Under the pieces are notes generated by a model. That model saw nothing but the letters and a program-made list of their open reading frames with translations. It was not told the origin of the DNA and did not search any database. A program made the translations under genes and the position numbers. Below, piece after piece: positions 1 through 64,000 of a DNA stretch of 64,000 bases. The stretch covers positions 32,779,842 to 32,843,841 of the forward strand of contig CM102164.1 of assembly GCA_046562895.1 (NCBI GenBank). The letters are read 5' to 3'. Source of the DNA: Trichechus inunguis. Taxonomy: Eukaryota. Every line of letters starts with the position of its first letter. Position 1 is the stretch's first letter.

Positions 1-647
1 TAATATACAAGGCATAGTTTTTACAGAACCCTAAATTTATTTCACAGATGCATTTTTGTCAAGTTCATATCAATATCCCTGTTTATTTCCATGAGAGATG
101 CAAAGTTTCATATAAAGGGTGGGGGGAGGGAAACACTTTCAAGTAGGCCTAGTTAGAATTTTTTGTATGTGGAAAAACAAAAAGTGACTAGACCAGGGCC
201 AGCCTTGTTGGGCATTGTAAAACTGTACAAATAGATTGATGCATAATAAGAATTTCAGTCCCTAAAGAAGATTCCTGGATATTTTTATACAGTTGATGTT
301 CTTCATTCTCCCTGACTCCACACTTAAAATCCCCAGAAGTTTGCTTCCCCTTTCCTGTTATCTCGGTGCTTTGAAGTCAATAGGTCCGGATTATAATAAA
401 ATATGACAAGGGCTGGCAGCTACCAGACATAGCATCAGCAGTTCTCAGTGATGGTATCCTGCTCATTGAGTGAGGATTGCATTCTGTACTAGGAGGATGA
501 AACATGTAACTCCTGCAGAGCCAGTGAGGCCTCTACATAGTCTATGACCCTCATCATCCTGCCTCCTCAAGACTTTTCCCAGGGGTTCAGATATGACCTA
601 GAATGCTAAGGTAGAAGTCAAACTGGTTGGTGGCCCTTACCATAACT

Positions 648-866
648 AGCCCAAACAAAAAAAACCAAACCTGTTGCTGTCTAGTCGATTCTGACTCATA
701 GCGACCGTAGGACAGAGTAAAACTGCCCCACAGGGTTTCCAGTGCTGTAAATCTTTACAGAAGCAGACCGCCACATCTTTCTCCTGCGGAGCAGCTGGTG
801 GGTTTGATCTGCCGACCTTTTGGTTAGTAGCCGAGTGCTTTAACCACTGAGCCACCAGAGCTCCAT
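648..866 (-). mobile_element. AfroSINE (tRNA-derived afrotherian SINE), full length
   Basis: Reverse complement reads ggagctctggtggctcagtggttaaagcactcggctactaaccaaaaggtcggcagatcaaacccaccagctgctccgcaggagaaagatgtgg...ctatgagtcagaatcgactagacagcaacagg with a poly-T/A flank. The 69-aa ORF at 646-855 is an artefact of this SINE. Confidence 0.8.
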
Positions 867-1394
867 ATATCCAGCCACAGATGTGTTTTATTTATTCTGA
901 CAGTGTTTTCAAAAAATTGTTTTAGTTACTTGAATTTATGGGGGATTGTTCCCAAAGACACATATTTCTTAATTTTCTTGAAAAATATGATGACCTGGCT
1001 ATACTGCATTCCCGTTTTCACATGGCAGAGTTGAGTAGCAGCTCACATTCCAATCTCACAAGAACTTTGTTGAGCTGCAGTACCTACCTGGCCTCTTCAC
1101 TTATTTTGCTCTTTGCCAGTAACTGAAGTCATCTGAGTTTTTAACACCTCTATGAGTTTCTGGAACAGCTGTTGCACTACCCCCATAGGAAAGAAACCCT
1201 TGATATTTGCACCAGAAGGCCTTCCTATTTCCACAGAATCCTCCAAGGCCAGTCCAAAGAGATAAACTTCTTCCCTTGTACCTTTGTGATTCAGGCATCA
1301 CAGTGGTTTCAAAAGAGAAACAGCATTTTCACTATCCAGACGTCTCAGAGAAATTCATTGCTTCGTTGTATAACAGTTAAGAGCAAAGTTCTTA

Positions 1395-1520
1395 AAGTCA
1401 GATAGACCTGGACTTGAATCTTGGTTAGACCAGTTACTGGCTTTGTGCAAGTTATGTAGCCTCAGTGTTCTCATTAGTGAAATGGGGCTAATAACAATAC
1501 CTACTTCCATGGCTTATGAG
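1395..1520 (+). mobile_element. MIR SINE fragment
   Basis: MIR core-like ...gcctcagtgttctcattagtgaaatggggctaataacaatacctac... matches the MIR consensus gcctcagtttcctcatctgtaaaatggggataataatacctac. Confidence 0.55.
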
Positions 1521-2003
1521 GAGCGGAGACAAGAAGAGGCCAGGAGGATCACTGAAGCAGGGCTGCCTCACATTCAGGAAGGGCCACATCAGCATTAGGG
1601 CTTATGATGATCTCTCTAAATGAGTTAGGTATGTTATCATTTTTAATGTTATCATAGTTAATTTTAAGATATACTACAATTTTGTAATATTTTTAGCATT
1701 TCTTTTATTAATCCAAGAGCCTAAAAAAATTGAAAGGGCTCTAGACTTCCCTTACCCTTTGAGAGGCCATTTCTCCTTCATAAGTTGAAGAAGAAAATCC
1801 ATGTAAAGCACTCAATGCACTGCCCAGCTCCCAGTAAGTGCTCAGATAGGAATATCATTCTACTGACTTGTGACTAAGGATACATGTTCCAGTCTTATGC
1901 ACAATAATATTCCAGAGTAAACATTCACAGGCTTTAAAATGTATAATAGTAATTTCATTTGATAATGTCTGTTTTGGTTTCACCCAATTGTGATTCGATA
2001 TAG

Positions 2004-2126
2004 GATGAGAATGAGTCACCTTTTCCTAATATTCCAAATATTTTGGAACTTATTGCCAAAGAAGATGTGGACTTTCTGCCATACATAACTTGGCAGGAGG
2101 AGCAATCAGGTGCCAGCATGACACAG
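2004..2126 (+). CDS. Candidate internal coding exon of host gene (DENESPFPNIPNILELIAKEDVDFLPYITWQEEQSGASMTQ)
   Basis: Acceptor ...cgatatag|GATGAG and donor ACACAG|gtaaat. The 123 bp are open in exactly one frame, the other two frames have stops, and the length is a multiple of 3. Confidence 0.5.
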
Positions 2127-2699
2127 GTAAATGTTAATTACCAAATAAATTAGTATTGTATTTTTATATTTTCATGATGGTGAGGGATCTAAAATAGCAC
2201 CCTTGTGACCTGTATAGCAGAAACTGTTGTCTCCCTGATGATGAAAAATTTTTGCACATTTATGAAAATGTGCGTGACTGAGGAAGATGTATCAGGTAGA
2301 CATTCGAACTGAGAGCCCAGGGTAGTTGTAAATTACAAGAGAACAAGTGTGGTTAAGCTTCATTCATGGACAGATAAACAGAAAATTAAAATCATTTACT
2401 CTAGGGAGCCACATCCCCAAGGAAACTCCCTTTCAGCTGATTGGCTGCTCATGACAGATCTCATCATGGAGGTGATTACATTATATCAGATCTCATTCTG
2501 GAGGTGATTACAGCTGCCAAAACACATCATAACTGCCAAACCACTGAGAATCATGGCCCAGCCAAGTTGACAGAAAACCTTAACCATCACACTTCCATAG
2601 TCACAAGCCTACTAGATAAAAGAGAAATTGTAGTTGCCACAGAATAGATAGGTTGTGGCAGGGCTAGATGAGTGGACATGGCACAACTAGGCATCTCAA

Positions 2700-3060
2700 A
2701 CCCATTTTGGAATGAGCCAAAGCTATAAACCAAAACTATATTAAAAAGCTAGCAGCAAGTTGGTCTTTGAATAGTGTTTCCAAAATCTGCAAGACATTTA
2801 GACATATGACAAATAAAATCCAAAGACAATAATGAACTGGGAAAAAATATTTGCAACAGACAGATTAACTTTTTTAATATATAAAGAGCTCTCGAAAATT
2901 ATTAAAAAGACCAGTAATCCCATAGGAAAATAGGCAGAGTTTGATCATATATAAGCAAATAGTATGACTCTTAAACATATGAGAGATGCTCAACCTCATT
3001 GTTGCCGAGAAAAATGCCAATTAAGAATCCAGTGAAATTCTATTTTTTTTAAATCTATCA
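2700..3060 (+). mobile_element. Ancient L1 ORF2 C-terminal fragment
   Basis: Sense-strand remnants of the L1 ORF2 tail (aaaaagaccagtaatcccataggaaaataggcagag...catatgagagatgctcaacctcattg...), heavily diverged. Confidence 0.45.
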
Positions 3061-3123
3061 GAATGGCAAAGATCAAAAAGGAAGATAAGTGGAAGGTCAT
3101 AAAATATAGCAGTTAAGAAAACA

Positions 3124-3320
3124 GGAGTTATGGTTTGAATCCCAGCCCCACTTAACTAGCTCTGTGACCTTAACCTCTCAGTGCTCCAATTCTTTGTGCT
3201 CTAAAATGGTGACAATAATTAAACCTATCTCACAGAGTTGTTGTGAATAGTAAATGAATTAGTACATGTAAGACCTTGAGAACATGTCTCATTCTTGGTA
3301 GGCATTCAATAATGTTAGCA
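3124..3320 (+). mobile_element. MIR SINE
   Basis: ggtttgaatcccagccccacttaactagctctgtgaccttaacctctcagtgc...ctcacagagttgttgtgaatagtaaatgaattagtacatgtaa corresponds to the MIR consensus core and 3' region. Confidence 0.65.
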
Positions 3321-3339
3321 TTATTATTAGAAACAGTGC

Positions 3340-3740
3340 CTGGAAATGGTCTGATAGAGACTAGAGAAACCCCCAAGACTAATGCCCTAAGACAACCTTC
3401 TAACGGAAATTGAAGATACTCCCAGAGACCACCTCTCAGCCAAGTAATAGTCTGGACTATAAAATAAACAATAATACCCGCGAGGAATGTGCTCCTTAGA
3501 ATAATCAACTGTACAGGACCAAAAGGACAGCGTTTGCCCAAAAGCAAGATGAGAAGGCAGGGAGGGGCAGAGAAACAGGATGAATGGAAACAAGAAAGCC
3601 AGGGAGGAAATGGGAATAGTGGTGACATGTTGTGGTGATTGCAACCAATGTCATGGAACAATTTGTGTCTGAAATATTGATGGAAAAACTAATTTGTTAT
3701 ATAAATTCTCACTTAAGGTATAATAAAATGTTAAAAAAAA
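3340..3740 (+). mobile_element. Unclassified poly(A)-tailed SINE-like element
   Basis: Ends in a15 at ~3727-3742. Its 3' half is repeated at 34980-35290 (...gatgaatggaaa...ttggcaaccaatgtca...aacaatatgtgt...ttaatgagaaa.taatt...). Family not recognised. Confidence 0.4.
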
Positions 3741-3947
3741 AAAAAGAGTGTCTGGAAAAAGACACTTTCCTGCAAGCTGGTGGGAGTGTACAACCTTTTT
3801 GGAGGGCAATCTAGCAACATCTATACTACTATTATAAAGAGTAAGTCAGCTCTGTATGTGTTATTATAGAAAGATCTCTAAGATATATTAAGCAAGAAAA
3901 GCAAGATGGAGAACTCTGTGAATAATATGCTACTATAAATGCAGTAT

Positions 3948-5040
3948 TAAAGCCCATGGAAGCAGCAGTCAAGAAGTCAAACATTGCATTGGGCAAATCT
4001 GCTGGGAAAGACCTCTTTAAAGTGTTAAAAAGCAAAGACGTCACACTGAGGGCTAACGTGCACTTGACCCAAGCCATTGTATTTTCAGTCACCTCATATG
4101 CATACGAAAGCTGGACAAGGAATAAGGAAGACTGAAGAATTGATGCATTTGAATTATGTTGTTGGTGAAAAATATTGAATATACCGTCAACTGCCAAAAG
4201 AATGTACAAATCTGTTTTGGAAGAAGTATAGCCAGAATGCTCCTTAGAAGTAAAGATGGCAAGACTTTGTCTCCTGTGCTTTGGATATGTTATTAGGAGG
4301 GACCAGTCCCTGGAGAAGGACATCATGCTTGGTAAAGTAGAGGGTCAGTGAAAAAGAGGAAGACCCTCAATGAGATGGATTGACACAGTAGCTATCATGG
4401 ATTGAATTGTGTCCCCCAAAAAGATGTGTTATCAATTTGGCTAGGCCACGATTCCCAGTATTGTAATTGTCCACCATTTTATCATCTGATGTGATTTCCC
4501 TATATGTTGTAAATCCTACCTGTATGATGTTAATGAGGTGGGATAGGCAGCAGTTAATGAGGCAGGACTCAATCTACAGGATTGGGTTGTGTCTTGAGCC
4601 AATCTCTTTTGAGATATAAAAGACAGAAGTGAGCTGAGAGACAAGGGGACCTCATATCACCAAGAAAGTAGCATTGGGAGCAGAGCATGTCCTTTGGACC
4701 TGGGGTTCCTGCGCAAAGAAGCTCCTAGTCCAGGGGAAGATTGATGGATCTTCCTCCAGAGCCTACAGAGAGAGAAAGCATTCTCCTGGAGCTGATGCCC
4801 TGAATTTGGGCTTCTAGCCTACTAGACTGTGAGAAAATAAATTCCTCTTTGTTAAAGCCATCCATTTGTGGTTATTTCTGTTATAGCAGCACTAGATAAC
4901 TAAGACAGTGGCTACAACAATGGGCTCAAACACAGCAATGATTGTGAGGATGGTGCGGGACCGGGCAACGTTTCGTTCTATTGTACATGGGGTCACTATG
5001 AGTCGGAACTGACTCGACAGCACCTAACAACAACAACACT
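3948..5040 (+). mobile_element. RTE/BovB LINE 3' portion (C-terminal ORF + 3' end), interrupted by a nested insert
   Basis: Plus-strand translation gives the RTE C-terminus ...LGKSAGKDLFKVLKSKDVTLRANVHLTQAIVFSV...RRIDAFELCCW...RRDQSLEKDIMLGKVEGQ.KRGRPSMRWIDTVA. The 3' end ggaccgggcaacgtttcgttctattgtacatggggtcactatgagtcggaactgactcgacagcacctaacaacaacaa is typical of the RTE tail. The element is discontinuous between 4385 and 4905. Confidence 0.75.
4385..4905. mobile_element. Unclassified ~520-bp interspersed repeat nested inside the RTE copy
   Basis: It splits the RTE (...gattgacacagtagct | insert | ggctacaacaatgggctc...). Internal motifs: ggattgaattgtgtcccccaaaaagatgtgtt ... ctgtgagaaaataaattcctctttgttaaagccatccatttgtggt. 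Confidence 0.4.
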
Positions 5041-5049
5041 TATGTACGA

Positions 5050-5625
5050 ACAAAATAGGTGAAAAACGTTTTAGTGACTTTTTAATTTTCATTTCATTCT
5101 TTATGAATGAAGAGCATGTTTTCATATTCTTAAGGGTTCCACATATCTCCTTTTTTATGAACTGTCAATTCATGTCTTTTGCACTTTTTTATTGTGCTGT
5201 TTGTTAGTCATTTTCTTATTTATTTTAGGAAAGTTTATATATTTGGAGAATGAGCCCTTTGTAATATGAATTCCCCAAAATTGTTCATCTCATTTGAATT
5301 TATCCTGATAAGAAGTATGAAACCAACTTTATATTATTTTCCAAATGGCTACCCACTTTTCCCAATAGTGTATATTGAGTAATTGTTCTGTTCCTCCCAT
5401 TGATTTGAAATACCTTTATGATCTACTAAATACCCATGTTTTGGAGTATATTGCTGGAGCATCTACTCTGTTCCATTGATCCATGTGTTTTAATTATTGT
5501 AGTTTTATAAAATACTTTAACATCTGATAGATCTAGTCCATCACTATTGCTCTTTTTCAGATTGCTAGTGTAATTCCAAAAACAATTTTTAAACCATATA
5601 AACATTATTTAAAAAATATTATTTT
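5050..5625 (-). mobile_element. Old L1 (ORF2 3' region) fragment, antisense on + strand
   Basis: Antisense L1 ORF2-tail signature: ctgtcaattcatgtcttttgcac...tcccaatagtgtatattgagtaattgttct...ccattgatccatgtgttttaattattgtagttttata. Confidence 0.5.
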
Positions 5626-5639
5626 TTTTTTTTAGTGAT

Positions 5640-6060
5640 GAGTTCCATTTATTGAACATCCCCCACATGTCTGTCAGTTTGTCATACTGTAGTGACTTGT
5701 GTGTTGCTGTGATGTTGAAAGCCATACCACTGGTATTTCAAATACCAACAGGGTCACCCGTGATGGACAAGTTTCAGCAGAGCTTGCAGACTCAGACAGA
5801 CTAGGAAGAAAGGCCTGGTGATCTACTTCCAAAAATTAGCCAAGGAAAATCCTATGGATCATAACAGAATATCATCGAGTACAGTGCTAGAAGATGAGCG
5901 CCCTAGGTTGGAAGGCACTCAGTACACAGTGGCTGCAACAATGGACACAAGCATACCATGATTGTGAAGATGGTGCAGGACCCGGCAACGTTTCCTTCTG
6001 TTGTACGAGGGGTCACCATGAGTTGGAGCCGACTTGATAGCAACTGACAAAAACAGCAGC
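5640..6060 (+). mobile_element. RTE/BovB internal-deletion derivative (5'UTR joined directly to 3' end)
   Basis: 5640-5905 matches the RTE 5' leader and ORF start and is the reverse complement of 27480-27650. It runs straight into the RTE 3' terminus (...ggaaggcactcag|tacacagtggctgcaacaatggacacaag...ggtcaccatgagttggagccgacttgatagcaactgacaaaaaca). Confidence 0.55.
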
Positions 6061-6329
6061 AGCATTTGGAGGATATTATTATCATCTTTCTTTTACAGAT
6101 GAGAAAATTGAGGCTTTGAGAGATCAAGTGACTGCCCAGGATCAAGAGGGTTAGAATCTGAGTCTGGTTGATTCCGGAGACCTGAGTGCTAAACTGGTGC
6201 TCACTGGTTGGGAAGGTGTGTAATAAAAAATAGTTCCAGGTGAATGGGCAAGGGAGCTACTCACATTTATCCAATTCCAGGAATGGAGAAGATAAGATAG
6301 GTTTCAAAGAAAATAGACAGGCAGATTTT

Positions 6330-9300
6330 TTTTGTTTTGTTTTGTATTTTTTTTTTTTTTAGTTTTTTTTTTTTATTGTGCTTTAAATGGAAGCTTACAG
6401 TTCAAGTTAGTTTCTCATACAAAACTTTATATACACACTGCTATGTGACCCTAGTTGCACTCCCCATACTGTGACAGCATACTCCTTCTTTCCACCCTGG
6501 ATTTACTGTGTCCATTCAACCAACTCCTGTCCCTTTCTACCTTCTCATCCCTCCTTCTGGACAGGAGCTGCCCATTAGACTCATGTATCTACTTGAGCTA
6601 AGAAGCACACTCTTCACTAGTATCATTTTATGTCTTATAGTCCAGTCTAATCTTTGTCTGCAAGAGTTGGCTTCAGGACTCGTTTGGCTTTGGGCTAACA
6701 GAGAGTCCGGGGGCCGTGTCTTCTGGGATTCCTGTAGTCTTAGTAGATCACTAAGTCTGATCGTTTTACTAGAATTTGAGTTCTGTACCCCACTTTTCTC
6801 CTGCTCCGCCAGGGACATTCTGTTGTGTTCCCTGTCAGGGTGGTCATTGGTAGTAACCAAGTACCATCTAGCTCTTCTGGTCTCAGGCTGATGGAGTCTC
6901 TGGTTTATGTGGCCCTTTTGTCTCTTGCGCTAATATTTTCCTTGTGTCTTTGGTGTTCTTCATTCTCCTTTACTCCAAGTGGGTTTGGACCAACTGATGC
7001 ATCTTAGATGGCCACTTGCTATCTTTTAAGACCCCAGATGCCACTCACCAAAGTGGGATGCAGAACATTTTCTTAATAAACTTTGTTATGCCAATTGACC
7101 TAGATGTCCCCTGAAACCATGGTCCCCAGACCCCTACCTCTGCTACTCTGTCCCTCGCAGTGTTTGGTTGTGTTCAGGAAACTTATTAGCTTTTGGTTTA
7201 GTCCAGTTGTGCTCACTTCTCCTGTAGTGTGTGTTGTCCTTCCCTTCACCTAAGATAATTGTTGTCTACTATCTAGCTAGTGAATACCCCTCTCCCTCCC
7301 TCCCCAGCCTCATAACCATCGTAACCTTGTAACCATCGTAACCTCGTAACCAGAAAAGAATCTTTTCTTCTGTGTTTAAACCTTTTCTTGAGTTCTTATA
7401 ATAGTGGCCTTATACAATATTTGTCCTTTTGCAACTGACTAGATTCACTCAGCATAATGCCGTCCAGATTCATCCATGTTATGAGATGTTTCATGGATTC
7501 ATCTTTATTCTTTATCCCTGTGTAGTATTCCATTGTGAATATACCATAATTTGTTTATCCATTCATCCATTGATGGGCACCTAGGTTGTTTCCATCTTTT
7601 TGCTATTGTGAACAGTGCTGCAGTGAACATGGGTGCGCATATATCTATTCACGTGATGTCTCTTATTTCTCTAAGATATATTCCAAGGAGTAGGATTGCT
7701 GGATCATATGGTACTTCTATTTCTAGCTTTTCAAGGAAGTGCCAAATTGATTTCCAAAGTGGTTGCACCATTTTACATTCCCACCAACAGTGTGTAAGTG
7801 TTCCAGGCTCTCCACAACCTCTCCAACATTTATTATTTTGTGTTTTTTGGATTAATGCTAGCCTTGTTGGGGTGAGATGGTATCTCATTGTAATTTTGAT
7901 TTGCATTTCTCTAATGGCTAATGATCGTAAACATTTCCTCATGTATCTGTTAGCTACCTGAATGTCTTTGGCAAAGTGCCTGTTCACATCCTTTGCCCAT
8001 TTTTTAATTGGGTTATTTGTCTTTTTGTGGTTGAAGTTTTGCAGTATCTTGTAGATTTTAGAGATTAGACCCCGGATGGATATGTCGTAGCGAAAATTTT
8101 TTTCTCAGTCTGTAGGTCGTGTTTTTACTCTTTAGGTGAAGTCTTTTGATGAGCATAAGTGTTTGATTTTTAGGAACTCCCAGTTATCTAGTGTCTCTTC
8201 TGGTGTTTGTGCATTGTTAGCTATGTTTTGTATTCTGTTTATGCTATGTATTGTGGCTCCTAGCATTGTCCCTATTTTTTCTTCCATGATCTTTATCCTT
8301 TTAAATTTTATATTTAGGTCTTTGATACATTTTGAGTCAGTTTTTATACATGGTATGAGGTATGGGTCTTGTTTAATGTTTTTCAGGTGGATATCCAGTT
8401 ACACCAGCACCATTTGTTAAAGAGACTGTCGTTTCCCCAATTAACGGACTTTGGGCCTTTGTCCAATATCAGGTGCTCATAGGTGGATGAATTTATGTCT
8501 GGATTCTCAATTCTGTTACATTGGTCTATGTGTCTCTTGTTGTACCAATACCAGGCTGTTTTGACTACCATGGCAGTATAATAGATTCTAAAATCAGGTA
8601 GTATGAGGCCTGCCACTTTGTTCTTCTTCTTCAGTAAAGCTTCACTTAACCGGGGTGTCTTCCCTTTCCATATGAAGTTGGTGATTTTTTTCTCCATCTC
8701 ATTAGAAAATGTCATTGGAATTTGGATTGAGATTGCATTGTATCTGTAGATTGCTTTGGGTAGAATTGACATTTTCACAATGTTGAGTCTTCCTATCCAC
8801 GAGCAAGGTATGTTTTTCCACTTATGTAGGTCTCTTTTGGTTTCTTGCAGTAGCGTCTTGTAATTTTCATTGTATAGGTCTTTTATGTTTCTGGTTAGAA
8901 TTATTCCTAAGTATTTTATCTTCTTGTGGGCAGTTGTAAATGGTATTGATTTGGTGATTTCCTCTACAAAGTTCTTTTTGTTGGTGTAAAGGAATCCAAC
9001 TAATTTTTGTATGTTTATCTTGTATCCTGATACTTTGCTGAAATCTTCTATTAGTTCCATTAGTTTTCTTGTGGATTCCTTGGAGTTTTCTGTGTGTAAG
9101 ATCATATCATCTGCAAATAGAGATGCTTTTACTTCTTCCTTAACAATTTGGATGCCCTTTATTTCTTTTTCTAGCCTAATTGGTCTGGCTAGGACCTCCA
9201 GCACAATGTTGAATAAGAGTGGTGATAAAGAGTGATGTCTGGTTCCCGTTCTCAAGGGGAATGCTTTCAGACTCTCTATTTAGGATGATGTTGACTGTTG

Positions 9301-9540
9301 GCTTTGTATAAATGCCCTTTATTATGTTGAGGAATTTCCCTCGTATTCCTATTTTGCTGAGCATTTTTATCATGAATGGGTGTTGGACTTTGTCAAATGC
9401 CTTTTCTGCATCAATTGATAAGATCATGTGGTTCTCGTCTTTTGTTTTATTTGTGTGATGGATTACATTGATTGTTTTTCTAATTGAACCATCCCTGTAT
9501 ACATGGTATAAAACCCACTTGATCATGATGAATTATTATT
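6330..9540 (-). mobile_element. L1 copy, 5'-truncated within ORF2 (older, diverged ~1-kb 3'UTR + ORF2 RT/C-terminal region)
   Basis: Poly-T at 6330-6375, then the antisense L1 3'UTR. Minus-strand ORFs encode the L1 ORF2 C-terminus ([40 protein letters not shown]...) and the RT domain (8383-9255 and 9176-9526, with FDKVQHPF and FADDMILH motifs). It ends at ...IIHHDQVGF next to the poly-T of the following L1. Confidence 0.8.
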
Positions 9541-17150
<7,610 letters not shown>

Positions 17151-17569
17151 TAAATGTGTGTTTTGTTATGTATTTTGTAATATTAATTATTTAAATGTAT
17201 ACTTGAAACTTGGCTGAGATGGGAAAGGGCTACTCCTTTTTTAAGAGCTCATTTACTTTGGTATAGTTAGGGACTAATTATTTACGAAAGTATTAACTTA
17301 AATCTCAAGGACTTGTCATGTACATAAAACTTGATTTGGTTGTATGCAACTTTTTAAGGAACACTGTTTAGACTGAAATAATAGTAGTGAAATAGCATCT
17401 TTCATTCCCCTATGTTATACATATGGCTTGTACTCTGGTGTAAAGATATATTCATTTAGTTACTTTAAAGTTTTTGAAATATCTTTTCATTTTTCTCAGT
17501 TTCTTAATATTGCTGTAAAGCAGAATAAAGAGTAGAAAAAATTACTTCAAATTGTTAGCTATTTTAGGG

Positions 17570-17700
17570 CTAATTTATACACTATAATTCTGCTAATTGT
17601 AACATTTTGGGCAAGTCACTGTATTCTTTTGGTTCTCAGTTTCCTCATATGTAAAATGAGGGGTACTTAAAATTCTGTGATTCTAAGAACCAAGAAAGAT
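17570..17700 (+). mobile_element. MIR fragment
   Basis: ...gggcaagtcactgtattcttttggttctcagtttcctcatatgtaaaatgaggggtac... matches the MIR core. Confidence 0.5.
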
Positions 17701-17966
17701 GAAGATCTTTAAGTACCTGATGTATTTATTGCTGATATTCTCTCCAGGTCTCAAATTCCATATCTATAAATGAAGGAGTTGTACTTAAATGATCTTGAAG
17801 AGCTCTGGTTTTATTTTCAATGTTTCTGCCTGTGTTGATGATCCTGACTCTGGAACTCATTATCTGGCATAAACAATTGCTTGACTACTAGGAAGTCTGA
17901 AGTATGTTTGTTTGTTAGTTTTATTCTATATTTTCTCCTTACGTTATAATTTTCTCTTCTGGGTAG

Positions 17967-19034
17967 ATTATTTCAGCATCCTCTGAATGGAATGAAGATT
18001 TGCAACACAAATCTTTGACTGAAAGAAAAGTTAAATCACCCAAGCCAGAAGTTTCTGAAGATGTTGGAGTGTTTAATTTAGCCACTCAACTACCAGTACA
18101 ACCTTTAATACTCAATTCTGAATGTGGACTTGTGGCAAAGCCACTGGATTTAAGTTGGATGAATTCATTAAAAAAAAAAAAAATTAAAGCACAATTTAGG
18201 AAATCCTCTTTACACACAAAAAATGATGTTTTCAAGCCTTCTCTTTCTCTTGGTGCTGCACCCATCCTCCCAGGTGCCTCTCATGTTGATTCTGGTTTCC
18301 TCTCTCCTCCCGTATCTCCTCAGAACTCTCTTTTTGGTTCTCCTGGTAGTCTCAAACAGTTTGGTCCATCTAAATATGACCAAGACCTTGAAACTGGCAG
18401 TTGTACTGACGTTTCTCTTAAGTTGGATTTCCCTTCCAGGCTGCCTCCACAGAACCCACCTTTTAGATCCCCTGCTTGTTCTCCTTTTTCTGCTGCATCA
18501 TTTGGCTCCAAACAGATTGATCGATCTAAAATTTACCAAGACCGTGAGATCTGTGGAACTGGCATTTCCCTTGGAACGTACTCAACTCCCAGACCACGTC
18601 TTTTTCTTTCTCTTCCTAGACTTCCTCCCCCTGTTTCAGCCGTAGGTTTTAGTGTTCCTTCTCCTCTTCATTTTCAAAACTCTCTGGATCCTTTGAGTGC
18701 CAATTATAAGCAACCAATAGATTTACTTGGGTTTGCTAGCAGTGAATCAGGAGTTTCTTTTCCATTAAATATTTCTGCTGGAACTGCGTTATCAGATCCT
18801 CCCCTACATGATCTTCAGACTGCCTCAAGTCATGAAAGTTCTTCTGAAATGAAAAGTAATGAAAGGTCAGTGCTTCAAGCAAGTAGGTTTTCAAAAAGGG
18901 TGGCAAAATCTGATGAAACAAGAAGTGACTTTACCTCAAGCTTTCAGGCACAAAATGATGAGGATGACAAAGTCTGCAAACAAAGCTGGAGGAATTTTGT
19001 GCCTTGGACTAAACTGTTCAGTCTCCAGACTGAG
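17967..19034 (+). CDS. Large coding exon of host gene; Ser/Pro-rich, predicted disordered, with scattered FG/SFG motifs
   Basis: Acceptor ttttctcttctgggtag|ATT and donor CAGACTGAG|gtattg. The 1068 nt (356 codons) have no stop in one frame inside an AT-rich genome. It corresponds to track ORF 18000-19085, which continues into the intron. Confidence 0.8.
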
Positions 19035-19599
19035 GTATTGATCTTATTTCTCTTTAAGTCTGTGGTAGTTAGCTTCATAGTTTAGAACAGTGCTACTCAA
19101 AGTAGCCTGTCAGTGAACTGTTTATGACCATACCTTGGTCATAAACAGCAAATCAACAGACCACTTCCTTCATCAAGGAAATCTTGCTATCCATAAGTAA
19201 AATAAATAAGTCCACTGAACTAGAAAATGTACTTGATGATGTATTTGACTAGTGTTTCTCTGTTAAGTGTTAAGCTGAAACATCATGCTAGTTCATGCTA
19301 ATATTCTGTAGTTGAAAATTAACATGCCTGCACAGGTCATAGAGTAAGATCTTAGTTTCCAGGGCTCTAGAACTGATGAACAGAAATTCATGTACATTTC
19401 CCTTTGGAGGTAAAGCACAAGTGCTGGAAGTACACTCTAAATAATTTCCACATAATGTCTTTGGAATATAGATATGACTTAATATGTTATAATTGTGGTT
19501 AGGGCTTATTACTCCTTTTGTTAAGCTAATAAACACCCTATAAAGTTAACTCTTGCTCTGCTACCAAGACCCAATATCACATCTCTAATTATTATTATT

Positions 19600-20010
19600 T
19601 TTTATGTAAAATAGTGAAGTGGAAAGGCAGCTTGATTTAGTATAAGACTGAGTCCCAGCCCTACCACTTTTGATTTTAGGCAAGTCAGATAACCTTTTTG
19701 AGTTTCAATTTCCTCATCCATGTAAAGGGGATAATAATCGTGTCTACCTCCTAGAGTGTTTTTGAGGTTTAAAAAGGATAATAACAGCCACCCAGCTTTC
19801 CTTACAGGAAATAATGTACATAAAAGCAGTGTAGGAAGGAGTATAGCAGTTAGTCAAGAGTGTGGGCCCTAGAGCCATACTATTGAAGTTTAAATCCTGG
19901 TTCTGCTGCTTATCAGCTGTGTCACTTTAGACAAGTTAACTTCACCTTTCTGGATCTCAGTATCTTCATCTGCAAAGTGAGTGTAATAATAGTCCTTATC
20001 TAAGAAGTTG
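19600..20010 (+). mobile_element. Two adjacent MIR SINE copies
   Basis: The MIR core appears twice (...gtcagataacctttttgagtttcaatttcctcatccatgtaaaggggataataat... and ...tagacaagttaacttcacctttctggatctcagtatcttcatctgcaaagtgagtgtaataatagtcc...). Confidence 0.6.
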
Positions 20011-20728
20011 CTGAAAAGATGAAAGAACTGCACCTGACATTAGTTCAGTTTGGGTTGGCGCATATTCATGTTTTTGCTTTTTAAAATTCTTGCCATAGAT
20101 CCTTTAACCTGTGTACCTGCCTATGACTGCATCTTCATTTCTGCTGCCTATATTAGTTTCCCTAAGACCTTGGGTCTATCACCTTCAAGGTTAGGATCCC
20201 CATCTTCAGGCTTACCATGCTTTCATGAGCATGTGATAAAGCTCAGCCTTTGAAGCAGTGACTCTTAGCTGAGGAGGGCAGGAGATGGTGGGTACAGGGA
20301 AGTGTATATGTAGTTTTAAACAGCATGTTCAATATTAAAATTTTATATTTAGAAAAGTGCAAGTCTGAAGTTTTAGACTCTGAAGGCCAATTTTTTTATG
20401 TTGAACAAAAGGGATCATGATGTTTAAAACATTGACAAACTGGTTTAAAGCATTGCTAGAACAAAAAAAATGGATAGTACCATTTTTTAAACTCTCTACA
20501 CATGAACTTCTTTTCAGTAGTTTTAATAAATGCCTTTAGATACATAGTGTTCATAGTGTTTATGAGATTCAAAACAATTCTGTGTCACTGCTCTATGAAG
20601 AACTTTGATTCTATGGTAATAAAAGCTTTAGAAATGTTTTAATTAGCTGAATTGAAATAGTGGAAACTTATTTTATTATGTGATGAAATTCTAATGATGT
20701 GACTTAAATTTGTTTTCTTTTTTTATAG

Positions 20729-20828
20729 GGTGGCTTCTGGAAGCTTACTCCAGAACTAGGATTTATATTAAACCTTAATACAAATTTTTTAAACAGCTTT
20801 CTTGAACAAAAAGGCATTCAATCTCTAG
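20729..20828 (+). CDS. Candidate coding exon (GGFWKLTPELGFILNLNTNFLNSFLEQKGIQSL), phase 0 to 1
   Basis: Acceptor tttcttttttttatag|GG and donor TCTCTAG|gtaagt. Only one of three frames is open, and the phase is compatible with the previous exon. Confidence 0.5.
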
Positions 20829-20867
20829 GTAAGTTGCTATCTTTCCAGCATTAATTATATAAACTGC

Positions 20868-21650
20868 TTTTTTGTTGTTGTTGTACTTTAGATGAAGGTT
20901 TACAGAATAGTTTCTCATTAACCAGTGTACGTATTGTTTTATGACAATGGTTGACAACCCTACGACATGTCAGCACTGTCCCTTCTCAACCTTGCGTCCC
21001 CTATTACCAGCTTTCCTGCCCCCTCCTGCCTTCTAGTCCTTGTCCCTGGGCTGTTGTGCCCCATTAGTGTCGTTTTGTTTTATGGGGCTGTCTAATCTTC
21101 GGCTGAAGGGTGAACCTCGGGAGTGACTTCATTACTGAGCTAAAAGGGTGTCCAGAGGCCATACTCTCAGGTTTCTCCAGTCTCTGTCAGGCCAGTTAGT
21201 CTGGTCTTTCTTTGTGAGTTAGAATTTTGTTCTACATTATACCCTCTGTTGTGACCCTGTCAGAGCAGTCAGTGATGGTAGCCAGGCACCATCTAGTTGT
21301 ACTGGACTCAGTCTGGTGGAGGCCGTGGTAGTTGTGGTCCATTCCATTTGTCCTTTGGACTAATCTTTCCCTTGTACCTTGTTCTCTTCATTCTCCCTTG
21401 CTTCCAAAGGGGTGAGACCAGTGGAGTGTCTTAAATGGCTGCTCACAGGCTTTTAAGACCCCAGCTGCTACTCACCAAGGTAGAATGTAGAACATTTACT
21501 TTATAAACTGTGTTATGCCAGTTGAGCTAGATGTTCCCTGAGACCATGGTCTCCACAGCCCTCTATCCAGCAATTTAGTCCCTGAGGGAGTTGGGATGTG
21601 TCTATGGAGCTTCCATGACCTTTCCTTGTACAAGTTGTGATTGTTATAAA
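20868..21650 (-). mobile_element. 5'-truncated L1 insertion (3'UTR only)
   Basis: A T-rich start, then the same ~0.8-kb antisense L1 3'UTR unit (gatgaaggtttacagaatagtttctcattaaccag...ccctgagggagttgggatgtgtctatggagcttccatgacctttccttgtac). Confidence 0.8.
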
Positions 21651-22399
21651 TTATTTTTTTGATTAGTGTAATATAGTAATTATGTAAGTTATGTATAAGT
21701 GGGATTATATTTGTTGACCAGCAAAAGAGATGGGGATTAGTTTATGGTCATACCACACAAATTTATTAACATTAGGAGCACTAACTACCAAAAAAAAACC
21801 CAAATCTCAGTTTTAACTGAGTTTAACACAGCTTAATACAATAAAAGATTATTTTTTACTCACATCACTGCCAAACATTGGTCAGCAAGAAATTCACTCC
21901 ACGTAGCATTTAGAGAACCAGGCTCCTTCCATATTGTGGCTTTGCCATCTTCAACAAAATTGCCCTGGTGGGAGAAAAAAAAAAAAGAAGAAAAAAAGAT
22001 TACAATGGCATCATTCACCTAGGTGCAAAGGGACTAAGAAATGTAGTTTAGTTTTGTGCCCAGGAAGAGAAAACAAATTTGAAGAGCATCTTGCCTGTTG
22101 TCCAGAGCAAGGGGTTCAACCTCTCCGGATCTCAGTTTCTTCTGACAGTGAAGGGATGGATGAGGAAATCTTAGACATCCAGCAAGTGGCTTGAAGTTCA
22201 AATGCTAGCCCTGTTCTAAGAGATTTTTCTTATAAAATAAATATTAAACAATTAGCTAGTATTCATAGATGAATTGAACAGCAAAGTGTAACTACCCTGC
22301 CGCCACCTCTAAAATGTCAGGCTTTTCCTAATCCAGGGTAGATGAGTTAGCTGATTTTTAGCCTGTTTGACCTGCACTAGACTACAAAGGAATGATGAA

Positions 22400-25300
22400 A
22401 ATAGGGATGAGGAGAGACTTCTTGTTCTTGGAATACTGAAAGAGCTTGTATATGACTAATTCTGCCAATAAGAATTATAACTTCTGGACAAAATATCAAA
22501 AAAACAGACAAACCTGTTTGAAGGCCTGGGGAGCAACCAAAAACAGGCAGAAACTGGAGGGGACACAATCACTGAAAGAAGAGAAGCAGACTAGGTGAGC
22601 TTCACATTTATCCAGTTTCTCACCTAAGAGTACTTCTCAGTTTGTGAAGCAATGGGAGGTTATAACTGAAGTAGAAACAGCCCTTATAGGATGAGAACAT
22701 GGGATCAGAGTGCCAGCCTACCAGAGTGTCTGGAAATTAAGGATGAAAATCCTTAAGAGGAGGGAACCACACAGAGCAGGGAACTCTGAAATCTATAAAA
22801 ATTCCTCTCAGATCCTTGGCTGACCCCTGACCTATACATGCACAGGATGTGACTTCAGGGAATCCAGAAAAAACAAATAGCTGAGAAGCTTAAAGATCAT
22901 TCAAAAACTTCAAGTTCTGCCAGACAATGGAGAGACAGAGTTTGAACAGAGTTTGGAGTTCAAGTCAAACCAAGTTGGAGAGGCTTTATAGATAACTCAG
23001 GTTTTCCACTGGAATGCAAAAAGGATCATAAAGTCCATATTCATGACTAAGGACTAAACCCTAGGACAAAGGACAAAGCCAAAATGGGTGCATCCTAAGA
23101 AAGCCTCAACAAAGCCTTTATGGGATGCACCAGACCAAAACTCAACAATGTTTAGAGTAAGATAATAATTCAGAATCTCTACAAGATATGATCTTCAACA
23201 TTCAGTATAGAATGAAAATCTAATAGACATGAGGAAGAAGGAAAATGTGACTGATAATCAAGAGAAAAAATGATTAGCTGTACATGCTGACCCACAGATG
23301 TCCCTGATGTTGAATTAGCAGACAAGGACTTTAAAAATTCTGTTTTATTAGAGGATTTACCAGAAAGGAAGGATAGGATGGGTGAACAAATGGGGGAATT
23401 TTAGCAGATAGGTGGAAATTATAAATAAGAACCAAATGAAAAATTCTAGAACTGAAAGTACAATATCTGAAATGAAAAATTCATTGGATAGGTTTAACAG
23501 CAGTATGAACACAATATAAAAAATGAACATTTAACTCAAAGATAGGTCAGTAAAAAGTATCCAAAGTGAAGCATAGAAAGAAAAGAAAAAACAACAGCAT
23601 CCAAAACTTGTAGAACATCAAAAGGTTTAACATGTGTAATTGAGGGTCCCAGAGTGAGGGAGGATAGACAGAAAAATATTTGACTAAATAATGGCAGGAA
23701 TTCAACTCACAGACCCAAGAAATGCAGCAGAACCCCAAATAGATAAATACAAGAAAGATCATTTTTAGGTAAAACAAAAGTCAGACTGCTGAAAACCTAA
23801 GATAAGTCTTAAAAGCACTCAGAGAAAAAGGATACATTACATTCAGAACATCTATAAGAATTTCATCCTACTTCACACCTGAGATAACGGAAGCTAGAAA
23901 TAATGAAATAACATCTCTGAAGTACTGAAATGGAAGCCCTGGTGGCACAGTGGTTAAAGCACTCGCTGCTAACTGGAAGGTCATCGGTTCCAACCTGCCT
24001 GCCACTCCACAGGAGAAAGATGTGGCAGTCTGCTTCCTAAAGATTTACAGCCTTGGAAACCTTATGAGGACGATTCTACTCTGTCCTGTAGGGTCACTAT
24101 AAGTTGGAGTTGACTGCATTGGATTTGGTTTGGGTTTAAAGTACTGAAATAAAAAAAAAAAAAAAAAATCTGTCAACTAAGTGTTCTATATTCAGCTAAA
24201 AAGATCCTTTAAAAAAATGGATAGAAATAAGGACATTTTCAGACAAACAAAAGATCATACAAGGTCAAAGGATACAAGGTCAAAATGAAAAACCAGTTGT
24301 AATTCTACATACTGGCTACGAATAATTGGAAAATGCAATCAAAAAATATCATTTACAGTAGCATTAAAAAACATCAAATACCTACAAATAAATTTAAAGA
24401 AAGATGTGCAAGATTTCTACAATAAAAACTAAAAATATTATTGAGAAAACCTTTAAAAACCTAAATGAACGGAAAAATTTTCCATTATGATGGGATTGGA
24501 AGACTCTAAACTCAATGTTGTCAATTTTCCTCAAATGGCTCTATAGATTCAATGTAATCCCAGCAGACGTTTTTGTAGAAATTGACAAAGTGACTCTAAA
24601 ATTTATATGAAAATTCAACAGGACCTAGGATAGCCAAGATAATCTTATACTAGAATGGGAGAACTGGAGTGCATAAATTACCTGACATCAAACACACAAT
24701 TTGTATTGACATAGGATGATAATAATAGACCAATGGAAAATAGAAAGTCTAGAAAGTGACCTTAACATTTAGTTCATTGATTTTTCTGCAGACACCAATC
24801 AAGTTAATGAGAAAGGAAAGCCTTTTCAAATCTGATATTAGAACGACTGGGTTTCTGAATTTTAAGCCCTACTTTATGCCATTCTCAAAGCCTAATTTGA
24901 GATGGATCGTAGAGCTAAATATAAAACTATTAAAAATGTCTAAAAGGAAACAAAGGAGAGTATCTTCATGAATTTGGAGTGGGCGAGGCTTTTTTAGAAA
25001 ATGCACAAAAGACACGAACCATAAAAGAAAAGTTAAATAAATTGGAGGTCATCAAAATTAAAATCAAAAGTCACCATTAAGAAAATGAATAGACAAACCA
25101 TTGATTGGGAGAAACATTCACAAAACATGTATCTGACAAAGCGCTGGTATCCAAGATATACAAAAACTCAAAAATAAAAAAGACAAATATGGGCAAAATA
25201 TTTGAACAGATACTTCACAAAAGAGTTACGAATAGCCAACAAGCACATGAAAAAGTATTCATCATCACTAGTCATCAGGAAAATGCAAATAAAAACCGCA

Positions 25301-25470
25301 ATGAGATACTACTACAAACCAACCAGAATGCCTAAAATTAAAAAAAGATTGACAAAATCAAATGTTGGTGAGGTTATGAAGCAACTGGAACTTCCATACA
25401 TTGTTGGTGGGAAAATAACATTGTTGGTGGTGAAAATGGTCTTTTTATTTGAACGGCAGGCTAGTTAAGG
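22400..25470 (+). mobile_element. Old L1 (L1M-like) in sense orientation: ORF1 region and ORF2 C-terminal region with internal deletions, carrying a nested AfroSINE
   Basis: Plus-strand remnants of L1 ORF1 (...ataggtttaacagcagtatgaacac...) and the ORF2 tail (25202-25468 reads MNRYFTKELRIANKHMKKYSSSLVIRKMQIKTAMRYYYKPTRM). Boundaries approximate. Confidence 0.55.
23928..24175 (+). mobile_element. AfroSINE with poly(A) tail, nested in the old L1
   Basis: ggaagccctggtggcacagtggttaaagcactcgctgctaac...ctctgtcctgtagggtcactataagttggagttgactgcattgg followed by a20. Confidence 0.8.
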
Positions 25471-25957
25471 GCCTTGAGGAGTATTATAGAGTTTTATGAT
25501 CTGCTATTGTTTTATGGTTTAATAGTATTATAATTTTTTTCACTGTTCTTTTTTTACTTTATTGCAAGATAAACAAGAATAGTCAAGCATTCTAAAAATC
25601 TTAAATGATGCTTTGAAGAAATGACAACATACGTTGTTTCAACATGCTGAACATCCAACACTTTATGAAGTTAAACAGTTCAGATTTCAACTGATAGCTC
25701 TTTCTCTTTTTGTCTCAAATTAGGGATTAGAGGAGTAATGGTTCTAGCTCCACCAAGCATAAGCTTCAGCAATGACGTAGAATAAAGAAAGGAGAACTAA
25801 TAGTCTTGTCATATGAGGGGTCGGGTAGGATGTAAATTTCACTCTAAGTAGACTAGTTTTTGAGTATTATAATAGAACTTTTATAAATGGACACAGTGTG
25901 AGGTGCAGTTTCAAACAGACATAAGGAGTTTTTTTGTTTTTTTTTTTTTCCTTTTAG

Positions 25958-26090
25958 GTATAAAAGGACAAGAATGTCTCCTGAACCTGATTGCCACACT
26001 TCTGGTACTACAATTTCTTTGCACCAAGTTCAAAGAAGAAGGAATAGTCTTCAAATCACTGATGAAATTAGATGACACTTCCATTTCCAG
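25958..26090 (+). CDS. Candidate coding exon (..IKGQECLLNLIATLLVLQFLCTKFKEEGIVFKSLMKLDDTSIS..), phase 1 to 2
   Basis: Acceptor (t)n ccttttag|GT and donor TTTCCAG|gtgact. A single open frame that completes the split codon from 20828. Confidence 0.55.
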
Positions 26091-26244
26091 GTGACTTTAT
26101 AAGTTTTAGCTATTAAGCTTTTGTTTTCAACCCTTCTTATTAAATAAACCTTGTATGAAGGCTACATGGAATTATCTTACATTTATATACTACTTTTTTT
26201 AAACTAATCTATCTACATACATATAGATAGATTTAAAACAAAAA

Positions 26245-27060
26245 TATTTTATTGTATATTAGGTGAAAGTTTACAGAGCAAATTAGTTTCCCATTCAACA
26301 AATTGTCCACAAGTGTTCCATGACATTGGTTGCAATCCCCACACTCAGCACTCTTCCTATTTCTGCCCTGGCTTCCCGGTTTCCTTTCATCTGGTGTTCC
26401 TACCCCTTGCTGCCTTCTCATCTTTGCTTTTGGGCAAATGTTGCCCTTTTGGTCTTGTATAATTGACTGTTCTATGGAGTAAGTTCTTTTCATATGTTAT
26501 TGTTTATAGGCCTGTCTATTGTTTGGCTGGAAAGAGGTTTCCAGGAATGGCTGCTGTTCCAAATCAGAGGGGTGTCTTAGGGCCATAGTCTCAGGGTTCG
26601 TCTAGTCTCTAACAGGTCAATAAGTTTTGTCTTCTTTTATGAATTTGATTTTCTGTTCTACATTTTTCTCCTGTTCTATCCTGGACTCTACTGTGATCCC
26701 GGTCAGAGCAGTCACTAGTGGTAGCCGGGCACCATCTATTTCTTCTGGGCTCAGGTTGGTGGAGGCTGTGGTGCATGTGGTCCATTTGTCCTTTGGACTA
26801 ATTGCTCCCTTGAGTCTTGGTTTTCTTCACCCTCCTTTGCTGTGGATAGGAAGAGACCACTAGTTATATCTTAGATGGCCACTCACAGGCTTTTAAGACC
26901 TCAGATGTTACTCACCAAAGTAGGATGTAGAACATTTTCTTTATATACTATGTTATGCCAGTTGACCTAGGTATCTGCAGAGAGCATGGTCCCCAGCCCT
27001 AAGCCCCAGCAACTTGATCCCTCAAGGTGTTTAGTTATGTCTAGGAAGCTTGTATGACTT
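26245..27060 (-). mobile_element. 5'-truncated L1 insertion (3'UTR only)
   Basis: attttattgtatattaggtgaaagtttacagagcaaattagtttcccattcaac... through ...ctaggaagcttgtatgactttgccttggcc, the L1 3'UTR in antisense. Confidence 0.75.
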
Positions 27061-27062
27061 TG

Positions 27063-27655
27063 CCTTGGCCAAGAGGATAGATTTTGAAATGTTCTTTTTG
27101 ACGCAGTTCCTCTTTAGTTTATCATTCCTGGCATAGTAGACCATATGATTGTCTGATTCAAAATGGCCAGTTTCACCTTACTAATGCCTAAGATACTGAT
27201 CTTCAAGCATTCCATTTCATGTTTGACAACTTCCTATTTTCCTAGATTCATAATTCGTACATTCCAATTATTAATGGATGGTTGCAGCTGTTTCTTCTCT
27301 TTTTGAGTTGTGCCACATCAAATGAAGGTCCAGAAAGCTTTACTCCATCCACATCATTAAGGTCAACTCTACTTTGAGAAGGCAGCTTTCCCCCAGTCAT
27401 ATTTTGAGTGCCTTCCAAGTGGAGGGGCTCATCTTCTGGCGTTATATCAGACATTGTTCTGCTGCTATTAATAAAGTTTTCATTGGCCAATTTTTTTAGA
27501 AGTAGATCACCAAGTCCTTCTTCCTAGTCTGTCTTAGTCTGGAAGCTCCACTGAAACCTGTCCACAATGGATGACCCTGCTGTTATTTGAAATACCGATG
27601 GGATAGCTTCCAGCATCATAGCAACACACAAGCCACAACAGTACAACAGATCATC
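27063..27655 (-). mobile_element. RTE/BovB 5' fragment (5'UTR + start of endonuclease ORF), inverted relative to the adjoining RTE
   Basis: Minus ORF 27248-27490 (...EDEPLHLEGTQNMTGGKLPSQSRVDLNDVDGVKLSGPSF...CNHPLIIGMYEL) is the N-terminus of the RTE endonuclease ORF. 27480-27650 is the reverse complement of the RTE leader seen at 5700-5880. Confidence 0.6.
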
Positions 27656-29850
27656 AGACAGAACAAGGCCAAGGGCTGCCTGTGGAACAGATCTTCAATT
27701 GCTCGTATGCAAGTTCAAGTTGAAGCTGAATAAAATGGAAACAAGTCCACGAGAGCCAAAGTGCGACCTTAAGCATATCCCACCTGAAATTAGAGACCAT
27801 CTCAAGAATAGATTTGATTCATTGAACACTAATGACCAAAGACCAGATGACTTGTGGGAAGACATCAAGGATATCATACATGAAGAAAGAAAAAGGCCAT
27901 TAAAAAGACAGGAAAGAAAGAAAAGACCAAAATGGATGTCAGAAGAGACTCTAAAACTTGCTCTTGAATGTAGAGTAGCTAAAATGAACAGAAGAAATGA
28001 TGAAGTAAAAGACCTGAACAGAAGATTTCTAAGGGCTGCTTGAGAAGACAAAGTAAAGTATCGTAATGACATGTGCAAAGACTTGAAGCTAGAATACCAA
28101 AATGGAAGAACACGCTTGACATTTCTCAAGCTGAAGAAACTGAAGAAAAAATTCAAGTCTCGAGTTGCAATATTGAAAGATTCTATGGGGAAAATATTAA
28201 ACAATGCAGGAAGCATCAAAAGAAGGTGGAAGGAATATACACAGAGTCACTGTACCAAAAAAACTGATCGACTTTCAACCATTTCAGGAGGTAGCATATG
28301 ATCAAGAGCTGATGGTATTGAAGGAAGAAGTTCAAGCTGCACTGAAGGCATTGGTGAAAAACAAGGCTACAGAAATTGACAGAATAGGAATTGAGATGTT
28401 TCAACAAATGGACATAACACTGCCAACAGTCACTTGTCTGTGCCAAGAAGTTTTGAAGACAGCTACCTGGTCAACTGACCAGAAGAGATCCATATTTGTG
28501 CCCATTCCAAAGGAAGGTGATTCAACAGTATGGGGAAATCATCGAACAACATCATTAATATCACATGTCAGTAAAATTTTGGTTAAAATTATTCAAAAAT
28601 GGTTGCAGCTTTACATTGACAGGGAACTGCCAGAAATTCAAGCTGGATTCAGAAGAGGATGTGGAACCAGCGATATCATTGCTGATGTCAGATGGATCTT
28701 GGCTGAAAGCAGAGAACACTGGAAAGATGATTTACCTGTGTTTCATTGTCTATGCAAAGGCATTCGACTGCGTGGATCATAACAAAATATGGATAACATC
28801 GCGAAGAATGGGAATTACAGAACAATTATTCTCATGCGAAACCTGTACGTAGAACAATAGGCAGTTGTTTGAACAGAACAAGGGGATACTTTGTGGTATA
28901 AAATCAGGAATGGTTTGTGCCATGATTGTATCCTATCACCGTACTTATTCAGTCTGTATGCTGAGCAAATAATCTGAGAAGCTGGACTATATGACTAAGA
29001 GCGCAGCATGAAGATTGGAGGAAGACTAACAATCTGCGATATACAGATGACACAACCTTCCTTGCTGAAAGCAAAGAGGACTTGAAGGACTTACTGATGA
29101 AGATCAAATACTTTAGCCTTCAGTATGGATTACACCTCAACATAAAGAAAACAAAAATTCTCACAACTGGACCAATAAGCACCATCATGATAAACAGAGA
29201 AAGGATCGAAGTTGTCAAGGATTTCATTTTACTTGGATTCACAATCAACACCCATGAAAGCAGCCATCAAGAAATCAAACGATGTATTGCATCAGGCAAA
29301 TCTGCTGCAAAAGACCTCTTTAAAGTGTTAAAAAGCAAAGATACCACTTTGAGGGCTAAGGTGCACCTGACCCAAGCCATGGTATTTTAAATTGCTTCAT
29401 ATGCATGGGAGAGCTGAACAATGAATAAAGAAGACCAAAGAAGAATTGATGCATTTGGATTATGGTGTCAGTGAAGAATATTGAATATACCATGGACTTC
29501 CAGAAGAAGGAACAAATCTGTCTTGGAAGAAGTACAGCCAGAATGCTGCTTAGAAGCGAGGATGGCACAACTTCATCTCATGTACTTTGAACATGTTATC
29601 AAGAGGGACCAGTCCTTGGAGAAGGACATCATGCTTGATAAAGTAGAGGGTTTGTGAAAAAGGAAAACCCTCAGTGAGGTGAATTGACACAGTGGCTGCA
29701 ACCATGGGCTTAAACATAGCGACAATTGTGAGGCATAACAACAATTGTGAGGATGGTGCATGACCAGGCAGTGTTTAGTTCTGTTATACATGGGGTAGCT
29801 ATGAGTTGAACCGACTGGAGGGCACCTAACAACAAGAACAACACTATCTA
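27656..29850 (+). mobile_element. RTE/BovB LINE, 5'-truncated (end of EN, RT domain, C-terminus, 3' end)
   Basis: Plus ORFs 27699-28043, 28204-28782 (RT: ...QKRSIFVPIPKEGDSTVWGNHRTTSLISHVSKILVKIIQKWLQLYIDRELPEIQAGFRRGCGTSDIIADVRW...), 28565-28852 and 29082-29390. The tail ends ...ggggtagctatgagttgaaccgactggagggcacctaacaacaagaacaa. Confidence 0.8.
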
Positions 29851-29874
29851 GAGAGTGAATCCTGCCCATCCCTC

Positions 29875-30745
29875 TCTCCCCCCTTTCCTGGTATCCACTA
29901 TGAACATTAGTTTCTGTATAATTACCTGTTTATGTCATTTCATAAAGTGAGAATATGCAATATTTGTTATTTTACAATTGACTTATTTCACTCGACATAA
30001 TTTCTCTCAGGTTCATCCATGTTCCAAGATGTTGTGGGAACTCATTTCTCTTTATCTTTGAGTAGTATTTCATTGTAACATATTTCAGTTATCCATTCAT
30101 CTGTTGACAGGCATTTAGTTTGTTTCCATCTTTTTGCTGTTGTGAATAGTGCTGCTATGAACATCGTTGTGCATGTGTCCGTTCATGTCACTTTTATTAG
30201 ATCCCTAGGGTATATACCTGGAAACCCTGATGGCATAGTGGTTAAGAGTTCGACTGCTAACCAAAAGGTCAGAAGTTTGAATCCACCTTGGAAACCCTAT
30301 GAGGCAGTTCTATAGGGTCGCTATGAGTTGGAATCGACTCGACGGCAATGGGTTTGGGTGGTTTTTTTTTTTTGTTTTTGGTTTAGGGTGTATACTTTGG
30401 AGTGGAATTGATGGGTCATATGGTAGTTATTTGCAAAACAGCCATTGTCTTCCACGATGCCTGTACCATTTTTCATTCCCATGAGCAATGGATGAGGCCT
30501 CCAATTTTTCCACATCCTCTCCAACACTTGTTCTCTTCTGTTTTTTTGTTTGTTTTGTTATTTTTTTATCTTAGCAATTGTAGTGTTAGTGAAATGGTGT
30601 CTCATTGTGGTTTTGATTTGCGTTTCTCTGATGGCTAATGACATTGAGCATCTTTCATGTGAATATCCTCTTTGGTGAAGTGTCTGTTCATGTCCTTTGC
30701 TCAGTTTTTGGTTTGGTTATTTGTCTTTTTGTTGTTAAATTACAT
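29875..30745 (-). mobile_element. Old L1 ORF2 3' fragment, split by an AfroSINE
   Basis: Antisense L1 ORF2 tail (...tgacttatttcactcgacataatttctctcaggttcatccatgttccaag... ...ggctaatgacattgagcatctttcatgtgaatatcctctttggtgaagtgtctgttcatgtcctttgc). Confidence 0.6.
30218..30385 (+). mobile_element. AfroSINE nested in the old L1, flanked by a ~12-bp target-site duplication
   Basis: ggaaaccctgatggcatagtggttaagagttcgactgctaaccaaaaggtcagaagtttgaatccacc...ctatgagttggaatcgactcgacggcaatgggtttgg plus a T/G-rich tail. The flanks tagggtatatac and tagggtgtatac look like a TSD. Confidence 0.8.
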
Positions 30746-31799
30746 TTATATACTACTTGACAAACACAAAGAGGATTCTTCCAAAGACAGTATCTTGACC
30801 GCAACCTGTGGTGGGCAGGGCACAGTACTTTTCCCTCTTGAGTTGCACAGGAAGCTGGGACTCAGAGTTTAAGTATCACTTACACTTGAACCCAAATCTT
30901 CGGGCTCCAGCTATAGTACTCTTTTTACTATATCATGCTGATCTTGTGTGTTTTTACAAAATCCAGAATATGATTGTTGGGACCAAGCCTGCTTCTAACA
31001 GGGCCTGAAACAAGAATATAAATGGAAACTCACATATTACATGTCTAAGTATTTAAAAGTTATAAATCAAACTAGGAAACTGTTAAATAAAATATGTTCT
31101 AATCTCCTACCTTGACAAATACATCTTCATAAAAACCTGAAGACCAGATTCAAACTTATAATTCTAGGAGTCTTTGGAGTTTCATGCCAAAACGTGGCCA
31201 TGTAGAGAGAGCCTAACCCCAGATTCTAGCCCTTGGATGACCTCTAGCAGCACGAGAGACCTTGAGTGCACAAATCAATACTCTACCTCACTCATCAAAG
31301 CTTCATCCACGTTCAGTGCAACTTGCCACTCCTTGGCCACTCTGTGGACTTAGTGATATGGCCGCACAATCCCGACTCAGGAGGGCATACCCAGGGAAGA
31401 CCCTGTGGACTCAGGGCCCTTTGGTCAGGGAAGAGTGGGGGTTCAAGGGCCTAAAAAGGAGGGCATGGGCTCTGGTTGGGCACATCATTTTCTTCCTACA
31501 GACTTCTCATCCCCATGGTAAGGGACATGGCCAGAGGAGGGCCACAATGTCGCCCCTACACATATATATTTATATATATACACATATATTCACATACATA
31601 TGTAATTTGCTCTGTTTCTTTAAAGGGTAAGTTAAAGGAAAAACAAAATATTATTACCTACACAGAGAGGGGTAGGATAGGGTAGAGGGGACAAGGATAA
31701 AAGCTAGAATTTTTCTAATGTACCTTGTTTTGCAGGTTTGCCTTTGTAACTCTGTAAATATTTTACATACTAATAAATAAAATTTAAAATCAAATGAAC

Positions 31800-31860
31800 A
31801 ACCAGAAAAAACCGAAACCCCTTGCTATTGATTCCGACTCATACTGACCCTATGAACAAG
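31800..31860 (-). mobile_element. AfroSINE 3' fragment
   Basis: Reverse complement ...cttgttcatagggtcagtatgagtcggaatcaatagcaaggggtttcggtttt resembles the AfroSINE tail. Confidence 0.35.
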
Positions 31861-32089
31861 TAATGTCGAAAAATAGAAAGCAAAATGAAACACATAAATC
31901 TAACTGTGGATCCAGTTGGTGGCTTAACCACACAAAGAGGAATTATTTCAGGGACTTTAGAACATAGTAATTTGACAATACCTCCCTAGTGGGGTAATCC
32001 TAAGGATAAAAATAATTACAAAGAGATCTTACTTTGAGTAATCGTACTGTTACTAGTACTTTTGATTTTGTTATTTTGAAACATAATAG

Positions 32090-32160
32090 ATACATAGATG
32101 ATAGGTAGATAGATACATACATACGTACATCAATAGATATATCAGTAGATATTAATATTA
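32090..32160. repeat. GATA/TACA-type microsatellite-like low-complexity tract
   Basis: atacatagatgataggtagatagatacatacatacgtacatcaatagatatatcagtagata. Confidence 0.6.
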
Positions 32161-32639
32161 GGAACTAAGATTTTTCACATAAGAGAAAAAAGACACATAA
32201 AATCAAAGAAGTTAAATAAAACCCCTTGAATCCTAAACTTGACTGAGAAGGATCAGAGAATGGAAGAACATGTTAAATTACACCAAGAGAATGCAATCAG
32301 CATGTCTGGGAATGTGAGGAAAATAAATAGCAAGAGAAAAAAGGGGGGAGGCTGGAACCTACAGATTAAAAGAAATATCAGCCATTGGTGATGTGTCAAC
32401 TTTGGATCCTGATTTGAACAAAATTCACTGTATTAAATAAATGAGACAAGAAAAATTAAATATTACTTGGACATTTTACTAATAATTGTTGATACTTATT
32501 AAAAGTTACATTTTTTAAAAAGTCCTTATCCCTTAAAGATACATATTTACAGGATAAAATTAAAACAAATAAGACCTATATTACCCTCTCACAGAGACTA
32601 ATTAAAATCTTCATTCCTAACAGCATCTAAAACAAAATG

Positions 32640-32835
32640 AGTACTCAGAAAATTCTTTTTTTTTTTTGGCTATAACTTTATTTTGCTACTGTTGTTGAGA
32701 ATATACACAGCAAAACATACAACAATTCAACAGTTTCTACAAGTACCATTTAGTGACACTGATTACATTCTTCAAGTTGTGCAACCGTTCTCACCCTCCT
32801 TTTCTGAGTTGTTCCTCTCCCATTAACATAAATTC
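32640..32835 (-). mobile_element. Stand-alone ~190-bp poly(A)-tailed LINE 3'-terminal fragment of a second 3'-end type
   Basis: t12 then ggctataactttattttgctactgttgttgagaatatacacagcaaaacatac...cattaacataaattcactgcccgctatggttcc. Related copies occur at 58640-58830 and, as ~100-bp versions, inside the young L1 3' tails (39720-39820, 60360-60480, 61200-61320). Confidence 0.45.
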
Positions 32836-32837
32836 AC

Positions 32838-45064: not shown

Positions 45065-46114
45065 CTAGGTCCTGCCTAAGGGCTTAAGCTGTTTCTCCTC
45101 AGATCGAAGAACTCCCTTTAATAATTCTTGTAAGTTTGGTTTGACTTTTGCATATTCCTTTAGTTCCTGTTTATCTGGAAATGACCTAATTTCACCATCA
45201 AATTTGAACGAGAGTTTTGCAGGATATATTATTCTTGGCTGACAATTTTTTTCTTTCAAGATTTTATATATGTCATCCCACTGCCTTCTTGCCTGCATGG
45301 TTTCTGCTGAATAATCTGAGCTTAGTCTTATTGTTTCTCCTCTGTATGTGACTTCTTGTTTTTCATGAGCTGCTTTCAGGATTCTTTGTTTGTCTTTAGT
45401 TTTGGCGAGTGTGAATATGATATGTCTTGGTGATTTTCTTTTGGGGTCTCTTCTATATGGGGTTCGTTGAGCTTCTTGGATGGCCGGCTTTTCATCTTTC
45501 ATGATATCGGGGAAGTTTTCTGTCAGCAGTTCCTCAATGATCCTCTCTGTGTTTTCTGTTTTCTCCCCTTGTTCTGGGATGCCAATCACTCGTATATTTT
45601 TGCTTTTAATTGTGTCCCACATAACTCTCAGGGTCTCTTCATTTTTCTTTGTTCTTTTTTCTGAGTTTTCCTGAAACAGAGTTGTATCCAAGTGTTTGTC
45701 TTCAGTTCCACTGATCCTGTCTTCCACGGTTTCAAATCTACTTCTCAGACCTTCTATGACATCATCCATTTCTGAAATCTTGTTGTTTATCTTTTGGATT
45801 TCTAATTGTTGTTTTTGTATAATTTCTAGTTGTGAATTTATTTTGGCATTTTGTTCCTGCATCATCTTCCTGAATTCTTCCATTTTTTTGTCTGTATTTT
45901 CCATAAATTTGTCTATTTTTTCCTCATGTTTGTCAGCTTTTTGCCTCAGTTCTTGGAAAATTCCAAGTATTAGTGATTTGAGTTCCCTATCAGGTACTTC
46001 TAGTGCATTTTCTTCCACAGGAGAATTATCTGGTGTTTTAATTTGGACGCCTATTGGAGCCATCCTGTCTTGTTTTTGTAAATGTTTTGATATTGTTTGC
46101 TGTTTTCGGGGCAT
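45065..46114 (-). CDS. L1 ORF1p, intact 349 aa (coiled-coil, RRM-like and C-terminal domain)
   Basis: Track ORF MPRKQQTISKHLQKQDRMAPIGVQIKTPDNSP...EIQKINNKISEMDDVIEGLRSRFETVEDRISGTEDK...NIRVIGIPEQGEKTE...PRHIIFTLAKTKDKQRILKAAHEKQEVTYRGETIRLSSDYSAETMQARRQWDDIYKILKEKNCQPRIIYPAKLSFKFDGEIRSFPDKQELKEYA... with no interruption. Confidence 0.85.
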   Translation of the reverse strand: MPRKQQTISKHLQKQDRMAPIGVQIKTPDNSPVEENALEVPDRELKSLILGIFQELRQKADKHEEKIDKFMENTDKKMEEFRKMMQEQNAKINSQLEIIQKQQLEIQKINNKISEMDDVIEGLRSRFETVEDRISGTEDKHLDTTLFQENSEKRTKKNEETLRVMWDTIKSKNIRVIGIPEQGEKTENTERIIEELLTENFPDIMKDEKPAIQEAQRTPYRRDPKRKSPRHIIFTLAKTKDKQRILKAAHEKQEVTYRGETIRLSSDYSAETMQARRQWDDIYKILKEKNCQPRIIYPAKLSFKFDGEIRSFPDKQELKEYAKVKPNLQELLKGVLRSEEKQLKPLGRT

Positions 46115-46879
46115 TCAGTAGGTATTTCTCTCCTTTATTGATTGTAGATTTTTTTGTTTCGTCCCTTTTTAAAAAAAAAAAAATTGAGTATGTCTGAGCA
46201 GGCAGACTGCGTGCCCCTTGTTCGCTCATCTGTGGACTTAATACTTTTCGCCTCCTTCTCCAACTGACCGGTTCAGTCACTCACATGTGGTACAGCTGGG
46301 CAGGTCTAGCTGAAGAGGAGCCACTGGGACGGGTTGTTTGTGGCATTCACCGCAGCCACCAGGACATTCGGTAGTCAGTGCTGGGCAGGTTCCAATAGGC
46401 CGTGCCTGCACAGCTTGGTGGTGTGATGTCAAGTGCACGGTGCAGGTAGGCAGGATGCAGTGGGGAGATGGTTATGTGTGAAGCTAAGCTGGATATGGGA
46501 GAGAGGAGAGAGGAGCAGGAGCGAAAAAACATACAAACATAAAAGAATGCTAGGGGAGCTTGTCATTGGAATGGACAGATGAGAGACTATGGAATGGAGA
46601 AAAACAGAAGGGGGAAGAGAAAGAAAAGAATGAACAAATAAAAATCAGAAAAGTTAACTGCAAAGTTCCCAGGGATCCCGCTGATGCAGCTATGAGGTCT
46701 GGGGAAGTCGGTCTCAGGTTTCACAGCACAGCCTGGCCAGAAGGCGCAGAGGCATACAACGCCTGGTATTCAGGGATCAGAAAGAGAAGCAAGAGATAGA
46801 GAAACAAGAAATTGAGCAATGAAGAAAGGCAAAAGGGAAAAAAGGGGAAAAGAAAACTAATCAAAAAAAAAATAAAAAA

Positions 46880-48250
46880 AGCAACACCAGCAGTCAACGA
46901 ATGGCACTCAGAGAGCCAGCCAGTGTGGGCTGGTGTTTCTGGACAAGAGATTGTGTCCGTGGGAAACAGAGGAGGCCGAGTGTGAAGAAGGGTGGAGAGT
47001 GGGAAAGCGTATATCACAAATTGCCTGCGCTCTGGGGACCCTCAGGAAGGAGCAAAGAGGGTGCACGGAGCCAGGAACCTGAGTGAAAGGAGGGGGAGGC
47101 GGTGAGAGGCAAGCGAGAAACCAAAAGAAGCAGGAGAAAAAAAAAAAAGCAGCACCAGCAGCCAACAAACGGCACCCAGAGAGCCGCCCGCCCGGGCGCG
47201 CGGAATCCAAGCAGCCGGCGGCCCCCGGTGAAGAGGCTGCGGCCGCGAGGAGTAGAGGAGCAAACGAACGAAGGCCCCGGGATCTCACCAGCGCGGCAGC
47301 CCAGACCTGGAAGCAGCCGCACGCCCGAACGTAGCCCCACAGCCCCGCAGGAAAGGGCAAAGACGGCGCTCGGAACCAGGCACATGAGCAAAAGGAGGGG
47401 GAGGCAGCGAGAGGCAAGCGAGAAACCAAAAGAGGCAGAAAAAGTAACACCAGCAGCCAACAAATGGCACCCAGAGAGCCGGCCGCATGGGAGCGTGGAA
47501 TCCAAGCAGCCGGCGGCCTCGGGTCAAGAAATTGCGGCCGTGGGGAGCAGAGGAGCAAACGAACAAAGGCCCCAGGATCTCACCAGCACAGCAGCCCAGA
47601 CCTGGAAGCAGCCGCACTCCCAAACGTAGCCCCACAGCCCCGCAGGAAAGGGCAAAGACGGTGCTCGGAGTCAGGCACCCGAGCAAAGGGAGGGGGAGGC
47701 AGCGAGAGGCAAGCGAGAAACCAAAAGAAACAGAAAAAGAAAAGAAAAAAAAAAATAAAAGCAACACCAGCAGCCAACAAACGGCACCCAGAGAGCCGCC
47801 CGCCCGGGCACGCAGAATCCAAGCAGCCGGCGGCCCCCGGTCAAGAAACCGTGGCCGCAGGAAGCAGAGGAGCAAACAAACAAAAGCCCTGGGATCTCAC
47901 TGGCGCAGCAGCCCAGACCTGGAAGCAGCCGCATGGCCGAATGTAGCCCCACAGCCCGGCAGGAAAGGGCAAAGACGGTGCTCGGAGCCAGGCACCCGAG
48001 CAAAAGGAGGGGGAGGCAGCGAAAGGCAAATGAGAAACCAAAAGAAGCAGAAAAAGCAACACCAGCAGCTGACAAACGGCACCCAGAGAGCCGCCCACCC
48101 GGGCTCGTGGTATCCAAGCAACCGGCGCCCCCCAGCCAAGAGACCTTGGCCACGGGAAGCAGGGGAGACCCAGCCGGGACGAAGAGGGGTGGGGGGTGGG
48201 AAAGCGCACACCGCAAATTACCGGCTGTTTTGTCTCCCACTGGATGCTCC
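46880..48250. repeat. Tandem array of ~4-5 CpG-rich ~295-317-bp monomers forming the L1 5'UTR (a putative monomeric L1 promoter)
   Basis: The motif acaccagcagccaacaaa(c/t)ggcacccagagagccgcccgcccgggc...aaggagggggaggcagcgagaggcaagcgagaaaccaaaaga recurs at ~46882, 47152, 47447, 47764 and 48059. Copies are ~90 % identical and differ mostly by CpG to TpG/CpA changes. Confidence 0.8.
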
Positions 48251-48524
48251 GCGAGGCTGCTCTCCTGTACTCCCGTTTGCTGGTCTTCGATAGGAGTCCA
48301 AGATGGTATCCGCGCTGCGTTAGCTGGTAGGGGACCTCTGCATGAATCTCTCCTTGCTCTCCGTTCTCTTTCAGTATTCTCACTCCGTTTGGTGTTCGGC
48401 TGAGTTCTTTATCTCTTCATTTGATGTTCTAGGGTTTCAGGATTGTTGATTCTCTGGCTTAGTTTTTCGGATCTTTGCTGTGGCCGGACGGCATGGTGCT
48501 TCTGCCTAGAGCGCCATCTTGCCG

Positions 48525-51500
48525 GACCCTCTCTATATTTTTGCTATTGTGAACAATGTTGCAATGAACATGGGTGTGCATATGTCTATTCATGTGACGG
48601 CTCTTATTTCTCTAGGATACATTCCTAGGAGTGGGATTGCTGGATCATATGGTATTTTTATTTCTAGCTTTCTAAGGAAGTGCTATATCGTTTTCCAAAA
48701 TGGTTTTACCATTTTACATTCCCACCAGCGGTGCATAAGAGTTCCGATCTCCCCTCAGCCTCTCCAAGATTTGTTATTTTCTGTTTTTTTAATTTTAATT
48801 TTTATTTTTTTATTCGTGCCTGTAATGGCAGGGTGAAATGGTATCTCATTGTGGTTTTGATGTGCATTTCCCTCATGGCTAGTGATCGCGAGCATTTCCT
48901 CATGTTTCTGTTAGCTGCTTGAATGTCTTCTTTGATGACGTGTCTGTTCATTTCCTTTGCCCATTTTTTAATTAGATTATTTGTCTTTTTGTGGTAGAGG
49001 TGTTGGATTTTCCCGTAGATTTTAGAGATTAGACCTTTGTTGGATTTGTAGTAGCCAAAATTTTTTTCCCAGTTTGTAGGTTCTCTTTTTACTCTTTTGA
49101 TGAGAATAAGTCTGTAATTTTTAGAAGATCCCAGTTATCTGGCTTCTCTTCTGGAGTTTATATGTTGTTATGGTTTGTATCCTGTTAATGCCATATATTA
49201 GGATCTCTAGTGTTGATCCTATTTTTTCTTCTATGAGCTTTATAGTTTTTGGTTTTAGACTTAGGTCTTAGATCCATTTTGAGTTAGTTTTTATGTATGG
49301 TGTGAGGTATGGGTCCTGTTCCATTTTTTGCAGATGGACATACAGTTTGGCCAACACCATTTGTTAAAAAGACTGTCTGTTCCCCATTTAATGGACTTTG
49401 GGCCCTTGTTGAAGATCAGGTTACCGTAGGTGGATGGATTTACTTCTGGGTTCTCGATTCTGTTCCATTGGTCAATGTATCTGTTGTTGTACAAGTATCA
49501 GACTGTTTTGACTACTGTAGCTGTAAAGTAGGTTCTGAGGTCAGGTAGTGTGAGTCCTCCTACTTTATTCTTCCTCTTCAATAATGCTTTACTTATCTGG
49601 GGCCTCTTCCCTTTCCATATAAAGTTAATGATTATTTTTTCCATCTCTTTGAAGAATGTTGTTGGTATTTGGATCGGGATTGCATTGTATTTGTAGATTG
49701 CTTTGGGTAGAATTGTTATTTTCACAATGTTGTGTCTGCCTATCCATGAGCATGATATGTTTTTCCATTTATGTAGATCTCTTTTGGTTTCTTGCAGTAG
49801 TGTTTTGTAGTTTTCTTTGTATAGTTCTTTTACATCCCTGGTTAGATTTATTTCTAAGTATTTTATTTTTTTAGGGGGTATTATAAATGGTACTGCTTTC
49901 CTGATTTCATTTTCGTCGTTCTCTTTGTTGGTGTATAGGAATCCAACAGATTTTTGTGTGTTCATCTTGTATCCTGCTACTCTGCTGAATCTTTCTATTA
50001 GTTCTAGTAGTTTTCTCATAGAGTCTTTTGGGTTTTCCATATATAGTATCTTATCATCTGCAAATAGGTACAGTTTTACTTCTTTATTACCAATTTGGTT
50101 GCTCTTTATTTTTCTTGCCTTATTGCACAACATTAGATTGGAGTGGTGATAAATGACATCCTTGTCTCGTTCTTGTCCTCAAGGGGAATGTTTTCAGCTT
50201 CTCTCCATTTAGAATGATGTTGGCTGTTGGCTTTTCATAGCTGCCCTTTATTATGTTGAGGAATTTCCCTTCTATACCTATTTTATTGAGTGTCTTTATC
50301 AGGAATGGGTGTTGGACTTTGTCAAATGCCTCTTCTGCATTGATTGAAATGATCATGTGATTCTTTTCTTTCCTTTTATTTATGTGGTGGATTACATTGA
50401 TTAATTTTCTAATGTTGAACCATTCTTGCATACCTGGTATGAATCCTACCTGGTCGTGTTGTATTATTTTTTTGTTATGATGCTGAATTGTATTGGCTAG
50501 AATTTTGTTGAGAATTTTTGCATCTATATTCATGAGAGATGTTGGTCTGTAATTTTCTTTTCTTGTGGTATCTTTGCCTGGTTTTTGGTATCTGGGTTAT
50601 GTTGCCTTCATAGCATGAATTTGAAAGTATCCCTTCCTTTTCTATGTTCTGAAATAATTTGAGTAGAAATAATGTTTGGTAGAATTCTTAAGTGAGGCCA
50701 TCTGGGCCAGAGCTTTTTTTTTTGTTGGGAGTTTTTTTTTTTTTATTACCTTTTCAATCTCTTGTTATGGGTCTGTTCAGATTTTCAACAACAATTTGTG
50801 ATAGTTTGGGTAGGTAGTATGTTTCTAGTAATTTTGTCCATTTCCTCTAGATTTTCAAATTTGTTGAAGCATAGTTTTTCGTAATACTCTGTTATGATCC
50901 TTTTTATTTCAGTTGGATCTGTTGTAATGTCCTCCATTTTATTTATTTGGGTTATATGTGTCCTCTTCTGTTTTTCTTTTGTCAGTTTGGCTAGTGGTTT
51001 GGCAATTTTGTTGATCCAGAAACAACTTTTGGTTTTGTTGATTCTTTCTATTGTTTTTCTATTCTCTATTTCATTTATTTCTGCTCTGATCTTTATTATT
51101 CGCTTTCTTCTGGAGGCTATAGGCTTCTTTTGCTGTTCTCTTTCTATTTGTTCTAGTTGTGTAGCTAATGTTTTGATTCTGTCCCTTTATTCTTTTTTGG
51201 TGTGTCCATCTATTGCTATAAATTGACCTCTGATCACTGCCTTTGCTGTGTCCCAAAGGTTTTGGTGTGATGTGTTTTCGTTCTCATTTGATTCTAGGAA
51301 TTTTTTTATTCCATCTTTGATTTCTTCTATTACCCAGTGGTTCTTCAGCAGGGTGTTATTTAGTTTCCATGTAATTAATTTTTTTTCCTTCCTCTTCCTG
51401 TTGTTAATTTCTACCATGATGGCATTGTGATCAGAGAAGATAGTTTGTATTATCTCAATGTTTTGGATTTTGTTGAGGGTTGCTTTGTGGCCTAAGATGT

Positions 51501-53990
51501 GGTCTATTCTGGAGAACATTCCATGTGCGTTGGAAAAGAATGTGTACCTTGCAGCTATTGGGTGAACTGTTCTATATATGTCTGTGAGATCAAGTTGGTT
51601 GATTGTGTCCTTTAGATCTTCTGTATATTTGTTGAGTTTCTTTCTAGACATTCTGTCCTTTACCGACAGTGGTGTGTTGAAGTCTCCTACGATTATAGTG
51701 GACCTGTCATGTTCTCTTTTCAGTGCTGTTTAAGTTTGTTTTATGTGTTTTGGAGCCCTGTCATTGGGTGTGTAGATGTTTATTATGGTTATGTCTTCAT
51801 GCTGGATCTTCCCTTTAATCATGATGTAGTGCCCTTTTCTGTCTTTTATGGTGAATTTTGTTTTAAAATCTATTTTATCTAAGATTAATATTGCCACTTC
51901 TGCTCTTTTTTGGTAGCTGTTTGCTTGATATATTTTTTCCATCCTTTAATTTTTAATAAATTTGTCTTTGTTTCTGAGATGTGTCTCTTATAGACAGCAT
52001 ATTGATGGATCCTGTTTTTTTAATCCATTCTGTCACTCTCCATCTCTTTATGGGTACATTGAGGCCGTTTACATTCAATGTAATTATTGATAGGTGTGAG
52101 TTTATTGCTGTCATTCTGTAGTGCTTTTTTTTGTGGTGCTGATGTTTTCATTGTTCCTCTCCTGTGCTGAATTCCTTTTGTGGATTTTTTTTCATTTCTT
52201 TTGTTTTTGATAGATTTTGTTTTTACTGAGACTTTATGTTTTTCTTCTTTATATTGATGAGTAGGTTTATTAACTTTCTTTGTGGTTACCTTGAAATTTA
52301 CCCTTATCTTCCAAAATTTAAACCAGTCTATTATTACTTGGTATTGCCTTGTGTTCCTCTCCATTAGAAAGTTCTATACCTACACTGTTTATTTCCTCTT
52401 TTATTGTTCTGACATTGTTGTCATTTGCAGATTAACCTCTCTGATTCCCTGTTGTAAATCTTTTGGTTTTGAATAGTCCTCGAGAGGCATTTCCTAGGTT
52501 GGTATCTGGCTGGTGCGATCTTGTGTCCTAGATTCAGGTTGTCGTCTGATGTTGTTTTTCTCAATCAGAAGGGCTCCTTTTAATAATTCTTGTAAGTTTT
52601 GTTTGGTTTTTACATATTTCTTTAATTTCTGTTTATCTGGAAATGTCCTAATTTCTCCATCATATTTGACCGAGAGTTTTGCAGAATGTATTATTCCTGG
52701 TTGGCAATTTTTTCTTTCAAGGTTTTATATATGTCATACCATTGCCTTCTGGCCCGCATGGTTTCTGCTGAATAATCAGAGCTTAGTCTTATTGTTTCTC
52801 CTGTGTATGTGACTTTTCATTTTTCTCGAGCTTCCCCCAGTATTCTTTGTTTGTCTTTGATTTTAGCAAGTGTGATTATGATATGCCTTGGTGATTTTCT
52901 TTTGGGGGTCTATCATGTATGGGGTTCATTGAGCTTCTTGGATGGTCAGCTTTTCATCTTTCATGATATTGGGTAAGTTTTCTGTCAGCAGTTCTTCAAT
53001 GATCTCTGTGTTTTCTGTTTTCCCTCCCCTGTTCTGGAACTCCAATCACTGTTAAATTTTTGCTTTTGATTGTATCCCACATAATTCTCTGGGTTTCTTC
53101 ATTTTTCTTTGTTCTTTTTTCTTATTTTTCCTCAAAGTTGTAGCCAACTGTTTGTCTTCAATTTCGCTAATCCTGTCTTCCATTGTTTCAAACTTATTCC
53201 TCAGTCCTTCTGTGACACTGTCCATTTCTGAAATCTTGTTGTTTATCTTTTGGATTTCTAATTGTTGTTTTTGTATGATTTCTAGTTGTGAATTTATTTT
53301 GGCTTTTTGTTCCTGTATTATTTTCCTGAATTCTTCCATTTTTTGTCTATTTTCCATGAATTTCTCTATTTTTTCCACATTTTTGTCTGCTTTTTGCTTC
53401 AAGTCTTGGATAGTTGTGAATATTAGAGATTTGAATTTCCTATCAGGTAGTTCTAGTGCCTTTTCTTCTACTGGAGCGTCATCTGGTGTTTTATTTTGGA
53501 TACCTACTGGAACCATCATGTCCTGTTTTTTTTTTTTTAATATGTTTTAATATTGTCTGCTGTCTTCAGGACATTCAGTAGTTATTTTCTTCATTTATTC
53601 ATTATAAATTAGTTTATTTCAACCTGCTTTTTTGTTTTATTTGGTTATGTCTGAGCAAGTGGCCTGTGCATTCTTTGCTTGTCTGTGGGTGCAATAGTTT
53701 TCACCTCCTTGTCCAATGGTAGGGCCAGTTGCTTAGCGATGGTGTAGCAGGGCATGTCCAGCTGAAGGGAGGGGCTGGGATGGATTTTTTGGCAGGTACT
53801 TGGGCTGACAAGATGAGCCAGTGGTCAGCACAGGGCAGGTTCCAGTACGTCGTTCCTTTGCTGCTCAGGAGTACAGTGTTCAGCACACAGTACAGATAGG
53901 CAGGATGTAGGCACAGGGGGAGCTTGTGATGTGTGACGCTAGGTTGGGTATGGAAAAGAAGAGAGAGAGGAGAGAGAAATAGGAGCAAAA
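48525..53990 (-). mobile_element. 5' part of L1 copy 2 (ORF2, ORF1, short non-monomeric 5'UTR), degenerate
   Basis: Minus ORF fragments of ORF2 (49498-50133, 50120-50533, 51187-51651, 51730-51942) and ORF1 (53052-53519 ...EIIQKQQLEIQKINNKISEMDSVTEGLRNKFETMEDRISEIEDK...). The 5'UTR resembles the unique part of the young L1's 5'UTR. Confidence 0.75.
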
Positions 53991-54164
53991 AGAAAGTTGA
54001 ACAGTGCTATAAATATGTGTACATGTACATTTTGAGTACCTGTTTTCAATTCTTTTGGGTTAGCACTTTTATTCTTTCTTAGAATTTCCATCTCTGGTTA
54101 CATTACCCATCTTAGATGTTGCCCACTTTTTCCATTAGAGCCCTTAGCATATTTATTAATCATG

Positions 54165-54225
54165 TTGTTGTTGTCAGTTGCTATCAAGTCAGTTATGACT
54201 AATGATGACCCCAAGTGTGCAGTTT
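54165..54225 (-). mobile_element. AfroSINE/RTE-tail-like fragment
   Basis: gttgttgttgtcagttgctatcaagtcagttatgactaatgatgacccc resembles the reverse complement of the shared SINE/RTE tail. Confidence 0.3.
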
Positions 54226-54302
54226 TTTAAAATTCCTGGTCTGATTCAAAATATTTACCATATCTGTGTCTGGTTTTGATGTTTGCTTCTCTCTTCAGAT
54301 TG

Positions 54303-54333
<31 letters not shown>

Positions 54334-54899
54334 GCCTTTTAGCATGACTTGTAATTTTTTACTGAAAGCCTGACATGATGTATCAGGTAATAGGAACTGG
54401 GGTAAACAATAGAGGTTTTATGTTTATCTGGCTAGAAGTTAGGTTGTATTTACTGTTTGCTATAGCTGTGTTGTCAGAAGCTAAAAGTTTCCCCTGGTAT
54501 CTTTGTTTTTGTCTCCTTGTTATATTTGGGTTTCTCTAGAAACTCCTTTTTAAATAGAATCTGTGTCTTGCAGTTCTCTTCAATGTAATCCACTCATATT
54601 ATCCTGGAGCCTTTTCAATGCAGTGGTAAGATATGGGGGAAAGGAAGCATTCTCTATTCTGCCCTCTGGGTGTTTTTTTGTTTTTTGTTTTTTTTTTTGG
54701 TGGGACAGAGTCCTTGGGCTGTGACCTTCTGAGGAATTTCTTTAAGCTGTTTGTTTTTTTCTCTCTCCCTTCATGTGAGACAGTAAGGCTAGAGGTGGCT
54801 GGAGTTGTCTAATTACCCTTCCCCCAGGTCAGGTAAGGTTTTGGTACAGTAGTTTCCCTTGAAGGCTCTTGATTTGCTGCCTTGCCTTCATTAGAGAGG

Positions 54900-57800
54900 G
54901 AAAAAATGAAGAACAGAGAGCTCTGGGCAATTTTTAAAATGGTTACCTTCCCCCCTGCCCCCCCCCATCAGATGCTCAAGGGGATTTTTCTCTGATCTTT
55001 ACTATGATAATCTCCTTGTCATCAATTTTCCAGTGATGTTCATTCCAAGTCCCTGACCATCCAGCCCAACCATTAGCCACAGCCCATGAATCAGTATACA
55101 GTCCCGTATCTGGCCATTTCTCCTTCCAGGCAAAACGAACAATCAGGTGCCCTGCTCGAAGTTCTGCCCATTGGGAGGATTTCCCTTCACCAGTGTAGTT
55201 TAATGAGGTCCCAAGACTGCAGTGCTGCCACTGCCCACTTTCAAATGGTGCCTGCATCTGTAAACACAAGTTTTCTCTTAGTTGACTGATCATAAGGAAC
55301 TCCCCATGATGTCATAGGTGCAGACTGGGAGAAGGAAGGTAATGTGACAGGAGTGGAGACCATGGGGATTTGGGCCACTTCATCACATAACTTACTTGTG
55401 CTTTCAGGTCCTGCTTGAGCCTGATCTCGTATATATCACTTCCAGTTAATGATGGAATGCTGCTGTGCACATCCAGCTGTGTAACTCTGTAGATCAGGCA
55501 ACATCCAGTTCATGATGGGCAGCTCAGGTTGCATGGTAACTTCATGGCCCATAGTTAAGCATTCAGACTGAACTAAGGCCCAGTAACAAGCCAAAAGCTG
55601 TTTCTCAAAAGGAGAGTAGTTATCTGCAGAGGATGGCAGGGCTTTGCTCCCAAATCCTAATGGTCCGCACTGTGATTCACCAAAGACTCCAAACAGCGTC
55701 TCTGTCTGCCACTGACATTTCAAGAACCATTGGATCAGCTGGATCATATGGCCCAAGTGGCAGGGCAGCTTGCACAGGAGCCTGGACCTGTTGCATAGCC
55801 TTCTCTTGTTCTGGGCCCCATTAAAAACCAGTGGCTTTTGTCCGTTTTTTATAAATAGACCAGAGTGGCACACCAAAATGAGAGATATGTTGCCTCCATA
55901 GTCCAAAGAGGCCTGCCGGGGGTTGTGCCTCCTTTTTAGTTGTGGGAAGGTCCATATGCAACAACTTATCCTTCACTTTAGAAGGAATATCTCAGCATGC
56001 CCCATACCACCGGGCCCCTAGAAATTTCACTGAGGTGGAAGGCACCTGAATTTTAATTTCCCACCCTCTAGTGCGCAAATGTTTTACCAATAAGTCTAGA
56101 GTCATTGATACTTCTTCATTACTAGGTCTAATCAGCATAATATCACCAATGTAATGGACCAGTATGACATGTTGTGGAAGGGAAAGGCAATCAGGGTCCT
56201 TGTGGACTAAATTATGGCACAGGGCCGGAGAGTTGATATACCACCAAATTAGGACAGTGAAGGTGTATTGCTGGCCTTGCCAGCTGAAGACAAACTGCTT
56301 CTGATGTTCTTTAGAAACAGGTATGGAGAAAAAGGCATTGGCCAGATCAATAGCTGCATTCCAGGTACCAGGAGATATATTAATTTGCCCAAGCAATGAA
56401 ATCACGTCTGAAACAGCAGCTGAAATTGGAGTCACAACCTGGTTACATTTATGATAATCCACTGTCATTCTCCAAGATCCATTTGTTTTCTCCACACCAA
56501 ATAAGTAAATTAAATGGAGATGTGGTGGGAATCACTACCCCTGCATCCTTCAAGTCCTGGATGGTGGCAGTAATTTCTGCAATCCCTCCAGGAATGTGGT
56601 ATTGCTTTTGATTTACCATTTTCCTAGGCAAGGGACGTTCTAATTGCTTTCACTTGGCCTTTCTACCATAATAGTCCTTACTCTACATGTCAAGGATCTA
56701 ACATGGGGGGTTCTTCCAGTTGCTGAATATGTCTATTCCAATTATGCATTCTGGAACTGGGGAAATCACTACAGGATGGTTTTGGGAACCCACCAAGAGA
56801 CAGATCTAAGACTCCCATTAATTGCCTGACTCCACATGCCCCTACTCTGGTGGGCCAAAGTGACATTTTGGGTCTGCTGTAATTAGTGTCAGATCAGAGC
56901 CAGTGTCCAGTAATCCCTGAAAAGTCTGATTATTTCCTTTTCCCCAGTGAACAAGCAGTCTCGTAAAAGGTCATAGATCCCTTTGGGAAAGGCTGGGAGA
57001 AAGATTAACAGTATAAGTTTTTGACAGTTTAGTGGGGTCCTTCCTCAAGGGGACCTGGCCTCCCTATCATTCAAGGGGTTGTGCATCTGTAAACTGGCTC
57101 AAGTCTGAGAATTGATTGAGGGGCCTTGACTCTCTATTTTGGTGATGCAAGTTAGACTGCCATTCACTTGACCTAGAATTCTTTTGCTTGTACAGGTCAA
57201 GTAACTTTATAGTAGGTTTCATATCTATGTCACTCCTTGGGACACCATGACTAAGTAACCAACGCCATAAGTCCATACGAGTCAGACTATTCGGATTACT
57301 GTTTTGACTCTGCTGTCCATTATGTTAACCATGTCCACCTTGTCTTTGGCAATTAAATGATCCAATCACCCCCATCGCAGTTAGGTGTCTTAATTCAGTT
57401 AGGGCAGTTCCCGTTGTAATAACCGACCTACATAGAAGAGCAATCACAGCAGTCTTCAAGGATGCTGGAGCTCCCTTCACAAATTTATTCCTCACAGTTG
57501 TGGGGACACACTCTGATGTCCTCTGGGCACTCCTTGTGAGTCCAACATGGTAAATTCACTCTAACATTCCAATTTCTCTAAGACTTTGTCATCGTCTACA
57601 GTATACGAAGGCAGTTGTGGCATTTCAGTTTCATTTAGTGTAGGCCACCTCTTGGTCCATGTTTCAGTCAACCAACCAAATAGACTATTAGATCCATTTC
57701 TAACCTCTCAAGCTGAAACATTGAAGAATCTCTGCTTAGTGGACCCGTATCAATAAACTCAGACTGATCCAACTTTATTTTTATTGCACTATTATCCTAC

Positions 57801-58520
57801 ACCCTTAATAGCCATTCCCACACATATTCCCCAGGTTTCTGTTTGTATATATTAGAAAAATCAAGCAGTTCTTTTGAAGTGTATCTTTCCTCTTCATGGG
57901 TTGCAATTTGCATTTCACCTCTTGGGACTCTCTGAGAATTAAGTCTAGTTATATGTCTAGAAGCAAAAATAGGTGATGGGGATGAGTCTTGGGGACATTC
58001 AGCAATGTCTTGCAAGGCATCTGCCTCAGGCAATGCCCCAGACAATGCCCCAGGCAAGGACTCTTCAGACACATCTCATTAGATAGGGTAGAAGGAATGG
58101 TTTTACTGGGGAAGATGGCTTATCTGGAGTAATCTCTTCAGATGGGCGTGAGAGGGCTGGTTCTGTTGGCAGGGGTGATTCAAAAGAATTTGGGGGGCTC
58201 AATGTCCCCAACTTCAAGATATCTGCCCATATGTTCCCATCCCAAGTTTCAGGATCCTGTTTTTTCCCAATCAATCCCTCACTTTAACTTCAGACACCAC
58301 TCGAGGCTGAGAATTCAGTTGTAATTCAGCCACTCTTAGAATAAGACTCTGGGTTTGGTTTTCAGCAATATCAACTCTGTTACTACAAGAAATAAGGCTT
58401 TCTTTCAGGGCACAAATAGCAACTTTCAGGTATTTTATGTGGCACTTTAGCTGGGATTCTGGAGCACTGAGCTCATCCTTTACTTTCCTCACTTTGAAAG
58501 TAGAACCAGCCAACCAACTT
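54900..58520 (-). mobile_element. Endogenous retrovirus internal region (gag-pro-pol remnants; RT, RNase H), probably ERV-L/class III-like; LTRs not identified
   Basis: Minus ORFs: RT fingers/palm (55992-56495 ...WRMTVDYHKCNQV...DLANAFFSIP...SWQGQQYTFTVL..YINSPALCHNLV...HYIGDIML with a degenerate YxDD), an upstream RT N-terminal piece (56449-56631), the connection domain (55436-55906), RNase H (54976-55293 ...SSQWAELRAGHLIVRF...LYTDSWAVANGWAGWSGTW...) and gag-like ORFs (57797-58513). Boundaries approximate. Confidence 0.65.
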
Positions 58521-58639
58521 CATTATATTTCTGTTTGACAAAAATATTTAAATGTATCAAATACACAACCACCCACAGCCTTGTTTCTTACAAATATTTG
58601 ATTCAATGGGGTGGTATTTTGTGTACTTCTTCTCTAAAT

Positions 58640-58830
58640 TTTATTTATTTTGTTGTTGTTGAGAATATACACAGCAAAACATACACCAGTTCAACAGTTT
58701 CTACACTTACAATTTAGTGACATTGATCACATTCTTCAAGTTGTGAAACCATTCTCAGCTTCGTTTTCTGAGTTGTTCCTCCAACATTAACATAAACTCA
58801 CTGCTCCCCAAGGTTCCTACCTAATCTTTT
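58640..58830 (-). mobile_element. Second copy of the ~190-bp poly(A)-tailed LINE 3'-terminal fragment
   Basis: ttgttgttgttgagaatatacacagcaaaacatacaccagttcaacagtttctacacttacaatttagtgacattgatcacattcttcaagttgtgaaaccattctc... is ~80 % similar to 32650-32835. Confidence 0.45.
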
Positions 58831-58919
58831 GAGTTGCTGTTGTCAGTTTGATCCCATATAGATAGTTCTTAAAAGAGCATATGCTCAAGGCAGGCCTTTT
58901 TTTTTTTTTTTTTACTAGT

Positions 58920-59468
58920 TAAGCTAAATTATTGTTTGGTTTTAAGAAGGCTTCAAGGGTTATTTTTGGTTTAAGATTTAAAGATTATCTCAGGGCAATA
59001 ATTTCAGGGGTTCATCCAACCTTAATGGCTCCAGGAAGTCTGGAGTCTATGAGAATTTGAAATTGTGTCCTACATTTTCCCCCTCTTGATCAGGATTTTT
59101 CTATGGCATCTTTGATCAAAATGTTCAGTAATGGTAGCCAGGCACCATCCAGTTCTTCTGGTCTCATGGCAAAGAAGGCAGTTGTTCATGGAGGCAATTA
59201 GCCACCCATTCCATATCCTCCTCCTATTCCTGACTGTCCTTCGGTTGTTCCAGGTAAATAGAGATCCATTTCTGTGCCTTGGATGGCCGCTTGCAAGCTT
59301 TTAAGACCTAGGCACTATGCAGTGAAGTAGAAGGTAGAACAGAGGCACTAAACATGTTATTAGGCCAATTAACTGGGATGTCCTATGAAACCATGACCCT
59401 AAACCTCCAAACAAATTAACCAAATCCCATGAGGTGGTTTGTTGTACATAAGCAGACTCAGCAGCTCC
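58920..59468 (-). mobile_element. Diverged L1 3'UTR-derived fragment
   Basis: 59100-59400 aligns by eye to the ORF2-proximal half of the antisense L1 3'UTR unit (tggtagccaggcaccatccagttcttctggtctcatgg...cttggatggccgcttgcaagcttttaagacctaggcactatgcagtgaagtagaaggtagaacag...). Confidence 0.35.
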
Positions 59469-59469
59469 T

Positions 59470-61085
59470 CTTTTTTTTTTTTTTTTTGTTATTGTAAATA
59501 TATCTATCACACAACCTTTGCCAATTTAACTTTTATAGGTATACAACTTGTTGACATCAATTATAATAATCAACTGGGCAATACCCTTAATCAATGTGAT
59601 TTTTCCATCACCATTAAGCTCCCTTTTTCCCCTTCCTCCCGCCCCCTGTAACCACTAATAATATTTGTTGTCTATACATTTGCCTTTTCTTGTCTTTTTA
59701 TATAAGTGAGGTTATACAATATCTACCCTTTTGTGACTGGCTTATTTTACTCAGCATAATGTCTTCAAGCTCCATCCCTTCTGTAGCATGTGTCAAGACT
59801 TCATTTCTCCTACTGGCTGAGTAGCGTTCCACTTTATGTATGTACCACATTCGTCTGTTGATGGGCATTTAGGGTTTTTCCACCTTTTGGCTATTGTGAA
59901 TAGTGCTACCATGAACATAGCTGTACAAGTCTCTTTTTGAGTCTCTGCTTTCAGTTCTTTTCAGTATATACCTAGGAGTGGAACTGATGGTCATATGGTA
60001 GTTGTATATTTAGTTTTTTGAGGAACTATGACACTATTTTCCACATTGGCTGTACTATTTTGCATTCTCACCAGCAATGGATAAGGGTTCTGGTTTCCCC
60101 ACATCCTTGACAGCATTTGTTATTTTTTTTTTTTTATCTTAGCCACCCTAGTCGGAATGAAATGATATGTCATTGGGTTTTGATTTGCATTTCCCTGATG
60201 GCTAATGACACTGAGCATCTTTTTTTTTTTTTTTCAATATTTTATTGTACTTCAGGTGAAGGCTTACAGAACAGATAGTTTCTCATGTAACAGTAACACA
60301 CATGCTGTTTTATGACATTTGTTAACAACCCCACAACATTTTAACCCTCTAAATTCTCAACTTTTTTTTTTTTTTGGTGAAAATACACATAGCCAAAGAT
60401 ACGCCATTTCAAAAATTTTTTTTACATGCACATTTAAGTGACATTGACTACGCTCTTCTAATTGTGCTGTTATTCTCACTTAAGACGAGGGCTTACAGGA
60501 CAAAATCGTCTCCCATTTAACAGTTACTACAAATGTTGCCCTATGACAATGGTTAACAATCTCACAACACATCAACAATATCCTTACTCTACTTTGTGTT
60601 CCCTATCATCAGCTTCCTACTCCCCTTCTGCCTTCTGGGCCTTATCACTGAACTCCTGTACCTCGTTACTCTCATGGTTTTACTGGGCTGTCCACTCGCA
60701 GGCTGAACAGTGAACCTCGAAGGTAACTTCACCACTGAGCTAAAAGGGTGTCTGGGGGCCATTCTCTCGGGGTTTCTCCAGTCTCCTTTAGGCCAGTAAA
60801 TCTGGTCTTTTTTTTTTTTGTGAGTTAGAATTATGCTCTACATCCTTCTCCAGCTCTGTCCAGAACCCTCTGTTGTGATCCTGGTCAGAGCAGTCAGCGG
60901 TGGTAGCCGGGCACCATCTAGCTGTACTGGACTCAGTCCGGTGGAGGTCTTGGTAGCTGTGGACAATTAGTCCTTTGGACTAATCTTTTCGTTGTATCCT
61001 GTTCGACACTGAGCATCTTTTCATGCACTTGGTGGCCATATGAATGTCCTCGTTGGTGAAATCTCAATTCAAGTCCTTTGCCCTT
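59470..61085 (-). mobile_element. Older L1 (short-3'UTR type) 3' end + ORF2 tail, split at 60218-61004 by a young L1 insertion
   Basis: Poly-T at 59470-59490, then antisense ...gactggcttattttactcagcataatgtcttcaagctccatcc...ggctaatgacactgagcatcttt [insert] gacactgagcatcttttcatgcacttggtggccatatgaatgtcctcgttggtgaaatctc... Confidence 0.65.
60218..61004 (-). mobile_element. Young 5'-truncated L1 insertion (~790 bp: composite 3' tail + 3'UTR) with a 16-bp target-site duplication GACACTGAGCATCTTT
   Basis: About 97 % identical to 39580-40370 of the near-full-length young L1. The direct repeat gacactgagcatcttt is present at 60202-60217 and 61005-61020. Confidence 0.85.
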
Positions 61086-64000
61086 TTTTTTTTAAATTGT
61101 ACTTTAGGTGAAGGCTTACAGAACAAATAGTTTCTCATTAAACAATCAGTACACATATTGTTTTATGACATTAGTTAACAACTCCATGACATGTCGACAC
61201 TCTCCATTCCATTCTCGACCTTTCTTTTTTGGTGAAAATATACATAGCCAAAGTTACACCATTTCAAAAATTTCTACATGCACAATTCAGTGACATCGAT
61301 TACGTTCTTCCAATTGTGCTGCTATTCTCTCTTTAGAGGAAGGTTTACAGAACAAAATAGTTTCTCATTAAACAGTTAGTACACATGTTGCCCTATGACA
61401 ATGGTTAACAACCCCACTATATGTCAATACTGTCCTTACTCAACCTTGGGTTCCCTATCACCAGCTTTCCTGTCCCCTTCTGCCTTCTAGTCCTTGTCCC
61501 TGGACTGCTGTGTCTCATTAGTCCCGTTTTGTTTTATGGGGTTGTCCAATCTCCAGCTGAACGGTGACCCTCCAAAGTGACTTCACCACTGAGCTAAAAG
61601 GGTTTCTGGGGGCCATACTCTCGGGGTTTCTCCAGTCTCTTTCAGGCCAGTACATCTGGTCTTCTTCTGTGTGTGTTAGAATTTTGTTCTACATCCATCT
61701 CCAGCTCTGTCCAGAACCCTCTGTTGTGATCCCAGTCAGAACAGTGAGTGGCACCATCTAGTTGTACTGGACGCAGTCTGGTGGAGGCCTTGGTAGCTGT
61801 GGTTCATTAGTCCTTTGGATTAATCTTTTCCTTGTATCCTGTTCTCTTCATTCTCCCTTGCTTCCGAAGGGATGAGACCAGTGGAGTATCTTAGATGGCT
61901 GCTCACAGGCTTTTAAGACCCCAGATGCTACTCACCAAGGTAGAATGTAGAACATTGTCTTTATAAACTGTGTTATGCCAATTGAGCTAGAGTTCCCCGA
62001 GACCATGGTCCCCACAACCCTCTGCCCAGCAATTCAGTCCCTCAGGGAGTTTGGAAGTGTCTGTGGAGTTTCTATGATCTTTTCTCGTACAACTTGTGCT
62101 GGCTTCCCCAGTATTGTGTACTGTCTCACCTTTCACCAAAGATACCACTTATCTACTGTCTATTTAGTATTTTCCCCCACCCCTCCCATCCCTGGTAACC
62201 AACAAAGATTGTTACTTTTTGTGTGTAAACTTTTTCATGAGTTTTTACAATAGAGGTCTCATACAATATTTGTCCTCTTGTGTTTGACTTATTTCACTCA
62301 GCATAATGTCCTCCAGTTTCATCCATGTTATGAGATGCTTCACAGATTCATCATTGTTCTTTATCGTTGTGTAGTACTTCATTGTGTGTATGTACCATAG
62401 TTTGTTTATCCATTCGTCTGTTGATGGACATCTAGGTTGTTTGCATCTTTTTGCTATTGTGAACAGTGCTGCCGTGAACATAGGTGTGCATATGTCTATT
62501 CGTGTGACGGCTCTTATGTCTCTAGGATATATTCCTAGGAGTGGGATTGCTGGATCGTATTGTATGTCTATTTCTAGCTTTCTGAGGAAGCGCCATATCA
62601 TTTTCCAAAATGGTTGTATCATTTTGCATTCCCACCAGCAGTGCATAAGAGTTCCCATCTCCCCGCAGCCCCTCCAACATTTGTTATTTCCAGTGTTTTT
62701 GATTTGTGCCAGTAATGCCGAGGTGAGATGGTATCTCATTGTGGTTTTAATTTGCATTTCTCTAATGGCTAGTGATCGCGAGCATTTCCTCGTGTGTCTG
62801 TTTGCCGCTTGAATGTCTTCTTTGGTGGAGTGTCTGTTCATTTCCTTTGCCCATTTTTTAATAGGATTATTTGTCTTTTTGTGGTAGAGGTGTTGGATTT
62901 TCTTGTAGATTATGGAGATTAGACCTTTGTCTGACTTGGACTGTCCAAAAATTTTTTCCCAGTCTGTAGGTTCTCTTTTGACTCTTTTGGTGAAGTCTTT
63001 TGAAGAGCATAGTTGTTTGATTTTTAGAAGATCTCAGTTATCTAGCTTATCTTCTGGGGTTTGTGTGTTGATAGTTATGGTTTGTATCCTGTTAATGCCT
63101 TGTATTAGGGTCTGTAGCGTTGGTCCTATTTTTTCTTCTATGAACTTTATAGTTTTTGGCTTTATATTTAGGTCTTTGATCCATTTTGAATTAGTTTTTG
63201 TGTATGGTGTGAAGTATGGGTCCTGTTTCATTTTTTTGCAGATGGATATCCAGTTTTGCCAGCACCATTTGTTAAAAAGACTTTCTTTTCCCCATTTGAT
63301 GGACTTTGGGCCCTTGTCGAAGATCAGATAACCGTAGGTGGATGGATTTACATCTGGGTTCTCAATTCTGTTCCACTGGTCAATGTATCTGTTGTTGTAC
63401 CAGTACCAGGCTGTTTTGACTACTGTAGCTGTATAGTAGGTGCTGAGGTCAGGTAGTGTGAGTCTTCCTACTTCATTTCTTCTTCTTCAATAGTGCTTTA
63501 CTTATTCAGGGCTTCTTCCCTTTCCATATAAAGTTAATGATTAGTTTTTCCATCTCTTTAAAGATTATTGTCAGTATTTGGATCGGGATTGCATTGTATT
63601 TGTAGATTGCTTTGGGTAGAATTGTCATTTTCACGATGTTGAGTCTACCTATCCATGAGCATGGTATGTTTTTCCATTTATGTAGATCCCTTTGGCTTTC
63701 TTGCAGTAGTGTTTTGTAGTTTTCTTTGTATAGGTCCTTTACATCCCTCTTTAGATTTATTCCAAAGTATTTTATTTTTTAGGGGCTATTATAAATGGTA
63801 TTGTTTTCATGATTTCCTTTTCATCGTTCTCCTTATTGGTGTATAGGAATCCAACTGATTTTTGCATGTTTATCTTGTATCCTGCTACTCTGCTGAATCT
63901 TTCTATTAGTTCCAGTAGATTTCTCATGGAGTCTTTAGGGTTTTCTATGTATAGTATCATATCATATGCAAATAGGGACAGTTTAACTTCTTCATTACCA
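61086..64000 (-). mobile_element. Young L1, cut by the window end (composite 3' tail, 3'UTR 61320-62244, ORF2 C-terminal two thirds with frameshifts)
   Basis: Poly-T at 61086, then the tail and 3'UTR unit. Minus ORFs 62245-62841 ([20 protein letters not shown]...[28 protein letters not shown]), 63034-63231 and 63772-63960 (RT ...[39 protein letters not shown]...). Confidence 0.85.

What the first reader, a model, noticed from the sequence alone, without database searches (positions are those of the whole stretch)
27063..29850. Head-to-head RTE/BovB pair resembling a twin-priming inversion with internal deletion
A minus-strand RTE piece covering the element's 5'UTR and the first ~90 codons of the endonuclease ORF (27063-27655) abuts, at a single junction, a plus-strand RTE that starts near the end of the EN domain and runs to the canonical 3' tail (27656-29850). 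An inverted 5' segment next to a co-linear 3' segment of the same element, with the middle missing, is the signature of twin priming as described for L1. An alternative is two independent RTE insertions.
Basis: inference. Interest (0 to 1): 0.5.

Follow-up and report, generated by a model that had tools for sequence, protein, structure and literature searches.

The report
Inverted-head RTE retrotransposon copy, twin-priming-like
This is an old, dead copy of an elephant-type RTE jumping gene sitting inside an L1 element, with its front end flipped against its rear part and the middle missing; it was most likely made in one insertion in which DNA copying started from both broken ends ("twin priming"), which is ordinary except that this mechanism is documented for L1 rather than for RTE elements.

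Summary
Window 27074-27649 (-) is RTE positions ~9/20-627, covering the 5'UTR and ORF codons 1-143. Window 27650-29843 (+) is RTE positions 1054-3240, ending in the canonical (CAA)-type tail. The 426 nt between them, the endonuclease core, is absent from the whole window.

Both flanks belong to one minus-strand L1 (ORF2 C-terminus and 3'UTR), so the pair occupies a single site. The two arms are equally diverged from a consensus of 13 other copies: 12.3±1.4% and 12.9±0.7%, where other copies range from 3.6 to 19.7%.

The predicted target-site duplication is missing. Instead, about 40-80 bp of L1 is lost, and there is no microhomology at the outer end of the inverted arm.

Elephant loci fetched for comparison supply a positive control. 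L003 is a textbook 5'-inverted RTE with a perfect 10-bp duplication, 8 nt of which pair with the internal priming site. Several other 5'-inverted copies have internal gaps of 24-2754 nt.

Best reading: twin priming, either atypical or followed by a ~0.5-kb deletion across the left junction. It is a new member of a known kind, and interest is low to moderate.

The parts
26570..27073 (-). Left flank: 3'UTR of the host L1 (minus orientation). L1 similarity ends at 27061-27073, depending on the comparator.
   Evidence: blastn and local alignment to five or six other L1 3' ends in the window.
27074..27649 (-). Inverted RTE arm (piece A): element positions ~9/20-627. The 5'UTR lies at 27473-27649 and ORF codons 1-143 at 27074-27472. 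The last 6 nt (27644-27649, CAACAG) are ambiguous or filler.
   Evidence: blastn to L001 at 79.4% identity. Consensus blast gives positions 9-627. tblastn places P0030 aa 1-~143 at 27472-27074. MAFFT alignment of the ends.
27650..29843 (+). Direct RTE arm (piece B): element positions 1054-3240. It covers the last ~15 EN codons, the linker, the RT domain, the 3'UTR and the (CAA)-like tail.
   Evidence: blastn to L001 at 82.8% identity. tblastn with P0030, P0001 and P0002. RVT_1 hit on the ORF at 28204-28782. Tail alignment.
29844..30219 (-). Right flank: the same host L1, covering the ORF2 C-terminus (aa ~1178-1223 of human ORF2p) and the start of the 3'UTR. L1 similarity resumes at 29843 by the closest comparator, r7k.
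   Evidence: Minus-strand translation matches PDB L1 ORF2p chains at E=1.3e-8. Comparator copy matches at E=8.5e-31.
30220..30384 (+). AfroSINE inserted in the same L1, with a 12-bp TSD TAGGGT(A/G)TATAC at 30206-30217 and 30384-30395. It serves as an internal control showing that TSDs of RTE-driven insertions are still readable in this L1.
   Evidence: Sequence read directly. TSD script found 11 of 13 identical positions, or 11 of 12 for the 12-bp TSD proper. RTE-tail match at 30312-30347.

Best explanation
A single RTE (RTE1_LA/BovB-type) retrotransposition into the 3' end of an older minus-strand L1 produced both pieces by twin priming.

Inferred steps:
1. The RTE endonuclease nicked the bottom strand at the right junction (~29843). 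[quoted passage not shown]
2. The 3' end of the broken top strand, on the left, primed a second reverse transcription inside the same RNA (or a second RTE RNA) at position ~627. This ran to within ~10-20 nt of the RNA 5' end and produced the inverted piece A.
3. The two cDNA 3' ends were joined at 27644-27650. Positions 628-1053 were left uncopied.

The missing TSD, the loss of ~40-80 bp of L1 and the lack of microhomology at 27073/27074 have two possible causes that I cannot separate:
(i) The top-strand break lay upstream of the first nick, so the target site was truncated during the event.
(ii) A classical TSD-flanked twin-primed copy later lost about 0.5 kb in one ordinary deletion across the left junction. 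That deletion would have removed the left TSD copy, adjacent L1 and the outer part of the inverted arm. I consider this somewhat more likely.

Shown: the architecture, the coordinates, the single host site, the equal age of the arms, the absence of a TSD, and the existence of textbook twin-primed RTE copies in elephant. Inferred: the order of events and the choice between (i) and (ii).
For: Architecture and site
- The layout is [antisense 627->~9/20][sense 1054->3240 plus tail] with no more than 6 nt between the arms.
- Piece A lacks any 3' end, so ordinary TPRT cannot have made it.
- Both flanks are collinear parts of one L1 copy, 39-80 bp apart in L1 coordinates. The pair therefore sits at one site.

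Age
- The arms are equally diverged from a consensus that excludes them: A is 70/569 = 12.3±1.4% and B is 276/2144 = 12.9±0.7%. Without CpG sites the values are 11.7% and 12.0%.
- Thirteen other copies span 3.6-19.7%, so agreement this close is not automatic.

The mechanism exists in this family
- L003 (Loxodonta) has RTE 1-199 inverted next to direct 176-3229. It carries a perfect 10-bp TSD, GACATAAGGT, of which 8 nt are complementary to RTE 197-204, the internal priming site. Its arms are also equally diverged (3.9% and 3.6-5.4%).
- Further 5'-inverted copies have internal gaps of 24, 68, 1780 and 2754 nt, or a 14-21 nt duplication. The window's 426-nt gap is not unusual among them.

Literature
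- Twin-primed L1s are described as inversion-plus-internal-deletion products (PMC2837659).
- 5' inversion is proposed to need a 3' overhang long enough to pair with the RNA. RTE TSDs peak at 10-12 bp (PMC4245944, PMC6007223).
Against: - There is no TSD, although an AfroSINE 370 bp away in the same L1 keeps an 11/12 TSD.
- Instead of a duplication, 39-80 bp of L1 is missing.
- There is zero microhomology at the outer end of the inverted arm: base 27073 is G where antisense RTE has C. In L1, 95% of 5'-inverted copies show microhomology there, and all 17 cell-culture inversions had 10-17 bp TSDs (PMC2912911).
- Microhomology at the inversion junction cannot be resolved at 12% divergence.
- Three-prime-truncated RTE pieces also arise by other routes. 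L004a and L005a end at ~1893 and ~1939 without an inverted partner of the twin-priming type.
Confidence: 0.75

Rival explanations
1. A full-length plus-strand RTE inserted normally. Much later, one complex rearrangement (deletion-inversion-deletion, by NHEJ or a replication-based mechanism) inverted positions ~20-627. The same event deleted positions 1-~20 plus adjacent L1 and TSD on one side, and positions 628-1053 on the other.
For: It explains the missing TSD, the L1 loss, the internal gap and the lack of microhomology in one event. It also predicts equal divergence of the arms.
Against: One inversion breakpoint would have to fall by chance within ~20 nt of the element's 5' terminus, which is roughly a 7% coincidence given the span available. 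Such rearrangements are rare per 3-kb locus. By contrast, six independent 5'-inverted RTE events, counting this one, turned up in about 190 kb examined. Most of the inverted arms reach the RNA 5' end, and one has a TSD with 8-nt priming microhomology, which this model does not predict.
Confidence: 0.1
2. Two independent RTE insertions. A full-length minus-strand copy and a 5'-truncated plus-strand copy landed within a few bp of each other. Deletion(s) then removed the 3' 2.6 kb of the minus copy.
For: RTE1 is very abundant in elephant: 193,947 RTE1_LA copies (PMC6007223). Chance head-to-head neighbours do exist, for example L005 7416-7872(-) and 7915-9200(+). Old copies are often broken.
Against: This needs a second insertion within ~0-20 bp of the first copy's 5' end. 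It also needs a 2.6-kb deletion that ends at the L1 flank while removing only ~40-80 bp of L1. The arms are equally diverged. In the L005 chance pair the arms differ (19.7±1.9% and 12.7±2.5%), are separated by 42 bp, and run in the direction of their own 3' ends: the minus arm carries its tail, and the plus arm runs off the end of the fetched locus. Piece A has no tail and no TSD of its own.
Confidence: 0.07
3. The inversion was not made at this locus. The composite is a copy of an already rearranged RTE, either by segmental duplication or by re-mobilisation of a twin-primed copy through its intact 3' tail.
For: L007 42468-44255 and L008 10558-12292 share one and the same RTE inversion junction at 75% identity over 1.8 kb, in the introns of two different genes. 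Rearranged RTE composites therefore do get propagated.
Against: No second copy of the 27644-27650 junction was found in the ~190 kb available, although this has very low power. The homology of the flanks is to L1 in general, not to another locus. A re-mobilised copy should have a TSD, which is absent.
Confidence: 0.06

Closest known systems
L1 5'-inverted insertions made by twin priming (Ostertag & Kazazian 2001; statistics in Kojima 2010, PMC2912911; description in Meyer et al. 2010, PMC2837659)
   Same: Two segments of one LINE lie in opposite orientation. The inverted one is upstream and comes from more 5' element positions. The direct one ends in the intact 3' tail. There is an internal deletion at the inversion point, and the two arms are of equal age.
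   Different: The element belongs to the RTE clade: a single ORF, no poly(A), a (CAA)n tail and a length of 3.2 kb. The inverted arm reaches almost the RNA 5' end. There is no TSD and about 40-80 bp of target is lost. There is no microhomology at the outer junction. L1 inversions nearly always have 10-20 bp TSDs and microhomology.
Elephant RTE1 copy L003 (Loxodonta CM057421.1, reverse strand 181825408-181834367), found here
   Same: Same family and same layout. The inverted arm begins at the RNA 5' terminus and the two arms are equally diverged.
   Different: L003 is young (~4-5% diverged). It has a perfect 10-bp TSD with 8-nt priming microhomology and a 24-nt duplication at the inversion point. 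The window copy is ~12.5% diverged, has no TSD and has a 426-nt gap.
Dual priming, or twin priming in trans (Meyer et al. 2010, PMC2837659; inverted U5/L1 chimeras, Doucet et al. 2015, PMC4476161)
   Same: The second, top-strand priming may use a different RNA molecule. This would also give an inverted, 3'-truncated partner next to a normal LINE 3' segment.
   Different: Here both arms are RTE and do not overlap. One RNA cannot be told from two.
LINE insertions with target-site truncation (L-TST/S-TST classes in Yamaguchi et al. 2014, PMC4245944)
   Same: Target sequence is lost rather than duplicated at the insertion site.
   Different: In the L1 cell-culture data cited by Kojima 2010 (PMC2912911), target-site deletions were associated with 5'-truncated inserts, while the 5'-inverted inserts all had TSDs.

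Membership tests
RTE-clade LINE (afrotherian RTE1 / BovB-like) | A single long ORF encoding an N-terminal APE-type endonuclease followed by a reverse transcriptase. | tested here: met
   tblastn places P0030 aa 1-~143 and 287-483, and P0001 aa 293-965, on the two pieces. Pfam finds Exo_endo_phos and RVT_1 on the reference proteins, and RVT_1 on the window ORF at 28204-28782. The best protein hits are from Elephas, Loxodonta and Trichechus.
RTE-clade LINE (afrotherian RTE1 / BovB-like) | The 3' end has a short microsatellite-like tail, (CAA)n in animal RTEs, and no poly(A). | tested here: met
   The window reads ...GGCACCTAACAACAAGAACAAC at 29822-29843 and aligns with seven other copies ending in CACCTAACAACAACAAC. 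The (CAA)n tail is reported for animal RTE-clade LINEs in PMC6007223.
RTE-clade LINE (afrotherian RTE1 / BovB-like) | Nucleotide-level homology along the element to bona fide copies about 3.2 kb long. | tested here: met
   79-83% identity to the 3.24-kb Loxodonta copy L001 5805-9045, and 82-85% to the consensus.
Twin-primed (5'-inverted) LINE insertion | Two segments of the same element in opposite orientation, with the inverted segment upstream of the direct one and derived from more 5' element positions. | tested here: met
   Antisense 627->~9/20 lies immediately upstream of sense 1054->3240.
Twin-primed (5'-inverted) LINE insertion | The direct segment ends with the element's intact 3' terminus at the target junction, which is the site of first-strand TPRT. 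| tested here: met
   The canonical tail abuts L1 at ~29843.
Twin-primed (5'-inverted) LINE insertion | One pair of target-site duplications bounds the whole composite. | tested here: not met
   The longest exact repeat between the ends is 4 bp, and 438 of 500 shuffles are at least as good. The flanks leave a 39-80 bp gap in L1 coordinates, never an overlap. Control L003 has a 10/10 TSD, and the nearby AfroSINE has an 11/12 TSD.
Twin-primed (5'-inverted) LINE insertion | Microhomology between the target and the element at the outer end of the inverted arm, the internal priming site. | tested here: not met
   The junction reads CCAAG|AGGATAGA. The RTE antisense consensus continues ...ACTTC before AGGATAGA, so the overlap is 0 nt. 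Mutation since insertion could hide 1-2 nt.
Twin-primed (5'-inverted) LINE insertion | Microhomology or a small overlap at the inversion junction. | tested here: inconclusive
   Positions 27644-27649 (CAACAG) fit neither arm well. A relaxed alignment lets A run to 27660, overlapping B by 11 nt, but B's own consensus explains that stretch.
Twin-primed (5'-inverted) LINE insertion | Both arms date from the same event, shown by equal divergence, and occupy one insertion site. | tested here: met
   The arms are 12.3±1.4% and 12.9±0.7% diverged. Both flanks belong to the same L1 copy.
Two independent TPRT insertions | Each piece has its own 3' tail and its own TSD pair. | tested here: not met
   Piece A stops at element position 627 directly against L1, with no 3' part anywhere in the window. 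No TSDs were found.

The most novel reading that the evidence does not exclude
5' inversion by twin priming may be a frequent, regular outcome of RTE-clade retrotransposition in afrotherians, not an L1 speciality.

In about 190 kb of elephant-type sequence (the window plus eight loci) I saw six independent 5'-inverted RTE1 events, counting the window copy. By rough count that is about a fifth of all RTE insertions seen, and nearly half of those that retain 5' sequence. One is a textbook case with a 10-bp TSD and 8-nt priming microhomology.

At least one inverted composite appears to have been propagated afterwards (L007 and L008 share a junction).

This would fit the proposal that 5' inversion needs a 3' overhang long enough to pair with the RNA; RTE TSDs are 10-12 bp. 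It would also give a natural data set, with about 190,000 RTE1_LA copies, for testing that proposal.
Probability: 0.5. Interest if true: 0.45.

Novelty: new member of a known kind. Interest (0 to 1): 0.3.

Why it matters
For the genome, this locus is a neutral fossil: a dead RTE copy inside a dead L1.

Its value is mechanistic. Cell-culture work found 5' inversions essentially only with human L1 in human cells, and concluded that they depend on the LINE species and on the length of the target overhang (PMC4245944). In the paper library I could search, I found no report of twin priming for RTE or BovB elements.

This window copy, and especially the clean L003 control, show that RTE-clade elements make the same kind of product. 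RTE elements have a different tail-recognition mode and 10-12 bp TSDs.

There is also a practical point. Such head-to-head RTE pairs should be annotated as one insertion, not two, when counting or dating RTE/BovB copies in afrotherian genomes.

Tried and rejected
- Missing EN core. I looked for it elsewhere in the window with tblastn (P0001, P0030). Only distant L1 ORF2 hits appeared. A nested-insertion explanation, with the rest of piece A nearby, is therefore rejected.
- Species and orthologs. I tried an exact look-up of the window ORF 28204-28782, which is not on record. P0067 (manatee) is also not on record.
- Ostertag & Kazazian 2001 (PMC311219) is not held. I used secondary open papers instead.
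- Confirming the flanks as L1. Pfam gave no hit for the L1 ORF2 C-terminal translations. I confirmed them by matching PDB L1 ORF2p chains instead.
- Window 5660-5921. I first took it for another 'orphan' RTE 5' fragment. It is the head of a ~400-bp head-plus-tail internal-deletion derivative (5660-6059), so it is not evidence for or against twin priming.
- L005 7416-7872(-)/7915-9200(+). This looked like a second twin-priming case. I rejected it because there is a 42-bp spacer, the arms run towards their own 3' ends (the minus arm has its tail; the plus arm runs off the locus), and they differ in divergence, 19.7% against 12.7%.
- L004 5514-5596. This is a fold-back of RTE 1921-2003 next to position 1893. 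It does not have the twin-priming order and was left unexplained.
- Microhomology at the inversion junction. I tried to read it, but it is ambiguous at 12% divergence.
- Single-copy comparison. Identity to L001 alone (79.4% against 82.8%) suggested a small age difference between the arms. This disappeared once a multi-copy consensus was used.
Full report
**What the window is.** The region is mammalian repeat-rich DNA of afrotherian type.
- The RTE ORF pieces have their best protein matches in Elephas maximus, Loxodonta africana and Trichechus, at 72% identity.
- An AfroSINE sits at 30220-30384.
- I could not establish the species. An exact look-up of a window ORF found nothing.

**Checking the observation.** I obtained a full-length elephant RTE copy from the Loxodonta assembly through protein P0030. 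It is L001 5805-9045, 3.24 kb long, and its first bases are CCCCCAC. Three copies share that same 5' terminus.

| Piece | Window | Strand | RTE positions | Identity to L001 |
|---|---|---|---|---|
| A | 27074-27643 (to 27649/27660) | - | 26 (9-20 in other alignments) to 627 | 79.4% |
| B | 27650-29840 (to 29843) | + | 1054-3235 (3240) | 82.8% |

- These figures come from blastn. A consensus alignment gives A as positions 9-627 and B as 1054-3235.
- Six nucleotides (27644-27649, CAACAG) fit neither arm.
- The ORF start (P0030 Met1) maps to 27472. A therefore holds the 5'UTR and codons 1-143. B starts at codon 286/287.
- Pfam places the endonuclease domain at aa 72-301 of P0030. The 426 missing nucleotides are thus the endonuclease core.
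- No trace of that core exists elsewhere in the 64 kb.
- B ends in the family's canonical tail, GGCACCTAACAA(G)AACAAC.

**The surroundings.** Both flanks belong to one older L1 in minus orientation.
- The left flank (26570-27073) and the right flank (from ~29843) match five to six other L1 3' ends in the window, in collinear order.
- The minus-strand translation of the right flank matches the C-terminus of human L1 ORF2p, residues ~1178-1223, at E=1.3e-8. A comparator copy matches at E=8.5e-31.
- In every informative comparator the two flanks leave a gap of 39-80 bp of L1 (61 bp with the closest one, r7k). They never overlap.
- A direct search for a repeat between the ends found nothing beyond chance: 4 bp exact, equalled in 438 of 500 shuffles.
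- The RTE pair therefore occupies one site in the L1, with target loss instead of a target-site duplication.
- A TSD would have been visible. The AfroSINE 370 bp away, also mobilised by RTE machinery, keeps an 11/12 TSD.

**Age of the two arms.** I aligned 13 other RTE copies or fragments from the window and from elephant loci to L001. I then compared each window arm with a consensus that excluded both.
- A: 70/569 = 12.3±1.4%.
- B: 276/2144 = 12.9±0.7%.
- Without CpG sites: 11.7% and 12.0%.
- 437-bp windows along B range from 10.2% to 15.0%.
- The other copies range from 3.6% to 19.7% by a leave-one-out consensus, so the agreement carries some weight.
- The consensus is rough, only 3-7 sequences deep.

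**Does this family do twin priming at all?** The comparison loci answered this unexpectedly.

L003 (Loxodonta) is a textbook case:
- RTE 1-199 is inverted directly against direct RTE 176-3229, giving a 24-nt duplication.
- It is flanked by a perfect 10-bp TSD, GACATAAGGT.
- The last 8 nt of that TSD are complementary to RTE 197-204. That is exactly the pairing expected if the top-strand overhang primed internally.
- Both arms are 4-5% diverged.

Mapping RTE on all ~190 kb in hand showed more copies with the order [antisense 5' arm][sense 3' arm]:

| Locus | Inverted arm | Direct arm | Gap or duplication |
|---|---|---|---|
| L006 | 1-76 | 96/101-3235 | ~24-nt gap |
| L006 | 1-109 | 1842-3164 | ~1.7-kb gap |
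| L007 | 28-197 | 2952-3226 | 2.75-kb gap |
| L008 (read on its minus strand) | 227-1329 | 1309-3227 | 21-nt duplication |

- Most inverted arms reach the 5' end of the RNA.
- Large internal gaps are common. The window's 426-nt gap is unremarkable in this family.
- The sample is small and partly biased, because the loci were fetched through EN-containing gene models.

**Mechanism.** The best explanation is one retrotransposition with priming from both target strands.
- The first cDNA ran from the tail to position 1054.
- The second ran from ~627 to the RNA 5' end.
- The two were then joined.
- Twin-primed L1s are described in the literature as inversion-plus-internal-deletion products bounded by TSDs (PMC2837659).

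Three features depart from the L1 pattern: no TSD, loss of ~40-80 bp of target, and no microhomology at the outer junction. In L1, 95% of inverted copies show microhomology, and all 17 cell-culture inversions had 10-17 bp TSDs (PMC2912911).

Two variants account for this:
- (i) The top strand broke upstream of the first nick, giving a target-truncating event.
- (ii) A classical copy later lost ~0.5 kb in one deletion spanning the left junction. That single ordinary event would remove the left TSD, some L1, the priming microhomology and the outer part of the inverted arm all at once.

I cannot distinguish them with the data available. I give (ii) a slight edge.

**Rivals.**
- Two independent insertions would need a second hit within ~20 bp of the first element's 5' end. 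They would also need a 2.6-kb deletion ending neatly at the L1 flank. The genuine chance pair in L005 looks different: a spacer, arms running towards their own 3' ends, and unequal divergence.
- A later deletion-inversion-deletion of a full-length copy explains the missing TSD. But it needs a breakpoint coincidentally at the element's 5' end, and it does not explain why this layout recurs in the family.
- A copy of a pre-rearranged composite cannot be excluded without a genome search. L007 and L008 share one inversion junction at 75% identity over 1.8 kb, so this does happen.

**Comparison with what is known, and novelty.** The element is an ordinary member of the afrotherian RTE1/BovB-type family. 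PMC6007223 counts 193,947 RTE1_LA copies in Loxodonta, reports (CAA)n tails for animal RTE-clade LINEs, and cites RTE-clade TSDs of mostly 10-12 bp.
- The rearrangement works like L1 twin priming. It fails one defining test of the classical product, the TSD.
- Searches of the held literature for twin priming together with RTE, BovB or Bov-B returned no paper that describes it. The co-occurrence I checked in the paper matching all three searches (PMC6007223) is a citation of Ostertag & Kazazian in its reference list.
- Cell-culture work saw 5' inversions almost only with human L1 (PMC4245944).
- I therefore rate this as a new member of a known kind. The locus itself has low intrinsic interest. 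The family-level pattern has moderate interest.

Noticed in passing
L003 3753-7035 (Loxodonta CM057421.1, reverse strand 181825408-181834367): A textbook twin-primed RTE1 copy. Positions 1-199 are inverted against direct 176-3229. It has a perfect 10-bp TSD, GACATAAGGT, and 8 nt of that TSD are complementary to RTE 197-204, the region of the ORF start codon.
   Followed up: yes
L006 3035-4633 and 4665-7794; L007 9138-9583; L008 8867-11692: Four more 5'-inverted RTE1 copies, with internal gaps or duplications ranging from -21 to +2754 nt. Two of them lie only 31 bp apart in L006. In this small sample, 5' inversion looks about as common for RTE1 as it is reported to be for L1.
   Followed up: partly
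L007 42468-44255 versus L008 10558-12292: Two loci, in the introns of different genes (IFT43 in Elephas and YBX1 in Loxodonta), share the same RTE inversion junction. They also share ~650 bp beyond it, at 75% identity over 1.8 kb. A rearranged RTE composite seems to have been copied, by re-mobilisation or by an old duplication.
   Followed up: partly
L003 3782 and L007 9138: Two independent inverted arms end at almost the same element position (~200-204, at the ORF start codon, ...ACCTTATG...). This could be a preferred internal priming site or a coincidence.
   Followed up: no
window 5660-6059; L001 10453-10666: Short RTE derivatives made of the 5' head (positions ~1-264, or 107-210) fused directly to the last ~135 nt of the 3' end. 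They look like non-autonomous internal-deletion RTE elements.
   Followed up: partly
window 30220-30384: An AfroSINE with a (GGTTT)-like tail inserted in the same L1, flanked by a 12-bp TSD TAGGGT(A/G)TATAC. It was used here as a control for TSD detectability.
   Followed up: yes
window 47039-48167: A GC-rich (54%), purine-rich tandem array with a 295-317 bp unit in about 3.7 copies at 82-88% identity. It sits between stretches with the strong T-bias typical of minus-strand L1s. It may be an L1 5'UTR monomer array.
   Followed up: no
L004 3637-6002: A young RTE copy (positions 2-1893, plus strand) is followed immediately by an inverted 83-bp piece (2003->1921), then by an older minus-strand RTE 3' fragment. 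This is a fold-back that does not fit the twin-priming order.
   Followed up: no
L009 4813-6560: An RTE copy with a clean internal deletion: positions 9-1076 are joined directly to 2550-3233.
   Followed up: no
L002 (ENA ERZ25069412 contig ctg846445, 57 kb): An intact 1014-aa RTE ORF (P0001, 57% identical to the window's conceptual protein) lies between gag/protease and RT/RNase H/integrase genes of an LTR retrotransposon, in a metagenome-assembly contig of unknown eukaryotic origin.
   Followed up: no

Follow-up and report, generated by a model that had tools for sequence, protein, structure and literature searches.

An internal array of CpG-rich monomers in the 5'UTR of a full-length L1 element from Trichechus inunguis

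Hyrax L1 5'UTRs have a motif tandemly duplicated in two copies, and elephant, horse and opossum have such motifs in three copies each (Boissinot & Sookdeo 2016, PMC5381506). These duplications have been restated as 'monomeric structures' (PMC9022269). A start at a YY1 box is common to nearly all mammalian L1 elements with the exception of mouse and rat, in which monomers form the 5' end and a terminal YY1 box is lacking (PMC5381506). In mouse L1 the activity increases with the number of monomers (PMC9022269). A long intergenic region between ORF1 and ORF2 is also known for afrotherian L1 (PMC5381506). Monomeric L1 5'UTRs, including those of Afrotheria, are already known, while no description of a monomer array in a sirenian L1 was found in the literature.

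The window analyzed here is a stretch of 64,000 nucleotides from Trichechus inunguis (GCA_046562895.1, contig CM102164.1, positions 32,779,842 to 32,843,841 of the forward strand). It contains a full-length L1 on the minus strand from about 39570 to 48531, with a tandem array inside it. The element is bounded by a target site duplication (TSD) of 11 nt, TCTATATTTTT. The left copy (39564-39574) overlaps the start of the T-run and the right copy (48532-48542) is the same as the left. The flanks on both sides belong to one continuous older L1, which was the insertion target. The poly(A) tail of the minus strand element (39570-39579) is seen as a T-run on the plus strand, and an AATAAA-type signal lies just within the element. 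The 3'UTR (39580-40757, minus strand) is about 1.18 kb and includes an imperfect internal duplication of approximately 226 bp.

ORF2 (40758-44642, minus strand) has 1295 codons in a single frame and encodes the endonuclease (PF03372) and reverse transcriptase (PF00078) domains. Two premature stops were present, TAG at 42341 and TAA at 41591, and there was no frameshift. A perfect in-frame duplication of 66 bp was located at 41084-41217. The alignment of ORF2 with a rabbit ORF2p was a single HSP that stayed in one frame. The intergenic region between ORF1 and ORF2 (44643-45064, minus strand) is long at 422 nt. ORF1 (45065-46114, minus strand) is intact, encoding 349 amino acids with the L1 RRM (PF02994) and C-terminal (PF17490) domains. 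An exact look-up of the ORF1 protein found no record. The best named matches to ORF1 were from Elephas, Loxodonta and Trichechus, and the matches in the protein search with ORF2 were mostly from horse, dog and rabbit. The ORFs share 94.6-95.8% nucleotide identity with L1 copies of Dugong dugon which, with the ORF1 matches, agrees with the original prediction of an afrotherian element. Its description as a young element also held, with ORF1 intact and ORF2 carrying two premature stops and no frameshifts.

The 5'UTR covers 46115-48531 and is 2,417 nt in length. The order of its parts from 5' to 3' in the sense direction is leader, U5, M4, M3, M2, U1, pyrimidine-rich spacer, tether and ORF1. The array is part of this 5'UTR on the minus strand and is contiguous with ORF1, as had been proposed. 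It was shown to have been retrotransposed as part of the element, since its position between the leader and ORF1 within one TSD-bounded element makes it part of a single retrotransposed unit.

The unique 5' leader (48245-48531, minus strand) is 287 nt in length and starts in the sense direction with GAGGGTCCGGCAAGATGGCGCTCTAGGCAGAAGC (also given as GAGGGTCCGGCAAGATGGCGCTCTAGG), including a G-run. The canonical YY1 box, CAAGATGGC, was matched exactly at 48513-48521 on the minus strand, which corresponds to sense nucleotides 11-19. Homologous leaders are found at the 5' ends of a Loxodonta L1 (L001), the window's other full-length L1 (at about 17150) and three dugong L1 copies. A start with G-run and YY1 box was also found in one elephant L1 copy and in the three dugong copies. 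A candidate antisense YY1-like site on the plus strand (48299-48307) was rejected because one-mismatch matches occurred at chance level (18 observed, 15.6 expected).

At the other end of the array the pyrimidine-rich spacer (46530-46879, minus strand) is 45% T, 27% C and 14% A in the sense direction and has 87-89% identity with its dugong counterparts. The tether, which is the ORF1-proximal part of the 5'UTR (46115-46529, minus strand), is non-repetitive. Its identity is 92-94% with the dugong copies and 66% with an older L1 at 53575-53991. The spacer and tether together separate U1 from ORF1 by 765 nt. Over its 3'-terminal 477 nt (46115-46591) the 5'UTR had 81% identity to L003, and the value was 88.6% with the adjoining ORF1.

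The boundaries of the array units were set in plus strand coordinates from an alignment of the units, all of which are oriented on the minus strand. Three full core monomers, M2 (47150-47443, 294 bp), M3 (47444-47760, 317 bp) and M4 (47761-48055, 295 bp), lie between two older variant units, U1 (46880-47149) and U5 (48056-48244). The excess length of M3 is due to a longer T-rich end in the sense direction. U1 is an old variant unit proximal to ORF1. U5 is the 5'-most variant unit, is comprised of the monomer head and a variant middle segment, and abuts the unique leader. Both U1 and U5 have the monomer head, and their middle segment is different from that of the core monomers but common to the two. 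Pairwise identity among M2, M3 and M4 was 88-90% in the unit alignment, and their non-CpG divergence was 6-9%.

TRF reported the array at 47039-48167 with a period of 295, 3.7 copies, 82% matches and a score of 1443. An alternative TRF row had a period of 317 at 47440-48056. The start-to-start spacings of the repeat families in an ungapped search were 268, 295, 317 and 295 bp. The periodicity of around 300 bp that had been claimed was recovered by both methods, and the four to five head-to-tail monomers of approximately 295-317 bp in the original prediction fit three core and two variant units. No further copies of the array were found in the 64-kb window.

The GC content of the array is 0.61. 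It contains 83 CpG in 1,365 bp, with a CpG observed/expected ratio (o/e) of 0.66 compared to 0.25 for the whole window. The o/e was highest in M2 (0.86, 28 CpG), followed by M3 (0.65), M4 (0.63), U5 (0.59) and U1 (0.46, 8 CpG), and was 0.79 in the leader. In 200-bp windows from approximately 47000 to 48599 the o/e ranged from 0.51 to 0.98 and the GC content from 0.45 to 0.68. A CpG island as defined by Gardiner-Garden & Frommer is longer than 200 bp, with a GC content above 50% and a CpG o/e above 0.6. The array qualifies as a CpG island on this definition, and its earlier description as very CpG-rich and CpG-island-like was accurate.

The composition of the array differs sharply from that of the rest of the L1. 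Its sense strand is very A-poor, with 3-6% A overall and 3.4-6% in the core monomers compared to 44-45% in the ORFs. This A-poverty could reflect a role at the RNA level instead of a transcriptional one. ADAR-type A-to-G editing was considered as a source of the A-depletion and rejected, as non-CpG sense-strand A/G differences between monomers made up only 6 of the 49 variable columns. A structured RNA in the array was also rejected, with no Rfam family and fold z-scores of +1.1 and +0.4.

CpG decay was counted over the 40 columns of the alignment in which one or more units have CG. U1 had 7 CG and 14 TG/CA, M3 had 17 and 13, M4 had 18 and 14, and M2 had 28 and 4, respectively. U1 is rich in TpG/CpA at sites which are CpG in the other copies, as was first observed. 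There was no significant difference in CG-state counts between U1 and the combined M3 and M4 (Fisher p = 0.08). The clear outlier was the well-preserved M2 (p about 0.01 compared to M3 or M4). Differences of the CpG-transition type predominate across the whole array.

The corresponding unit of one dugong copy, termed DugB, matches U1 at 92.6% identity, and the two have TG/CA states in common at sites which are CG in U5. Since these states are common to DugB, the CpG depletion of U1 would predate the insertion and not be a product of local decay. The original prediction attributed the state of U1 to deamination of methylated CpGs. As a mutational cause of the CpG loss this is still likely from established knowledge; as an event at this locus it does not agree with the states shared with DugB. 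Judged by these shared states, U1 represents a separate and older type of unit whose CpG-poor state was inherited from the L1 master lineage and predates the insertion.

The translated plus strand ORF through the array matched two 'uncharacterized proteins' of Dugong dugon. The loci of these matches (L006 and L007, GCA_030035585.1) contain three L1 insertions, and together with the window L1 these gave four full-length elements for comparison. DugA (L006) and DugA2 (L007) are 95.6-95.8% identical to the window L1 over approximately 5 kb of ORF1-ORF2 and have both ORFs intact. Their 5'UTR of approximately 1,970 nt is comprised of leader, U5, three monomers of 266-281 bp, spacer and tether, with U1 absent. 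DugB (L006) is 94.6% identical over approximately 5 kb of ORF1-ORF2 and is an older copy with stops and a frameshift. Its 5'UTR of approximately 1,710 nt is comprised of leader, U5, one core monomer, U1, spacer and tether. Identity between DugA and DugA2 is 99.2%, and the two have different flanks and separate TSDs. TRF gave a period of 266, 3.1 copies and 93% matches on the arrays of both. All three dugong copies start with a G-run and CAAGATGGCGCTCTAGGCAGAA.

The U5 of the window L1 was 81-85% identical to the dugong U5 units. In the monomer comparison its own monomers were 88-89% identical among themselves, 81-87% identical to the DugB monomer, with M2 the nearest at 87%, and 72-78% identical to the DugA monomers. 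The DugA monomers Ma and Mb were 96-97% identical. The A-poor, CpG-island composition was retained in the dugong arrays. GGGCGG boxes were sparse in these arrays, and in the window L1 array they were present in M2, M4 and U5 only. Exact-pattern scans of bacterial-genome and metagenome collections with the monomer gave no match, and an ORF1-based scan of the metagenome collection gave only one fragment of 36% identity.

As homologous arrays are present in three dugong insertions with different flanks, the array is a family feature and not a local duplication or satellite. At the level of sequence homology, this comparison showed it to be an inherited feature of a sirenian-type L1 family with changing copy number. 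The 6-9% non-CpG divergence of the monomers is too large for the age of a near-intact element, which would make the array older than the insertion. One core monomer is present in the older DugB and three are present in the window L1, DugA and DugA2, the last two belonging to the same subfamily. Core monomer number and length, as read from the aligned elements, were shown to have changed during the evolution of the L1 lineage, with the number going from one to three. The monomers are more alike within than between lineages. This pattern indicates independent amplification or concerted evolution of the monomers as the probable process.

At the elephant loci L001 and L002 the ORFs had 76-79% nucleotide identity to those of the window L1 and the leader was weakly alike; the array was not present. 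No tandem repeats were found upstream of ORF1 in L001, in the L1 at about 17150, in a third older L1 of the window or in an Elephas L1. TRF found no tandem repeat at 15700-18500, the 5' region of the other near-full-length L1 in the window, and the non-repetitive 5'UTR attributed to that element was borne out. The associated claim that two promoter types coexist in the window was not, as both L1s have the same leader and differ only in the internal 5'UTR.

The window L1 has a number of features in common with the non-murine duplicated L1 5'UTRs of elephant and hyrax. These are an afrotherian L1, a start with G-run and YY1 box, a CpG-island 5'UTR, an internal tandem duplication of two to three copies and a long intergenic region between ORF1 and ORF2. 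The motifs described in that survey are about 70-100 bp (PMC5381506), whereas the units found here, those of the dugong included, are 266-317 bp. The elephant and hyrax 5'UTRs of the survey are shorter than 2,029 bp compared to 2,417 nt in the window L1, and the survey did not include sirenians. Both elephant L1 copies examined here share only the leader with the 5'UTR of the window L1 and lack the array.

By layout the window L1 also resembles mouse L1 A, Tf and Gf, and rat L1Rn, in its head-to-tail CpG-rich monomers and non-monomeric tether. The likeness to mouse A, Tf and Gf extends to monomer-type turnover with the older type at the tether and may extend to copy-number differences, seen here as one core monomer compared to three between related subfamilies. 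However, mouse and rat elements begin inside the monomer array, whereas the window L1 has a unique leader before the array. Mouse monomers are about 200 bp and more numerous, with promoter activity demonstrated for each; the sirenian elements have one to three core monomers, which are putative modules. Human L1PA-type elements have the same YY1 box within the first 20 or so nucleotides, an internal promoter in a CpG-rich 5'UTR and a presumed start at nucleotide 1. The human L1PA 5'UTR is about 900 nt with no tandem repeat, in contrast to the window L1 in which 1.4 kb of monomers and a spacer lie between leader and tether.

From these comparisons the block is probably the internal monomer region in the 5'UTR of a young full-length L1 of sirenian type, with a start at the leader and its YY1 box and with the monomers as putative promoter or enhancer modules. 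As in human L1, YY1 would set the start of transcription at nucleotide 1 of the leader. Downstream of it the CpG-island monomers would serve as internal promoter or enhancer modules, and an increase in their number may give a stronger promoter, in analogy to the mouse. The CpG-poor U1 would be an old unit which lost its CpGs in the master lineage.

The array may instead have arisen as a neutral by-product of replication slippage, unequal exchange or reverse transcriptase template switching, with no effect on transcription. Several observations are in keeping with this. No transcription factor motif conserved in each monomer was found, and the fold z-scores (+1.1 and +0.4) indicated no more RNA structure than the composition gives. 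The unit lengths vary by lineage, 266 compared to 295-317 bp, and tandem duplications are scattered among mammalian L1 5'UTRs (PMC5381506). This explanation is nevertheless considered unlikely. A single core monomer is present in the older copy, and three are present in both younger lineages, to one of which the intact and nearly identical dugong copies belong. The CpG-island composition has also been kept in the core monomers, and not in U1 or the spacer.

The original prediction described the promoter as mouse-like. A true mouse-type promoter would have initiation signals in each monomer, with the array as the primary promoter and as a buffer against 5' truncation. The tandem CpG-rich monomers, the non-monomeric tether, the older unit beside it and the copy number differing between subfamilies would all fit such a promoter, as would the rise in activity with monomer number in mouse (PMC9022269). 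The label was not supported for this element, in which the unique 287-nt leader with CAAGATGGC precedes the array and none of the monomers carries the extended YY1 box. All four full-length elements start at the same unique YY1 leader and none starts inside a monomer. Mouse and rat L1 are the only ones reported to be without a terminal YY1 start (PMC5381506). Autonomous initiation in each monomer is disfavored given the conserved leader start, and a promoter of the mouse type is regarded as improbable here.

The plus strand of the array contains long ATG-initiated ORFs, among them one of 268 amino acids at 47487-48293. It is very improbable that the array encodes an antisense ORF0-like protein on this strand, even with two dugong gene models matching the ORF. 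Stop counts were slightly lower than in shuffled sequence (p = 0.013); however, the longest open frame was no longer than the composition would predict (p = 0.11), and the plus strand is nearly T-free, which alone removes stop codons. As no monomer has a length divisible by three, the reading frame shifts from unit to unit. The dugong matches had 59% identity and spanned no more than 24-28% of the ORF, and no Pfam domain was found.

The lack of a second array copy in the window and the sharp contrast in composition with the rest of the L1 would suit a tandem duplication that arose locally after insertion, or else a foreign insertion or unrelated satellite within the L1. Such an origin is effectively refuted by the homologous arrays which three dugong L1 insertions with different flanks have in the same place, by the location of the array between leader and ORF1 in one TSD-bounded element, by a monomer divergence far above the insertion age and by the lack of an Rfam match, and the array is, as first proposed, no satellite detached from ORF1.

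With the internal monomer region of a sirenian-type L1 as the preferred reading, a broader and more tentative one can be put forward. Sirenian L1 may represent an intermediate 'leader plus monomers' architecture in which the core monomer was independently tripled in two sublineages, one with 266-bp units in the currently intact dugong L1 and the other with 295-317-bp units in the lineage of the window L1. If true, this would point to recurrent selection for multi-monomer promoters outside rodents. It would also provide a natural system for studying the origin of monomeric L1 promoters.

Arrays of this kind have consequences for annotation, as they mimic CpG islands and yield long spurious ORFs, and two dugong 'uncharacterized protein' models lie on them. 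The array is otherwise an expected transposable element feature and not a host regulatory element. L1 5'UTRs turn over rapidly, and the origin of monomeric promoters is understood almost solely from mouse and rat. Here a sirenian L1 family has retained the ancestral YY1 leader while internal CpG-island monomers expand. The intact and near-identical dugong copies offer a second, independent lineage in which the gain, loss and homogenization of monomers can be traced.

The sense (minus) strand of the monomer array and the adjoining spacer in the 5'UTR of the young L1 (window 46530-48244) is extremely A-poor. The core monomers contain 3.4-6% A and the spacer 14%, against 44-45% in the ORFs. The plus strand is therefore nearly free of T and carries long open frames. 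An ADAR-type signature was searched for as the source of the A-poverty of the array and none was seen. The same A-poverty is kept in the related arrays of the dugong (2.6-7% A). In Dugong dugon GCA_030035585.1, the gene models PS065_000695 and PS065_019237, both annotated as uncharacterized proteins, run antisense to monomer arrays in L1 5'UTRs. The annotated proteins are located at 10001-12483 of dugong locus L006 and 10001-10789 of dugong locus L007. Both are probably spurious gene models arising from the stop-poor composition.

Upstream of the array, the unique leader at the 5' end of the young L1 contains a YY1-like sequence, CAAGATGGT, at 48299-48307 on the plus strand. This site is antisense and directed outward from the 5' end of the element. 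One-mismatch YY1-like matches were no more frequent across the window than expected by chance, and the site therefore carries no weight alone.

The C-terminal part of ORF2 in the young L1 contains a 66-bp tandem duplication at 41084-41217 (2.0 copies, 100% match), which keeps the reading frame and doubles 22 amino acids. An imperfect direct duplication was also observed in the 3'UTR, between 39593-39689 and 39818-39916, with a spacing of approximately 226 bp and an identity of 75-93%.

The young L1 sits inside an older L1 that runs in the same direction. A single ORF2 3' region extends through the sequence flanking the TSD on both sides (39300-39569 and 48543-49860). ORF1 of this older host element is located at approximately 52524-53528. 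The older element also has a segment resembling the tether, the stretch between ORF1 and the spacer in the young L1, which lies at 53575-53991 with 66% identity to 46115-46527.

The tether and the start of ORF1 of the young L1 also aligned, with 88.6% identity, to a 1,149 bp contig (JAMXMA010000123.1) in assembly GCA_024054415.1, labeled Pseudomonas sp. MOB-449. The contig is apparently a contaminant of this bacterial assembly, derived from afrotherian host or sample DNA.

Two dugong L1 insertions, L006 2441-11246 and L007 2441-11245, share 99.2% identity. Both have intact ORF1 and ORF2, and their TSDs are separate. The near identity of these intact insertions suggests that L1 activity in the dugong is very recent or ongoing.
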